Below are positions 1-64,000 of a stretch of DNA of 64,000 bases, one piece after another. A program made the translations under genes and the position numbers. The DNA lies in assembly GCA_046563655.1 (NCBI GenBank), contig CM102285.1, positions 3,286,001 through 3,350,000 of the forward strand, in the 5' to 3' direction. The notes under the pieces were generated by a model that did not search any database, was not told the DNA's origin, and saw only the letters and a list, made by a program, of their open reading frames with translations. This DNA is from Yuukianura sp. NJ FZ-2021. Its lineage: Eukaryota. Position 1 is the first letter of the stretch. Every line of letters starts with the position of its first letter.

Positions 1-2686
1 GTGTCTTCTCTTTAAATTCTAGGTATTATGTGTTACACTAATTCTCTAGGATATCTTTTGTAATGTCTTGGATTATCTTGAATCAGTGGTTCATCATAAA
101 TTAACTTCGGATCTACTCTCCGACCTCAATTAATTAGTAAGACAAATCAATTAATTAAAATTGATGTACACAATATGCCGTAAAAAGGCTGTAGGGATTC
201 AAAGATCCACTGTGTACGTAGTAACTTTTGTCTCCCCCAGAGTGCATTTGTGTAGCATCTTCGTGTTTACGCTAAAGGCTAACGGAGAGCAGGAATCCTA
301 TCGCAAAAACAAGAATTTCTCCCGCGGAATTTAGCTCAGCCTTTGTCAATCGTTTCATCATGGATTCTTTCATCAGCAAAACCCTCCGAATCGCTCTTCA
401 ATGTCATTCGGATTAGTTCAATTGGATTTTGGAAACAATGCTGTGGCTCGTCTGCTCTTGAAACACTTTGAAACCGCCATCACCACAAAATTCCAGCCAC
501 TGACGACAACGACAAGAGGTTGAATTCTCTCTCCTATTTCTGTCAGAACTCCCTTGCGAATTCCCTATTTTCAAAAGTCGAATTATCTTGACGAGGGAAG
601 GAGGACGACGACGGAAGGCATAAAACCTGAAAGGCCAACTTCAAACTGACAACTTCCCTCGCCCTGGACTAAATTCTGTAAAGATCAAAGCCAACATTTT
701 CTTTTGAACTGAATATATTCATAATACCCATCCTTTTATACATGGTATAACCCAGGCAATTTCTCTTCTAACAGATCTCGTCTACTTTACATTTCCCAGG
801 CATCGTCATCCTCCTTCCTCATCCGTCAAACGTTTATCACTTTCAAGAGATGTGAAGGGAAGAAGAAGAGGCTGGAAACTGGCAGAAGCGCCGCTACAAA
901 TAAAATATACATCATGCCATGGGAAAGGGGAGAAAAGAAATGGATTTTTGTGGCTGTTGTTCTCGGGAAATGTTGCTGTGACTTTGGTCCTGGATGCCCT
1001 TGAAGTCTCCTGCTGTTTAGAAACAACGTGATAATTACACACTCGCTTTGGGACTTAAGGGCTCTCTTCCATTCCGAAACGACAGTGTGAAGCCCCTTAA
1101 CTTTGTTACAATGGGAAGGAACTCGTCATTAAAGGCCTTAATGACACGCCTTTGACCTGGGCAATCAATTTCGACATCCCTTATCCCTTACTCTGCTTTT
1201 TAGAAGGGCAATTTAACTTTAGTGGGGTAAAAGGTACGTGAACCTTAGGTTAGGTTAAGGTTAGTCTTCGGTTAGGCTAGCTTTAGGTTAAGTTATGAGG
1301 TTTATGCTATACATTTTAGGTTTAAGAATTTTATGAAAGATGAACGGATAAGCTTGTTTTCTAATTTCAATGTTCTGAAATTCCCAGCGGAGCTGACTTG
1401 TCTTTGCCAGTGCAAGAACATAAGAGAAAGCAACTTTCCCCTTGAATAGGCTTCGTTCCCCCTCCGTCGCTTTCTGCCACCGACTTTGTAACCTCAACGC
1501 CAGTAAACCAGCACATGAAAGTTACAACTTACACGCGTAAGTTACATCTTCTACCACCAAAGTTACAAAAGTGTAAAGTAGTAAGTCGTAAAAATGGATT
1601 TAACTTGTGCAGTAATGAATTGTTTAGGAAGTCTTTTCTCCGCTTCGCCTCTTTCCTCTGTTGTTGACAAGATTGATGGATCCAGTGGACCAAAACTAAA
1701 ATTCAACTTTAAAAAATTTCAACAACTGTTACACAATTCCGGAAGAATGGAAAATATGAAACATCATTCAACAAAAGAAGTCATTTTGAAGCAGTTCCCT
1801 TGGAGTTGACAAGCTGGAAAGATCTCCATCCTCCTTCGTCAATCTTTTGTCGCGTGTCATTGGCCAGAAGGAGGAGAGAGTCCTGCTGAGTTAAGGGCTC
1901 ATTTTCAAGGGTACTACGACCATAATAGTAGTCATGTCATGTCGCCCAGTGTCAAAGGAAGTCTCCCTCGTTTTTTCCTGGATGAAGTTCCCTTCAACAG
2001 GGAGTCTAATGGACCCGCTTTTTAGGCCCTTCCTTGTCTTTTGTGGTTTACAAATTGCTTCTTCGATTTCATCCAACCGCACCGCCGCCACTCCCGCTCA
2101 AAACGACTCTCTCCTAAACGTCTACAAGAAACTGTTTTTTTCAGAAATCAAGGGGGACTTGACAGACTGGAAATTTTTCTTTTCGTCACCACGGACCCTG
2201 TCAACAGACCTTGATTCCTTGTAATCATTTTGATCTTCAAAGCAGTTGACGTGTGTTGACATCTCAAGAAAGCCGTTTTGTATGACGACCTGTCGCTCTC
2301 CATTGTTTTCAAATTGAACAACTTTTCATGACATTCTGTACCATATAAGAGGTACAACAAGGACATCTGCCTGCTGTAGGACACAAGACAACAAAAGAAC
2401 CAAAACTAATGGAAATTATGAAATGGAAAACGAAAACGCGGTCCTTGGCGGCCTTCTTCTTCAAGTCCAGGGTGCGCTTCATTTTTTTCAAAACTGACAT
2501 CTCAAAGGGCATGTTAGTAATGAGTTTTTTCCTTTTATTTTTAGTTATTGGCCACGGAAGAGTCATCTGTCAAGGGAAGAGACATGGGGCACTCCGCCTT
2601 CCAGGCCGTCCCTTCGAGGTCATCTCCATTCTCTTCAGGCCTGACCACCTTTTGTTTCTCCGTTGAGGCTAGAATACCTAGCGTAG

Positions 2687-3003
2687 CAGGTCATAACAGC
2701 CAAACCAAAACGCCCCGCAGCCAAAAGAGCCAATTCCCAAAAAGAAAAACCAATTCCATAATTCCGAAAGAGCAGATTGTTAGAAAATCGCCCTTCAAGG
2801 GTTTAGCACTTTTACTTTGATTTAATTACGTTAGATTTAGGTTATTTTGGCACATGCAGTAGGCTTTATTTTATTTTAAAAAAGAAGTAACTTGTTTGAG
2901 TTTTTTTTTAAATCTATTTTTACCAATCAGGGCTTTTGGAATTGGCTCTTATGGGAATTGGGTCTTTTCGATTGGCTCTTTTTGCTTTGGCTGCTATGAC
3001 ATG
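2687..3003. mobile_element. MITE-like element
   Basis: Imperfect TIR (21/24): CAGGTCATAACAGCCAAACCAAAA (2687-2710) versus 2980-3003. Subterminal AAGAGCCAATTCC repeats are in opposite orientation at the two ends. No clear TSD. Confidence 0.6.
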
Positions 3004-4779
3004 TGGAACCAGACTAAGACCATTAAACTCGGGAGACATGACATGTTGTTCTGGAGGGGGTGAACGTAGGCAAGATACATTCGCTGTCCTTAGTCAAGAA
3101 CGAAGAGGGCCCTTGAACACTCTAAAAATGTACACACGTTGAAGTTAAGGGCTCCACCGTCGCCCCCGTAGGGGGGGGGGGGGACTGCCGTGGGTAGCCA
3201 CAAGGATGAAATAAAACAAAAAACGAGAAGATGCTGCACAGTTCTACCTCCGACCCCCGCCGGGTATCGATTCTCTGGGACTCTGTTGTGGGTCAGTAGG
3301 GGCATCTCCCCAAACAACATCCAATTTATTATTTTCTTCTCCCTTCTCTTTTTTTCGAAAAGCAGTTCCATCCTAACCATTTATTATTAATATTTCCCCA
3401 GGATTTTTGAAACTTTTTGTTTTTTGAAAAGTTCAGGACTTGAGACTCATTCTGAGAACAAAAAATTAAAAGTTTCTTCAAGTCCTCTACAATTTCTGGC
3501 AACCACAAAGTATCCCTCTATGAAATGAAATGATTATGGTGTCACCCTAAGTAAAAAATGATAGAGCAATTTTCTTAAAAGGTTAGGTTAGCCTAAAAAG
3601 ATTTTTTTTTGAAACAATGGTAGTACAAGGAGAGGTACACACAATTGTTGTCCAAAATGTACACCTTTGGTTTGTACAGAAACAAAAAATTTCAGCTGCT
3701 TTTTCAAAATTTCAAGCTGTGCGTCCACCTTTTTGAAAATTTGAAATCTAAGTTTAGAAATCAATAAATTCTGCTCTATGTAGCTTACGAAGAAGAGCGC
3801 AACCGGATTTAATGTTTTCAGAATCTGATTTTGACTTCTGATTTTTTTCCCTTGCTTTTGTTTTCGTAACTACTTTTGCAAATTATGGTCCAGGAGCGTG
3901 GGATTCTGCACATCAGCTTCTGACCTCCAAAAAAATGAAGTTGGAGCACAAAAATTAGCATTTTGATTGAATTTGACACTCACTTTTCTGGTTCATTTTT
4001 TTTTGCAAGGGAAATTTTTCGAAAGGAAACGCTGGAAACAAGGGAAGCTCCAAAAGTTGGAATTCGTTTTTATTATGATGAGATGAAGATGATGATGGGT
4101 TTCGTCCATTTACGGCTTTCGGTTTCATTACGTCAATGACCAGGTATGAGAGAATAAGGTAAGGGTAATGGGCTAATAGTAGTGGGCCCTTAAGGGATCG
4201 TTTGGAGGTACTGAAACATGGACTCCTCACGGAGTTAGGTTAGGTATAACCTAACATAACTACGTGTCAAGGGTACATGCTGTCAAGGGACACATCGTAT
4301 GACACGGGGACTTGAGTAAAAGGACAGGCTATAACCTTTTCACAGGTTGTTTTCTCTGTCGGTGTCTCCTTCAATGTCATTGTTCCCCAGTTTGGGCTTC
4401 GGCATGAATGAAACCGACAACAACCGAAAAAATTACCGAGATCACAATCTTTTTGTGTCTTTTTTTCTACGTCCTGGATGAATCGTGTCGTGTCTTTTTG
4501 AGTTCACTTGTTCCTGCGCCGTGTCACCAGGAGGGATGAAAAACACGCGTTTTCTTCCCCCTTTGTGTGACTCACTTCAAAAAAGTTGTCCCAGTCTTCA
4601 TAGACTCCGGGGACATCGGCCCCGTCGGAGAAAGTCTTTTTGGGGACACTTTTCTAGAACATTAGACTCAAAATTTTAGGACAATAGTAACGACAACAAA
4701 AATAACCAGCAACAGTTTGGTCACTTTACCACCAAACTATAACGTTACACCCCAATTTAGCCAAATGTTGGTGACATTT

Positions 4780-5027
4780 TTTTGCTCGTTTGACTTTTTC
4801 TTTGCTCCTGCGAATTTTCTTGCTCGTGTGACTTTTCTATTTTTCAGATTCTGTTTTGCTCGTATGACCTGTGTGATACCTCGATGTTGCTGTTACGATT
4901 GTTTTTACTCCTTTGTCTTTTTTTTTTGCTGTTAGCATTTCTTGGCCTTTTGGAACTTTGACTTTCTTTTTGCTCTTATAACTTTTTTTGCTTCGATGAC
5001 TTTTTGTTTTGCTTGTTTGACTTTGTT
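4780..5027. repeat. Degenerate ~19-20-bp minisatellite (TTTGCTCGTxTGACTTTTT)
   Basis: Recurring TTTGCT...TGACTTTT units. Confidence 0.65.
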
Positions 5028-7498
5028 TAAGAACCAAGCCCCCTGTGACCTGATACCATTCTGTTCATTGACATTCCCAATTGATTGTAACTGATTTTGA
5101 GAGTTCCGCTTCCAATTGTTGATTGTCGATTGAATTTTTGAGGGGATCAAGGTGTGATTGAAATATGTAAAATCCAATCAAGTATTCTGGTCGTGATCAA
5201 TTGCAATTACTGGGATGCCATTGAAAGAGGTCATTCGTCATCTCTGATTCTCTCGCCCTCTTATACCTCCTCTGCACAGCTTTTGTAGTTCCCTAAGCCT
5301 AACATGGCCAAAACCCACTAATTATTCTACAAATTGTGATTTTTTGCTTGGAAAAACATCATGTTCACTTGGTGTAGTTATTGACATCTTCCAAGAGACT
5401 ATCGATAAGTTGAGGTGGCTCTCAAACGAGTCACCGCACCAACTTTTTACTTCTTTTGTGTGGAAGATGATGATGGTGGACCAACCCAATGTCAATTATT
5501 TCATATTTCTTATTAGAACGTAGTTGAAGCTGCTGCTAACTTCCACTGCAGGATGAAATGCTCTCCTCCATCTATCTTGATCTTGCTGTTGCTCATCACG
5601 TAATTTCAATAAAATTCGGAGCCACGACTTTTTCTGCCAATTTTGAGGTCCCAGGGTCGTGCAGAAATTAAAATTGCACGTAGTTAGGCTGAAGATTCAC
5701 ACAGGTGCATAATCACACTAGCCACATCAACCTGTAAGAACCAAAGCGTCTCCACCTTCCGATTGCGATCATCAATGATTTTGGCTTCTTCTGAAACTCT
5801 GTCGTGTAGTTCCTCACATTCAATTGCTTTGGCAATTTCAAATCACGTTGTCAGTCCCATTCATTCCAATTCCAAGTCTAAACTTGCCAAAATTCTGTCG
5901 ACACGTTTTAGATGTTATTGATGCAGAAATTAACTTGGTAAATTTGGTTGCGAAACTATTCTCGAAATTTTTTTAACGTGAAAATGCTCAATTAAATTCA
6001 AAATATGTTGCAAAAAACACCAACGACAATGTTTTTGAAACGTATAATACGAAAGCTTTTTTCAAACAAACTGATGACACCACACTCATCAATTTCTGAA
6101 ACAGTAATAAAAATTCCAGCTTTTCAAAAAAGTGTTGGATTTGCAAACCGCAGATTCCAAAAAAAATATGAATGTTGACATTATGGAAATGTTGTAAACA
6201 AAAATCAGCACATCAAAATTCTATCTAATGAAAAGGAATATTTTTTTTTCATTTTTGGATTTTCTTTTCAGTTTCTACCTTCGCGAACCAAATTGCGGCG
6301 GTAGTTCTCAAACTTTCCCCGATTCTTGTGACCTTATAGCGTTTACTGTAACTTGAAAATTGAAAACAAAATTTTAGAAAATAAAATTAAAACTAGAGTC
6401 AAATTACTTCAAATTGGGCTGAACTCGAGGAATGCAACTGTGCTGATGCGTCCGTAAATCTCCAAATCGTGTTAGGGTGAATGAAGACTACAGTGAAGTT
6501 GCTGGGAAAGAAAGGTGCGGACTGTGTCTGGTTGTGCTGAAATGAGGAGGTTTAAGGCTGCTGCTAAACATTTTAACTTTATGTTTTGTTGCAAAGTGAG
6601 TGAAAAAACCGTGGCGTTCAAAGCTTCTCATCTCTCACTCAACTTTTAGTCAGAATGAACCAGGCAGGGAGATGAGGCAGGCACACTTGCCGTCAAGACC
6701 AAACCTAAGTTTCACTTTGGCATTTCCTGCCCAAAACGAAACTAAACTGAAAGCACAAAGCGACTGGTCAGCATTTTAGTGTTTAGTGCCTTCCGGGACC
6801 AGCAGGGCTGACCGTTGACTTTTGTGTTGTGCTGTGCAGTGTTTCGCGTTGAGAAAGCTCCAAGAACGGAAAAGAGTTGACGAAACCCAGAATATTGGAC
6901 ATGATCTAGCGAGTCGTTTCTGGTGACAGCTTGGTAACTATTGTCGGGACAGCGATTTGGACATTTCAACTAAAAGTCTAAGTGAAATCTTAAGCTTAAG
7001 CAATTTGGACATCCGGGCTGAAGTGCACAGCGGTACAGAGATTTGAATGTCTTTTAATGAGAGCGATTAAGGACATTCGACAAGCATCTGAAATCGGACA
7101 GTTTTGTTGGTCTTGGATCCCGGACCAAAGTGAGCGGTTGACTGTGGACGTTGGGAGAGAGTTATGGACCGAAAGTTATGTTAGGCTGGAGTCTGGCAGT
7201 GGTTTTGTGTGTTCGTTGGAAGTGACTGTGGCTGTGCCTTATCCAACTACGAGATAGGACGAGAGAGACAATTTCGGAGGAGGCGACGACGACGACGACT
7301 CCGAGGACCGTGGTGGAAAGGAGGAGTAAAGGGAGAAAAAGGAGCACGACGGTGGAGCAAACCTTTATTTCCACGGCGACATCAGCACACAGGGTTCCAG
7401 GAGACACTTCCACAAAGTCCTGGGACACTAACAGTACTTACTGCCCGGGTAGCTCTAAACTTCCCACCGAACAATACTTTCATCCCCGAAGACCAAGC

Positions 7499-10400
7499 AT
7501 GTGCTCCACCGCTGCACCCACGGCGACGAGCAACTCTTCAAACAATAGCCCAACGTCACTCGTGTCACGCCAAATCTCAGCAAAATCTCTTCATCTCAAT
7601 CACAACTTTCACCCTAACGCTCTTCACGGTAAGTGAAAAACTTTCACCCAAAATTTAGAACATTCTGAAAAGATTTTCAAATTCTGTCACCAAATTTTAC
7701 TATTCTTTTGTCAAAAGAAAAAAAACCGGGTTGACATTTCTCCTTATTTTTCGAGAGTTTCAGGAAATATTTTTTTACGTTTTTTTTTTCCTGAAAAAAG
7801 TCAACGTTTAGGAAAGACTTCTTTAAAACCTCGAAAAATTCGCTTCTTCTAAATTTAATTGCCGCAAGATTTTCCTTCTATCGTAACCAAAAATGTTGAA
7901 CCCAATGTGTTTTGCTTCCGGCATTTCCAAAAAAAAAAGAAACAAATTTTAAATTCAAGCGGTTTCCAAATCGCTGGCACGTTCATTATTTTTATCATTA
8001 TTATTATCATTATCAACACAAACGATGTAGGATTTGAATGATTTTCAGTGATGCAACGCGAACTGCTCCAGAATTAGTTTTTTTGCCGCGCTCAATTGCT
8101 TAAATTTTTTTTATATTTGTTGAAAATTTCGCAACTGGTCTTGGAATTTTCGTTTTCTTTTTTGTATTGAAAGAACAATTTGGACGTGAAGTGCCAATTA
8201 GCGACAGGAAATTGTGGAGAATCCACTTAACATGGATCCAGATCTTTAAGGGAAAAAGAGTTCTCTTTAAAGCACAAATCACAATCAACAATGCAAATTC
8301 CCAGCATGAGCTTTTACTAGTGTTTTCATCCCTTCGAAACTGAAACGTCTTCCCTGAATTTATTATCTCACCCTCTTATGAGAAAAATAAAAGTAAAAAC
8401 TTGATTTCTAATTAACTTTAACCTTAAGCTAACTAATCACTCAACAACAATCCTTAGCTATTTTCTTGCGTAGTTTATTTTTTGGCAATATTACCCTAAC
8501 CGACCTAACTAAACTAACCTAAAACCCAACAATTGTTGATTACCTGTAATGATTACGTTTAATGTGTGAATTTCTGAGATGGAACAATTGATTAAAAGCC
8601 TATTGTTTCCGGTAGCTTTTGTCCATTTGTCTGAAAGTCAAGTTGGACAAAAACAACAATCCACACACTTGTAAACCTAGGTTGATTGGCTCATAAAATT
8701 GTGTAACTCTGCTATTACTCGAATATTTTTATGGTTAAGCCTTGGATTGTCTTCATCATGGTTTAGCGCAAAATCAACTTTTTTTTTCAAATTGCCAAAG
8801 TTATGCGTTTTACTTTCATTTTTATGTTCGTTTATTTAAACAAGTTTAAACAAAGTTGTTTAAGCAAAGTAGTTCATTTGGGTGTTTGTCCTTAAGTTGA
8901 CAATATTATTCAATTTTCGAGTCAATAATTATAAAATCTGGTTTAACTGGAACTGAACTACTTTTCACACGAATTTTCCACTTTTTTTCCAATTAGAGTC
9001 TAGTGATGCTGACTGACCACTTATTACGTTCAGGCCAATTTCAAACTGTCACCGTCGCAAAAATGAATTTTAAAGAGGCAATTTCCATTCCAGTTCAAAT
9101 TAGAACCTGCTCCTGCCTCTCCCTTTCTGTCCTAACTTTTGCTTATTTCCAGCCTCTAATTGCTTAAACCTTGAACTTATGCAGGATTTTCATTTATTTT
9201 TTTCCCGCCAACCAATCATATGAAACTATTTTTAACTTTTGTCCTTTGGAACCGCACGTGATGTCGTTTTCAGCGCCATTTTTAATTTTGCATAACCTAA
9301 TAACTTGTTTAGCGTAGTTTTGGTGTTTGGAAAATTTTCGAATTTAAAATTTGGCACAGCAGAATCATACTAGTACTAGTTACTTCAGAAAACGAAAATT
9401 TCAGCGTTTCAGTTTTGTTCTTGCTTGTTTTGATTTGTATTTATTTAGTTTTTTTAAACAAAATTTTAAGTAGTTACACTTTTTATTTTTTACAACAAAA
9501 ATATTTGAGCTGGTGACAAATAGAAACATAAAATTGATGTAAAAGATACCAAATTTTTTGCAAAATTTTTATTCTACTTAATAGCGAACTTGTAAAAAAA
9601 ATTCTTGCTCTTTTTTTTGTTTTCAAAATTTTCTGTTGAATTAAGAGCGTAGCAAAAATCTAAGTCTTATTCACGATATTCATTAGACGTTGACCTCTAA
9701 CGTGTTTTGGTGTCCATGTAGAAAGTGACATGAATTATTTTTAAAACTAAATATAGGTGGTTTATGAATTAGATTTTCAAACTTGGAATAAATTTGGGCT
9801 AGGAATAGATTTGAAAGGAAAAAGTTCTGGAAGAAATCCACACTACTAGTCAGATAAAAGAGGAACTTCGATTCGTAAGTGTTAGAAAAGATGAACAAAG
9901 GGAGTTTTGGGAGTCATTGTCATAAGTGTCTAATTATGGCCTCTTAATTTTAAACACTAACGACGTTAGTTCTGAGGAGGAGGAGAGGGTCTCTTGAAGA
10001 TGGCGAAGACTCGTCTTCACCATTACCCAGACTTAATTGTGATGAAAATGAGAGTTCTTCGGCTTGTTAAAACTAACTGGAGGAGGGTTCATTTAGCATT
10101 GCTTCAATTACGCTAATTTCCAAAACATAACTACAAAGTCCAAGCAGCTTTCCAAAGTGTCGCTTGCCCTTGAACAACTACTGGTGCAAAGGAGGTTTAA
10201 AAATAACACAGAATTTCACGTCTTACGTCTTTTTGAAATTGTCGCAAGTGGAGCGACAATTCTGTCACTCTATTTTTCTGAGCCGTAATGTCAAATCATA
10301 CCTCATCGGTAGGTGTCCCCTCCAGGAAGAAACGGTGTCAGCGCAAACATCATTAGCAAGTGTCTCCCTACACTTCACTGGTACTCGTTATGTTTGCTTT

Positions 10401-13400
10401 AGAAATCGAAATACGGTGGAAATCGAAGTTGTTTCAGCTTACGTAAATTTTAGTTTGTGAAAAATAAAAGCTTTTCATTTGCTTTAGTTTTGAAATAAAT
10501 TATGACTTAGAAATTTCCAAAGCCATATTTGGAAAATATTAGATTAAACTACATTAGGATTCTGCAAATACCTTTTATTTTGGAGAAATATTTTAGGAGA
10601 AAAGAAGAAAAATTCACTTTCGTTCTTTTTCTGTTTTCTCTTTCTTCCACTACGGAAGTGTGATTTTTTTTTTGTACAACCAAAATAACATTTTAAACTG
10701 AAAAATAAATTAAGGCCAATGCTTCTATTGCATTTACAAGTAGGACAAATGCTGGGCGATGCTGAAGGTTCTCTTTTATTTACGTCTCAAAATCAAACAT
10801 TAATAATCTCAAGAAAAATTAAAAATGAAAGCTTAACCTTGCCTAATTGTATTGGTTTAAATTTCCAGAAGAGGTGTCAAAATTTTACTCAACATATAAT
10901 ATATCATAAATGTGCATTAAAAACACTATTCGGGGAATTTTGAAGTTTTATTTGAACGCTAACTCCATTTGTAATTTTCGAGTGCTAGGGCTGGAGCCAA
11001 CCTGTTTTATGTTTGATCGCTTGCTCTGCTTAAGCGTTGCAACGATCCTTTTGGTTTTTCGTAAGCAATTAAGTACAAAATTGGCATTGTTAAAATGTTA
11101 CTACCTACAACTTACAAACGGCATCCATAAAATTTGTCCTGTGAGCGTCGCCGTGTGTCTTTACACAATCCATTGTAAAGTGAGTGTCACCTCACCTGTG
11201 CTCCAATTAAACAGAGGAAACCGCAGTTAGGTTAAACTCTAGTAGGAAGACACATTTCAATCAACTGGGACAGGTGAAGCGACAGAGATTTTTTTTTAGA
11301 ATAATTCAAACACAAAAAAAATTTCAACTCTACCAAAGTATTTTTTTAAAAGTCATGCTAATCGAAATCAAAGCAAACCGCTACAGCTTTCAAACAATTG
11401 AGAAAGCAACCTGACGTACTCACCTTAAAAGTAATCAGTTAATCCCAACTTTTAATTTATGTGACAACTGATATGATGGAAATGTCATTTGTCACTAACT
11501 AACTCAAAAAATGTGAAATTTTCAGAGCATGTCATCTAGTTAGCCAAGGTAGACGCTCGCTCACTGTCATTGACCTTTGGCACCGCCCAGGATTTGAAAT
11601 TTGAAATTTAAAGGTCAAAGTTTTAATTTTTTGCTTTTGTGCTCTTTCAGAGGCATTGTTAGCCGGTCGAAGTTTGCTGTCAGCCATGGAACTCGTAAGT
11701 TTTCAAATCTTATAAATCTTGTTCACCCGCTTTGCTTTGAATTTGAAATTCGAAATGAAAAAAAAAGCTTTTAAAGTTATGAAGTTTGAAGAACTTTGAG
11801 CATATGTCATGTCTCATGTCATTTCACTGCCGCTTGAAAGCAATTGACACTTCTAGAATAGGAAAATATCTAGATACATTTTACAGACTCTCCTGGCATA
11901 TAATTCAGAGTTGGACAAAAGCAGAAGCTGGAGCTTTAAAGTATATTTTGCAGATATGGGCATCCAATTGGGAAAAAATAAAATACGACCAAAAGTGGCA
12001 GTGGCAGGGTTCAACTTTTCAAAATGACGGGCAAAGTGGCCATGTGGCCATGGCCTATTGTTTGTACTTTTCCTGCGCAATCGCAGTTGATCTAAAGCAC
12101 ATCAACAGGAAATGGGGTCAATGTACTCTTTTAAGCTGTTAATGACAATTACAATAGGAAATGACATCTTAATTGACGAAAGTTCGAATTTAATGGCCAG
12201 TTAATCTGCGGACACAAAGCCACCGTGTGAAGTTGTGACGTTGCGGAGTGAGTTTTAACGCTGCGCGTGAAAACGTAACTACGCGGCGTGAATTTTTTCC
12301 ATCACGGTGTATTGAGTATTTTTTCAATCGCAAGGAAAATGCAGAACGTCGGGGCGTAAATTTTAACAATCGCTTCGAAAAAAATTTCGCGTATAAAATT
12401 TTGTTCGCTATTTTTTTTTTATTTATGGAGTGCTTGCAATTTGTTCTCCAAATCTTGGAAATACTCGAAGTTCCAAATTTGCATTTGGAAAACTCAGCTT
12501 TTCCAAAAATTTAGGTTTCAAAATCAACTTTGACACTTGAGATTTTATGAATTGTCCAGCACGACATTAACGACTTTGTCGTAGGAGTTGAAAGGATGTG
12601 CACAGACTATGTTCAAGATTTGTGCTCAGCACTTACTGATTTACTTGACGTTTTACATCTTTTACTAAATTTAAGTTGTTTGGTTTTTGAGTTTGAGATT
12701 TTTCAAGGAAACGATGACATGACCTGGCTCCGGAATTTTTGTGTCAGGCGAAGTTTTAGAATGTTTACCTAATTTTTTGGAAGAGGGATGACAGAAGTGA
12801 CAGAAAGGATCCAGAATCCAGATCCTCTGGCTAGTCATCATCATCCTACACATTTGAAAAGTACCGCTTTCTTCTACACACATTTGAATTCGTTCCAACA
12901 GCGGAGTGTAAACCGTGTGGTCGTGGCAGGAGCAATAAAAGTTTGCTATACTTTTAAAAGTTGACTATTTCTTGTAGTCCGTCACTCCGTCACACTTCCG
13001 TCACAAGCTAGAAGGAAAAGACCCGAAAAGTGATGATCCGGGTAACTAAAAATAGACCCGTTTTTTCAAAATTTTCTGTCTTTTAGAGTGAAACAGCGTC
13101 GTGGTAAGAAAGTAGTCGTAGTGACATAAGACAGAAGGACCACCCTGGGTATGACGACTGTGTAAACATCCGAAGACATAACTGCACAGAAAACACAGAT
13201 GTCTCTTTTTATAACACTAACTCCAGCTCCGACTTGTTTATATTTTGAGGACATTGGCCAAAAATAATAGAAAAGTGGGAAAAAATAACTTGAAAATGGG
13301 CGGTGGTGGGACAAGAAATGGTGGGAAGAGAGTGGAACCTGCAGGGTGGAGGGGGACACCACCGCTGTGGTTTTTAGTCTGGAATTAAAATCACGACTTT

Positions 13401-16400
13401 ACACAGTTATTACTTAGTAGTGTTTTTGGGGATGAAATTATAGAGGGTAGGTTTGAATTTTTTTTTATCAAAATAAGTTGAATTCGGATGAGAATCTTTT
13501 TTTACTTTGAAAAGTTAGTCTGAAGTTTGAAACAGGAGAGGAAGAGGGATGAGAATAAAGCCAGAGGTCCTCATGGATGGAATTTTAATTTTGGGAAAAT
13601 GACTAGTTTCAAAAATTAAAAGGGGGCTGGCTGGAAGAAGAGAGGCAGAGGGATGAAAAAGGCCTTAAACTTTTCATAAGAAAGAAGAAACTTTTCATTA
13701 AAAAAAACTTTTCATGAAAAACCGGTTTTTTGGAGCACCCAATTTCTGGCGGTTGACAATTGCCGGCCTAAGGCCCCACAAATCAGTGGCTTCCTTTGCA
13801 GTCGTCTCTCTCCCTCAAAAACTGTGAGACTGACAGAACTTTTTAAAGATGGGAGTCAACTGTTTCATTTTTTATCATTTTCTAAAAATTGTTTTTCAAA
13901 AAAAAATTAAAAGTAAAAAGAACAGTCGTGAGACGCTGGAGGGCAAAGGTCGCTGATGCTCTCTTGTTTTTTCTTAAAAAAGAATTAAGAACGTTGTTTC
14001 AGAAATACCTGAGGTGAAAAGAAACACGAATTACGTCATCCATGCAATGGGTAAAATATTACGTGGTGTTATGTTAATTTCCTAGCTGTTTTAAATTTGC
14101 AAGTTACGTCATCTAAAATTGCCCCAAGAAACTTCCGCACTGTTTGATTGGTACTGTTAAAATAATTCGCGGTAACTAATCCAGATTACTTCCGCAGCAG
14201 ACCACCCAATTCCGGTGGATTTGTGAAAGTGTAGTATGTGAACAGCCCGGAAAGTGACGACGCTTGTGGCCAAAGTGTCGTGGTTCATCCTGATGAATCC
14301 TATGTCTGTGTCGTAAGGTTCTTAAGGTCGTGCGTTGTAACGTTCTGCCCATTTTCCCACCACAGCCATATCCACCCACCTTCCCAAGCTTCTTCTTGAC
14401 ACTTAATTAATGATCACTCATAAACTTCTCAGTCAAAGTCGCACTCCAAGAGGCATTTCGCATCAAATCCTCCTGACATGAAGCGAGTAGAGATGAGCTA
14501 AAGACGAGAGCTATTCCGTTGACACCCAGCTTGAGGCCCAACCCCGTGGTCATTAGAAGTGTCATCATAAACAAGAAACAATGGTGTCACATTTCACAGT
14601 CACGAACGCAGGAGACAGCAGGACAGTCGTTCTTTGCCTCAGAAAGGAAAACACTCATGGCCAAAACTCATTTCTTCACTAATTAATCCGAGTTTGGCCA
14701 TTGGCTGTGTAAGGTGCACAGTAATTATTTTTTTTACATTAAAAAAAATCGAAAATAAACTCAAATTAAAAATTATCTCAAACTGCTCTGGCTTTGGATT
14801 TTTCCATATTTTTTTGTTTAAGTTTTTTTTGTTTAATACGTATAATTTTTAAACGGTCATTTTTCGGTTTTGTTTTTTGAATTTTAAAAAGAAAGCGTGA
14901 GTGTGTTAAATTGAGAGTGGCGTGTTTCGAGGGTGGGTGATCGTAGGGGATGAAATTGGGTGGAAAAGCCGCTGTCTCCTGTTGTCATTGTCAATTTGTC
15001 ATGTTCCTGTGTCTTGTCACCCTTTCCGCACCCTCGCCCCATAGCAGGATCTTGTAGAAGGAGGGGAAGGGGTAGAGTCATCTCTAATCGCATCTTCCTT
15101 GATCTTCATTTGATTCATCTTTCACCCTCCCCCTCTTCTTCTAAATTGAAAACAAAAAGCTTACCAAATTAGTTGAAAATTATACTAGTCACAGAAATTA
15201 ATAAAATATCCGTGTCATTTATTTTCAAAAACTTAATTCAATTTCAAAACACTTTTCAGCAACAAATCTGAGTCATGCTTGCTTCATTTCTTATCTCTAA
15301 TTAAACTTGTCTTCAACTTTAGTTTTTAAGTTGCTTAAATTAGGAAGCAATCATGTTTCTGAATTTTATAAAAAGTATTTCTTCTGTTGAACAGAAAATT
15401 TGAAAAAATTACTCAAGCGGCTTTAACTTTCAAAATTTGTTACCATTTTAAAAAGTTTTTACTAACAGTACCAAAGTCTCATTTTTTTTCTTTTTGTTTG
15501 AGAGAAAGTTTTTTCCTGTTTTTTTTTTCTAAGTTTGCGTTTTAAGTTGGTTAGGCTGCTTTTAGTTTCTTAGGTTGAATGAAAATTTGTTTTGGAGGGA
15601 GTAACTGACTTTGTATGTGCAATTTCAGCACGTGGAATTCTCTCGCATTTCCACACTTAGTTTTGGTGTGTGAAGTCTCTTTGGAGGGAGTAACTAAACT
15701 CTATGTGTAATTTTGGTGTGTGAACAACTTTAGATTTACAGATGTGTTTGAAGTAAGTGTAGAGATGCTAAAGTTGGAGATGAAACAATTAGATAGTTGA
15801 GGAGCGTCTCCGGGTCGTCGGGGTCACGAGAGGATTGTAGTTGGTAGGAGCTGGCTAAAGTGGAAAGTAAGTAGATTAGGTTTGCCCTGAGCTCATGAAT
15901 TATAAATCCTCCCCTTTTATTCCTATAATATTTTTTTAATCAACTTTCTCCACTTTCTCTTCATAACTTCAACTTGTACTTCCAACTTCTGTTGTGGCTC
16001 TGAGAGTAACTTCTATATTTTAAATTTCCCTCTCTTGTTTTGCCTAAACTCTAATTTGTCCAACACCCAGCCAAATTGGAGTTACAACAAAACTTTAATT
16101 TTGAGAACTTTCTCTTGTAAGAGAGAGTCAGACAAGGAAAGTTTTAGTGTATTTCATTTTCAAAACTTGGAATAATGCTGGTGTAGCTTTACAATTTGGA
16201 AATTTGGAGCCGGAGTCGATGTCTATATTGTTTGAAATGGTTTAGTTTCATCTTTGTCTAGGAAATATTTTAATGGGATGACACATGGATGAGGAGAGCC
16301 TTCCATCTTGGAGGGGCGTTTTATTTTATGTCTAAATTTTAAAGTTTGGCGGGTGATGATGAGAAATTTGAAACAGGAAGAAATGAAGGATCTCCATCAT

Positions 16401-19400
16401 AGCGGGATCTCCTAGGAGACGAGTAGTGAAAGCCGTGAAGCGTCCCAGAGCCTTGCGTTAATTACAAGAGGCTTCTGTCTATTGATTTTAGAAGAGGGTT
16501 CATTAGGAGAGAGGCTTCCAAAGTCCTAGTGGGAAATCTCTTCACATGGCTAAACGAAAAGTCCCTAACTGCAGTAACCGGACACTTCTGCACGGTCGAC
16601 AATGTACGATTCGTAAACGACGACCTTCATTAACTGCCAGTTTAGAACGATGTCATTTATGCACGGTCTCCTTGGTACACCATATTGCCTAGATTCAGTA
16701 CGTTTCTCACATGGCGGTTAATGAGTTTCCGTGCACGAAATTCCGGAAACGTTCCTGAATGCTGAAATTTTCGGGAAATGTGAAAGTTTGAACGAGTGGG
16801 AACATGAGGGATGGGAACCCTCAAAAAGTCCAATCCAATGGGAGTCATTCATTGAAAAATTTCAAACTTTCCCTCCAACTTCATCATAAAGTTTTTGGAA
16901 ATATGAATTCATTCTCAGCTCTCCCCTAAAATGCACTTTATACTTTCCATTTCTTCCGGATAAGTTTTGAGTTCTTACTTTTGTAATACATTTTCATTTG
17001 CTCAGTCATCCGGAAAATCTCTAGGGGAAAGGAGAATCCGGACTGTCCAACTGGACTTAACTTGCTTAAGAATTTGAAAAAGGAAATTTAGAAAGTTTTC
17101 AAAATTTGAATTCTCTTAATCAACTCAACTGAAAATTTGAATTCAACTTAATAATTCGACCTGAACCAATAAGTTTAATCCTTACTTTGAAAATAGAACC
17201 GCAAAGGACTTTTCCTTTTCAGAGAAAAAAATCCACTTTACTTTGAAATTCGTTCAATTTTCTGGTTTTTAGCATTTTAAACTTTGAAATTTTTTATGCG
17301 ATAAAAAACACGGATTTTATTTTCCATTATTTTCATTTTCCAAGTCATATTGAACTTCCAAACGTAAAAATAACAAAAATTTAAATTCGATAGAAAAATT
17401 CCTTCAATTTTTTTTTTTGAAATTTTAATTTCCGCAGCTTAATTTTTATCAGTTTCAACATCCACACCAATTATCAACAAATCCGGAGTCAATTTTTAAC
17501 CTGAAAATTTAAATCCCAAACTCTCTATTTATTAGAGTTTTTTTTAGTTAAAGTTAATTGCAAAAGCGCTAAAAACCGATATCTCTGGCGACTAAACTGA
17601 TAGTAATTACATCGTTAGTCGAAAAAGTTAATTATCGCAGGAGTTTACCTGCGAGACACGATTCCAGTAAAAATTGACGCATCCAGCAGAACTTCCATTT
17701 CCGTTCAATTCACGTTAGAAACCACCAAAGGGGTTTAGACCATAAGCAATTTTTCTCATTTTTGTTAGTTTTTCTCGTTTCTCGTTTTTTCTTCCAGTTT
17801 TCTAGTCTATAAGATCAGGAAAGCCAAACGATATGGGACTCATGGACGTAGCTCCCTACGCGCCTTCTGGATCCGAGGATTGATGACCATTCAGGGAAAT
17901 TACAGTGGAGGTCTAAACTGATACGGATGGACATGGACAGACATATATCGTCTGCCACTTTCTCTCCCGCTCTCCCTTCGAATTATTATCTATCTCCTAC
18001 CAATCTATGCTTTATGGCTCTGTGGCACACACAATCAAAAGGTATGCCACACAAATCTCCATTTGGACGAGTCGTGGTGGGGCTCCAACCCACCGTGGTG
18101 GATCCAAAAAACGCCAAGGTGCAAGATCAATACTTTCTCCGGCCTCTTTCCCTCCTCCCTTCATCATTTCCTCACACTTTTTTACGTGTGAAAGAGACTG
18201 TTTGGGTTAGACTTTTTTGAAGGTGCCCAGAGCACTGGCTGGGCAGTTTGGAAAAAAGCGGGAAAAAACGAAAATCTTGTTTGTAATTCCAGTCGCTTTC
18301 TCCTTGGGAGAAAAAACGACAAACAGGACCCCCTCCTGCCGTCGCGAATGCCCGCAGAGACCTTTAGTCTTAAATATTTCAGAAAACAATTGGAGAGGAG
18401 CAGCACTGGAGGAACATTAATTTGTTCGAGGCTCGCTTGCTCCTTAACCTTATTAGTTTTTTCTTCCAGTGACTCGTTCTGCACTGGGGTTCTATGAATA
18501 ATATTCCCCAAGGGGAACGGAGACTAATTAACCCTTTGAGCAGTGATCTCCTCAGTCCTACGGTAGAAAACATGCCTATCCTAGCCTAAACCTAACCTAA
18601 ACTAAACCTGACCTGGAATCTTAAGATAGCAGTGGTCACGTTTGGAGTTAACTAACCAAGGAATGGGGTTTGTGGAATTGTGTCCAGTGAAGCGTCACGG
18701 CTTCATTTTGTTCGTGCGGCGAGGGGGATTCGATCCTACGGCCCCTTGAAGGGCCCATTTCCAAAACTTCTGCGGAGAGCCGCTTCGCTCCTTCCCTTGG
18801 CTAACAAAGAAGGATCATAATAATATTTTGACTCAGTCTGTGATTTATGACTGTGTGCCTTAATGTTATTATGTAATGGAGGAGGGACAAACCTTTATGG
18901 TAGAGATGCAGTAGTGGTCCATTAGGTGATCTTCTCAGCATCTCTCAACCTAGTAACCAGAGAAAACATTCCTAGAAGATGCGGAGATTCCTGAGACACT
19001 TCGGACTTCTTTTCTACTCTTCATCTGTATCACGCCGTTTTGAAGAAAGCGGGACTCGAACCCACGGCTCTCCGCTGAAAGGCTTACGCTCATTCCATTT
19101 CGATGCTGTAGATTCGCCGTAGGCCAATGGAAAATCATTTTCAAATCTCGGATTTGTATCATTTTTAACAATAGTTTGCTTATTAGGTCTGTAGTTTCAA
19201 AAATGGTTGTCTATTTGGAAAACAATAAAGTTATAAACTTTTTTTTTTGTAATTAAAAAAAAGAAATAATTTTATCATTTTATATTTCGAGCGTTGCGAA
19301 TTCTAAATATATGAGCCTGTTCAACTACGGGACACATCGCAAACGAGATAAATTTTATTTTGATTTTTTTTTAATTTTTCAAAATTTGGTTTGAAACTGA

Positions 19401-22400
19401 TCATTGCAGTTTTTCACAAGTGACTGCTGTGCTACATAACGTGCATTGCGCAATATGAACTTTGGAGGTATGCTGTTTTTGGAAAATTTGGCGTTTACAG
19501 AACCCCCACTTAACCTTGTCGGATTTCTTGTCATTTTGAGAATAAGTAAGTTTAGAAAGCATTCCAGCGTAAATAGGCATGAAATTCTGGTAGTAGTGGT
19601 GCTAAATCCCAACACTTGAAAGTGTCAGAAGCTTTAACAGAGAAGCTCATGTGTCCCTTTGGGGATTTCCGAAGACTTTCAATCTGTCCAAGTACATTTG
19701 GAAGTTAAGGTTAGAGATGCAACAACAGAAAATGTTAGGGTGAATGTGTAAGATACTTTGAGAATATTGAGCATGAGACTACGTAATTTGACGGAGGTGG
19801 TGTGGGGATACATTTCTGTGGTGAGGATAATCCCAAAGTGTCAAGACGGAAAGTCGTAAAGGTTGGCGCTTACAATTTGAAAACTTTAAAAAAAAGTTTT
19901 GTACTTTACACTATGTACTATGCACAAGGGAAAACCAGGTTTTAGAAAGTGAGTGACAAGTGTAGTGAGGGACGCAACAGTGTCAGGGCAGTTGTCACGA
20001 CGCTTGTGTTATTTCTGATCGTGATTTTGCATAAAATCCTAACGTTGTGTCACGGGCTACGGCACTCTGTCTTCCTTCACTTTTGACCTGAGAAAGATGT
20101 AAATTCAAAAATTCATGTTTTTCTTTTGAAAGGCGCGCGAGGCATAAAGGTTAGGTTTAGACACTATGTTTAGCCAAGAAAGTTAGGTTAGACAAAAAGA
20201 TGTATGGCAAAAAGTGTAGGGAAATGGTAGTTTTGAAGGAGCCATTGATAGTCAGAAGATTCATCCAATTGCGGGAATGCTCACATTGCCTATGCATGTA
20301 TGCAGATTGGAATGGACACTTTATGCAGAGTCAGTCAGTCACTCCAGGAAGGTTTTCAAGGCACTTCATAGGAATTGAACAGACGCTTAGACTTCTGCTT
20401 TTGGCATGGCAGAGTTAGAAGTGACGTTTTGAGCAACCAGCGCCAATGTTTGAGTTGAGTTAAAAGTGCCATTTTAAGTCTGGTCAAGGTTACTATAGCA
20501 ACGGAATACTTTTGAGTCAGACCTTGAGTCTGGTCATGAACTTCTTTTTACTAAAAGTAAAAAAAGATTCTTGGACTGTTCAAGTCTTTGACTTTTTTGA
20601 ATTTCTTTGACAAGTCTTTTGAAATTTCAAAACCTAAGTTTTAGAGAGTATAAGAGAAAGCAAAAATTGAAAGAAATTCCACATGCCACTTGACAGTGTA
20701 TATAGTGTCCCAGAGTGTCAATGGGCATGACTCTTCTATTTTTGACTCTTTTGTAATGGACTCTCTGGACGAAGGGTACCACTTTAGTGGACTTGTCAAG
20801 GGCCTGGAATGGGATAATAACCGGATGATTTCAAAAAAGGGACACCGTGTAAGTGTCCGGAGTCACCGTAAAGTTACGGGGCATTCGTGCTCGGACTTTC
20901 CGTCACCGACTGACTTTTGCATCACATTTGGACAAAGTTCGTTGAGAGCTAATGACACCGTAGTTAAAAGTATTTGTAACATTTTTGGCTCTCGAGGTGC
21001 ACAAAATTTCAATGTTACAATTAGGTTGTTCAAAGTTTAGTTTGCATTTTTGAGATGTTTTTCTGAAAATTTGTGATTTTGTGAATTGCAAAGTTACGGT
21101 CCGAGTTTTTCCGTTCAAAAGCCTTCTGACATGTCAAACCTAACTATGGATACAAACCTTTAAGTCCACTCATGGTGGATGATTTACTGGAAATGACGAG
21201 TCTTATTGAGCAGTTAGAGTGGATAAGTGTCAAGTCACTTTTTGAGCTCAATTTGAGGATCATTGTTGACGGCTACTTTTGTCATGATAGGACATGACGG
21301 GACAGGTGTCATATGAGGATGCGCAGTGACTAAGCAATTCTTGACGCAGTACAATAAGGTTAAGGCTAACAGACACTTATATAGGGCACAATACCCTAAC
21401 ATACACCTAACCTTAACAATGCCCATCTCCGTTTAGAAGAAATTCTGGAGACAATGCCCATCTCTGTGGCTGAAGGGAGGGAATATTCTCCCCAGAGACA
21501 ATGGAGATGAGCTTGGACTTATGTTCAAAAAGAAATAAGGCTCATCATATATGTGGACGAGTCACTATTGGACAAAAGAATCCAGAACACTTCTTCCTAA
21601 AGAACTTTTAGCTCAACATTTTTTTTTTCAAAAAAGTCCAATTTTTTAAGAAAGTCCAATTTTTCTAGCTGCCACCGCACTCTGTTCCAATATCCTTTCC
21701 CCATCAATTTCCCTAAAAAGGGCAATTTGAATAAAGAGTTTCTCCCCATGTTTTTTCGTGGTTGGAAATGGGCGTCGAGGGAGTAACTATCCAACTTTCT
21801 CCTTGTGCTGGTCAACTCATCGACAAATGGGCCATACGTTTTGAAGCTAACCTTACGTTAGACGGGAAAAGAAAGTAAACCTAATGGTCACAAGAAAGGA
21901 TAATAGGGAGTGGAGTAGTTTTATGGCACTGCCAAAATAGTTACATTATTAGGCAAAGGAAATAAATCTTAGGAAAGGACAGGCATTTACGAGGGAAAAG
22001 TCAAAGGATTCGACAGAAAACCTTTTTCCTTCTCGCTTTCTTTCTTCCGTGAAGTTTTGCCAGGAGCAAAATGGGCGGAAAACCAATTTATTCATACTCA
22101 TCTCCATCCACAACTTGTCTCGTGGCATTTTTCTCTGCGTTATAGAGGTCAACGACCTCAGGAGCGTGTCGGCCGACGTCGTAGTACCAGTGTAAGCAGG
22201 AGAAAGCATATACCACCTAATCTAATCCCCAACAACAACTAACCCAGTTAGTTTAAAAAATTTTCTGAAAAAAATTTAATGACGAATTGAATTTTTAACC
22301 TACGCAATATTCTATAATCCTAAAGCTTTTATAATCCAACATATACTTATGTTTTAGTTAATTTTCAACATACGCAGAGCTATGTATCGTTCCAGTGTAG

Positions 22401-25400
22401 AACAGTATATCGTGGAGTTTGGTACGTTAGAGTATGTTATGATATCGGACGGTGTAAAATAATGTTAGGTTAGTGTAAAACGAAGTTTTTTGCATAACAT
22501 TTTCCAATTGTTGATCTGGTTCCATTGTGGAACAAGTTTTGTAAAATTTTGAATTCGGCTATACACATTCATCGCTTAAGAGTAAATTGGATTTTCATTT
22601 GAATTCGTTTTACAAAATCTTGAATTCTGTCTTAAATTGTGTAGTTAGGTAAAGGTAGTGGTTGCCGTAATGGGTTTTGTTTACTAATCTCGCAATAGAC
22701 TTTCCGGTAAAATGCTAAAAAAAAATTTCTTTTCGGAGTTTGAGTAGCGCTTTAGGCTTAGAAAGTGGTCCAGGAAGGAAGAGATCGGAGTCTGTGCTAC
22801 GATCAATAGCCTAAACATTCCAATGTGCCAGATTTTTTTAGTTGTTTGAAAGGAAACGAGGGATGATAAAGTAGGGTTTAGTAAGTGGGTTCCTCCTTGA
22901 TGTGATGTATGATCTATTACTTCTTGAATTATGTATGCATCCACATGGTTTCAGAAGATGTTGCAGAGAATATATTCTGCCTAACTTATATTTTTCATGT
23001 GCTTGAGCTAAAGGCTTGTGTTCTATGCGGGGGGTAGTTTGAGGACGTAAATGCACAGTAATGCTTCTTTTTCATTGTTGTGAAACTAATGAAATTAAAA
23101 TGGACACAATTAATGGAACTGAGAGAACTGACTGCTTCAATGATGTTCTTAATTACAGAAACTTCGTTGCTCCGCTACTGGATGCGATTGTACAAATTTT
23201 GTAGCAGCCAAGGATCGTCTGAGGACGTGTGATGGATGCAGTCACTCCTGGATTACTCACCGTAAGTTCTTATTTTAATTAACAGATTTGGTTAACACAA
23301 TTCAAAAGGGAAAAAAAATATAATAGAAAACAAACCGAAACTAAAAAAAAAAAGTTTCGAAATTTGACAAAATGAAAAGTGAGTAAAAACATAATGTTGG
23401 TTTGGATGAGGATTTAGATGTTCTCTGTAGCAAAGTTTTCGGGTTTTGTTAAAAATTTCATACTTTTAGGAAAAAGAAAAGAAATTTTCATTTTGATTTT
23501 TTTTTGTACATTTGCTTAGGTATTACGGAAAATGCTATGTTAAAAATGTTCCCGCAGAACTTTTTATGTTTTTATTGCGTCGCATTTCATTTTAATCGCG
23601 CGAAACAAAAGTAAGTTTTTCTTCCCGTAATTAGTTGTATTCGAACTGAAAAAATTTGAAAAAGGCGTAGCGGGAGTGGACTACCTTTAATTATTTTCCT
23701 GCGCATGAGCAGTTGACCTTTAGCATTAACTTCAGAGTCATTGCCTCTCCTGAATGACCTCACCTTCATTCGTTTGGGACAAATTGCTGTTTTGTGGAGG
23801 GCGTCTTTTTGTGCTGTTCATTCCCAAGAGAATTAAAAAAAAAGTCCACTGAAAAGGCGAGTAACGACTTCCACCCAAGAAGTGATGGCCATGCAACTGG
23901 CGTATCTCGAGGTGTTAATCTTTACACTTGTGTAAGATTTGTCCTCTGACCCGTGGACCCTAATTAGTCTGCCCAAGGACTCGAGTCCAACCAGCACCGC
24001 ATCCGTCTGCGCATGACACCGTGAACTGCTGCTGTAGCTCAATTTATGAGGACAAGGAGGCAATTTTTTGAGATTTTGGACATGACAATTCCGTGATTCT
24101 GCACAGTTGAGAGATCCCAACTGAAATCACGGCTAGCATACAAATAAGACATCTTCCGCCACGGTTTGTGCTTTAAGCATTAGAGGTCATCTCACATCTT
24201 CAAAAGCTAATGCCACCAGGACTACATACCTCTTAACGTAGAAAATGTAACTTTACGTGTAATGTCGACAGAAATGGCGATAATTATAAGGCTCCAAGTT
24301 GAAGGTCCACTGACTAGAATTAGTGCACAAAGACACACTTCCGTGCCCATCCTCACATCTTCACTCTTTTTTCAAATTGTGGCTCTGCACGACACCAATA
24401 ATTAAAAGTTCACTGCGCATCGCTTCACAGAATTTCAAGCACCGTGAAGCACGTATGAAGAATTTTTGAAAAGCAAAGTTTTTTAAATTTTGGTTTTTGG
24501 GTTGTGACGCTCATCCGGACATGGCAAAAGTTACATTTAAAAAAAATTCGTATCTCGCAGTTACTAATGAAATATGTTAAGTGTTCGTGTGTCTGATTGC
24601 CTATGTGATACTAATGAAAAGTTCCAGCGTTTGTATGTCTGCTCACCCGGCGTATTTTGCATTGGTTCTTGGCATTGGTGACGTTGAAAGTTTAATTTTG
24701 AGATGCAAGTTCATTTTCCCGCCATAAGCAAGTAGCCAGTACATGTTAGGGTGACTTGAGAAAGAAGCCGTAAAAGCCTAATTTTTGTTGAAAACGTTAT
24801 GTTCAATTTTTTTGAATGTTTGATGTTTCGGTTGAGGTGGCACAGCGATTAGCACTAGGACGTTTTCGGTTAGCCGCTACCGCTGTTTCTCTTTGTCCAC
24901 ATTGACAAAGGCGACGCCTTAGGCTAGGTCTGGGCTCTGGTCCAAGACTATTTTGATTTGTTAGCATTTGGACAGTGACTTTTAGCATGGTCTTTTGAAA
25001 AGAAATGTTCGAGGCGGGTCTTTCGAATGAAGAATGGAAGAATGCCTGGTAGCTGTGAAAAGGAGTCAAAATGTTTGAGAGTAATTCACACGTCTCTGTA
25101 CGTTACGCAACTTAAAGGAAAAGATCATCATTCTTTTGTCGGATCATTGTTGAACTTAGGAGGACTTACAAATGGAAGTCAAAAAATTTTAAAAGACGCT
25201 CTCTCCTCTTTTTCAACAGCAGCGTTCAAATAGAAATAATTTGATTTTTATTATATTGTGGAGACCCTTGAAGGACTCCGGACTTAAGTGCTCCCTCTCT
25301 CACAGAAGATGGGATTAGGATATCGTTTTGTGTCGAGGGAGTGACAGAAGGGCTCCGAAGTCCTTTAAGATGACGAACTTGTCTCTCTGATGCCCACTTA

Positions 25401-28400
25401 GTGCTTCTCGTGTCTTGATAGTCTGAAAGATATCTGAAGAGGGCCATCCAAGTACTTGGATCTTCGGATGACATGACAGGTTTTTAGCCAACTTTTGGTT
25501 AATATTTAAACTTATAAGAGGAGGAGAGAGTTACAGGATTGGATTGAACATGAGTCCACTCCCGCAGGATACAAAAGTCTTCTTCAAAGTGTCATTCATC
25601 TCCAAACCAAAGCCCTAACATGACAGAGCATTTTATTCCTTCAAGTTTTGTGGACATGACATGACGACTCGACAAAAAAAGTCTCTCCCAACACTAATTT
25701 TATTTCAAAATAAAACTCCATGGCGCATGCGTCTCTTGCTCAAAACAAACACAAACGCAGCACCAGTGGTGTCTGAGAGCGTATTTTTAGCCTTTCGAAC
25801 TCACTTCGAAAAAGGTTTTTCCATTTCGGGCGTTACATACCGCACGGCAAAAACTGAAACTGCTGCAAAAAAAAATTTGAAAAAAATTATATTCATATTT
25901 TAAAGAAAAAGAAGCAGAAATCTTAATTTGTTAGATGTACTTTAAGTGTTTGTGTGAAAATATAACAAACATATTTTTGAGAACGCTGGCTTTGCCATTT
26001 AAAACTTTTAAGAAGCGTCGCTACTTGAACACTTACGTTGTTGCTTTACATATGTTGCTTATGTTATACAACTTGAAATCGTTTATTAGGAAATTTTCAA
26101 AAAAAAATTCGACGATGGATTGCTTCTGAGTTTGACTAAAATTTACTAAAATTTTTTAATGTAGGCGGATGAGACAGAGTTTTTTTCTGAAATAAATTTC
26201 TTGGAATAAAATGAGTTCAACTGCGGGTTAAATTAGATGTCAAGACACGCCTCGGTTGGTTTCGTCAGTTTGAGTATCTTTTGTTACGTCTACGTGGTTT
26301 TTGGACCAAGAGAGACTCGGACACTGTCTGACTGTGAACTCTGAACTTATTTGAAACTCCAAAGAGACTTAATAACGACTCCACTTAAGTTGGATCACTT
26401 AAAATGAAAAACGAGTTCAGAATTTACAAGTAGGAAAAGGAAACTCTTGGACTCCAAACAATTAACTCCCTTTCCTCCAACAATCCATTTTTCCAACTAC
26501 TCTTTTTTACACAAAATATCTACCGCTTTTCTTGTGTAACTTTTTTTTTGCCCATTTCATTCCAACCTTACAACCTCTTTGTTTTTTTTTTCTCGTCTGG
26601 AAACAACTTTTCGAGCAATCCGAAAAGTCCAAGTTTCACTTTTCATCCGGTCAAAAGTCTACTATGCTTGGGTACAAGCAGCGATTTTTTTTCCAATTTA
26701 AAAAATTCCTTGTCTCTTACTAAAGTAGACTCATGGACGGATTTTTGTGGACGAAAGAGTCGATGGACGTAACTTTCATGGACGTCCATTAATAAACATT
26801 TTTGAAGTTTGCATTTTATTGATCTGACATGATTCCATACCAAGGTTACTATAGCGACCATTTATACTAAAATGGCGTAAGAGGTTATGTCATAACTCCG
26901 AATTTTCAAAATAAACAAGAAAAACAACTTTTGGACGAATTTTGGACGAATTTTGTTGATTTTCACAATAATCTTTTAAATTTCACGTTGCTGAGTCATA
27001 GTTTTGATTTCGAATTGCTAACGCAACGGAGCCGCGTCAGAAGTGCGGTTCCAAAAATTTGAAAAAGAAAATAACGGAGTTTTGACATAACCTTCTAAGC
27101 AAAAATAACAAAATTTCGAGTTAAACAAGCTTGATTCCATACCTAGTTCATATTAAGTAGTATTCCAGAAATCCGTCCATAGACGTCGTTGCATGGACGG
27201 AAATTTGTGGACATGATTATACGAAACTCTATACGAGCTTAGAAGTAGCGCCGAAATTTGAATTTGGCGGCAATAAGCCATTGTCACCCAGAAAATTTTG
27301 TCCATGGACGATTCTTCTTGCCGTCCGGTGGAATCCGTCCATGAAGGTCCTGTTGGCCTTAAAGTAGTATCGTTTCAGTTTTTTTTCTTTGATGATGAGA
27401 AGTGCTTTTATCCAGAACAGAACCTGATTCGAAATGTGTGCTTCTATGCAATTAGACTTGTTCACAAAGACATAATTTATTGTTGTCTTGTTTGGATCAT
27501 ACATACAGATAACAATGAAAGTAATAAGAGCAGTAAGTAGTTGTGCTGCGAAGCGAACAGCTCACGTCTGCGTCTGCGCAGAGCTGCGTTCACCCCGATT
27601 CGCTTCCGTCATTGATTTCATCTCGCCAAGTTCAAGAAACTCTCTGTTGTTGAGTAAAAGTTTAGTCTCAAAGACTTTTCTTAGACTTTCGGTTGATGTT
27701 AGGTTAGGCGCGTCCTATAGGTTTTTGGTTTTAAAAGAAACTGAACTTGACACGTAGTTTGTTCTTGTCAGGAGCCCAGTGTCAGGTTTGTTCAGTAGTT
27801 GTATGGAAGTAGGTCCACTTTACTCTTTTATCAACTGAGTAATTGACAGAAACGAAGGGAAGCCAAGGGAATTGATTTCCAAGGAAATTAGACTCTTAGG
27901 CCTCCCAAAAGTAGTTGGACATCAATCAATATGGCAGAAAACCAACTTTGAAAATTCTCTCTTCGTTTTTTGATAAGAAAATTCCAATGTTCGGTTTACT
28001 CTGTGGCGATATCGGTTAGATCTTTCAGTTTTCCAAAGGCTATCCGATTAATAATCGGAAACCATTTTTCGTCTATCGCGTTTCGTGTCAAAGTGAGAAT
28101 CGTTTTTACTTTCGCATTTAACTTTTCAGTTGCACAATTTCTGATCCAAAAAGAATAAAGTAAAAGTAAATTTTTACAATTTAACCAAAATCTCAAAATA
28201 GTCTAACTGAACTCTTTCAGAATTTGAAAAACGAAAATTTTTCAAGATTTGGAAAACGGAAATTTGAGTATTTTCTAAAACTTATCTCAAGAAGTTATTC
28301 TTTGGCACGTTTTAAACCAGTTTATGTTAGGCCGTACTATGCAGTACGTTGAAGTGTAAATGCAATGATGCTGAAAGCGAATACGGTGGACGGATATTCA

Positions 28401-31400
28401 TATTGACATACGACGGAAGTTGCGAAAGTTTCAATTTCAAAATTGAAATTTTAAGCTTTTTGAAAATTGAGATGTCGAGTAAAAAACGGATTGAATTTCC
28501 CAAAGTGTTTCCATTGTTTGCGATTTACTGTTCGCAATTGACAATTGGTGAACGAGTGCATGGGAGCAGAATAATGGAAGTGACGTTGTCGTGGTTGGAA
28601 ACTGAATTGAAAGGGCCCTTCAATGGACAACATCCATTGTTCTCTCCCTCCAGATCTCCCGAGCCCTTAGAGACGCCAGGAGCCCTTGGGAGGGGACCCT
28701 TGAACAGCAATGGGAGTCCACAGAATTAAATCTCTGAATAAATAGGCTTTGAGTCCAAACAAGAGCCAAGAGAATGGAACTGGGAGCCCCCCGGTGTCGC
28801 CTTGGTTTTGTTGAGGAGACATAGACTACGGCAGGGGACATGGACTATGGTAGGGGAGGGTGACAAAGCCTAACGGCGTCTACTCCGAGATCCAGAAGGG
28901 GGACGGACTAACAGATTCGAATAGACTCAAAAAACTGTTGTCACGCACGTCGCCTTCGGAAAAGAGGTTGTCCCCAACCAGCAGAAACTCAGTCCTCCCC
29001 CTTTGCTTTGTGACAAAAAGACGAAGTTTGGCGACGGAGGACACGAAAAAGGAGGAGGACGGTTCTGGAAGGATCCAATTGTCATGTGCCAACAACTACA
29101 AAAGCTACAAGCATTTTCATATGTCACAGCGCCAGAATGTTCCGCCCACGACTAACAACGCAAAGAGTTTGTCAACGGCGGGCTCACTTTTCCTGAACTT
29201 TCCAAAAAAAAGAAAAACTTTCTTCTTACCAAAATTTGTTTTTTTTTTAAAAAGATTTCTTTAAATGGACAAATTGTTTGCATTTTATTATTTTGGCGGC
29301 AAATCTTTTAACTGTTATGGTTTTGTCCACTGCGTTTTTTGCCACTGCTTTCTGCTTACGCAGTCCGAGGATCATAGTTCAAAAACACATTTTGGCTCCA
29401 GCTTTTTGAAAATTGTTTCGGCGACCGGAATGCCTTACAATTGAACCGTTTCAGTCAATTTATGAAAATACATGCCATAATTTTCCGTTTTCAAATTTAT
29501 GTACACCGGATATTTGCAATTCTGAGCATGTTTTTCTCAAATTTTTGGTGGGCAACGTTACTTTTTTGAAAAGTGAGATGGAAAATGTCTGTTTGGAAGA
29601 TGGATCGAAGAAATTTATTCTAGAAGGTTGACACGCCCATTATGGAGGTCCTTAGATATAACCTTAGGTTTTGGTCCCTATTTTTGCGCATCTAGGATCG
29701 CATAGGGAGGATTTGCAGAGACGTTGCTCGTACTGTCCATAAGTGCTGTCTACCCTATCGATCCGCACTTCTTTTGCAAAACCAGAAAATGGCTGCTGCT
29801 GCGCTTCAAAGAACTTCCAAAGTTGAACCTTGTCCGTGCAGAATCCAAACTGTGTTTCTGGAAACCATCCAAACCTAACCATGCAATAGCAGCAAAAACT
29901 GAAACACTGAAACTAAACTGTACGCAGTTTTTGGTCCTATCCCTGGGAAATCGGCTGTTCTTGTTCAAAATGCTCTGTTCAAACGCCCTGTTCAAACGGG
30001 ATCATACCTCCAATATCATCCCATTCAGTCCCGATTTCTCCCCTCTGTAGCAGGAATTAATGCTTCAAAAATTTTGAACAAAAGTTTAATAACTCAAAAG
30101 CTCAGAATATGGTTATTATTCTGGGGTTTCCATTTGAACATCCATTTGAACAAGATCATCTTTTTCTAAAAAGCAGCAGCCACTGCTTATACGGCTGCTA
30201 CTTGTTTATTATTATTGCTTTTTAGAAACAGGGACAGCGGATCAAGGGTCTCCAGTCTATTGAAACTTTTTTAATTTTTACATCCTCTATTTACTTTTTC
30301 CTAAAAGGAAATCTAGAACACGCATTTTTCAAATACAAATTCGACAAAAATTTTCCCACATGATGACGCTTTAGTGAGAGCTTTGTTTGAGATTAAAAAC
30401 TCTTAGCGTTAAGTTTTATATTTTCGAATTCTTGAAATTTTAAATTTGTAGAATTTTACCATTTGGTTCCTAAATTTTTCATTCTGTTTTAGTTCTATTT
30501 TGAAAAAAATGAAAACAACTTTTTAGAAATTACACTCGAAAGTCATTGCCATTTGTCAGTAATCACGTCCATCTTCTGTCAAGTCACGTTGAGAGAACTT
30601 GAACTCAGAAAAAACAAATACTACTACAGCAAAAAAGGTGGATTGGATGTCTCTCCTTATGCGGTTTGCCAAAAAGACATTTTGTTCCAAATTGTGTTTC
30701 GATCTTCTTCAGTTTCAGTTTTACGGTGGTATAGCATGATGACAACAACAAAAAACGAAATCAGAAACAAAAAATAAAATGAGACTTACAAAAAAAGTTC
30801 AAAATTGACATCGAGGTCAAATGAACCAAAAAAAAAGATGAGGGGTGTTGGAGATGCACAGTGCTTGATGCAGGGATGACTTTTGAAAAACAATAGCATG
30901 TTTGTACCCAATCAAAGTTTCTTTTCATGGCACGATCTTGTTGAATCAATACAACATGCCGTATACCACCATACAGCCGAATCATCCCCAATTGACAGTC
31001 AATGACGAGCAGGATTTAGATGTGATGGTGTTTTTAGTTTGTGTTGAACTACATCAACATGTCAAACCCACACGACATACAATCATAATAGATACAACAT
31101 ACTTTGTGCAACATCAAGTATGTGACTTAAAATATGAAGTTTCGGGTAGGTGACATACAACGTAGTGCATGTAACTTACAGTATGCGACACACAACGTAC
31201 ACGGTGAAACGCACAGTATGTGACTCGCAACAAGCTGAATCATGCGTTTTATATGTGACATGCGGCATTCTGAGCATATGTGGTCACTTTACGTATATGA
31301 TATGTCAGTGTCAACCATTAAAGTGCATTGTCCATTGTTTTGTTGCTTTTTTTTTTGCCGCCAGACATATCAAAGAGTTCATTACTTTGTTGTTGTACCT

Positions 31401-34400
31401 GCATATCTCCCCCAAGCGTAACAAATTCGTAACAATGAACGTGTTGTTACTAATTGAAACTAAAACCCGCTTTTTTGGTACACTTTTTGTGCAATAAAAA
31501 TTTGAAACTTGAGCTTCTAGATTGAAATATGGTGTGGATTTGATAAGGTTAGGTTATGCAGAGAGAAACAAAAACAAGTCATATAAAATATTTAATAGAG
31601 TCAGAAGTGGTAAAATACGAAGTTGTTGAAGTGATCGTTGTTTATGTAATTGAGCATAAATTGTGAACAATTTCAACCAACAAGTTTTGGAATAAGTTGA
31701 AATTTGAAAATGAAATTTTCTTGTTCTAAGCAACAAAGCTTTGCGTTTTCACGTTGTGATATGAGTGACGATGACATGGTGACATTAAGTACGGCATGAA
31801 AGCGATAGTTATGTGAATTCCGTTTTTATGACATGCGCGGTCAGTTGGAAGTATAATGATTTCCAAGTTGAGGTGAACAAACGACTTTTTCTTTTCAAAA
31901 CTTCATCATCATTTTCAACTTCATACTTCGTAAAAACTTCAATTCTGGTACAAGAGCGTCGTCCTTTTCTTGTGTAGTGGCGGTTAAACTATGAAGTTTT
32001 GGTAAAACCACGGAAATTCTTGGTTTTTGTGCAAAGGCCGAAGGATCAGGATTTTTTTTTTTGTAAAGACTGTAGAAAAAGTTCATAATTTCCATTGACA
32101 TGATGATAATGACATGGACACGACACGACAGCTTTCCCAACAACCTAATGGACATGCGTAGTTGCCAAGAACTTTTTCCTGTATCATTTCAAGCATTAAG
32201 CGTCGTTTACTTGAATTGTCATTGCTGTTGTTGTTGACCTCTTCCAAGTAATGAAGACAACGATCCATTTTTCATTTGTTTTTCGGAACGCCTCCGTATG
32301 TGATTTATTATTTAGACTTTTTTTGTTCAAACTAGTTAAAGCTGTAATTGTCTAAAAGAACAGCCAGAAAATAACTATATCGTGGTTTCTACCTAAATTT
32401 ATGGTGACAACGCTAACAGTTCCTTTATTTCTGACAAAATAACCAATTTTTTAGAACGCATGTCTTTGTAAGCAACATAAGTAAAATCATATTTTCAATC
32501 TCAGTTTTTGAAAAATAATTTTATTTTCAATTTCAGTTTTTGAAAAACTTCTGCGGGATGAGACGCTGTCAATTTTTGACGTTTGTAGCCTGGCTCTCTA
32601 TGGAACACACGCTCTGCCCATCCGTCTCAAGATTGTCATTGTAAGTTGCCTTCTCACATTCTCATACAAACCAAAAAATTTTGAATCCGCGATTTTTCGT
32701 TTTAGAAGTCTTCTTGAATTTAACAAATTCCTAAAATTCCTCACTCTTTCTTATTTGTCCACCACTTGCCTACTGTAATTTGTGTGAATTTTTGCTATCA
32801 ATTTTTCTGATTTTTGAACCAAACTGTTCAAAAGAGCTTGCTTGACGCAGACATTAGGAAAACGTTATTTTTTGAATCAATCTCTTGAAACGATCTTTCT
32901 TCTACATTTAAATTGTCAATTAGCATCTTCAGACACTTTGTTTCCACATCTCTTAAGCTGGTTTGGAGTGGACCAAAAGGTGTTTGGAATCCTGTCATCT
33001 CGTCTTGGAAACACAAAAGAACGGAGGGAGGTGTGAAGGGAGAGGGATAGCACCGCAGGGATTAGCGAAGTCCATAAGATAAATCAACCTGTGCATATTT
33101 TAAAGTACAACTTTTTGAGTTGGACAACATTCGAAGAGATTTCATCTTCAGATGCAACTAATTCATTGACTTTGGCACTCTCTGCACAGACGCACAAAAC
33201 CACTTCTCAATTGATTGTCAAAGATGGAAATTCAGAGGAGGGTGGGTGGGACCCAATCTCGAGCAATTGTCAAACAAGTACAAAATATCATTCATCATCG
33301 TTTTTTTCTGTTCGTATATAAATTCAAAAAAGATTCCAAAGAACCACGCCCTTACAACCCATGTCTCTAAGTTGAGATGAGTTCAACCTCATCAATACTA
33401 AAAACTTACGGTCAGAACCAAAAAGTTCAGCAGTGGGACGAGGAAGCTGTCGCGCATGCGCAGATTCAAAGCACAGACAGGCATGACCAGAAAGAAATGG
33501 ACGGACGACTGTTAACCGCTGCACTTACGGACGAAATTGCAGTTCTAGCTCAAGATTTGGTAGCGGTCCGTAGCATTCCGTCCATCAGGGCTCGTCCATA
33601 AACTTGCGTCCGTGTGTATCCGTCCAAGTTCGTTCGGAAATCGCCGAGACAGTCTCCGGGTCGTTGGTTTTCGAACGAGGACATACCTTGAACGCCGATT
33701 CTCAATCGGGTTTTTGCTGTTTTTGTAATTAATTATTGGGAGTGTCAAAAGGAGAGTAATGGCCATTTTTCATAGTGTTGCTCCGTCCTCCTTTTTCCGC
33801 GGTTTGAATACAAATTTCAAACTGGTTCGTATTACGCACCTAATAAACACTTATATTTCAAATGAAATAGGAGCCTAAAACTATAAAGCTAAGGACTGTA
33901 ATTTGAAATTTTTTAACAAAAAGAAATTATGAAGTCAAAAATTGTTTTCAAATTACCAAAATTTGCTGTCTTTAAAATTCTAATACTAAACATGCGTGGG
34001 AACAGCATCGGCCACACAACTCGAGTGCTTTGACTTATACCCATAGATTTGACATTGTTTAAATTTTAGCTTAGTTTTCCCAGTCTTCGATGTTACAACC
34101 AAGTATCAGAAAAACTAGGTTGAATTTGAATACAGTAAAGAGTAATGTTAGAAGTACTACAGGAAATATAATCTTACAGCATGGACTCGTTTAAATAGTT
34201 GTGTTGCGCATGACCTTTGGAGTCGGAGGTCAAATTTTATGTTAATTGAATACTTATTATGACTCCTCACACAAAACACCTTTAGTCCCCCGACCCAATG
34301 AATTATGACAGTAGAAATGAGAAGGGAAGGTGAGAAAATATCGTTAAAAAGCCTTCCTTTCTTCCTCGCCTTCCTTTAAATTACAATTTACAATTGTACA

Positions 34401-37400
34401 AATTGCATTTATTTCCCACTGACGACCAGTTTAAAGTGTTATTGACCAAGGTCAAGGTCAAAGACGTTGAGATAATGACCATAAAAATATGTTTCAACTC
34501 TTGACACCATGTGAACTAAGCGACTAATGCTTTATTGTGTATTTTCTAGAAGTTCCCATTCATCAATTAACATAATATTCTAGCGTAACTAATCTAAAAA
34601 ATCTTAACTCATTGACGTAATTACTACATATTTCCAGCTGAATCTGGGAATTCCAAGCGCAAATTTTTGCAATTGAAATTTCTTACAATTAGTTTTAGAC
34701 ATTAAGTTCTAAATTATCTTTTTTCTTAAAAGTGTAATTTTTAACGCGAAAATAAATTAATAAAAGCGAAATAATCTTAGGTTATTGCTTACGCCGCTCT
34801 TTCAACATCTTTTTTAGTTTTTTTTTCAAACTTCCCTTCACTTTTTTCGTTTTTAGGCTTTAGCACATACCACGTAAGGTATACCACTGAAGTATTCTGC
34901 GTCTTGGGAATTTGTTCAAGTGCGGCTGACCTATGACCTTTACCATAAACTCACAAGCTCCACTTTTTGTTGTCTAAACTTTTTTGTGTTTTATTTTCTT
35001 TTTCCACAGGAGCGACTCCTAAGTACTCTTCAGAATGAGGAGATTGACAAGATTCTACGAAGTTTCGGATGGACTTCGCCCGACTTGGCACGCGGATACA
35101 TGATCCAAGTAAGTTCTTAATTGTCTACTTTAGTCCTAACGATACACAATTCCACCTAACTTAGCAGCAAACTTATCAAACTTTACTCTACCTTTATCAA
35201 ACTTACCAAATATACTTACCAGACCAAAACTTTTGCCTAACCTAATTATATACTGCTACATATTTACATTTTTCGTCTTTCAGGTTTTAATTCGCCTCAA
35301 AATTGTTAAATTCCGATTAGCTTTAGTTTCATGTCAGAATTCTCCGCGTTTAGGTTAGTTTTTTTTTTTGGTTTGGTTAGGTATGCTTGTCGTTTCAGCG
35401 ATTTTTGTTGGAATGAGGTTAGAAGGAACTTGGAGTTGAAGAGTTCCCTGGTCGACGCGATAAAGAAAGTTTGAGTTAAGTTAGGCTAGGGCTGGAAGTT
35501 CCAGCACTCCGAACTGCCTGTCATCTTCTTCCTGACCGCTGACGATCCCATCAGCCCCAGCGAAAACTAAAGTTCTGGATGTTTTCCTTGAGGGAATTCC
35601 CTCGTCCCAGCGGACTTTAAGACACAAGAAACGGTTTTCGTGCAAGGGCAAGGGAATTGTGGTGTTGATGCTTCAGGACGCTCCCTTTTCGTCCTGGATC
35701 GATCGGCCACTTTCTTCTACACGCACAGCAGCCTCTTTTTCATTCTTATCCCACGGCCTGTCTTGTCCAACTTAGAGACAAAGTATCCCTCCAGGAAGAT
35801 CAGCCCAGGAACGGGATTCCGAGAAAGTAATATGCGAAGCAGGAACTCAACATAAGCAACATAACGCCTTTCTGAATTTTAAGTTTTGAAAAAAATCATT
35901 CTTGGCATCATCAATATTTTACCGCGGAGGAACCGTTAGCGTTCAAAACCATTCAAAACGGAGAACGATTTTTTTGAAACTTCAAATTTTTTTTGAAGTG
36001 CATGGTAGGGCGTTGTTCGACTTTTGTTGTGGGACATTGGCTTGGACACGGTGGACAATGGCCACCGCAGCGGCAGTTTTTGAATTTAAATTAGAGCAGT
36101 ACAAGCCATTGTCAAAATTTGTCACGACAAGCACGACTATCTTTTGTAAATTTTCTGTTAGGAAGAGACAGGCATTCTTGTTGCCTCAAAATAGCAGTTA
36201 GAATCAATCACTTTTGAGTAACTACGGACTGACATAAAAACACAAAGTGAAAAAATATAAAGTGAAAACAGCTTGTAAAAAAATTGACGTTGCTCATAAA
36301 ACATGAATTTTAACATTTTGAGTTGTTGAGACTTCCATGTTGAAAAATAAAAATGTGATCAAAATTTCATGTTTAATTTTTTTTTGTGATTCAAAATCTC
36401 CGTCACAATAAACATGACGAAGCACAGTTGGGGTTATACGGATTGATTCAAAATCGAAATCAGGATCACATTTACAGATGAACATGAAATTTTATAGACA
36501 TCGTATTGAAAAGCCGCGGGGCGGTTTTGTTTAAAAAATTTTTTCGAAGATCATCATCGATCCTGTGCCCAACTGCTTCCTTCTGGCACTTTTTGTTTAC
36601 ATGGTCGTACATTTTTAATTCTTTTGGGGTAATTATTGGCTTGAATGGCTGGTCGATGATGTATGTTGAGAGTTATGAGAAATAATGTATGTTGAAGGTT
36701 ATTAAAAGTTATGTTACAATGTAAGTTGCATTTGATGCATATGTTTTGTTTAGAACGGCAGAAGGGATGTTGCAGTGCTGGGAACGCGGGAGTTTCCAGT
36801 TTTTATTAATATTTATATTTACATTTCGATTTTTTAGGATCCTCGCGGCGGTCTTTTAGGACGGTGGTCAATGCTTCCGCGGGAAGAAGAAATTTTGATA
36901 CTGCAGCAGTTCCTAAGGTTCAATCCCACACGAAGTTTGAGTTTCACGCTTCTTCGAGACGACTTTCCGTCAATCCCGCAACCAATTCAACCCGCACCGC
37001 AGCATCAGGTCACTACAAGTCCACCATCAAGTCAACCCAATGATCAACGCTTCAACAACAAACCATTACCACCAATTCCACCGCCCCCTGGTAAGTTTTT
37101 CTAAACCAATTTTACCGAAATGACAATTCTACGACTCTTCTGCACAGAAAAGCTTCTCAAGCCAAACCTAATTTTTTTGACGCCTTAGGCTTCTTAAAAA
37201 TAATAATTACTCAAATGTTCAAAATTATTGAAGTAAATTTTGAAACTTGGCATCAATTTCTGCAGAACTTCGAGAGATGTAAAAAAAATTGAATGAATAC
37301 CTGTAATGTTAATTCACCTGAATTGATTAATTTGATTGTATGACAGATGAGCCGGCTCTGAATCTGTCCTCGGGTCATCAAAACCAGAAAAAGAGGCGGG

Positions 37401-39834
37401 GTCACAGGAAAGATGTTGAAATGAAAAATGAGCAGTCATCGTCTGAGGACGACGAGGACGGAGACACCATCCATCAGCCGCCCGTTGACCTCAGCTCCAA
37501 ACGCAGCTCCAAGTCAGATGACCCACCCCCACCCACCACCATGGCTCCCGCTGCTCCACCACCCAATCATAAGACTGACATGGTCAAGGGGGACGGTGGG
37601 CCAGGAGGACTTGGGACGCAGCATCACCGACATCACTGGAGCAACCACCACGGCGCAGGAGCCACGCAGCTTGTGAACCCCACGACAGGTACTGCCGCGG
37701 CCACTCTACTCCGCCGCTCCGTCTCAGCAATGACTCATCCCACAGAGTGCCCAAAAGCTGTACTCCCAGTGACGTCATGCATTGTTTTAGGTAAACGCCG
37801 AGTCCAGTGTTCCGTCTGTCTCAAGACGTTCTGTGACAAGGGAGCACTCAAAATCCACTTTAGCGCTGTTCATCTGCGGGAGATGCACAAATGCACCGTG
37901 GCGGGATGCAACATGATGTTTAGTTCACGGCGGTCAAGAAATAGACATTCCGCTAATCCAAATCCGAAGCTCCACTCACCTCATCTGCGCCGACGCATAA
38001 GTCCACATGATGGCCGAACGTGTCAACCTCTGTTGACGCTTAACTCTCCGTTACTTGGAGCTCTTCCGCCCGGAATGCTTCCAACATTCACAAATGGGGT
38101 CAAAGAAGAGGATCCAGAAATGAAGTAAGTTTTAGCGGATCGATTCCACCCTCCCTTACTTTTTTTTGGGTTACTCGTCCAATTTTTGTTCGTTTTCACC
38201 CTATTTCCTCCCCTCTTCGCCTGTCAAAACAAGGGTAACGCAAAACTTCGGATTCTGGAACAACCAAAAACAGATTTTTTTTTTTGTTGTAAACAAAACT
38301 CCCCTCCTTTTTTGACAAATTTGCAGTGTAATCAACTCAATTTTCTCGCAGAATGTTAGGTACAAGGTTCCAATAGCAACGAAATGGTTTTTTCCTTTAA
38401 CAGGTTTGGCAATAAGTCCTGTGTACGAAAAATCCTTCCCCGAACAATTTTTTCAGCCAATTTTCCCCCAATCCCATTTGATTACATATAAATCATTGAG
38501 ATAGGAAAGGTACGGTGAAGCAAGTTTTGCTAATTTTTTAACAAAATTTAAAAAGTTGTAGTTATTGCCTAACCTGTTGAAGACAAAACTATTTTCTTGT
38601 TTACGAACCTTGGTTAGGTAGTTGTTTCTAATTTTTTTTAAATAATTTTTTTTTGCAGTTTTTGCATGTAATATTTTTTCTAATCTCTACAGCAATCATG
38701 ACGACGATTCTGAAAGTTCGGTTTCGTTGTCTTCGACGTCAGAGAAGTCCGCTGGAGCACTTCCCGAAGAGAACCGAAAAGATGGCGCTCGGAAGCGCAA
38801 GTTGAGCAACCCCGTTCGGCTTCCGAGTGTCCGCGATGACTCAAATGACGACTTCTGTTGCTACGATGACGGAACCGAAGTCGGCGGAGTTGACAACGAC
38901 TCGCATGAAGACGATCGGAATCACTTGGAACGACTGGAGTCACTGCCGATTTTCAACACTTCGTCTCCGCAGTCAGATTCAGGCTCAAATGACGAAAGCT
39001 CTCCGAACTCTACCGACGGAGACTCTATTCCCATTGACAAAGAGAATCCAAGAAGATGTATTGCGTGTGGAAAGATGTTCCAGAACCACTTTGGAGTCAA
39101 AACTCACTACCAAAATGTCCACTTGAAGGTAAGCTATTGTACTCGTATTTCTCATGTTAGAAGTACAAACTGATTGAATTTAGTTGATGCACAAGTGTAC
39201 GGTGGATGGCTGTAATGCTGCGTTTCCGTCGAAGCGGTCACGAGATCGACACTCTGCTAACCTCAACTTACATCGGAAATTACTCAGCACAACTTCGGAT
39301 GTGAGCAACGAAAGCAGCGAGGACCCACCCCAACCCCAAATCAACCCCCGCCACCATTCAAACATTTTCAATCCATTTCTCGTCAATGGCACTTCACCCT
39401 CACCTCTCAATCATGTCACGGTAAGTGTACTTGTACCACCTTCTCTTCAGTTTCTGGTTTCTTAAACCAGCTTTTTATTTTGAAACCGAAATTATATTTT
39501 TCAAAAAATTTATGAAAAAACATTTTTGTTGCAATCTTAGAGTCCACCGTGGAATCCGTTTTTGCCGTTTCCCCTTTTCCCAGGCGTTTTTCACCAACCA
39601 CCGCCGCAGCATCCCGCTTCCGGAATGTCGCTTCACATGAGTGACTGTCGCTTTTGCGGCAAGAGCTTCGAAGCTGGTCCTGCCCTTCAGTCACACATGG
39701 AGTCAGTTCATGCTCAGGAAGCGATTCGCTGCAGACACTGCAGCGCCCTGTTCTTCTCACGCAAGAAACTGGACAACCACAACTGTGGAACCGGCGGAGA
39801 CCGTGGAACCAGTAGTAACACAAATGGTAACTAA
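7499..39834 (+). CDS. disco: Basonuclin/disconnected (disco)-family C2H2 zinc-finger transcription factor, 11 coding exons, ~791 aa
   Basis: Phase-consistent GT-AG exon chain: 7499-7628, 11651-11694, 23159-23261, 32537-32640, 35010-35108, 36838-37090, 37347-37688, 37791-38124, 38693-39128, 39184-39420, 39541-39834 (2376 nt = 792 codons). It contains the disco signature [66 protein letters not shown], a second pair [54 protein letters not shown], and the basonuclin N-terminal region. Exons 1-2 are the least certain. disco versus disco-r orthology is not resolved. Confidence 0.9.
15591..15713. repeat. Short imperfect direct duplication
   Basis: TTTGGAGGGAGTAACT(G/A)A..TATGTG.AATTT occurs twice about 79 bp apart. 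Confidence 0.7.
19049..19115 (-). other. tRNA-like (SINE head or tRNA pseudogene) sequence
   Basis: The minus strand has a B-box GGTTCGAGTCCC in a T-arm-like stem, and a degenerate A-box upstream. No good acceptor stem. Confidence 0.4.
23159..23261 (+). CDS. disco: disco/basonuclin exon 3: Cys/His-rich N-terminal motif
   Basis: ttacag|AAACTT...CACC|gtaagt translates [34 protein letters not shown], which resembles the vertebrate basonuclin ISCTLxNCxCxxFxPGKxxxRxCDQCKHGWVAH motif (recalled). Confidence 0.85.
26731..27344. mobile_element. MITE-like element with TGGACG-rich ends
   Basis: Perfect 13-bp inverted repeat TCATGGACGGATT (26731-26743) / AATCCGTCCATGA (27332-27344), with many internal TGGACG/CGTCCA motifs. 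Confidence 0.5.
26882..27093. mobile_element. Small MITE-like inverted-repeat element nested in the previous element
   Basis: AGGTTATGTCATAACTCCG (26882-26900) versus CGGAGTTTTGACATAACCT (27075-27093), 18/19 complementary. TAA lies close to both flanks. Confidence 0.5.
29959..30155. mobile_element. Degenerate MITE-like element with TGTTCAAA subterminal repeats
   Basis: Three TGTTCAAA units on the left and inverted TTTGAACA units on the right, with termini TCTTGTTCAAA / TTTGAACAAGA. Confidence 0.4.
31068..31310. repeat. Degenerate short-period repeat (TATGTGAC / GACATACAAC motifs)
   Basis: Repeated TATG(T/C)GAC and (G)ACAYACAAC motifs with apparent 7/14-bp periodicity. Confidence 0.45.
32537..32640 (+). 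CDS. disco: disco/basonuclin exon 4 (N-terminal conserved domain)
   Basis: tttcag|...|gtaagt; [34 protein letters not shown] resembles basonuclin FDISSLMLYGTQAxPVRLKILL. Confidence 0.88.
35010..35108 (+). CDS. disco: disco/basonuclin exon 5 (N-terminal conserved domain)
   Basis: ccacag|...|gtaagt; [33 protein letters not shown] resembles basonuclin DRLFSVLKQxEVLxILHxLxWTLxDYxRGYxLQ. Confidence 0.88.
37791..38124 (+). CDS. disco: disco exon 8: first zinc-finger pair
   Basis: Encodes [65 protein letters not shown]; flanked by ttttag and gtaagt. Confidence 0.95.
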
Positions 39835-41148
39835 AGCAAGAGAGACCATACAAGCAATAAGATACCTCACAAGAATTTCTACGCAAGGTCAAAGGTCAAC
39901 TCACAAATGGCCTATACTCAACACATGCTAAAGGCTTCACAGTACCCCCAAAATGTAGACCCCTAAGTATTATTAAATTACCACACCCTTGCTATCTGTT
40001 ACAACACTTTAGGTATTACCACTGTAGTTTCTAGAAATTGTTAATAACTTATGTCTAAAGTACTTACTAAAAGTGTTGGTTAAGTGACTATTAGAAGTGT
40101 TAAGTGTACGCTAGAAAAAATAATAAAAACAAGCGAAACAGGTCGATCTCGTTTTTCTTCAAAAAAAAAAAACAAAAACAAAAAAAAATTATTTCCTGCC
40201 TTTGTTTATTTTTTTTTCTCCATTTCCATCAATTCTTCTCATGGACGAAAATCAAAACGTTTTCATTTATTTTTTTAAACTTCGGAAATAAAAGTGAAAA
40301 AAGTTTTACGAAGAAATTTTTGTCAAGACCTGAGTTTTAAATGTCAAGGGAAGTAGTTGGTGAGATTTAGGGAATGATCTTACGCCAAAAGACTTCTAAC
40401 TACAGCCAAGAAATGTCGTACACTTCACACGTAATTTGGGTCAAGGGAATGTCAAATTTTAGCGCTACTCACGCAGAATGGAATTCTTTTAGCATCAGTT
40501 TTTAACCTTAGAAAACTTACAATTAGTTAATACATAGAACGTTCGTCCTATTCCTACAAAGACAAAATCTATTACCAACAGCTTTGAAGACAAAAGAGAA
40601 AGTTGCATCTTTTGGTCAGAAAGTTGTTGTTCGGAAAACGATTGAAATGATTTTCACTTTATACAGAAATAGTGTTGAAGTTACGCAAATTGCGTATCCT
40701 AGTACTGCAGAGTAACTGCTGGATAACAGTACCGAATATTTTTCATACTTATTAAGTAGTGATAATATAACCCACTTCGATGGTTTTGCAAAGTTATTTG
40801 AATTCCTGAACCTACGAAATTATTTTAATTAAAAAAACAACGTTTCACCTAAAATGAAGAAAACATTCCCGGAAATTGAAAAATCATTACGATAGGATTT
40901 AGATTTTAGTGTGTCAAATAAGGTTCCCTTAGTTTTGCTTTAACAGTTCCGCGAAATTTACTTGTATTTATTACTAAAATTATGCCACAGAATTAATTAT
41001 GTTCGTAAACTTAATTAATATTGCCCTAACTGTGATTTGTGACCACCCTACCGAGTTTAGTCTCCTGGATACTAAATTCGGTGTGGCGGGCGTCAACGGC
41101 CTAAGGCCTAAATGAAGCAGGCATAATATTGATTAAGATTTGTTAATT

Positions 41149-42634
41149 TTAACGTCTAAACGTGAGTAGGAGGTCAGTGAGTCTGTCGACCATGAATTGA
41201 AAGAAGGATGCTAATGTTGCCCTGGAGATCGTTTCTGTTATGATGGAAACCTCCAAAGGTCGAAAAGTTCTTGCCAGTTTCTTGTAGTGTTGGCAGTTTG
41301 TTGAGTTGAACAGTCGCGGAAATTCCAATGAAGCGGCATGCAACTGTGCCGCGATTGTGCAAATGTTGTGCAACAAAAGGATGCTTAATGCTACTATTGA
41401 CATGGCGGCGAGAGTTAGCAAGTATCCGCAGTAGTCAAAACAGTAGATGGTGCAAAAAGTAACAACGGGAGTGAACGCCGTCAGAATATATATGAAGATA
41501 ACTGACCAGATTTGTAGGTCCGACGTAACTCGGTTCATGATTACTTGTAGAGCGCGGTACAGCAGTGCCATTCGCGGAGCCGAGAAGTGATTTCCTTCAT
41601 TGTGTGCTCTGTTTACCCAAAATACGTAAAATTAAATACAGTTATGTCACCCTCACCATTAGTTATGCGTCAATAGTAACTTAAGAATAGAATACTTACA
41701 ATAAATATCTTAACATCATCTGAACCTTAATAAACTGTATTAAGAAATTAAACCTAACTGTCCATTTTTGTTTAATTTAGTGCCCTTGTAATTGAGGTCA
41801 CAGCATTTGCAAGGGTTGTGTTACCTCTTACCTCGCTTGATCCAGAATGTTCGAGGACCATTTTGGTATTGTCAACAAATAGAAAGCTTGAGCCATGCAG
41901 TAGAGGTTAAAGATAACTGCAAAAGGCAGCGTGGCTATAAATAAGCCAACACCAACCGAAGCATAATACTCGCCAAAAATAACAACGATCATTTGATTGA
42001 ATGCGACGAATGTGGGAATATCGTTCTCAACTAGTAACAATGCAACCGCCATTGGGGAAATCACGACTCCTAATGTGCCAGCTATCAAATTTAGTTTCAC
42101 CAGTATTTCCAATCCGTCTCGTGTAGAAAGGTTCCACCCATACGTGTTTTCTAAAATATAAATTTTTGAAACACACATATATTTCTGTTTACATTCATTA
42201 TTGTACGATATTTTACCTAAAGACGTCATCAACTGAGAGATGTTTTCGAATAAGCAGTGGATCGTCTTTTGCTGCAGAAGAGCAAATACTTGTAGCGTGA
42301 CAAAGATGCTGACGAATGAGATAATCACAACGAGGAATGCTCTGTTGCGAATGCTGTCAGAAGTGACGTCTCCAAACACCAGCATGAACAGAATAACTGA
42401 ACAGTGGAACAGAATTAAGCATAACATTTCGTAAGTGGAGATCAATTGACGTATTCTACCTCCCGGGAAAATTTGCAACGCGTAAGCCGTGTCTCCTGTG
42501 ACCTTTTTACTACATGTGGTTCGTCTAGCAGCAGCTTGGTTGTTAGCTATTAGAAAAACCTTATCAGGTGAAACCCCAAGGTAGTAGCCAACCTTTAGCG
42601 CGTTATGGATCCAAGTTAGAGTTAACTTCGACAT
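41149..42634 (-). CDS. Divergent gustatory-receptor-like (7TM chemoreceptor) protein, 3 exons, ~398 aa
   Basis: Exons 42634-42217, 42150-41832 and 41608-41149 (1197 nt, phase-consistent GT-AG). The product has several hydrophobic helices and a C-terminal segment FRPLEVSI..ETISRATLASFFQFMVDRLTDLLLTF in the position and style of the TM7 region of arthropod GR/OR-superfamily proteins. The size is typical. Confidence 0.7.
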
Positions 42635-43393
42635 TACAAAAACACAATGTGAAACGTCAAATATAGTAGTTTTAAAAAACTAAACTTGTTAAGAAATTTG
42701 CCACGACAATTTTGGTAAAAAAATATTGTCTTAACTAGTTTAGGTAAGGTATGTCTGGGATTAAGATTAGCTTAATTAGCTTAAGTTTAATTAAGATTTC
42801 GTTTGTTTAAACACAACCGTATCAGGTTCCATCGAACAAACGCTTAAACCGAACCGCTCCTCTTAACTTAATATATATTAGCTTTCGATGGTAGCCGATA
42901 TCAACCTCACCTCAACGTCAAACTTCCAAATTTTCCAGCTTCGTTGTCATATATTATACATTTGGATTACCAAGGAGAATTGAATGTTTATGTCATGCTT
43001 TTACAGATATGTAAAGGAAAACAAAATCTAACAGCGAATTTCACTTCGGTTTTTTTTAGTATTCCAAGGAAAACACTTAATGTTCAAGACCCTATTAATA
43101 TTAAACAGCGTTTAAGTGCCAGTACTAGAATATGTCCGGCGAATTTGTTTTCGGAAAACAATGGCAGTAGTTGTTTTTTAATTTAATAGGTCAAGGTTGA
43201 TGGTTAGATGTAAAACTTTAATACTAAAAGTGTTGCCTAACCTTAACCTAAAATGTAGTAAATAATACAGTGAAAAATTTTCCGGTCGTGAAATCTTATA
43301 CCCTGGTAGAAATAAAATTCACTGAAGAACATTGTCTGCTATGCTTCGTATTTTACAATAAGTTCAATAAGTAGCCGATGACTCCAACATCTA

Positions 43394-43465
43394 TAAACGG
43401 GAGTATGATGTGTGCCGTAAACGGGAGTATGATGTGTGCCGTAAACGGGAGTATGATGTGTGCCG
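43394..43465. repeat. Perfect 24-bp tandem repeat x3 (TAAACGGGAGTATGATGTGTGCCG)
   Basis: Three adjacent identical units followed by partial GTATGATG units. Confidence 0.95.
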
Positions 43466-46400
43466 CATGTATGATGGATGTATGATGCTGCCATTTAGGT
43501 GTGCCCATACAAGGTGGCCTTAGCAGCTACACTGTGTGGCTATTAATGACGATCGATAAACCAGGACCTAATGTTTAGAATTGCCCAAAGTTAGTTTTCA
43601 TTATAGGAGTTTTTGCTACGTATAAATTTTTAGTAACATGATTAGTATTAAGCAGCCTTTAGCTTTAAAGTGACCCTCCTGACCTTTTATTGATTTTTGG
43701 TTATTTCCACATGTGAATTTCTGCACAGTCTTAGATCTAAAGAAGTAGAAAAAGTTAGTTTTCTTTGAAAGCTCAAATTCAAACTCCTCTAAATGAAGTA
43801 GGTAAATCGTATAGTATTATAGTATCTGCGACTGCTTAATAGTTGGAAAATCATTTGTTCGTTTTTTTAACCGTGTTTTTTTAAAACCGGGCTTGTGAAA
43901 ACGTCGGGCTTGTGAATTTTTTCTAACAATTCTTTATCCCCATCGCAATTTTTTAACAGAACAGTAAGGAAATTGGAATACGTTGAAAAAATAAACGCAG
44001 AAAAGCAAATAATTGAAATAATATGCCGCTAAGAGCAAAACATTTACTGCAGAGCTGCGTCTGATATTTGTGCTTTCACTTTATTTTTCTTTGTTTCGTA
44101 GATATTCTGACACAAATGTTAAGTTTTTGTGCCGGCTGCGGCTGAAGCTAGAGAACGCAGTGAAAGTGCAAAGTCATTTTCGTTAATGTTTCAATTAATA
44201 CTGATGAGGGACAGGTGACACAACATTAGCGTTTTAATTACAAAGCATTTCAAACAAAGTGGGTTTTAAATACTTTCAAAATCTCCCCTCATCGGACCAA
44301 CCCTATCAGGAACTTAGCTCTTGCAGAGTTTAGAAGGGAAAGGAAGGTTGAAATAGGCCGCTAATCATAGTTTATTTCACCCGATTTAAATTTTTGATTT
44401 GAAAAGTAGAGGATGCAAAAGGTTTGTAAATATATTCAAAAAGTAACTGCTACGGGATGAGCTAAGGGAAAACCATAACTTCCTCAATTCGAACGTCGCC
44501 GCTTCAAATGCATCTCTATTTTACAGAACAACTAAAAAACGGGTAACAAGAACACAGTTTCGTTTGAAGTTGACCGGCCGAAGAGGCAGAGAGGGAATGG
44601 GCGCCAAGGGAATTCCTTTGTTTCTTCAGATCATCTTTGTTGCCACTCCCATCTCTTAACATGGATTGTCATCTTCCCAAATATGCTCTCAAAAGTTAAC
44701 CCTAACCTAGCTCGTGACTTTTGAACTCATCCTAAGGACTCAACGTGGAAAGACAGAGACCCTTGGAACAGATGAGACGCCCTTAAGGGCCCTCTACGGT
44801 CTAATTGAACTCCAAATTGAACCTCCGAAAAAAGAATAGAGCATGACCCAGCCTTAATTAAATGCCAATCTTCTTTTTTTTAAACTATTTTTTTCTTTTT
44901 TGAATTTTACCTCCTACTGAACATGACCTTTTCTAAACGCTGGGTTAGGCTCTGGTTGAAAACAATACCGCCTTTTGTGTGTGGAAGACAAGAGATCGGT
45001 AATAACTACAATTTTGATCTGGGTAGAAATGATCTCCGAAGCACGCGCTTTCTTAGGTTAGAGCGTTTGACCAAAAATACGCAAATTGTTGCGGGATTTT
45101 AAACATTGCGCTTAAATTCTGCGATTGCAACCTCGCCGTTTTACTACTGAAAAAGTCTTGGCTGGAAGAAAATTTTAAGATATGAGCTTTTTACCAGTTT
45201 GATTTAAAGCGATTTTTCAATTCCAACTGAAACATGCTCTCTGCGCTTGGCTTTAAGGTTTAAGCTTGCAGACTTGACTGAAATTTCAAAACAAGAGAAA
45301 AAGAAGTCATTCTTTTGAAAAATCTGAGAAGATGTTCGTGTCTCGCCTGTCATTTTTCCTATGTGGCTCAGATGGCTCATTTTGAAAATAAGTGAAAGCA
45401 ATTGTCGCTTTCTCCTTTGTATACTCCACAAAATCCATAACCTTAGCAAGGGCATTTGCTAAGTTAACTTGCAGCTTCCGTTAGGTGAACTTATTTTTTT
45501 TAAGTTATGCTTGGCGTTGACGAAGTAGTTGGATCATAGATGGGTCAAAGCTGGAAGTAGTAAAAACTTTAAAGTTGAACATAGGAGACAAAGTACACCC
45601 AGTATTTGAACAGATGAACAGAAAAAATACGTTTTATGCCTTCCTGTGCTCCTCAAACGGTGGCGTTCTAAATGGAGTCATAAAAATTCACCTTTGCTTT
45701 TGGAACAATTCTAAACAACTACCAAGTTTTTACTTGGAATTGATGTGTCTGTAACGGATGAGGACGCAGAGTGATAATTAGTAGGTATCCATGTCATGTC
45801 AAAGTCCTTGGAGGCAGAGATACTTCTTTTTGTCTGCATGTCACTCGTAAAATAAATGCCTCTTCATTATGCCTTGAATTTGGAACTAAAAGACCAGCTT
45901 GCCCTTTTCCATTGTGCGTGTTTGTGTGTGCCTCGACAGAGTCGCCAAAGGGACCCTTAAGGGCTGTAGATGACGTTTTCTTATTTTTCTTCAAAAATTT
46001 CAAGGTGTGTTATCCTCATCATAAGTGAAGCAGAAGGTACGTAGGGGATCTAAGGTATTTTTCATCTTCTGGACATGGAGCCTCATGAACAAAAGTTGTT
46101 ATTATTATGATTTAGAAACCACTTTTAAGACAATTCTGCCTTTGTCTCTCAGTCTCCCAAAGTCATCTTGGAGTCCGCGTCCAGAAGGTTTCGGTGTCGT
46201 TCAAAGGCCCTTAAAGGGCTCCTAACCCTTCGCCTAACCTCTCCGCAGCAGGATGTCACCTAACCTAACAAAATAAAAGAAGAAGAATAGGCTATGAATG
46301 AGTACGAGCTTAGGTTGTTTAGGAGAATTTGAGGGTCAACATAAACCTGAATAGACCTATTGTCACAAAATCCTAATCTTGACTTAATCTGAGAAGATTA

Positions 46401-49400
46401 TGACAAAGTGGAAAGAAGATCAAGTTACTTGAGGCTTCGTGTAATGCTTCCGTGGCGGTGTAAAGAGGCGTAAGATGATTAGGACCAACACGCCGTGACA
46501 ACGCGCGACAACAGACCACCATGGACATCTCCTATGCCGCAGCAATAGGCTGCTTTTGTTGGGTTCGGTTAGGATGCCTACAGTGGGGTGTAAGATCCTA
46601 ATCTGTTTCTGTTGACATTCCTGTTGAACATGACAAGACCTTCCCGCGGCAGTAATTAAAGCCGCAACGTTGACATTCTCCCGCTTTCTCCCTTTGAAAG
46701 TTAGTTTTTAGGGTGGGCAGAACACAAACCAACTTCAAAGAGAAAATTGTTTTTGAGGGGATTCGCTTTATCTGCTGTTTCCCCTAACACAATTTTCGGC
46801 AAAACTTTCTACATGCCTCTGGAACTCAAAAGCTTTGGGTAGAGTAGATCCTATTCCTTTGACTGACATTCCGCAAATAGGCTAAATGGATAAGTCCACA
46901 CAAAATTAAAACTTTAATTGTCACTCTGACGCCAAATTGCTTAAAAAAGGTTAGACGACCATCTCTCTGTCACTAAATCGGAACAAATCTCAACTTACTC
47001 CAAATCAACATAACGTTGTTGGAAAAAAAAGCAAAGGTAAGACAAAAAACTTATAAAACAAGCTGTATATTGAGTATCTTGCGTAATGTGTTGCATAAGT
47101 ACTAACTAGAAATAGGGACATCGAGATGCAGCGATGTTGTCGCTTACAAATTGGGAAGCAACAGCAACACCCTATCGCCTGTGCGTTAGACAGAAAGATG
47201 ATGGATGAACAGTATTTGTTGGACTGATTCAATGTCAACTGGACCGTGTCACGAAAGCGACTCCCTCATAAATCAAAATCACGACTTTTGACCTTCCAAG
47301 TGTAAAAATCTAAACGAAACCTAATGCTCCCCCTTCGCACTTTCTCCCACACCTAATGAGCCAAGACACAAACCCAGCCCTAACCTAAAAACAACACAAA
47401 ACAACGTCATCATCCTCTCGTCTCCGCACTTAACCGTCAAATCACTCAATTGGTAAATTTCGTCTTACTTCTGCTTCTACTTTTCGTCTTCCCCCAGCCG
47501 TCGCCAACATTCAATATTAATTTATCCACCGCTTTCACTTTCACTTTCATTTTCACCGTCAACTTAATCTTATCTTACTTTTTCTCATTTCACAACAGTA
47601 CACATCGTTTCACAAAATTTGAGTTCAGTTTACGCAGATTCGGTTTGCTAAGTAATTCACCCTGTTAGGTAATGCACTGCATAAATTTTTTGGGGATATT
47701 TGAAAAACGAAAAACCTCGCAGTGTATGAGGTCACGCGCTGCAACAACGAAATAAAAATTGGTTCGAATCGGAAAAACAAATCGGCGATTCTGCCTATTC
47801 GTGAACAATTTCAGTCCTCACACAATTATTATGTTAAGCGTAAAATGAATTCACTAGTGGAATACAGTAGTCCTTGTACGCGTATTAGGAATTGACGTCA
47901 GTGTCAGTAGTTATCACATAATACTGCTGTTGGGGTACGATTTTGTTATTTCAAAACTTAAAAATCATAGTTTTCATTTTTTCCTCTATTTCATGTACAT
48001 ATCTAATATATGGACATTGATGAATGAATACTGCCTTTGAAAGAAAAAAAAAGCTTTCGGCATTTGACCAAAAAGTTTTTGGTTCATTTTAATTCCTTTA
48101 TAATGAAGTCTCCGATGTATTCTTGTCTGTCATGTCATGTCACACAGTCACTCCTGAAGTCATCGTCCAAGTATAAGAGCATATGTCTAGTAGTCAGAGG
48201 TAAAACTGGAAAATAAGCACAAATTCCTTCGGGCTTTTCTGGTGAATGAAAAAGATGAGTTCATTCAGAGACTTCAAAACAAGCTGCGTTTGACTTAACT
48301 TGGACAGGACAGGAAAGAGAGACAAGGGATAGTAATTAACAATGTTTAGTAGAAATTTTATACAAAAATGTTACTTTTCGAAATACAATCCAATCAAATT
48401 GACAATTGAAGACTTGCACCGTGCAGGAAATTAATGAAAGGCTTCAGTTCCGACTACTTTTCTTCCTTGTTTGTCACTTTCTTTAACATTTCAGCCAACC
48501 AGAATCCAGAATCCAGTTCTAAGTTTGTAGAAATGGTAAAGTTAGTTTAGTCATGTTTGGAAAGCTTTCTGAAAAGAAAAGTGCGGTAAAAATCAAACAA
48601 AGGAGCAAAAAAATCCAAGAGAGAATGTCCAAGTAATACTAAAATTGAAGATCCCGAGAGATGACCAATCGAATTTCCCTCTGTTTCGGCACACTTTCCC
48701 CGCGTCTCACTGTTTGACTTTCTCGCAGCACAAGACCAAACACTTGACGTTTCTCATAAATAACGGAAAAGAGGAAAGAGGCTTCTTCTTCTTCTACTAA
48801 TAATCGAATGCTGACCACGTCTTTCTCTTAATTGCCAAACGATTGTTCATATAACGCCTGGTGTGGAATCTGTGCGCGCGCATGTACGCGCTCTGTTTTT
48901 ACCAATCACGAAATTTTTAGCAAAAGAATTCTTGATCTAACTAAGTTTTCTCACAACTTTTATAAAACAGGCGAGCATAGAAAAAATATCAGTTTCTATG
49001 TGTATTTTTTGAAGCAAGTTTCACAGTAACCCAAAAAAAAACATTTCGGGTCAATTCAATTTAATTTTTGTGTTTTCATATCTTGCAAATTCATTTTTAA
49101 AATCCCAAAATTCAAACCAAATTCAACTTCAATAACCAAACTTTGATTTCAAATCATTTTGAAAGACTCGTTTTTCAGTAAAATCTGAATTAGCATGTAA
49201 AGGAGTATGCGTTAATCATTAGTCTAATTAGCTTTCACTGTAGTATGAAAATTTTAATTTCTTAACCCCGATTTTTTAGACGCTAAGACTGACCTCTTGC
49301 AAGTTTCATCCTCCTGCATACCGTTTGGCAGGAAAGTAATAAAGAAGCTTTTAGAGTCGAAAGGCGGAAGTTCAATTTTCCTAAAAGCGAGAGAAAGCAA

Positions 49401-51904
49401 AGGAAAGTAGCAAATTCTAGACAAAGTACAGGAAAATCAAGCGAGAGCGGGCATTTCTCTTCCTTTTGGACCCTATGTTCGTCCTGTTGTGGAAGAAAGT
49501 TTCCGGATCGATGACAAAATCCCTCCCGGGTCATTAAATCCAGCCAACACTAATTATTTTCTTATGATAATCCGACACAGATGGAAGGTAAACACAGATT
49601 CAGGAGGAAGCAGAGTTGGGTCTTGAAGTTGCATAACACAGGAGAAGGGGGAAAATACAAAAATTAAAAACGATCATCATCATCAGAGGAAGCAGAGGCA
49701 TGGAGTGAGTAAGGGAGATTTGTAGCCTCTGGCCTCAAAAAGGAACCAACAAACGACGAAAGGGAAAGCAAAGTAAAAGCATTTCAAACTTCTAAAACAA
49801 TTTGCAAAATGATGAAACGATCGTGAACGCGCGTTTCCCTTTGTTTGACATCTCAAACACAATCACTAATTAATCTCTAAACTGTCTCCACCAGCACAAA
49901 AATTACAAAAAAAAAATTTTTTTGAAAATCCCGCCCTTGCTTTATGAAATTTGCAAAAATTTTGCAAAAAAAATTTGCCGCACCAAAACACTTCTAACAA
50001 AGTAACTTCTTCGTGCAAAATTTAAATGCGGAAACTTGCCTCTGATGATTTTTTGTCAAAAAATTACCAGTGACGATCTTTTCTTACATAAGTTAGTCGT
50101 AGTTTATTTAGTTTTTAGAAATTTGGCGGGGAAAATTTGAATATTTTTTACTTTCACCTTAATCGTCCACTGTCATTTCCCGCGCCTTATTCCTTTGGGT
50201 TTCCGTTAAGCCTAAAGCTGTTTCCTAGGATTAATTCTTCCGTCTGCCTCCATCTCCCAAACCGCGTTCAGTAGACACCGTTTATAGTCATTTCTTTGTT
50301 TATCCCTCCCAAATGCTGGTGGTTTATGCATATTCAAGACTTGCTGAAAACTGTAGTTCCAGAGCGCGCTTTCTAAATCCAAACTTTTCATCTGCATTAA
50401 ATTATATCCATTGGGTGGGGATCCTTTGATTAGAGATTCCGTCGGTTCCCGGCGGTTTTAGCCTAATACCCTTCCATCTCGGCGTAAGCGGGCGTTTAGG
50501 CAATGAATGCAAGAAAGTACCAGCCGAAAGTATAAGGAATGGGTATAACCTATGTCTAACCCTCACCTAATTACTTGGAAGAAACTGGGAAAAAAGTGGG
50601 GTTGACGTTTTTAATATGAGAGGCCAAACATAATGGAGAGTCTGCCAGAAACAGGAGGCTGGGAATGCTAGGGAAGATGAAGAAAGTGAATTTTTTAGTG
50701 AAGAGAAAGACACCCCAGATGCTCACCTTTTAAATTAAAAGAAAGAGATTTATTACCTGTAAGTGCTACATCTCCGGTGTTATAAGGTTAGCATGAGTCT
50801 GTACTTTGGAATTTCATAAGCAACAAATACATCAACACACCAATACATACGCAGTCTGAGAAAGACTATTTAGCACCCGACCAAATCGAATTTACTCAAC
50901 AAAAATAAAAAAAAACTTGCCAGTTTTTCAACAACAATAAAAAACTTGCCAATTTTTTTTGTGAGAAAATATTTCCTTACCATTAATGCATTTGTTTCTT
51001 TACCGGCGTTTTAGGTAAGTTCTGCTTACGTATTAATAACGTACTGTTTGAAGCATGAAGTTTTAATGGTATAGAAATACTGGTTAGGTGTGTACTTTTA
51101 TGCACTTCCTAGATCTTTTTACTTTTTTCTTCATTTCTTTTAAAATTTAAATGAAAGGGTGATCCAGGAAGAGCAGAAATTTATATGGAAAATGTCAGCA
51201 GAAGGAAAGTAGATTAATAGCTTTTTGTTGGACATGAAGATTCCAACTCGTCTTCCTTCCTTTGAGTTTGAGTGCTTTTGTTTTCCTCGCTAATTCCCTA
51301 TTGTCTGCATAAAAACTAAAAATTTCTGCAAATCTCGCAAAAAAAAAAACAACATACACAGAAAAAAACAAAGGATGGATTTAGTTTACTAATTAGTCCC
51401 GATTCTTTGTTCAAAATTTTTGCCAAAAAAAAAAAAGAAAGGAGTACAAGTTACATATTCTGAAGTAATATCCACATCTTCTAAAAATTGGGAGTTTTGG
51501 CACATTTCAACTTTTAATAACAATTAATGCGATTTTACATTTTAGAATGTTTATAACAACTTTCTATATTGTTCACATAATTTGTCAATTTCACTTTGTA
51601 TAACTCAACTACACAACTACATTACAATAAATAACGAAACAGTATACGGATTTTTTTACACGCAGATTAGACATCTTTTAAGCACCAATTCCTCAAAAGT
51701 GGGACTGATTTCTTTTTCAAATTGAGATTCCTTAAATTTTGTTACTTTCACACTACAAGTGAAAGTTGGCGTAGTATTATACTTATTGTTAGACTTGAAT
51801 TCATCGACTTTTGTGTCGAATGAAAAAGAAGTTTGGCATCTCAAAGTTCCGTCGAGGTGCACCCTGCCGTTGAAGATACGAAGCATTGGTCTTGTTGTAG
51901 AAGA

Positions 51905-52360
51905 TCATTTGGATGGCTCTGGTTGATCTAAAAATCAACAGAGAAATTCGGCTTTGTTATTCACATGTTACAGATATGTAACATTTAATTTGTGTGTAAA
52001 AAGTAACTTTGTTTAGAGATAAACCTGATATAGATAAATAAGTAAATAAATAAAATTGTAAAAAATGAAAATGTCAATAATAAAATGAATGCTTTGCGTT
52101 CTGTGTTAAAGGATTCGCCAAATAGCTAATACATCCGCTGAGCATGGTTACAATAAATTTTATTCGATTAAGTTTTTACCTGGGGATGCTACTGAAGTCT
52201 CCGCCGATTCCATGCTTTTACAAGGACAGAGTCCTTCCGGGAGTGCAGTAGCTGCGATATCGTCTGGATCATCTCGACTAATTTTGACAATGATGAAAAT
52301 TAAGGACAGCAGAATCATGACTGCTAAAAATATCACCACAACTCCCCGCTCATTTACCAT
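51905..52360 (-). CDS. Small single-pass membrane protein (~67 aa), 2 coding exons
   Basis: Exon 52360-52180 (MVNERGVVVIFLAVMILLSLIFIIVKISRDDPDD...SP, donor G|gtaaaa) joins acceptor ttttag|51927 to give DQPEPSK-TGA. There is one strong hydrophobic segment. An upstream acceptor at 52381 suggests a 5' UTR intron. Confidence 0.55.
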
Positions 52361-52814
52361 GACGAAAAGGTTGTCAATTTCCTATAGAAATTTTATATAA
52401 AATAGGAAAATTCTAACTGAATCGGGATTTTAAAATTCAAAATAAACAGATCAAATTACTAGGCACTACAGGTAACCAGTATTTTTACACAACCACAACT
52501 TTAGTTGCGTCGCGCATGCAACGGCAACCGCAAAATAAGTTTGACTACCCGCAATGTATTCCGAAAAATGCTTATTTTTAGATCTGAGCCAAAACTGGTA
52601 AATGAATCGGCTATTTCGAAAAAGCTTATTTTCTCTGTTTTCAAAATCAGGTTAGGCTGTTGTTAGTAAGCTGAAGTGTATCTTACGATTTGAAGCGAAA
52701 GGGAAGCGCAAGGAAGGCATCCACACCAATTTTTTCTACAGGAAGTAGGTCTTTGTAGAGTAGACGATTTCAAGCATGATTCAGTTTTTCAAAAAATATG
52801 TAAATATAAACAAG

Positions 52815-53397
52815 GTAGGGCAATGCTCAAGGGTTGAGCATAGGTCTTCTGGAGGGAGTGGACAATTGATACGACTTAAATCACTCTAACGCTGGTGAAC
52901 AAAATAATGTAAAACCGTTTTCATGTAGTTGATGCACCAAAGCGTCGCTCAAAATACTCAGTGCGGATGTGTGGTCCTATTTTGTGCATACGTTGCACCA
53001 AAATTGGGTTGGCAATTCTACCATTTAATTGCACCAAAGTCATGTTTCAGTTTTGAGCCCCAAAATATTTGCACTGAATTAATGTTGTTAATTTGTTGAG
53101 CAAGATGCACATAATGTATTTTCTGTATTGCCATGGCAATGTACTATTAGCGAAAACAGCGTAAACCAAACGGCATCAAAATAATATCGAAATTGAGCTT
53201 TGTGCATGATGCACAAAATTGAACGCCGAGGAGTATGGGTCGAACATCCCTTCTTTGAAGTCAAAATCGGTTGAAATACATGCACCATGTGTCAAATTAG
53301 GTGCATAAGTTATAGCGTCGAATATTACTTGATTAAAATCAAAACTTAAAATTTTCTGGCAAAGGGAAACTTGAACCCTGCCAAGCACTGCTTACGT
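52815..53397. mobile_element. Old MITE-like relic with TGCACCAAA repeats
   Basis: Repeated TGCAC(C/A)A motifs in both orientations between degenerate inverted termini (GCAATGCTCAAGGGTTGA / TGAACCCTGCCAAGCACTGC). Confidence 0.3.
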
Positions 53398-53649
53398 ATT
53401 ATGAATTTAAGCCGGAATTTCTACCCTCTAACAAGGCTAAATTTAACAAAGCGTTTAAACTAAATGTCAGGAAATGAGCAGATCAAAACTGCGTTGTTTA
53501 CTAATACTTTGAGTGCAATCGAAACCAAAACAGCAATGCGGAGCCACGATACTGCGGGTACGTAAAGTAGCCGCCCATTTCTACGTTGTTAATGTACGAG
53601 TTTGAGTGCAATGTAGAGGTAATGAAAAAACTTGAGCTATAAATAACCC

Positions 53650-53783
53650 CCCGACTGCGATGGGGCTAATGTTTCAGTGAAATGTTTCCTAAAAAACGTT
53701 ACGGACAGACAGACAGACAGACAAAGTCGTATCAATAGTCTTCTTCAGCATGTCGTAGACATGCGTCTCCAGAAGACTAAAAG
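53650..53783 (-). mobile_element. 5' fragment of a HINE/Helentron-like element
   Basis: The minus strand reads TTTT-AGTCTTC...GCATGTC-TAC-GACATGC...GAAGACT (nested hairpin) followed by (GTCT)n-GTCCGT. The inner boundary is uncertain. Confidence 0.5.
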
Positions 53784-54772
53784 TAGGCAAAAAAAAGTCT
53801 AGAACTTTTCTTTTATTTTTTAGAACTTTGATGGAATTGCAAATTAATTTGGTTTCTAGCTACCGCGTCAGAGTACGGTAAACGTAATTTCATGCAAAGC
53901 AATTGCTGTTTGAAATCCACATATAATTTAGGATTGATCTCATGGTTTTTCCGGAACACAGTTCATACTTGCTGATTCTCGTGTTTTGGTAAATCACTTA
54001 ACATGTAACGTGGAGATCACTTTCATTACCAAGTTCTGAGGTGTCCGAAATACTAGGTTTGCTAATCAAGTAAATCCATAACGCCAACTATTGAATTCCA
54101 ACAAAAGGCGATTTTTTTTCAACGAAAGGCTTAACCTTTTACGCAATAATAACTAGAGTTTATTATATTTTATTCCATGAGTTGCCAAGTTTAGTTTCAC
54201 GTTGATTGTGGATTTTAGAATCATTTTGATTGTTCACGTCATTTGTCAGTTCAGTCAACTATTGTACTACGATAATCTTAAGCAACAAGGCTATCAAGAC
54301 TAGACTTTCCAGTTATCCTACCTTCCCGACAAACACCAGCTTGATGGCATCATGCCGGTTAGGTGATGGAATGATGGCATTCTGCTGGCACCGAGTCCGC
54401 CATTACGACCATGCGTAGTCCCAGCAATGTACCGGTGCAATGAAATGTTACGGGAGTTTAGTGCCAGCAATTAAGGCTGAATTCAGGACTACCCGCGCTG
54501 GTACAATACAGCGGAGAGATGCAATACCGACTTTACTGGTCGACAGCATCTCCCCAGTACCAAGCCAATGTAAGTTGAGAAAGGTGTTTTAAATTTGGCG
54601 TGCCGGTACATTTCCAGTGTTGGGCCATTATGTGCATCTGAAAATGTTTCCCGCCACTTTCAACAATGGGATATATTTGAGGTTGTATAAAAAAGGAGGC
54701 GTTGCATCATCTCTTTATGATCAATTGAGCTTTCCTGTATACTTTTACTCAGTCTGTTATATAATAATTGAG

Positions 54773-55663
54773 ATGGCTCAGTTCAAGTACGCCGTTGTTC
54801 TGTTCACCGTTGACAATTCCACTTCAGTGGTACCGAAGTCCTGGATTAGTGATTGTGAAAACAATTGTCTTATCCCTCCTGACCTCACATCGAAAAGGAT
54901 TATCAAAGGGATCCCGCCTGCACCGGATTCAACCGCATATGACATCGTTGTTCTCAAAAAGTTTGGTAAGCTTAATAATTGCATGTCATCATTACTTATG
55001 TATTTTTTTAATATTGAGAATTATTGCACTTTTGTAGATGACTACAGTTGCACGACTGGACTTCAAGTACGACGAAGCAGTCGACATACCAAGTCTACCA
55101 GTTTTAACTAGTGACGAACTGCTTTTGCTCCTATCTTGGGTTACTGGACAAAGAGACAATCGCCAGAAACTGGTAATTTGTACAGTCAAATTATACTACT
55201 TTGTCTCACAAAGTGAACGATTGTTAACAAGTGACAACATTTGTTGAATTTTTGCAGGTGAATTTGCTCTCTCGTGTTGGAGGACAGACGTTTGGCCAAA
55301 CTATGTTCAGCACTTTGCAAAAACTCATGCACCACGACTTATCGTTTCAATACCGTCATACGAACCACAGTGGAAAGCTAGGATTTGGTGTATTGGAGCT
55401 ACGAGTGGTCGTCATTGGCAAGTGCTATGCTTACAAAGAATTTTTAATTTATAACTGTGATATAAGTTAAAATGAATATTAATTTTAATCGTTTTTTTTG
55501 TTCCTTAGATGCTGTTTTGAAAGCTCATCCAAATACTTCCGAACAGCTGATCAAAACAAAAATAGGAAGTTGGTTCCGTTGTACTCCTGATCGGATAGGG
55601 GGAAGGAAACATCGCATCCATCCAAGAATCTCTGCTACTGAACATGTCGTCCAGACATCTTAG
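54773..55663 (+). pseudogene. Transposon accessory gene (DUF4806-like), spliced, frame-disrupted
   Basis: Exons 54773-54965 (MAQFKYAVVLFTVDNSTSVVPKSWI...), 55038-55172, 55258-55417 (GC donor) and 55509-55663 (VNLLSRVGG...IGSWFRCTPDRIGGRKHR). The frame shifts early in exon 2, consistent with an internal deletion. Confidence 0.6.
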
Positions 55664-55980
55664 AAGAAAAATTCTTACAGCTGCACTTCAATCACTTCAC
55701 GACATTAATTCTCTACTTAACCAAAGTCCAGCACAATCAATACATGTTCCTGTGGTGAGAAGTTTAGAAATTAGTGATCAGGACAGTTACTCTAGCATTA
55801 TCGACGTAAATGTTCATAGCTCTGAACTTGACGATTTATCAGATTCCAGTAATGTTGTGGATTTAGTGTAGCCAAAAAATTCAGTTTTTGTGACCCTTTA
55901 GGAAACTGGGCAGTCACAAACAACATTTCACATAAAGCTCTTAGACAATTAATTTCAATCTTAAATACCGAGTTTAAATA
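55644..55980 (+). pseudogene. Truncated N-terminal fragment of an EnSpm-type transposase
   Basis: MSSRHLRRKI... followed, after a stop or frame change, by DPLGNWAVTNNISHKALRQLISILNTEF. This matches the W-A-x-x-x-N-I-S-H-x-A-L-x-x-L-L motif recalled for animal EnSpm-like transposases. No catalytic core is present. Confidence 0.55.
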
Positions 55981-56757
55981 GTTGTTAGTTTTTAACAGAA
56001 AATGAAATAAACTGATTGGTTCAAAAAGTGTATACTCTTTAACATGTTTTATTAGCACAGGCGCGTGATTTTGTGCTGGGGGAGTCGTTTTTGCCAGTAT
56101 AGGGAAGGTACTGGTTGTGTACAGGCGAATGCCGTCATGCTGGTAAATGTGCATAAGCCGGTATCGTTTTCTTACTGGCGACGTAATGGCAAACCGGTAT
56201 AACATTTTACCGGCATCATACCATTACCGAAACAGCACTGGGAGAGTACATGTTACGATGCCGAAAAAGCGGACATGCCCAACATTCTCCCATCATTAAG
56301 ATGCCGGGAGTAAGCCGGTAATGCGCCAGTACTGGGGTGTTTGTCGGGTTAACAACTCAAATTCGCCACTGCAAACACGAAGACCTGTATGACGTACATA
56401 GCAACAGAAAGTCCTAACTTTTTTTTAAAAAAAAAGGTCCACACGTCATCGGCCAAGGACAACTTATGGAAAAAAAAAATCAAAAACCGGACTTGCTTCG
56501 CGTTTAACTACCTGATGAACTACATCGTGAGCTTATTCATGCAAACTGCATCTTATTTAGAAGCCAAAGAGCATATAAGTATTGACATTTATTGGTTTTA
56601 TAGTATCATTCCACAAAGATAACCCGATTAACTTAAAGTTTCACTTTAGCTGTTATTATTATTACATTTCATAATCACAGCTGACACTCAACGGGTTAAC
56701 CAATTTGTTGCATCGTCTAAAATCGGGCAATTTAAACTATTTAAAAGCCGTACTGAA

Positions 56758-58928
56758 ATGGTTGCACTCCGACCAACTTTTTCGGATAAGTCTACGTCCA
56801 CAATATGCATCATCGGTGCTGGGTAAAATTTTCCCTGCAAAATTTTATTTCTGCCTACGTTGCAAGCGAAAATAAATTTTTTTTTAGATTCTCAGGCTTA
56901 ACGGCTGGAATTCAATTGAAGCGGCAACTCAAACTAAGTTCGTTTACTATTTATGATGAAAATCATGACATTGGTGGAACTTGGCTTGTGAATACTTATC
57001 CGTAAGCCAAAAACACTCTAGCTTGAAAAAAATTGCCTAGCCAGCTTCTTACTTTGTCAATGAAAGTGTAAAAATTTGTCACTAACTTTACAAGGGGGGC
57101 TTCATGCGACGTTCCGAGCATTTACTACAGTTTGTCATTCGAGTTGAATCCAGGTATAAAAGAAAACTGAAATTTTAGAAAAACAGAATGTTTATACATG
57201 TGTTTCATTTTGCTCAAATGTAGGTTGGCCTGAAGCGTATTCGTCGAGCGAAGCCATTTTGCAATACATGCAAAACCTTGTTGGAAAGTATGAGCTAAGC
57301 CCCCACATCAAGCTGAATGCGGAGGTCAAGGCCACTGTTTGGGCCGCAGATACAAAAACGTGGAATGTGACCCTACGACTAAGAGACTAAACAACAACAT
57401 ACTCAACAATTTGATATAGTGTAAGACCAGTTGACTTATTTGCATATCAAAATACAAAATAATTCATTAGTTAAAACATTATGCGCAGAATCACAGGCTC
57501 AGGCTTCCTACGGAACCCGCATGTCCCACAAGATTTCATGAATTTCAAGGGTCCTGTTTTTCATTCTGCTGAGTGGAACCACTCTGTTGAATTGGCGGAC
57601 AAGGTTGTTGGCATCATTGGATCTGGTTCAAGTGCCATCCAGATTATTCCAGCCATTGCCAAAAAAGTGAAGGAGTTGCATTGCTATCAAAGGAAACCTG
57701 GACATGTCTTAGAAAGGACGCAGAAAACTTACTCGAAGGCATGGAAGTTGGCTTGCAAATATTTTCCGGTAATTTTAATAAGTTTACGGATTCAACTACA
57801 ACACTATTATTATTTACCACAAAATCAAAGTTCATTTAAAAACATTGAGAAATAGCATGTCTTTTATATTTTTAGCCTTTGATGTGGATAATACGGCTTT
57901 ATATTTTTATAATATGTGAAGTGTTCCACCTTTCATTTTTTCCGGGAGGAAAAGTAAATAAATTCGGTACTCCTGATTTTTGTATATTTCTGTATTTTAT
58001 AAAATCCAGAGTTGAAGGTTGGATTATTTTTAACAACATTTTTATTTAACCCTTATTAGTTACTGAAATGTGCAAAAAGCATTTGGAAAAACAAGTTGAA
58101 GATGAAGCATTGCGGCAGAAAGCGAGTCCAGGATTCGTTTACGGCTGTAAACGGCTTCTGCTCCACAACGACTATTATCCAGCTCTCCAACTTCCAAATG
58201 TGAAACTTCATCGCGGAAAAGTACAAAAAGTTTCTGGAGAAATAGTTGAATGTGAGGATGGAAGTAGCTCAAAACTTGATGTGCGTGTATCAGGATTTTG
58301 CATTTCCAAAAAAAAGTAATTTTTTTAAGTTGGTAAAAAATAATTTCCAGGTTCTAATTTTGGCAACTGGATTCAAAACTAATCACTACATGGACCCTCT
58401 AAAAATTGTTGGCAAGGAAGGAATTAATGTCAATGAGCACTGGAAAGAAAACGTGCCATCTTCCTACCTCGGCATCATCACGCACTCAGCGCCGAATCAG
58501 TTCTTTCTTCTTGGACCGAACACCGTAAGAAAAGGGAATCTACAAGTTAATTGTGTTTCGAAATTTTATGACATTTTTCAAAATCTAAAATTATATAATT
58601 TTTTGAATTTTAGCTTTTGGGCCACAGCAGTGTCTTGTACATAATGGAATGTCAGGTCAACTACATTGTTGATGGAATCCGACAGATGATGCTGAAGAAC
58701 ATAAAAGTAGTTGAGCCCAAGAAAGCCATTGAGGAGAAGTACATGGATGAAATACAGCGTGAACTGAAGAAGATGGTGTGGGCCACTGGAAAATGCGAAG
58801 CATGGTACAGCGATGCTCGTGGAAATGTCACTGCTCTCTGGCCGTACAACTGTCTCACGTACTGGAAAAGAACGCGCAAGTTCCGCATGGGAGATTACGA
58901 AACGTATGCTTGGGATGAAGCGCCTTAG
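56758..58928 (+). pseudogene. Baeyer-Villiger monooxygenase / class B flavin monooxygenase copy 1, probable pseudogene
   Basis: Exons 56758-56822, 56888-57001, 57095-57153, 57224-57420, 57489-57768, 57876-57966, 58060-58280, 58351-58524, 58614-58928. Motifs: IIGAGFSG, GGTWxx[43 protein letters not shown]. Exon 4 is 197 nt versus 199 nt in copy 2, giving a stop at 57388-57390. The restored frame also contains TAA at 57380-57382. Confidence 0.8.
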
Positions 58929-59049
58929 CACCGAATGTTAATATTTTGTTTTGGAAGATGATAACATTTAAAAAATTAAAAATTTTAAAAGAACAGTGTG
59001 TGTGTGTGTATAAGCCCAATACGGTTTAATTCTTGAAGCAAACTACACT

Positions 59050-59562
59050 TTATTAAGTATCGTCAGATACTTTTAGGGATCGTAATGTCCGTCTGTCCGT
59101 CTGTCTGTCTGTCCGTCTGTACGTATACTAGCCACAATATCTCTGGAACCGCTGGACCGATTTTCAATCTGTCTTCACAGATGAACTTGACATGGTCCAG
59201 GGGTGAACAAGTTGTTTCCGGTTTTACCGGAAGTAGCCAACTTCCGGGTCAAAGGTCAAGGTCAAGTACATTTTCGACGGAATTTGGAAAAATGGCCTCC
59301 ACAAAAGTTGTTCATTTCAATGAAAGAACAACTTTGCTGTAGGTGACCTTGACCTTTGGCATACGGTTCTGGAGATATAGACGCTGCAAGTTGCTAAATG
59401 GTGTCGCTCATACTACGCGCGTCTATAACTTTGGAACCCCTGAACCGATTTTCAACCTGTCTTCGCAGATGACCTTCACATGGTACAGGGGTGACTAATC
59501 GGCTTCTGGTTTGATCGGAAGTGGCCAAATTCCGGGTCAAAGGTCAAGGTCAAGTACATTTT
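59050..59562 (+). mobile_element. Helentron-associated (HINE/DINE-1-like) non-autonomous element, copy A (interrupted or truncated)
   Basis: Begins after a T-run with the palindromic AAGTATC-GTCA-GATACTT, then a (GTCY)n microsatellite at ~59087-59120. An internal ~290-bp-period direct repeat follows (59145-59273 versus 59433-59562). Confidence 0.7.
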
Positions 59563-59825
59563 TAAGTATCGTCAGATACTTATAGGGATCGTCTTGTCCG
59601 TCCGTTCCTCCGTCCGTCTGTAATGCTTTTAACTCGGCAACCACTGCACTGATTTCTAAGCAGCTTTTTTAATGAGTACTAAATACAAACCAGATGACTA
59701 AAAATCAGTTTTTGGATTCACCTTAAGTGACCTCTATTGGTGTCATAGGTCAAGGTTATGCTCTATTTGCATTATGGAAACGGATGGGCAGACTCGGAAG
59801 GGATATGCGGGGATCGGATTTTGAT

Positions 59826-60477
59826 TAGGGGTCGCAAATTCGAATTTGAATTCGATTCGAAATTCGAATATTCGTCTTTTCTCAGCGAATTCGAAATTCG
59901 AAATTGGGAGGGACAAAATTCGAATTTATTGTCTAAATGGGTCAAAATTAGACTAAAACATTTTGTGGCGGGAGATGTGGTGTAGAAAGCAAAATTCAAA
60001 CATTTCCGCCTTTGTTTTGTGATTCAATTTTCGATTCAGTCAACCTTTCAACCTTCCTCGCTACCCTAGTCACTGCCAACCAAATTCTCAATTCCCAAAA
60101 ATACAATTTTAAAATATGAGCGACTGCTACAGGAATGTTACCGATACCTGAAAGCAATTCTGTCAGCGAGTGTGGAATCGGAGCGAATTTTTCCGTCATC
60201 TGGGTACTTGTGTAACAAGCTTGGCTCTCGAGTCGGTGACAAAGTTTTATTTTCACCATAACGAAAATTAGTTTGAATACCGTTGTTGTTTAAGGATATC
60301 AGTCTCTAAAGAACGTTTCAAAAGTAAATAACATGTTTTCAATGTGTTAAATACTCGTCTGAATTCTAATTACTTTTGTTTCTTTAAATCCGAAGAAATT
60401 CGAATTTGGAGTTTGGAAATTCGAATACCAAATTCGAAATTCGAATTTCAAAAACAGATTCGAATTTGCGACCCCTA
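59826..60477 (+). mobile_element. Non-autonomous hAT transposon (652 bp, internal-deletion derivative)
   Basis: 20-bp TIRs TAGGGGTCGCAAATTCGAAT / ATTCGAATTTGCGACCCCTA and an 8-bp TSD ATTTTGAT (59818-59825 and 60478-60485). Subterminal TTCGAA arrays. Residual hAT C-terminal dimerisation coding at 60121-60249 (YRYLKAILSASVESERIFPSSGYLCNKLGSRVGDKS). Confidence 0.9.
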
Positions 60478-60586
60478 ATTTTGATGACCTTGAGTGACCT
60501 CTAACAAGGTCAAGGTCATCTTTTTTTTTACCTCAATTCAAAAATTCGGGGATGGATGTTTGACGATGCGAGGATTAAAATTAATT

Positions 60587-60633
60587 ATATTAATTAATAT
60601 TAATATATATATAATATTAATATTAATTAATAT
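60587..60633. repeat. AT-only palindrome (20-bp perfect arms)
   Basis: ATATTAATTAATATTAATAT-atatata-ATATTAATATTAATTAATAT. Confidence 0.9.
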
Positions 60634-62065
60634 GCTGCTTGCTAATAACTAATATAATGCCGAATGCTGTTTGACCTCAAATAACCTCTAACAATATCAG
60701 AGGTCTAGGTCAACAATATCCGGCGCGGGAATTCTCTATAATTGATCTGACGATACTTATTTACATCGTCTTTGCAAGAAGTTTATTGTTTGCAGTGAGT
60801 ATTGCGAACGCCTATTTCTCCTACGTCAGAAGCTTTCGCATGGTAGTGTAGTGCTATTTTTTCGAATCATTCATTCAAATAATTTCAAAATTGAACCTTC
60901 CAATATTTTTACGTAACCAAAAATTATAAAACTGTCAACAGATTTGTATAGTATCTTAATCGTTAAGATCACGATGTTACTATGCAAGATGGAAATAAAT
61001 CATATTAGACCTTGTAACTAAGATATTGACAAAAGTTTAGTTTCCAAAAATTGTCAAAACACTAATCAATATTTTTTGAATGTAAGCTTACAGCGTTCAG
61101 GATGTTCAAATTGTATTTCAAGTGAAACAAAACCTCTGAGCACACAATTGTTTACTACCGTCAAATTTTAATTAATCCTCAAGTTTATTGTAACACAGAC
61201 TGTCTACCTAAAACCCATTTGTGTTATTTGTGGTAGCAAAGGTTTTTTTTAAATCCACATATAATTTAGCATTGATTTTGTGTTTTTTTTTTGTACGGAA
61301 TCAACTTGCTGCAACGATTCCCATGTTTTGGTATCTCACTTAAATTTGCATGTGTTGGACATTTTCACAACCAAGTTCTGACATTCCAACAAAAAAGGAT
61401 TTTTTTTAGCGAAACGCTTCATCCTTCACCCCATACTAACTAAAGTTGCAATATTTTGTTTCATAAGTTAACATGTTTTGTCTCTTGTTTATTCTGGATT
61501 TTAGAACCTTTATGTTTGTAGAACTTTTTTTTATTGTCTCACGCCACTATAATCTTATGTAACAAAAATTTTTAAACTAGAATTTCAAGTTATCTTACTT
61601 TAAGAAATCAAATTTGCCAAATAAGCACACAGACCTGTAACAGTAACACGTACATAGCAACAGAAATTTATAATTTCTTAAAAAGAAGGCTCAAGTGCTC
61701 GGCCAAGGTCAACTTATGAAAAAAAATCAACAACCGAACCATCTTTACATGCTTCGCGTGTGATACTACCAAATTGACTACATCGTGAGCTTATTTATTC
61801 AAACTGCATCTTATTTAGAGGCCAAAAAGCATACAAATAGTGGCATTTATTAGTTTCATAGTATCATTCTACAAACAAAGATAACCCGACTCACTTAAAG
61901 TTACACTGTAGACGTTACTACCATTGCATAATCACAGCTGACACTCAATGTGTTAACCTATTTGTTGCATCACCTAAAATCATCAAAGTTTATACCAAAG
62001 TCTTTAAACACTTCTCCACTTCTCGATAAAACACTACGGTAAAGGAAGTATTTAAAAGTCTCAAA

Positions 62066-64000
62066 ATGGGTGGATTTGGACCAACATTTCCGGATGGCTC
62101 AACGCCCAAAATATGCATCATCGGTGCTGGGTAAAATATTTCCTTCAAAATTTTATTTTTCACTATTTTCCATGAGGAACAAAATTTTAATTTGCAGATT
62201 CTCAGGCCTAACCGCTGGAATTCAATTGAAACGGCAACTCAAATTAAGTTCGTTTACAATTTACGATGAAAATCATGACATTGGCGGAACATGGCTTGTG
62301 AATACTTATCCGTAAGCCTAAAAAACACTCTCGTTAGGAAAACAAAAAAGCTTGGAAAGCTCTTATTTAGTGAAATGTGTTTGAAAATTTGTCACTTTAC
62401 TAGAGGAGTTGCATGCGATATTCCAAGTATTTTATACAGCTTGTCATTCGAGTTGAACCCAGGTATAAAAAAATGAAACTAAAATTTTGGAAAACGGATT
62501 GCCAATATTTGAGTTTCAAAATTATGCTTAAATACAGACTGGCCTGAAGCGTATTCGTCGAGCGAAGCCATTTTGAAGTACATGCGAAAACTTGTCGGAA
62601 AGTATGACCTGAACCCCCACATCAAGCTCAATACGGAGGTCAGGGCCACTGTGTGGGACGAAGATGCAAAGAAGTGGAGTGTGGCGCTGTATAACAAGGA
62701 GAATCAACAACAACATACTCAGCAATTTGATATTGTGTAAGACTAGTTGACCTTGCATGTCAAAAATACAAGATATCTCAAGACTTCACAAAAATATTTT
62801 CAGAATCACTGGCTTAGGCCTCCTGCGGAGTCCAAATGTCCCACAAAATTTCAAAAACTTCAAGGGTCCTGTTTTTCATTCTGCAGAGTGGGACCACTCT
62901 GTTGACCTCACAGACAAGGTTGTTGGCATCATCGGATCTGGTTCAACTGCTATTCAGATTATTCCAGCCATTGCCAAAAAAGTGAAGGAGTTGCATTGCT
63001 ATCAAAGGAAACCTGGACATGTCGCAGAGAGGCCACAGAAAACTTATTCCCAAGCATGGAAGTTGGCATGCAAATATTTTCCGGTAATTTTAAATATCCT
63101 ATTTACAGATTTAATTACAAAAGTTATTATTACCCACAAAAATAAAAAATCAGATAAATACATTGTCGTTTATGTTTTTAGCCTTTGATGTGGATAATGC
63201 GGCTTCTAATTTTTATTAAATTTGAACTGTTCCACTTTTCGTTTTTTCCGGGAGGAAAAGTGAACAAACTCGGTACGTATAGATTTTTGTGTAACTTTGT
63301 TAAATTTCCAGTTAAAGGATTTTAAATTATTATTAACAAGAACAGTTTTTACTTTACAACTTGTTAGTTACTGAAACGTGCAAAAATCATTTGGAAAAGC
63401 AAGTTGAAGATGAAGCATTGCGGCAGAAAGCGGCTCCAGGATTTGTTTACGGCTGCAAAAGACTTTTGTTCCACAACGACTATTACCCGGCTCTCCAACT
63501 TCCAAATGTCAGACTTCACCGCGGAAAAATTCAACAAATTTTTGGAGAAATAGTTGAATGTGAGGATGGAAGTAGCACAAAACTGGATGTGCGTGGATCA
63601 GGATTTCGAATTTCCATTGGAAAAATTAATCTTTTAAGTTGATAAATGTAATTTTAGGTTCTAATTTTGGCAACTGGATTCAAAAGTAATCACTACATGG
63701 ATCCTCTAAAAATTGTTGGTAAGGGAGGAATCAATGTCAATGAGCACTGGAAAGAAAACGTGCCATCTTCCTACCTCGGCATCATCACGCACTCTGCGCC
63801 GAATCAGTTCTTTCTTCTTGGACCGAACACCGTAAGAAAGGGAATCTACAAGTTAATTGTGTTTCGAAATTTACTCAAGAATATGATATTTTTCAAAATC
63901 TAAAATTATATAATTTTTTGAATTTTAGCTATTGGGCCACAGCAGCGTCTTGTACATAATGGAGTGTCAAGTGAACTACATTGTTGATGGAATCCGACAG
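62066..64000 (+). CDS. Baeyer-Villiger monooxygenase / class B flavin monooxygenase copy 2 (3' end beyond window)
   Basis: Exons 62066-62130, 62198-62311, 62404-62462, 62538-62736, 62804-63083, 63182-63272, 63368-63588, 63658-63831, 63929->64000, open throughout. Two GxGxx(G/A) Rossmann motifs flank the type I BVMO fingerprint [12 protein letters not shown]. Confidence 0.9.

What the first reader, a model, noticed from the sequence alone, without database searches (positions are those of the whole stretch)
56758..64000. Intron-rich, tandemly duplicated Baeyer-Villiger monooxygenases of bacterial type in an animal genome: candidate domesticated horizontal transfer
Seen: two paralogs with 8 short spliceosomal introns at identical positions, the type I BVMO fingerprint FxGxxxHxxxW(D) between two Rossmann motifs, and the motifs [30 protein letters not shown] and WY.DARGNVTALWP. 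Known: canonical animal FMOs carry FxGxxxHxxxY/F, while type I BVMOs are mainly bacterial and fungal and patchy in animals. From memory these motifs resemble the Pseudomonas PA1538 / Mycobacterium Rv3049c-like group. Inference: an old horizontal acquisition that gained introns and expanded, giving a ketone-to-ester oxidation or detoxification capacity. Its position next to an animal disco gene argues against contamination.
Basis: partly seen in the sequence, partly recalled or inferred. Interest (0 to 1): 0.8.

Follow-up and report, generated by a model that had tools for sequence, protein, structure and literature searches.

The report
Tandem Baeyer-Villiger monooxygenase genes in an arthropod
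Two neighbouring, intron-bearing genes for a ketone-to-ester oxidising flavoenzyme sit in an arthropod genome and belong to a small gene family otherwise seen only in springtails and dark-winged fungus gnats, with early fungi and amoebae, not bacteria, as nearest outside relatives.

Summary
Two tandem + strand paralogs (ATGs at 56758 and 62066) each have 9 exons and 8 GT-AG introns at identical positions. Both carry both type I BVMO fingerprints, two Rossmann motifs and the catalytic Arg/Asp. New details: copy 1 has a 2-nt frameshift in exon 4 with a premature TAA. Copy 2 is open for 425 codons until the window ends. Exon 8/intron 8 is a recent gene-conversion tract. dN/dS between the copies is 0.22.

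The genes are not "bacterial type". Their nearest relatives are unnamed mRNA-like environmental contigs (55-59% identity). Next come annotated proteins of Sciaridae (Bradysia, Pseudolycoriella) and Collembola (Orchesella, Folsomia) at 42-49%. These form one arthropod clade (100/99 support). That clade is sister to Mucoromycota/Mortierellomycota fungi and Amoebozoa. An AU test rejects union with the sampled bacteria (p 0.0015).

The patchy range matches the published "alien" P450 and terpene-synthase genes shared by fungus gnats, springtails and mites. I favour an old transfer from a eukaryotic microbe followed by spread among soil arthropods. Ancient inheritance with massive loss is not excluded. 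Host taxon, expression and substrate remain unknown.

The parts
56758..58928 (+). BVMO copy 1, ATG to TAG: 9 exons (56758-56822, 56888-57001, 57095-57153, 57224-57420, 57489-57768, 57876-57966, 58060-58280, 58351-58524, 58614-58928) and 8 GT-AG introns of 65-107 nt
   Evidence: homology to P0001 and P0166 by tblastn
57373..57390 (+). Copy 1 lesion: 2 nt missing relative to copy 2 in exon 4, inside a variable loop, then an in-frame stop TAA at 57388-57390. The conserved peptide ...[10 protein letters not shown] continues in the shifted frame
62066..64000 (+). BVMO copy 2: exons 62066-62130, 62198-62311, 62404-62462, 62538-62736, 62804-63083, 63182-63272, 63368-63588, 63658-63831, 63929-64000. 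Open for 425 codons; the last exon is cut by the window end
56392..56724 (+). Upstream flank (putative promoter / 5' UTR) duplicated with the gene; 80% identical to 61648-61981
58351..58685 (+). Recent gene-conversion tract with 63658-64000. Exon 8 is 97% and intron 8 99% identical, against 65-78% for the other seven introns
57540..57575 (+). Short BVMO fingerprint [12 protein letters not shown] in copy 1 ([12 protein letters not shown] in copy 2, exon 5), followed by the NADPH Rossmann motif GSGSSA / GSGSTA
58062..58280 (+). Exon 7 with GCKR. Its Arg aligns with the PAMO chain residue numbered 337 in the printed alignment, which I recall to be the catalytic arginine
   Evidence: isolated exon, weak E 0.52; the same stretch is aligned in the profile match
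37331..39173 (+). Neighbour: disco/basonuclin-like C2H2 zinc-finger gene (ORFs 37331-38128 and 38646-39173), the animal context
   Evidence: 1474 proteins with E<=0.001; zinc-finger part 60-94% identical to arthropod basonuclin-2/disco proteins

Best explanation
These are two tandem copies of a nuclear arthropod gene for a soluble, roughly 490-residue class B flavoprotein of the type I Baeyer-Villiger monooxygenase kind. The expected mechanism is established for solved BVMOs and inferred here. NADPH reduces bound FAD, O2 gives a flavin-peroxide anion that NADP+ and the conserved Arg stabilise, and this attacks a carbonyl carbon to form a Criegee intermediate. That intermediate rearranges a ketone to an ester or lactone, or an aldehyde to a formate. 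Copy 2 looks functional as far as the window shows. Copy 1, as assembled, is a recently disabled or mis-assembled paralog.

The genes belong to an arthropod-restricted clade that is patchily distributed: Collembola, Sciaridae, unnamed mRNA-like environmental contigs and this host. Its nearest outside relatives are early-diverging fungi and Amoebozoa.

My preferred history, which is inference, has three steps. An old transfer from a fungus-like or amoeba-like eukaryote entered a soil microarthropod. The gene then gained introns and duplicated. It later moved between soil arthropod lineages, as proposed in print for 'alien' P450 and terpene-synthase genes of fungus gnats.

The likely role is specialised metabolism of small lipophilic carbonyl compounds. 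That could be detoxification of fungal or dietary ketones, or synthesis of ester/formate semiochemicals.

Sub-odds: real type I BVMO gene in an arthropod genome 0.95; member of the arthropod clade 0.95; some horizontal step in its history 0.65; arthropod-to-arthropod step 0.4.
For: Purifying selection acts between the copies: dN 0.072, dS 0.327, dN/dS 0.22 over 423 codons. The BVMO family assignment rests on a profile of 17 clade members, which hits solved type I BVMOs (9orn 5.6e-84, PAMO 1w4x 1e-75, CHMO, STMO, OTEMO) far above FMOs (best 4.7e-27). The Arg of GCKR aligns with PAMO residue 337.

Relatives were found as follows. In 1.84 billion representatives, exon 9 finds 1872 proteins at E<=1e-3, none above 52% identity. 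The best full-length matches are P0166 (55-59%), P0168 (51-55%), B. odoriphaga P0161 (45-49%) and Collembola (45-48%). Acytostelium reaches 40-45% and Mortierellomycota 39-44%. Bacteria reach 37-42%.

Among the 120 best relatives of Bradysia P0007, drawn from a 5.8-billion-protein collection that includes NCBI nr, 16 rows carry animal names. All 16 are from 3 sciarid and 3 collembolan species.

In the careful tree (59 rows, LG+C20 PMSF) the arthropod clade has 100/99 support. The window copies plus P0166 have 100/98. The clade joins fungi plus Planoprotostelium at 92/89, with bacteria on the other side at 98/90. The AU test rejects arthropods plus core bacteria, p 0.00146.

For linkage and composition.

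Against: The arthropod clade is sister to the fungal/amoebozoan sequences, not nested inside them. The deep order (Acytostelium, then fungi and arthropods) is also what plain vertical descent in Amorphea predicts. The fungal group itself is weakly supported (49/92). So no donor is identified and the direction of any transfer is open.

The host taxon could not be resolved. The disco zinc fingers score alike against all arthropod groups. Conflict with the species tree therefore cannot be scored.

No expression data exist for this locus. Copy 1 is broken as assembled, and copy 2 lacks its last ~80 codons in the window.

The AU group was chosen after the tree had been seen. Only 16 of 80 fetched bacterial loci plus 6 other putatively bacterial rows were in that tree.

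The substrate and physiological role are pure inference.
Confidence: 0.55

Rival explanations
1. Ancient vertical inheritance. An opisthokont/amorphean BVMO paralog was passed down to arthropods and lost independently in almost every animal lineage. It survives only in Collembola, Sciaridae, this host and a few others.
For: The deep topology of the careful tree mirrors the species tree: Amoebozoa outside, fungi and arthropods as sisters, no nesting in a donor. Identities to fungi are low (39-45%), and there are eight introns. Mascotti et al. 2015 argue for exactly this model for the Hydra, Oikopleura and Adineta BVMOs (PMC4498894, passages). The 2023 FMO phylogeny also stresses duplication and loss (PMC10682829, passages).
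Against: It needs very many independent losses. Of the 120 best relatives in a collection holding NCBI nr, the only named animals are 3 sciarid and 3 collembolan species. Sciaridae sit deep inside Diptera, whose other annotated families do not appear. Planoprotostelium falls among fungi, so the deep tree does not follow the species tree cleanly. Sciaridae have documented arthropod-derived alien genes with the same range.
Confidence: 0.27
2. Independent transfers from related microbes. Each arthropod lineage (springtails, fungus gnats, this host) acquired the gene separately from closely related unsampled fungi or protists, with no arthropod-to-arthropod step.
For: All these animals live in soil or litter and eat fungi (recalled, and stated in the PMC11665903 discussion). 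That paper lists this as an alternative for the terpene synthases.
Against: The arthropod sequences form one clade with 100/99 support on a 0.28 stem. No microbial sequence falls inside it among 59 rows or 85 rows. The unnamed members that were inspected look like AT-rich arthropod mRNAs (L081).
Confidence: 0.1
3. One reading: direct, old transfer from a bacterium of the PA1538 / Rv3049c-like group.
For: Bacterial homologues of the same ~500-residue length class are abundant: 599 of 600 pattern matches in species genomes encode relatives, including Pseudomonas and Mycobacterium. The family is mainly microbial.
Against: Bacteria are the most distant of the three groups (37-42% identity). There is a 98/90 split between the bacterial and eukaryotic rows. 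AU rejects arthropods plus core bacteria (p 0.00146).
Confidence: 0.05
4. Contaminant or assembly artefact: fungal or other foreign DNA joined to an arthropod contig.
For: HGT claims in arthropod assemblies have often proved to be contamination (titles). No independent read evidence could be obtained here.
Against: The two copies lie between host-like AT-rich sequence on one contig with a disco-like gene and a gustatory-receptor-like ORF. G+C is even across the window. Orthologous clade members are annotated on chromosome-scale scaffolds of other arthropods, with longest contigs up to 155 Mb. Four DNA runs of one sample hold 27-69% of the sampled words, though they may be the assembly's own data.
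Confidence: 0.03

Closest known systems
Sciarid 'FAD-binding monooxygenase ktnD-like' / 'Baeyer-Villiger monooxygenase' proteins (Bradysia coprophila, B. odoriphaga, Pseudolycoriella hygida; automatic NCBI names)
   Same: They share the arthropod clade (100/99), the ~495-residue length, both BVMO fingerprints, and multiple paralogs per genome (6 rows for B. coprophila).
   Different: Identity is only 42-49%. The window copies fall in a separate sub-clade with unnamed environmental transcripts (100/99), beside the Sciaridae sub-clades (87/95). The intron positions of the sciarid genes could not be compared.
Collembolan 'Baeyer-Villiger monooxygenase' proteins (Orchesella cincta, O. dallaii, Folsomia candida)
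   Same: Same clade, 45-48% identity and the same motifs.
   Different: They form the other branch of the arthropod clade (91/74). No function or origin for them was found in print.
Putative flavin-binding monooxygenases of Mortierellomycota/Mucoromycota and Amoebozoa (e.g. Podila P0180, Acytostelium P0172, Planoprotostelium P0009)
   Same: They are the nearest non-animal relatives at 39-45% identity over the full length, with the same length class and motifs.
   Different: They are outside the arthropod clade. None is characterised as far as the names show.
Solved type I BVMOs: phenylacetone monooxygenase (1w4x), cyclohexanone monooxygenases (3gwd, 4rg3), steroid monooxygenase (4aos), OTEMO (3uov), Acinetobacter 'putative flavin-binding monooxygenase' (6a37, 9orn)
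   Same: Two-Rossmann class B architecture, both fingerprints and the catalytic Arg and Asp. Profile E-values are 1e-70 to 5.6e-84.
   Different: The arthropod/fungal family is about 40 residues shorter. Profile positions 217-265 face chain residues 216-294 of 9orn, i.e. a shorter insertion after the NADPH motif. Identity is low, and the substrate cannot be transferred.
'Alien' P450 and canonical terpene-synthase genes of Sciaridae (PMC11665903; PMC12051294, citing Feyereisen et al. 2023)
   Same: The same odd taxon set (fungus gnats, springtails, soil mites), tandem expansion, and a role in small-molecule metabolism. This is a resemblance of evolutionary pattern, not of protein family.
   Different: They are different enzyme families. 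For the BVMOs no mite member was identified here, and no paper found reports them.
Published metazoan BVMOs (Hydra vulgaris, Oikopleura dioica, Adineta vaga; PMC4498894)
   Same: They are type I BVMOs in animals with a disputed origin (HGT versus loss).
   Different: None of these species appears among the 120 best relatives of the clade. They probably belong to other BVMO sub-families, but this was not tested directly.

Membership tests
Type I Baeyer-Villiger monooxygenase (class B flavoprotein monooxygenase, subgroup B1) | Two Rossmann dinucleotide motifs GxGxxG/A (FAD, then NADPH) | tested here: met
   GAGFSG in both copies; GSGSSA (copy 1) and GSGSTA (copy 2)
Type I Baeyer-Villiger monooxygenase (class B flavoprotein monooxygenase, subgroup B1) | Short fingerprint FxGxxxHxxxW(P/D) between the Rossmann motifs (motif as quoted in PMC10682829) | tested here: met
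   Copy 2 has [12 protein letters not shown], fully met. Copy 1 has [12 protein letters not shown], where W is kept and the last position is N instead of P/D
Type I Baeyer-Villiger monooxygenase (class B flavoprotein monooxygenase, subgroup B1) | Long fingerprint GGxWxxxx(F/Y)P(G/M)xxxD (motif as quoted in PMC10682829) | tested here: met
   [15 protein letters not shown] (copy 2) and [15 protein letters not shown] (copy 1)
Type I Baeyer-Villiger monooxygenase (class B flavoprotein monooxygenase, subgroup B1) | Active-site arginine (PAMO R337; the role is recalled) in the G-x-K-R stretch | tested here: met
   The exon 7 GCKR aligns with GTKR of 1w4x, the R falling on chain residue 337 (weak E for the lone exon). 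R301 is invariant in alignments A1 and A2
Type I Baeyer-Villiger monooxygenase (class B flavoprotein monooxygenase, subgroup B1) | Closer to solved BVMOs than to FMOs or NMOs by profile | tested here: met
   The A2 profile (17 clade relatives, without the window proteins) gives BVMOs 5.6e-84 to 1.9e-53 and FMOs 4.7e-27 or worse. The window copies are 55-59% identical to the first profile member
Type I Baeyer-Villiger monooxygenase (class B flavoprotein monooxygenase, subgroup B1) | NADPH- and O2-dependent conversion of a ketone or aldehyde to an ester, lactone or formate | not testable with these tools
   Needs recombinant enzyme
Canonical animal FMO (Pfam FMO-like, FxGxxxHxxx(Y/F) linker) | Y or F at the last position of the linker motif, and absence of the BVMO fingerprints | tested here: not met
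   W at that position and both BVMO fingerprints present. Pfam FMO-like matches only as the general class B model: 30 bits on exon 5 and 69 bits on P0166
Horizontally acquired gene in an animal | Gene tree nests the animal sequences inside a donor clade | tested here: not met
   The arthropod clade is sister to fungi plus Planoprotostelium (92/89), not nested in them. Bacteria are rejected
Horizontally acquired gene in an animal | Patchy presence among recipients' relatives | tested here: met
   All 16 of 16 animal-named rows among the 120 best relatives come from Sciaridae or Collembola. This is limited to what that collection holds, and the host itself is unnamed
Horizontally acquired gene in an animal | Physical linkage to undoubted host genes and host-like gene features | tested here: met
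   Same contig as a disco/basonuclin-like gene and a gustatory-receptor-like ORF; 16/16 GT-AG introns; even composition
   The reference sequences were not fetched. Pseudomonas and Mycobacterium homologues of the same length class exist at about 36% identity (L072, L013). NCBIfam gives no equivalog; the best match is PtlE at 183 bits against a cut-off of 1100

The most novel reading that the evidence does not exclude
The BVMO is a third class of 'alien' small-molecule-metabolism genes, after P450s and terpene synthases, that circulates by arthropod-to-arthropod transfer among soil microarthropods (springtails, mites, fungus gnats and this host) following one ancient capture from a fungus-like eukaryote. 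Members of this clade would be the so far unidentified enzymes behind biological Baeyer-Villiger steps in microarthropod secretions. One example is the aldehyde-to-formate chain shortening reported for astigmatid mites, which the oribatid genome preprint (10.1101/2020.12.10.420141, one passage) attributes to 'a novel, uncharacterized enzyme'.
Probability: 0.15. Interest if true: 0.8.

Novelty: new member of a known kind. Interest (0 to 1): 0.5.

Why it matters
Type I BVMOs are textbook microbial enzymes. The surveys I could read list only Hydra, Oikopleura and Adineta among animals (PMC4498894). They describe BVMOs as restricted in eukaryotes, and the passages I read name no arthropod (PMC10682829).

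This locus shows a well-formed, intron-bearing, duplicated BVMO gene in an arthropod chromosome. It ties that gene to a coherent arthropod clade found in springtails and fungus gnats.

That clade has the same peculiar range as the genes used to argue for gene transfer between arthropods. It therefore offers an independent marker to test that idea, for example through shared intron positions.

It also gives concrete candidates for ester-, lactone- or formate-forming steps in the chemical ecology of soil arthropods. The individual gene is not a new kind of enzyme.

Tried and rejected
Read support and expression. The look-up of sequencing runs listed no RNA holder (5 DNA rows, 2 studies, names coded). 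So neither the splice junctions nor the copy 1 frameshift could be checked against reads.

Own genome: none is held, so genome-wide copy number is unknown.

Names came from the search for homologous proteins instead.

Host identification failed. The disco-like ORF matches only through its zinc fingers, with similar scores for insects, crustaceans, myriapods and chelicerates. No Pfam family was found for the six neighbouring ORFs tried.

ESM Atlas on exon 9 gave only unnamed short clusters of mixed taxa. PDB search with exon 9 alone gave nothing meaningful.

The metagenome scan returned only one clade member, L081, which is identical to P0164.

Earlier findings of this scan: three look-ups, all empty.

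First exon 6 model (donor at 57915) was rejected, because copy 2 has no GT there and homologues align through the longer exon. Rescue of copy 1 by an internal donor in exon 4 was considered and rejected on phase (my reading coordinates).

Literature. Searches found no paper describing arthropod type I BVMO genes. This covers only the open library.

Structure prediction and complex prediction were not run. The spliced protein cannot be handed to those tools, and sequence matches to solved BVMOs were already decisive.

Full report
WHAT IS THERE

The stop-to-stop ORF list of 55000-64000 and the sequence itself show two sets of short + strand coding blocks. A global alignment of 56700-59000 with 61980-64000 (blastn: 83.5% over 1999 columns) puts them in register. 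Splice borders were placed from the sequence and checked by script.

Each copy has 9 exons and 8 introns. All 16 introns begin with GT and end with AG. They are 65-107 nt long, sit at the same codon positions and phases in both copies, and are 25% G+C against 43% for the exons. Coordinates are listed under 'parts'.

Copy 2 reads open for 425 codons from ATG 62066 to the window end.

Copy 1 lacks 2 nt relative to copy 2 in a variable loop of exon 4. It therefore runs into TAA at 57388-57390. Behind the shift the conserved frame continues without a further stop to TAG at 58926-58928.

My first model of exon 6 used the nearest GT. Copy 2 has no GT there. Both copies keep an open, conserved peptide up to a G|GTAC donor, and the fungal homologue P0001 and the clade members align through it. 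The longer exon is therefore adopted.

Only these two copies are in the window (tblastn with P0166). The duplicated block also includes about 330 nt upstream of the ATG (56392-56724 against 61648-61981, 80%).

THE TWO COPIES COMPARED

- Over 423 shared codons, dN = 0.072 and dS = 0.327, so dN/dS = 0.22. The four segments give similar values of 0.06-0.26. Both copies were therefore under purifying selection for most of their separate history.
- Seven introns are 65-78% identical. Intron 8 is 99% and exon 8 is 97% identical. This marks a recent gene-conversion tract.
- Polarising the amino-acid differences with three outgroups assigns 25 changes to copy 1, 10 to copy 2, and leaves 27 unassigned (binomial p 0.017).
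- In the careful tree the copy 1 tip is four times longer, 0.138 against 0.035.
- Copy 1 also has N where the short fingerprint expects P or D.

Together with the frameshift, this suggests copy 1 is relaxing or already dead.

WHAT KIND OF PROTEIN

Both copies carry the following features:
- the FAD Rossmann motif GAGFSG;
- the long BVMO fingerprint [13 protein letters not shown];
- the short fingerprint [11 protein letters not shown](D/N);
- the NADPH Rossmann motif GSGS(T/S)A;
- ATGF;
- GCKR.

The motif definitions are taken from PMC10682829 (passages).

A profile of 17 clade relatives hits solved type I BVMOs at 5.6e-84 (9orn), 1e-75 (PAMO 1w4x), about 1e-73 (cyclohexanone and steroid monooxygenases) and 2.6e-70 (OTEMO). 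The best FMO reaches only 4.7e-27.

Exon 7 on its own aligns its GCKR with GTKR of PAMO, with the arginine on chain residue 337. That this residue is the catalytic arginine is my recollection.

Pfam sees only the general class B models. NCBIfam has no equivalog; the best is the BVMO PtlE at 183 bits against a cut-off of 1100.

Compared with the solved enzymes, the family is about 40 residues shorter after the NADPH motif.

The mechanism I propose is the standard BVMO cycle, transferred by homology and not shown here. No signal peptide or membrane segment is evident in the N-terminus by eye; this was not tested.

WHO ARE THE RELATIVES

- Exon 9 searched for longer proteins through the word index found one protein, a Mucoromycota one at 47%.
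- Exon 9 against 1.84 billion representatives gave 1872 proteins at E<=1e-3, 291 at <=1e-10, none at <=1e-30, and no identity above 52%.
- The best full-length hit, P0007, proved to be 'FAD-binding monooxygenase ktnD-like [Bradysia coprophila]'.
- Of its 120 best relatives (6442 with E<=0.001 among 8000 scored), 16 carry animal names: 6 Bradysia coprophila, 3 B. odoriphaga, 2 Pseudolycoriella hygida, 3 Orchesella cincta, 1 O. dallaii and 1 Folsomia candida.
- The remaining rows are Amoebozoa, many Mortierellomycota and Mucoromycota, one Kickxellomycotina, Actinomycetota and unnamed metagenome proteins.

Identities to the spliced window proteins (copy 1 read with X at the shift, copy 2 partial):

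| Relative | Identity |
|---|---|
| Unnamed P0166 | 55-59% |
| Unnamed P0168 | 51-55% |
| B. odoriphaga P0161 | 45-49% |
| Collembola | 43-48% |
| P0007 (B. coprophila) | 42-44% |
| Acytostelium | 40-45% |
| Mortierellomycota | about 39-44% |
| Best bacteria among 160 fetched loci | 37-42% |

The unnamed close relatives sit on 1.5-1.8 kb contigs. The one I read (L081, identical to P0164) has an uninterrupted ORF, AT-rich flanks and an AATAAA near its end, so it looks like an mRNA. P0160 is sister to a Bradysia protein on short branches. So at least some of these unnamed rows are arthropod transcripts.

TREES

A quick LG+G4 tree of 85 rows and a careful LG+C20 PMSF tree of 59 rows with ultrafast bootstrap and SH-aLRT agree.

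In the careful tree:
- All arthropod-named rows, the window copies and the close unnamed rows form one clade (100/99).
- Inside it, Collembola are one branch (91/74).
- The other branch holds P0008, a window sub-clade (window copies + P0166 100/98; + P0168 100/96; + P0164 100/99) and a Sciaridae-plus-unnamed sub-clade (87/95).
- The arthropod clade joins fungi plus Planoprotostelium (92/89), then Acytostelium (98/90).
- All bacterial rows and the distant unnamed rows lie on the other side.

Holding the arthropod clade together with the 16 core bacterial rows costs 58.6 log-likelihood units and is rejected (AU p 0.00146).

Caveats:
- I named that group after seeing the tree.
- The 59-row set used 14 of the 80 fetched species-genome loci.
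- The root is not inferred.
- Nine rows have deviant composition.

ORIGIN

Two histories remain.

Vertical descent from an amorphean ancestor fits the deep order of the tree. It is the model that Mascotti et al. preferred for the Hydra, Oikopleura and Adineta BVMOs (PMC4498894, passages). But it needs loss in nearly all animals, including all other annotated Diptera.

A horizontal history fits the narrow range, which is ecologically coherent: soil, litter and fungus feeders. It has direct precedent. Canonical terpene synthases occur in Sciaridae, Collembola and Acariformes only, and the sciarid ones group with oribatid mites (PMC11665903, passages). Twenty-eight 'alien' P450 genes of Bradysia coprophila are attributed to springtails (17), mites (10) and fungi (1), and their loci were validated on chromosome-scale scaffolds (PMC12051294, passages, citing Feyereisen et al. 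2023, which I did not read).

I put about 0.65 on some horizontal step and 0.27 on pure vertical descent. The donor and the direction are not shown.

The host could not be placed. Its disco-like gene matches arthropod basonuclin-2/disco proteins only through the zinc fingers, with near-equal scores across insects, crustaceans, myriapods and chelicerates. No Bradysia, springtail or mite protein stands out.

IS IT CONTAMINATION

No. The pair lies 18 kb downstream of the disco-like gene, and near a multi-pass membrane ORF whose nearest Atlas clusters are arthropod, some with 7tm_7 or Trehalose_recp on a minority of members (a lead only). The pair has host-like composition and spliceosomal introns.

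FUNCTION

Nothing here identifies a substrate. The automatic name 'ktnD-like' points to a fungal secondary-metabolism monooxygenase and is no evidence. I commit to a Baeyer-Villiger or related oxygenation of small lipophilic carbonyl compounds in specialised metabolism.

One concrete lead comes from the oribatid mite genome preprint (10.1101/2020.12.10.420141, one passage). [quoted passage not shown] 2017, not read). Whether mites carry this clade was not established.

NOVELTY

The enzyme class is well known, and homologues in six arthropod species already carry BVMO-type names in public records. This locus is therefore a new member of a known kind.

What seems unreported in the open literature I could search is the existence and shape of an arthropod type I BVMO clade with the 'alien gene' range.

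Noticed in passing
window 37331-39173 (+): A disco/basonuclin-like C2H2 zinc-finger gene (two long ORFs). Only the finger regions match other proteins, at up to 92-94% to insects and crustaceans over about 30% of the query. The flanks have no close relative in the 5.8-billion-protein collection, so the host has no near kin there.
   Followed up: partly
window 41149-42679 (-): Two long ORFs rich in hydrophobic stretches and with no Pfam hit. The Atlas feature search puts the larger one next to arthropod-only clusters (0.95). Clusters at 0.90 carry 7tm_7 (23% of members) or Trehalose_recp (10%). It is probably a gustatory-receptor-like gene.
   Followed up: partly
window 58351-58685 and 63658-64000: Exon 8, intron 8 and the start of exon 9 are 97-99% identical between the two copies, while the other introns are 65-78% identical. 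This marks a recent gene-conversion tract inside an older duplication (dS 0.33 overall, 0.19 in the last segment).
   Followed up: yes
window 59047-59621 and 59824-60479: The 3.1 kb spacer between the copies holds short dispersed repeats. These are a 149-nt direct repeat (59126-59274 / 59414-59562, 83%), a 66-nt one ending in a TGTCCGTC microsatellite, and a 32-nt inverted repeat pair 592 nt apart (59824-59855 / 60448-60479), which looks like a small MITE.
   Followed up: no
window 57112-57120 and 62421-62429 (exon 3, motif CD(V/I)PS-I): A histidine that is invariant in all 17 arthropod-clade relatives (H68 of P0166, ...CDVPSHLYS...) is isoleucine in both window copies. The GLGHNS stretch reads LLGHSS. 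The significance is unknown. Both changes predate the duplication.
   Followed up: no
L081 (metagenome contig, 1772 nt): This is an mRNA-like contig: 5' leader, uninterrupted 493+ codon ORF, and an AT-rich trailer with AATAAA. It encodes a clade member identical to P0164 and 47-50% identical to the window proteins. It shows that clade members are transcribed in nature.
   Followed up: partly
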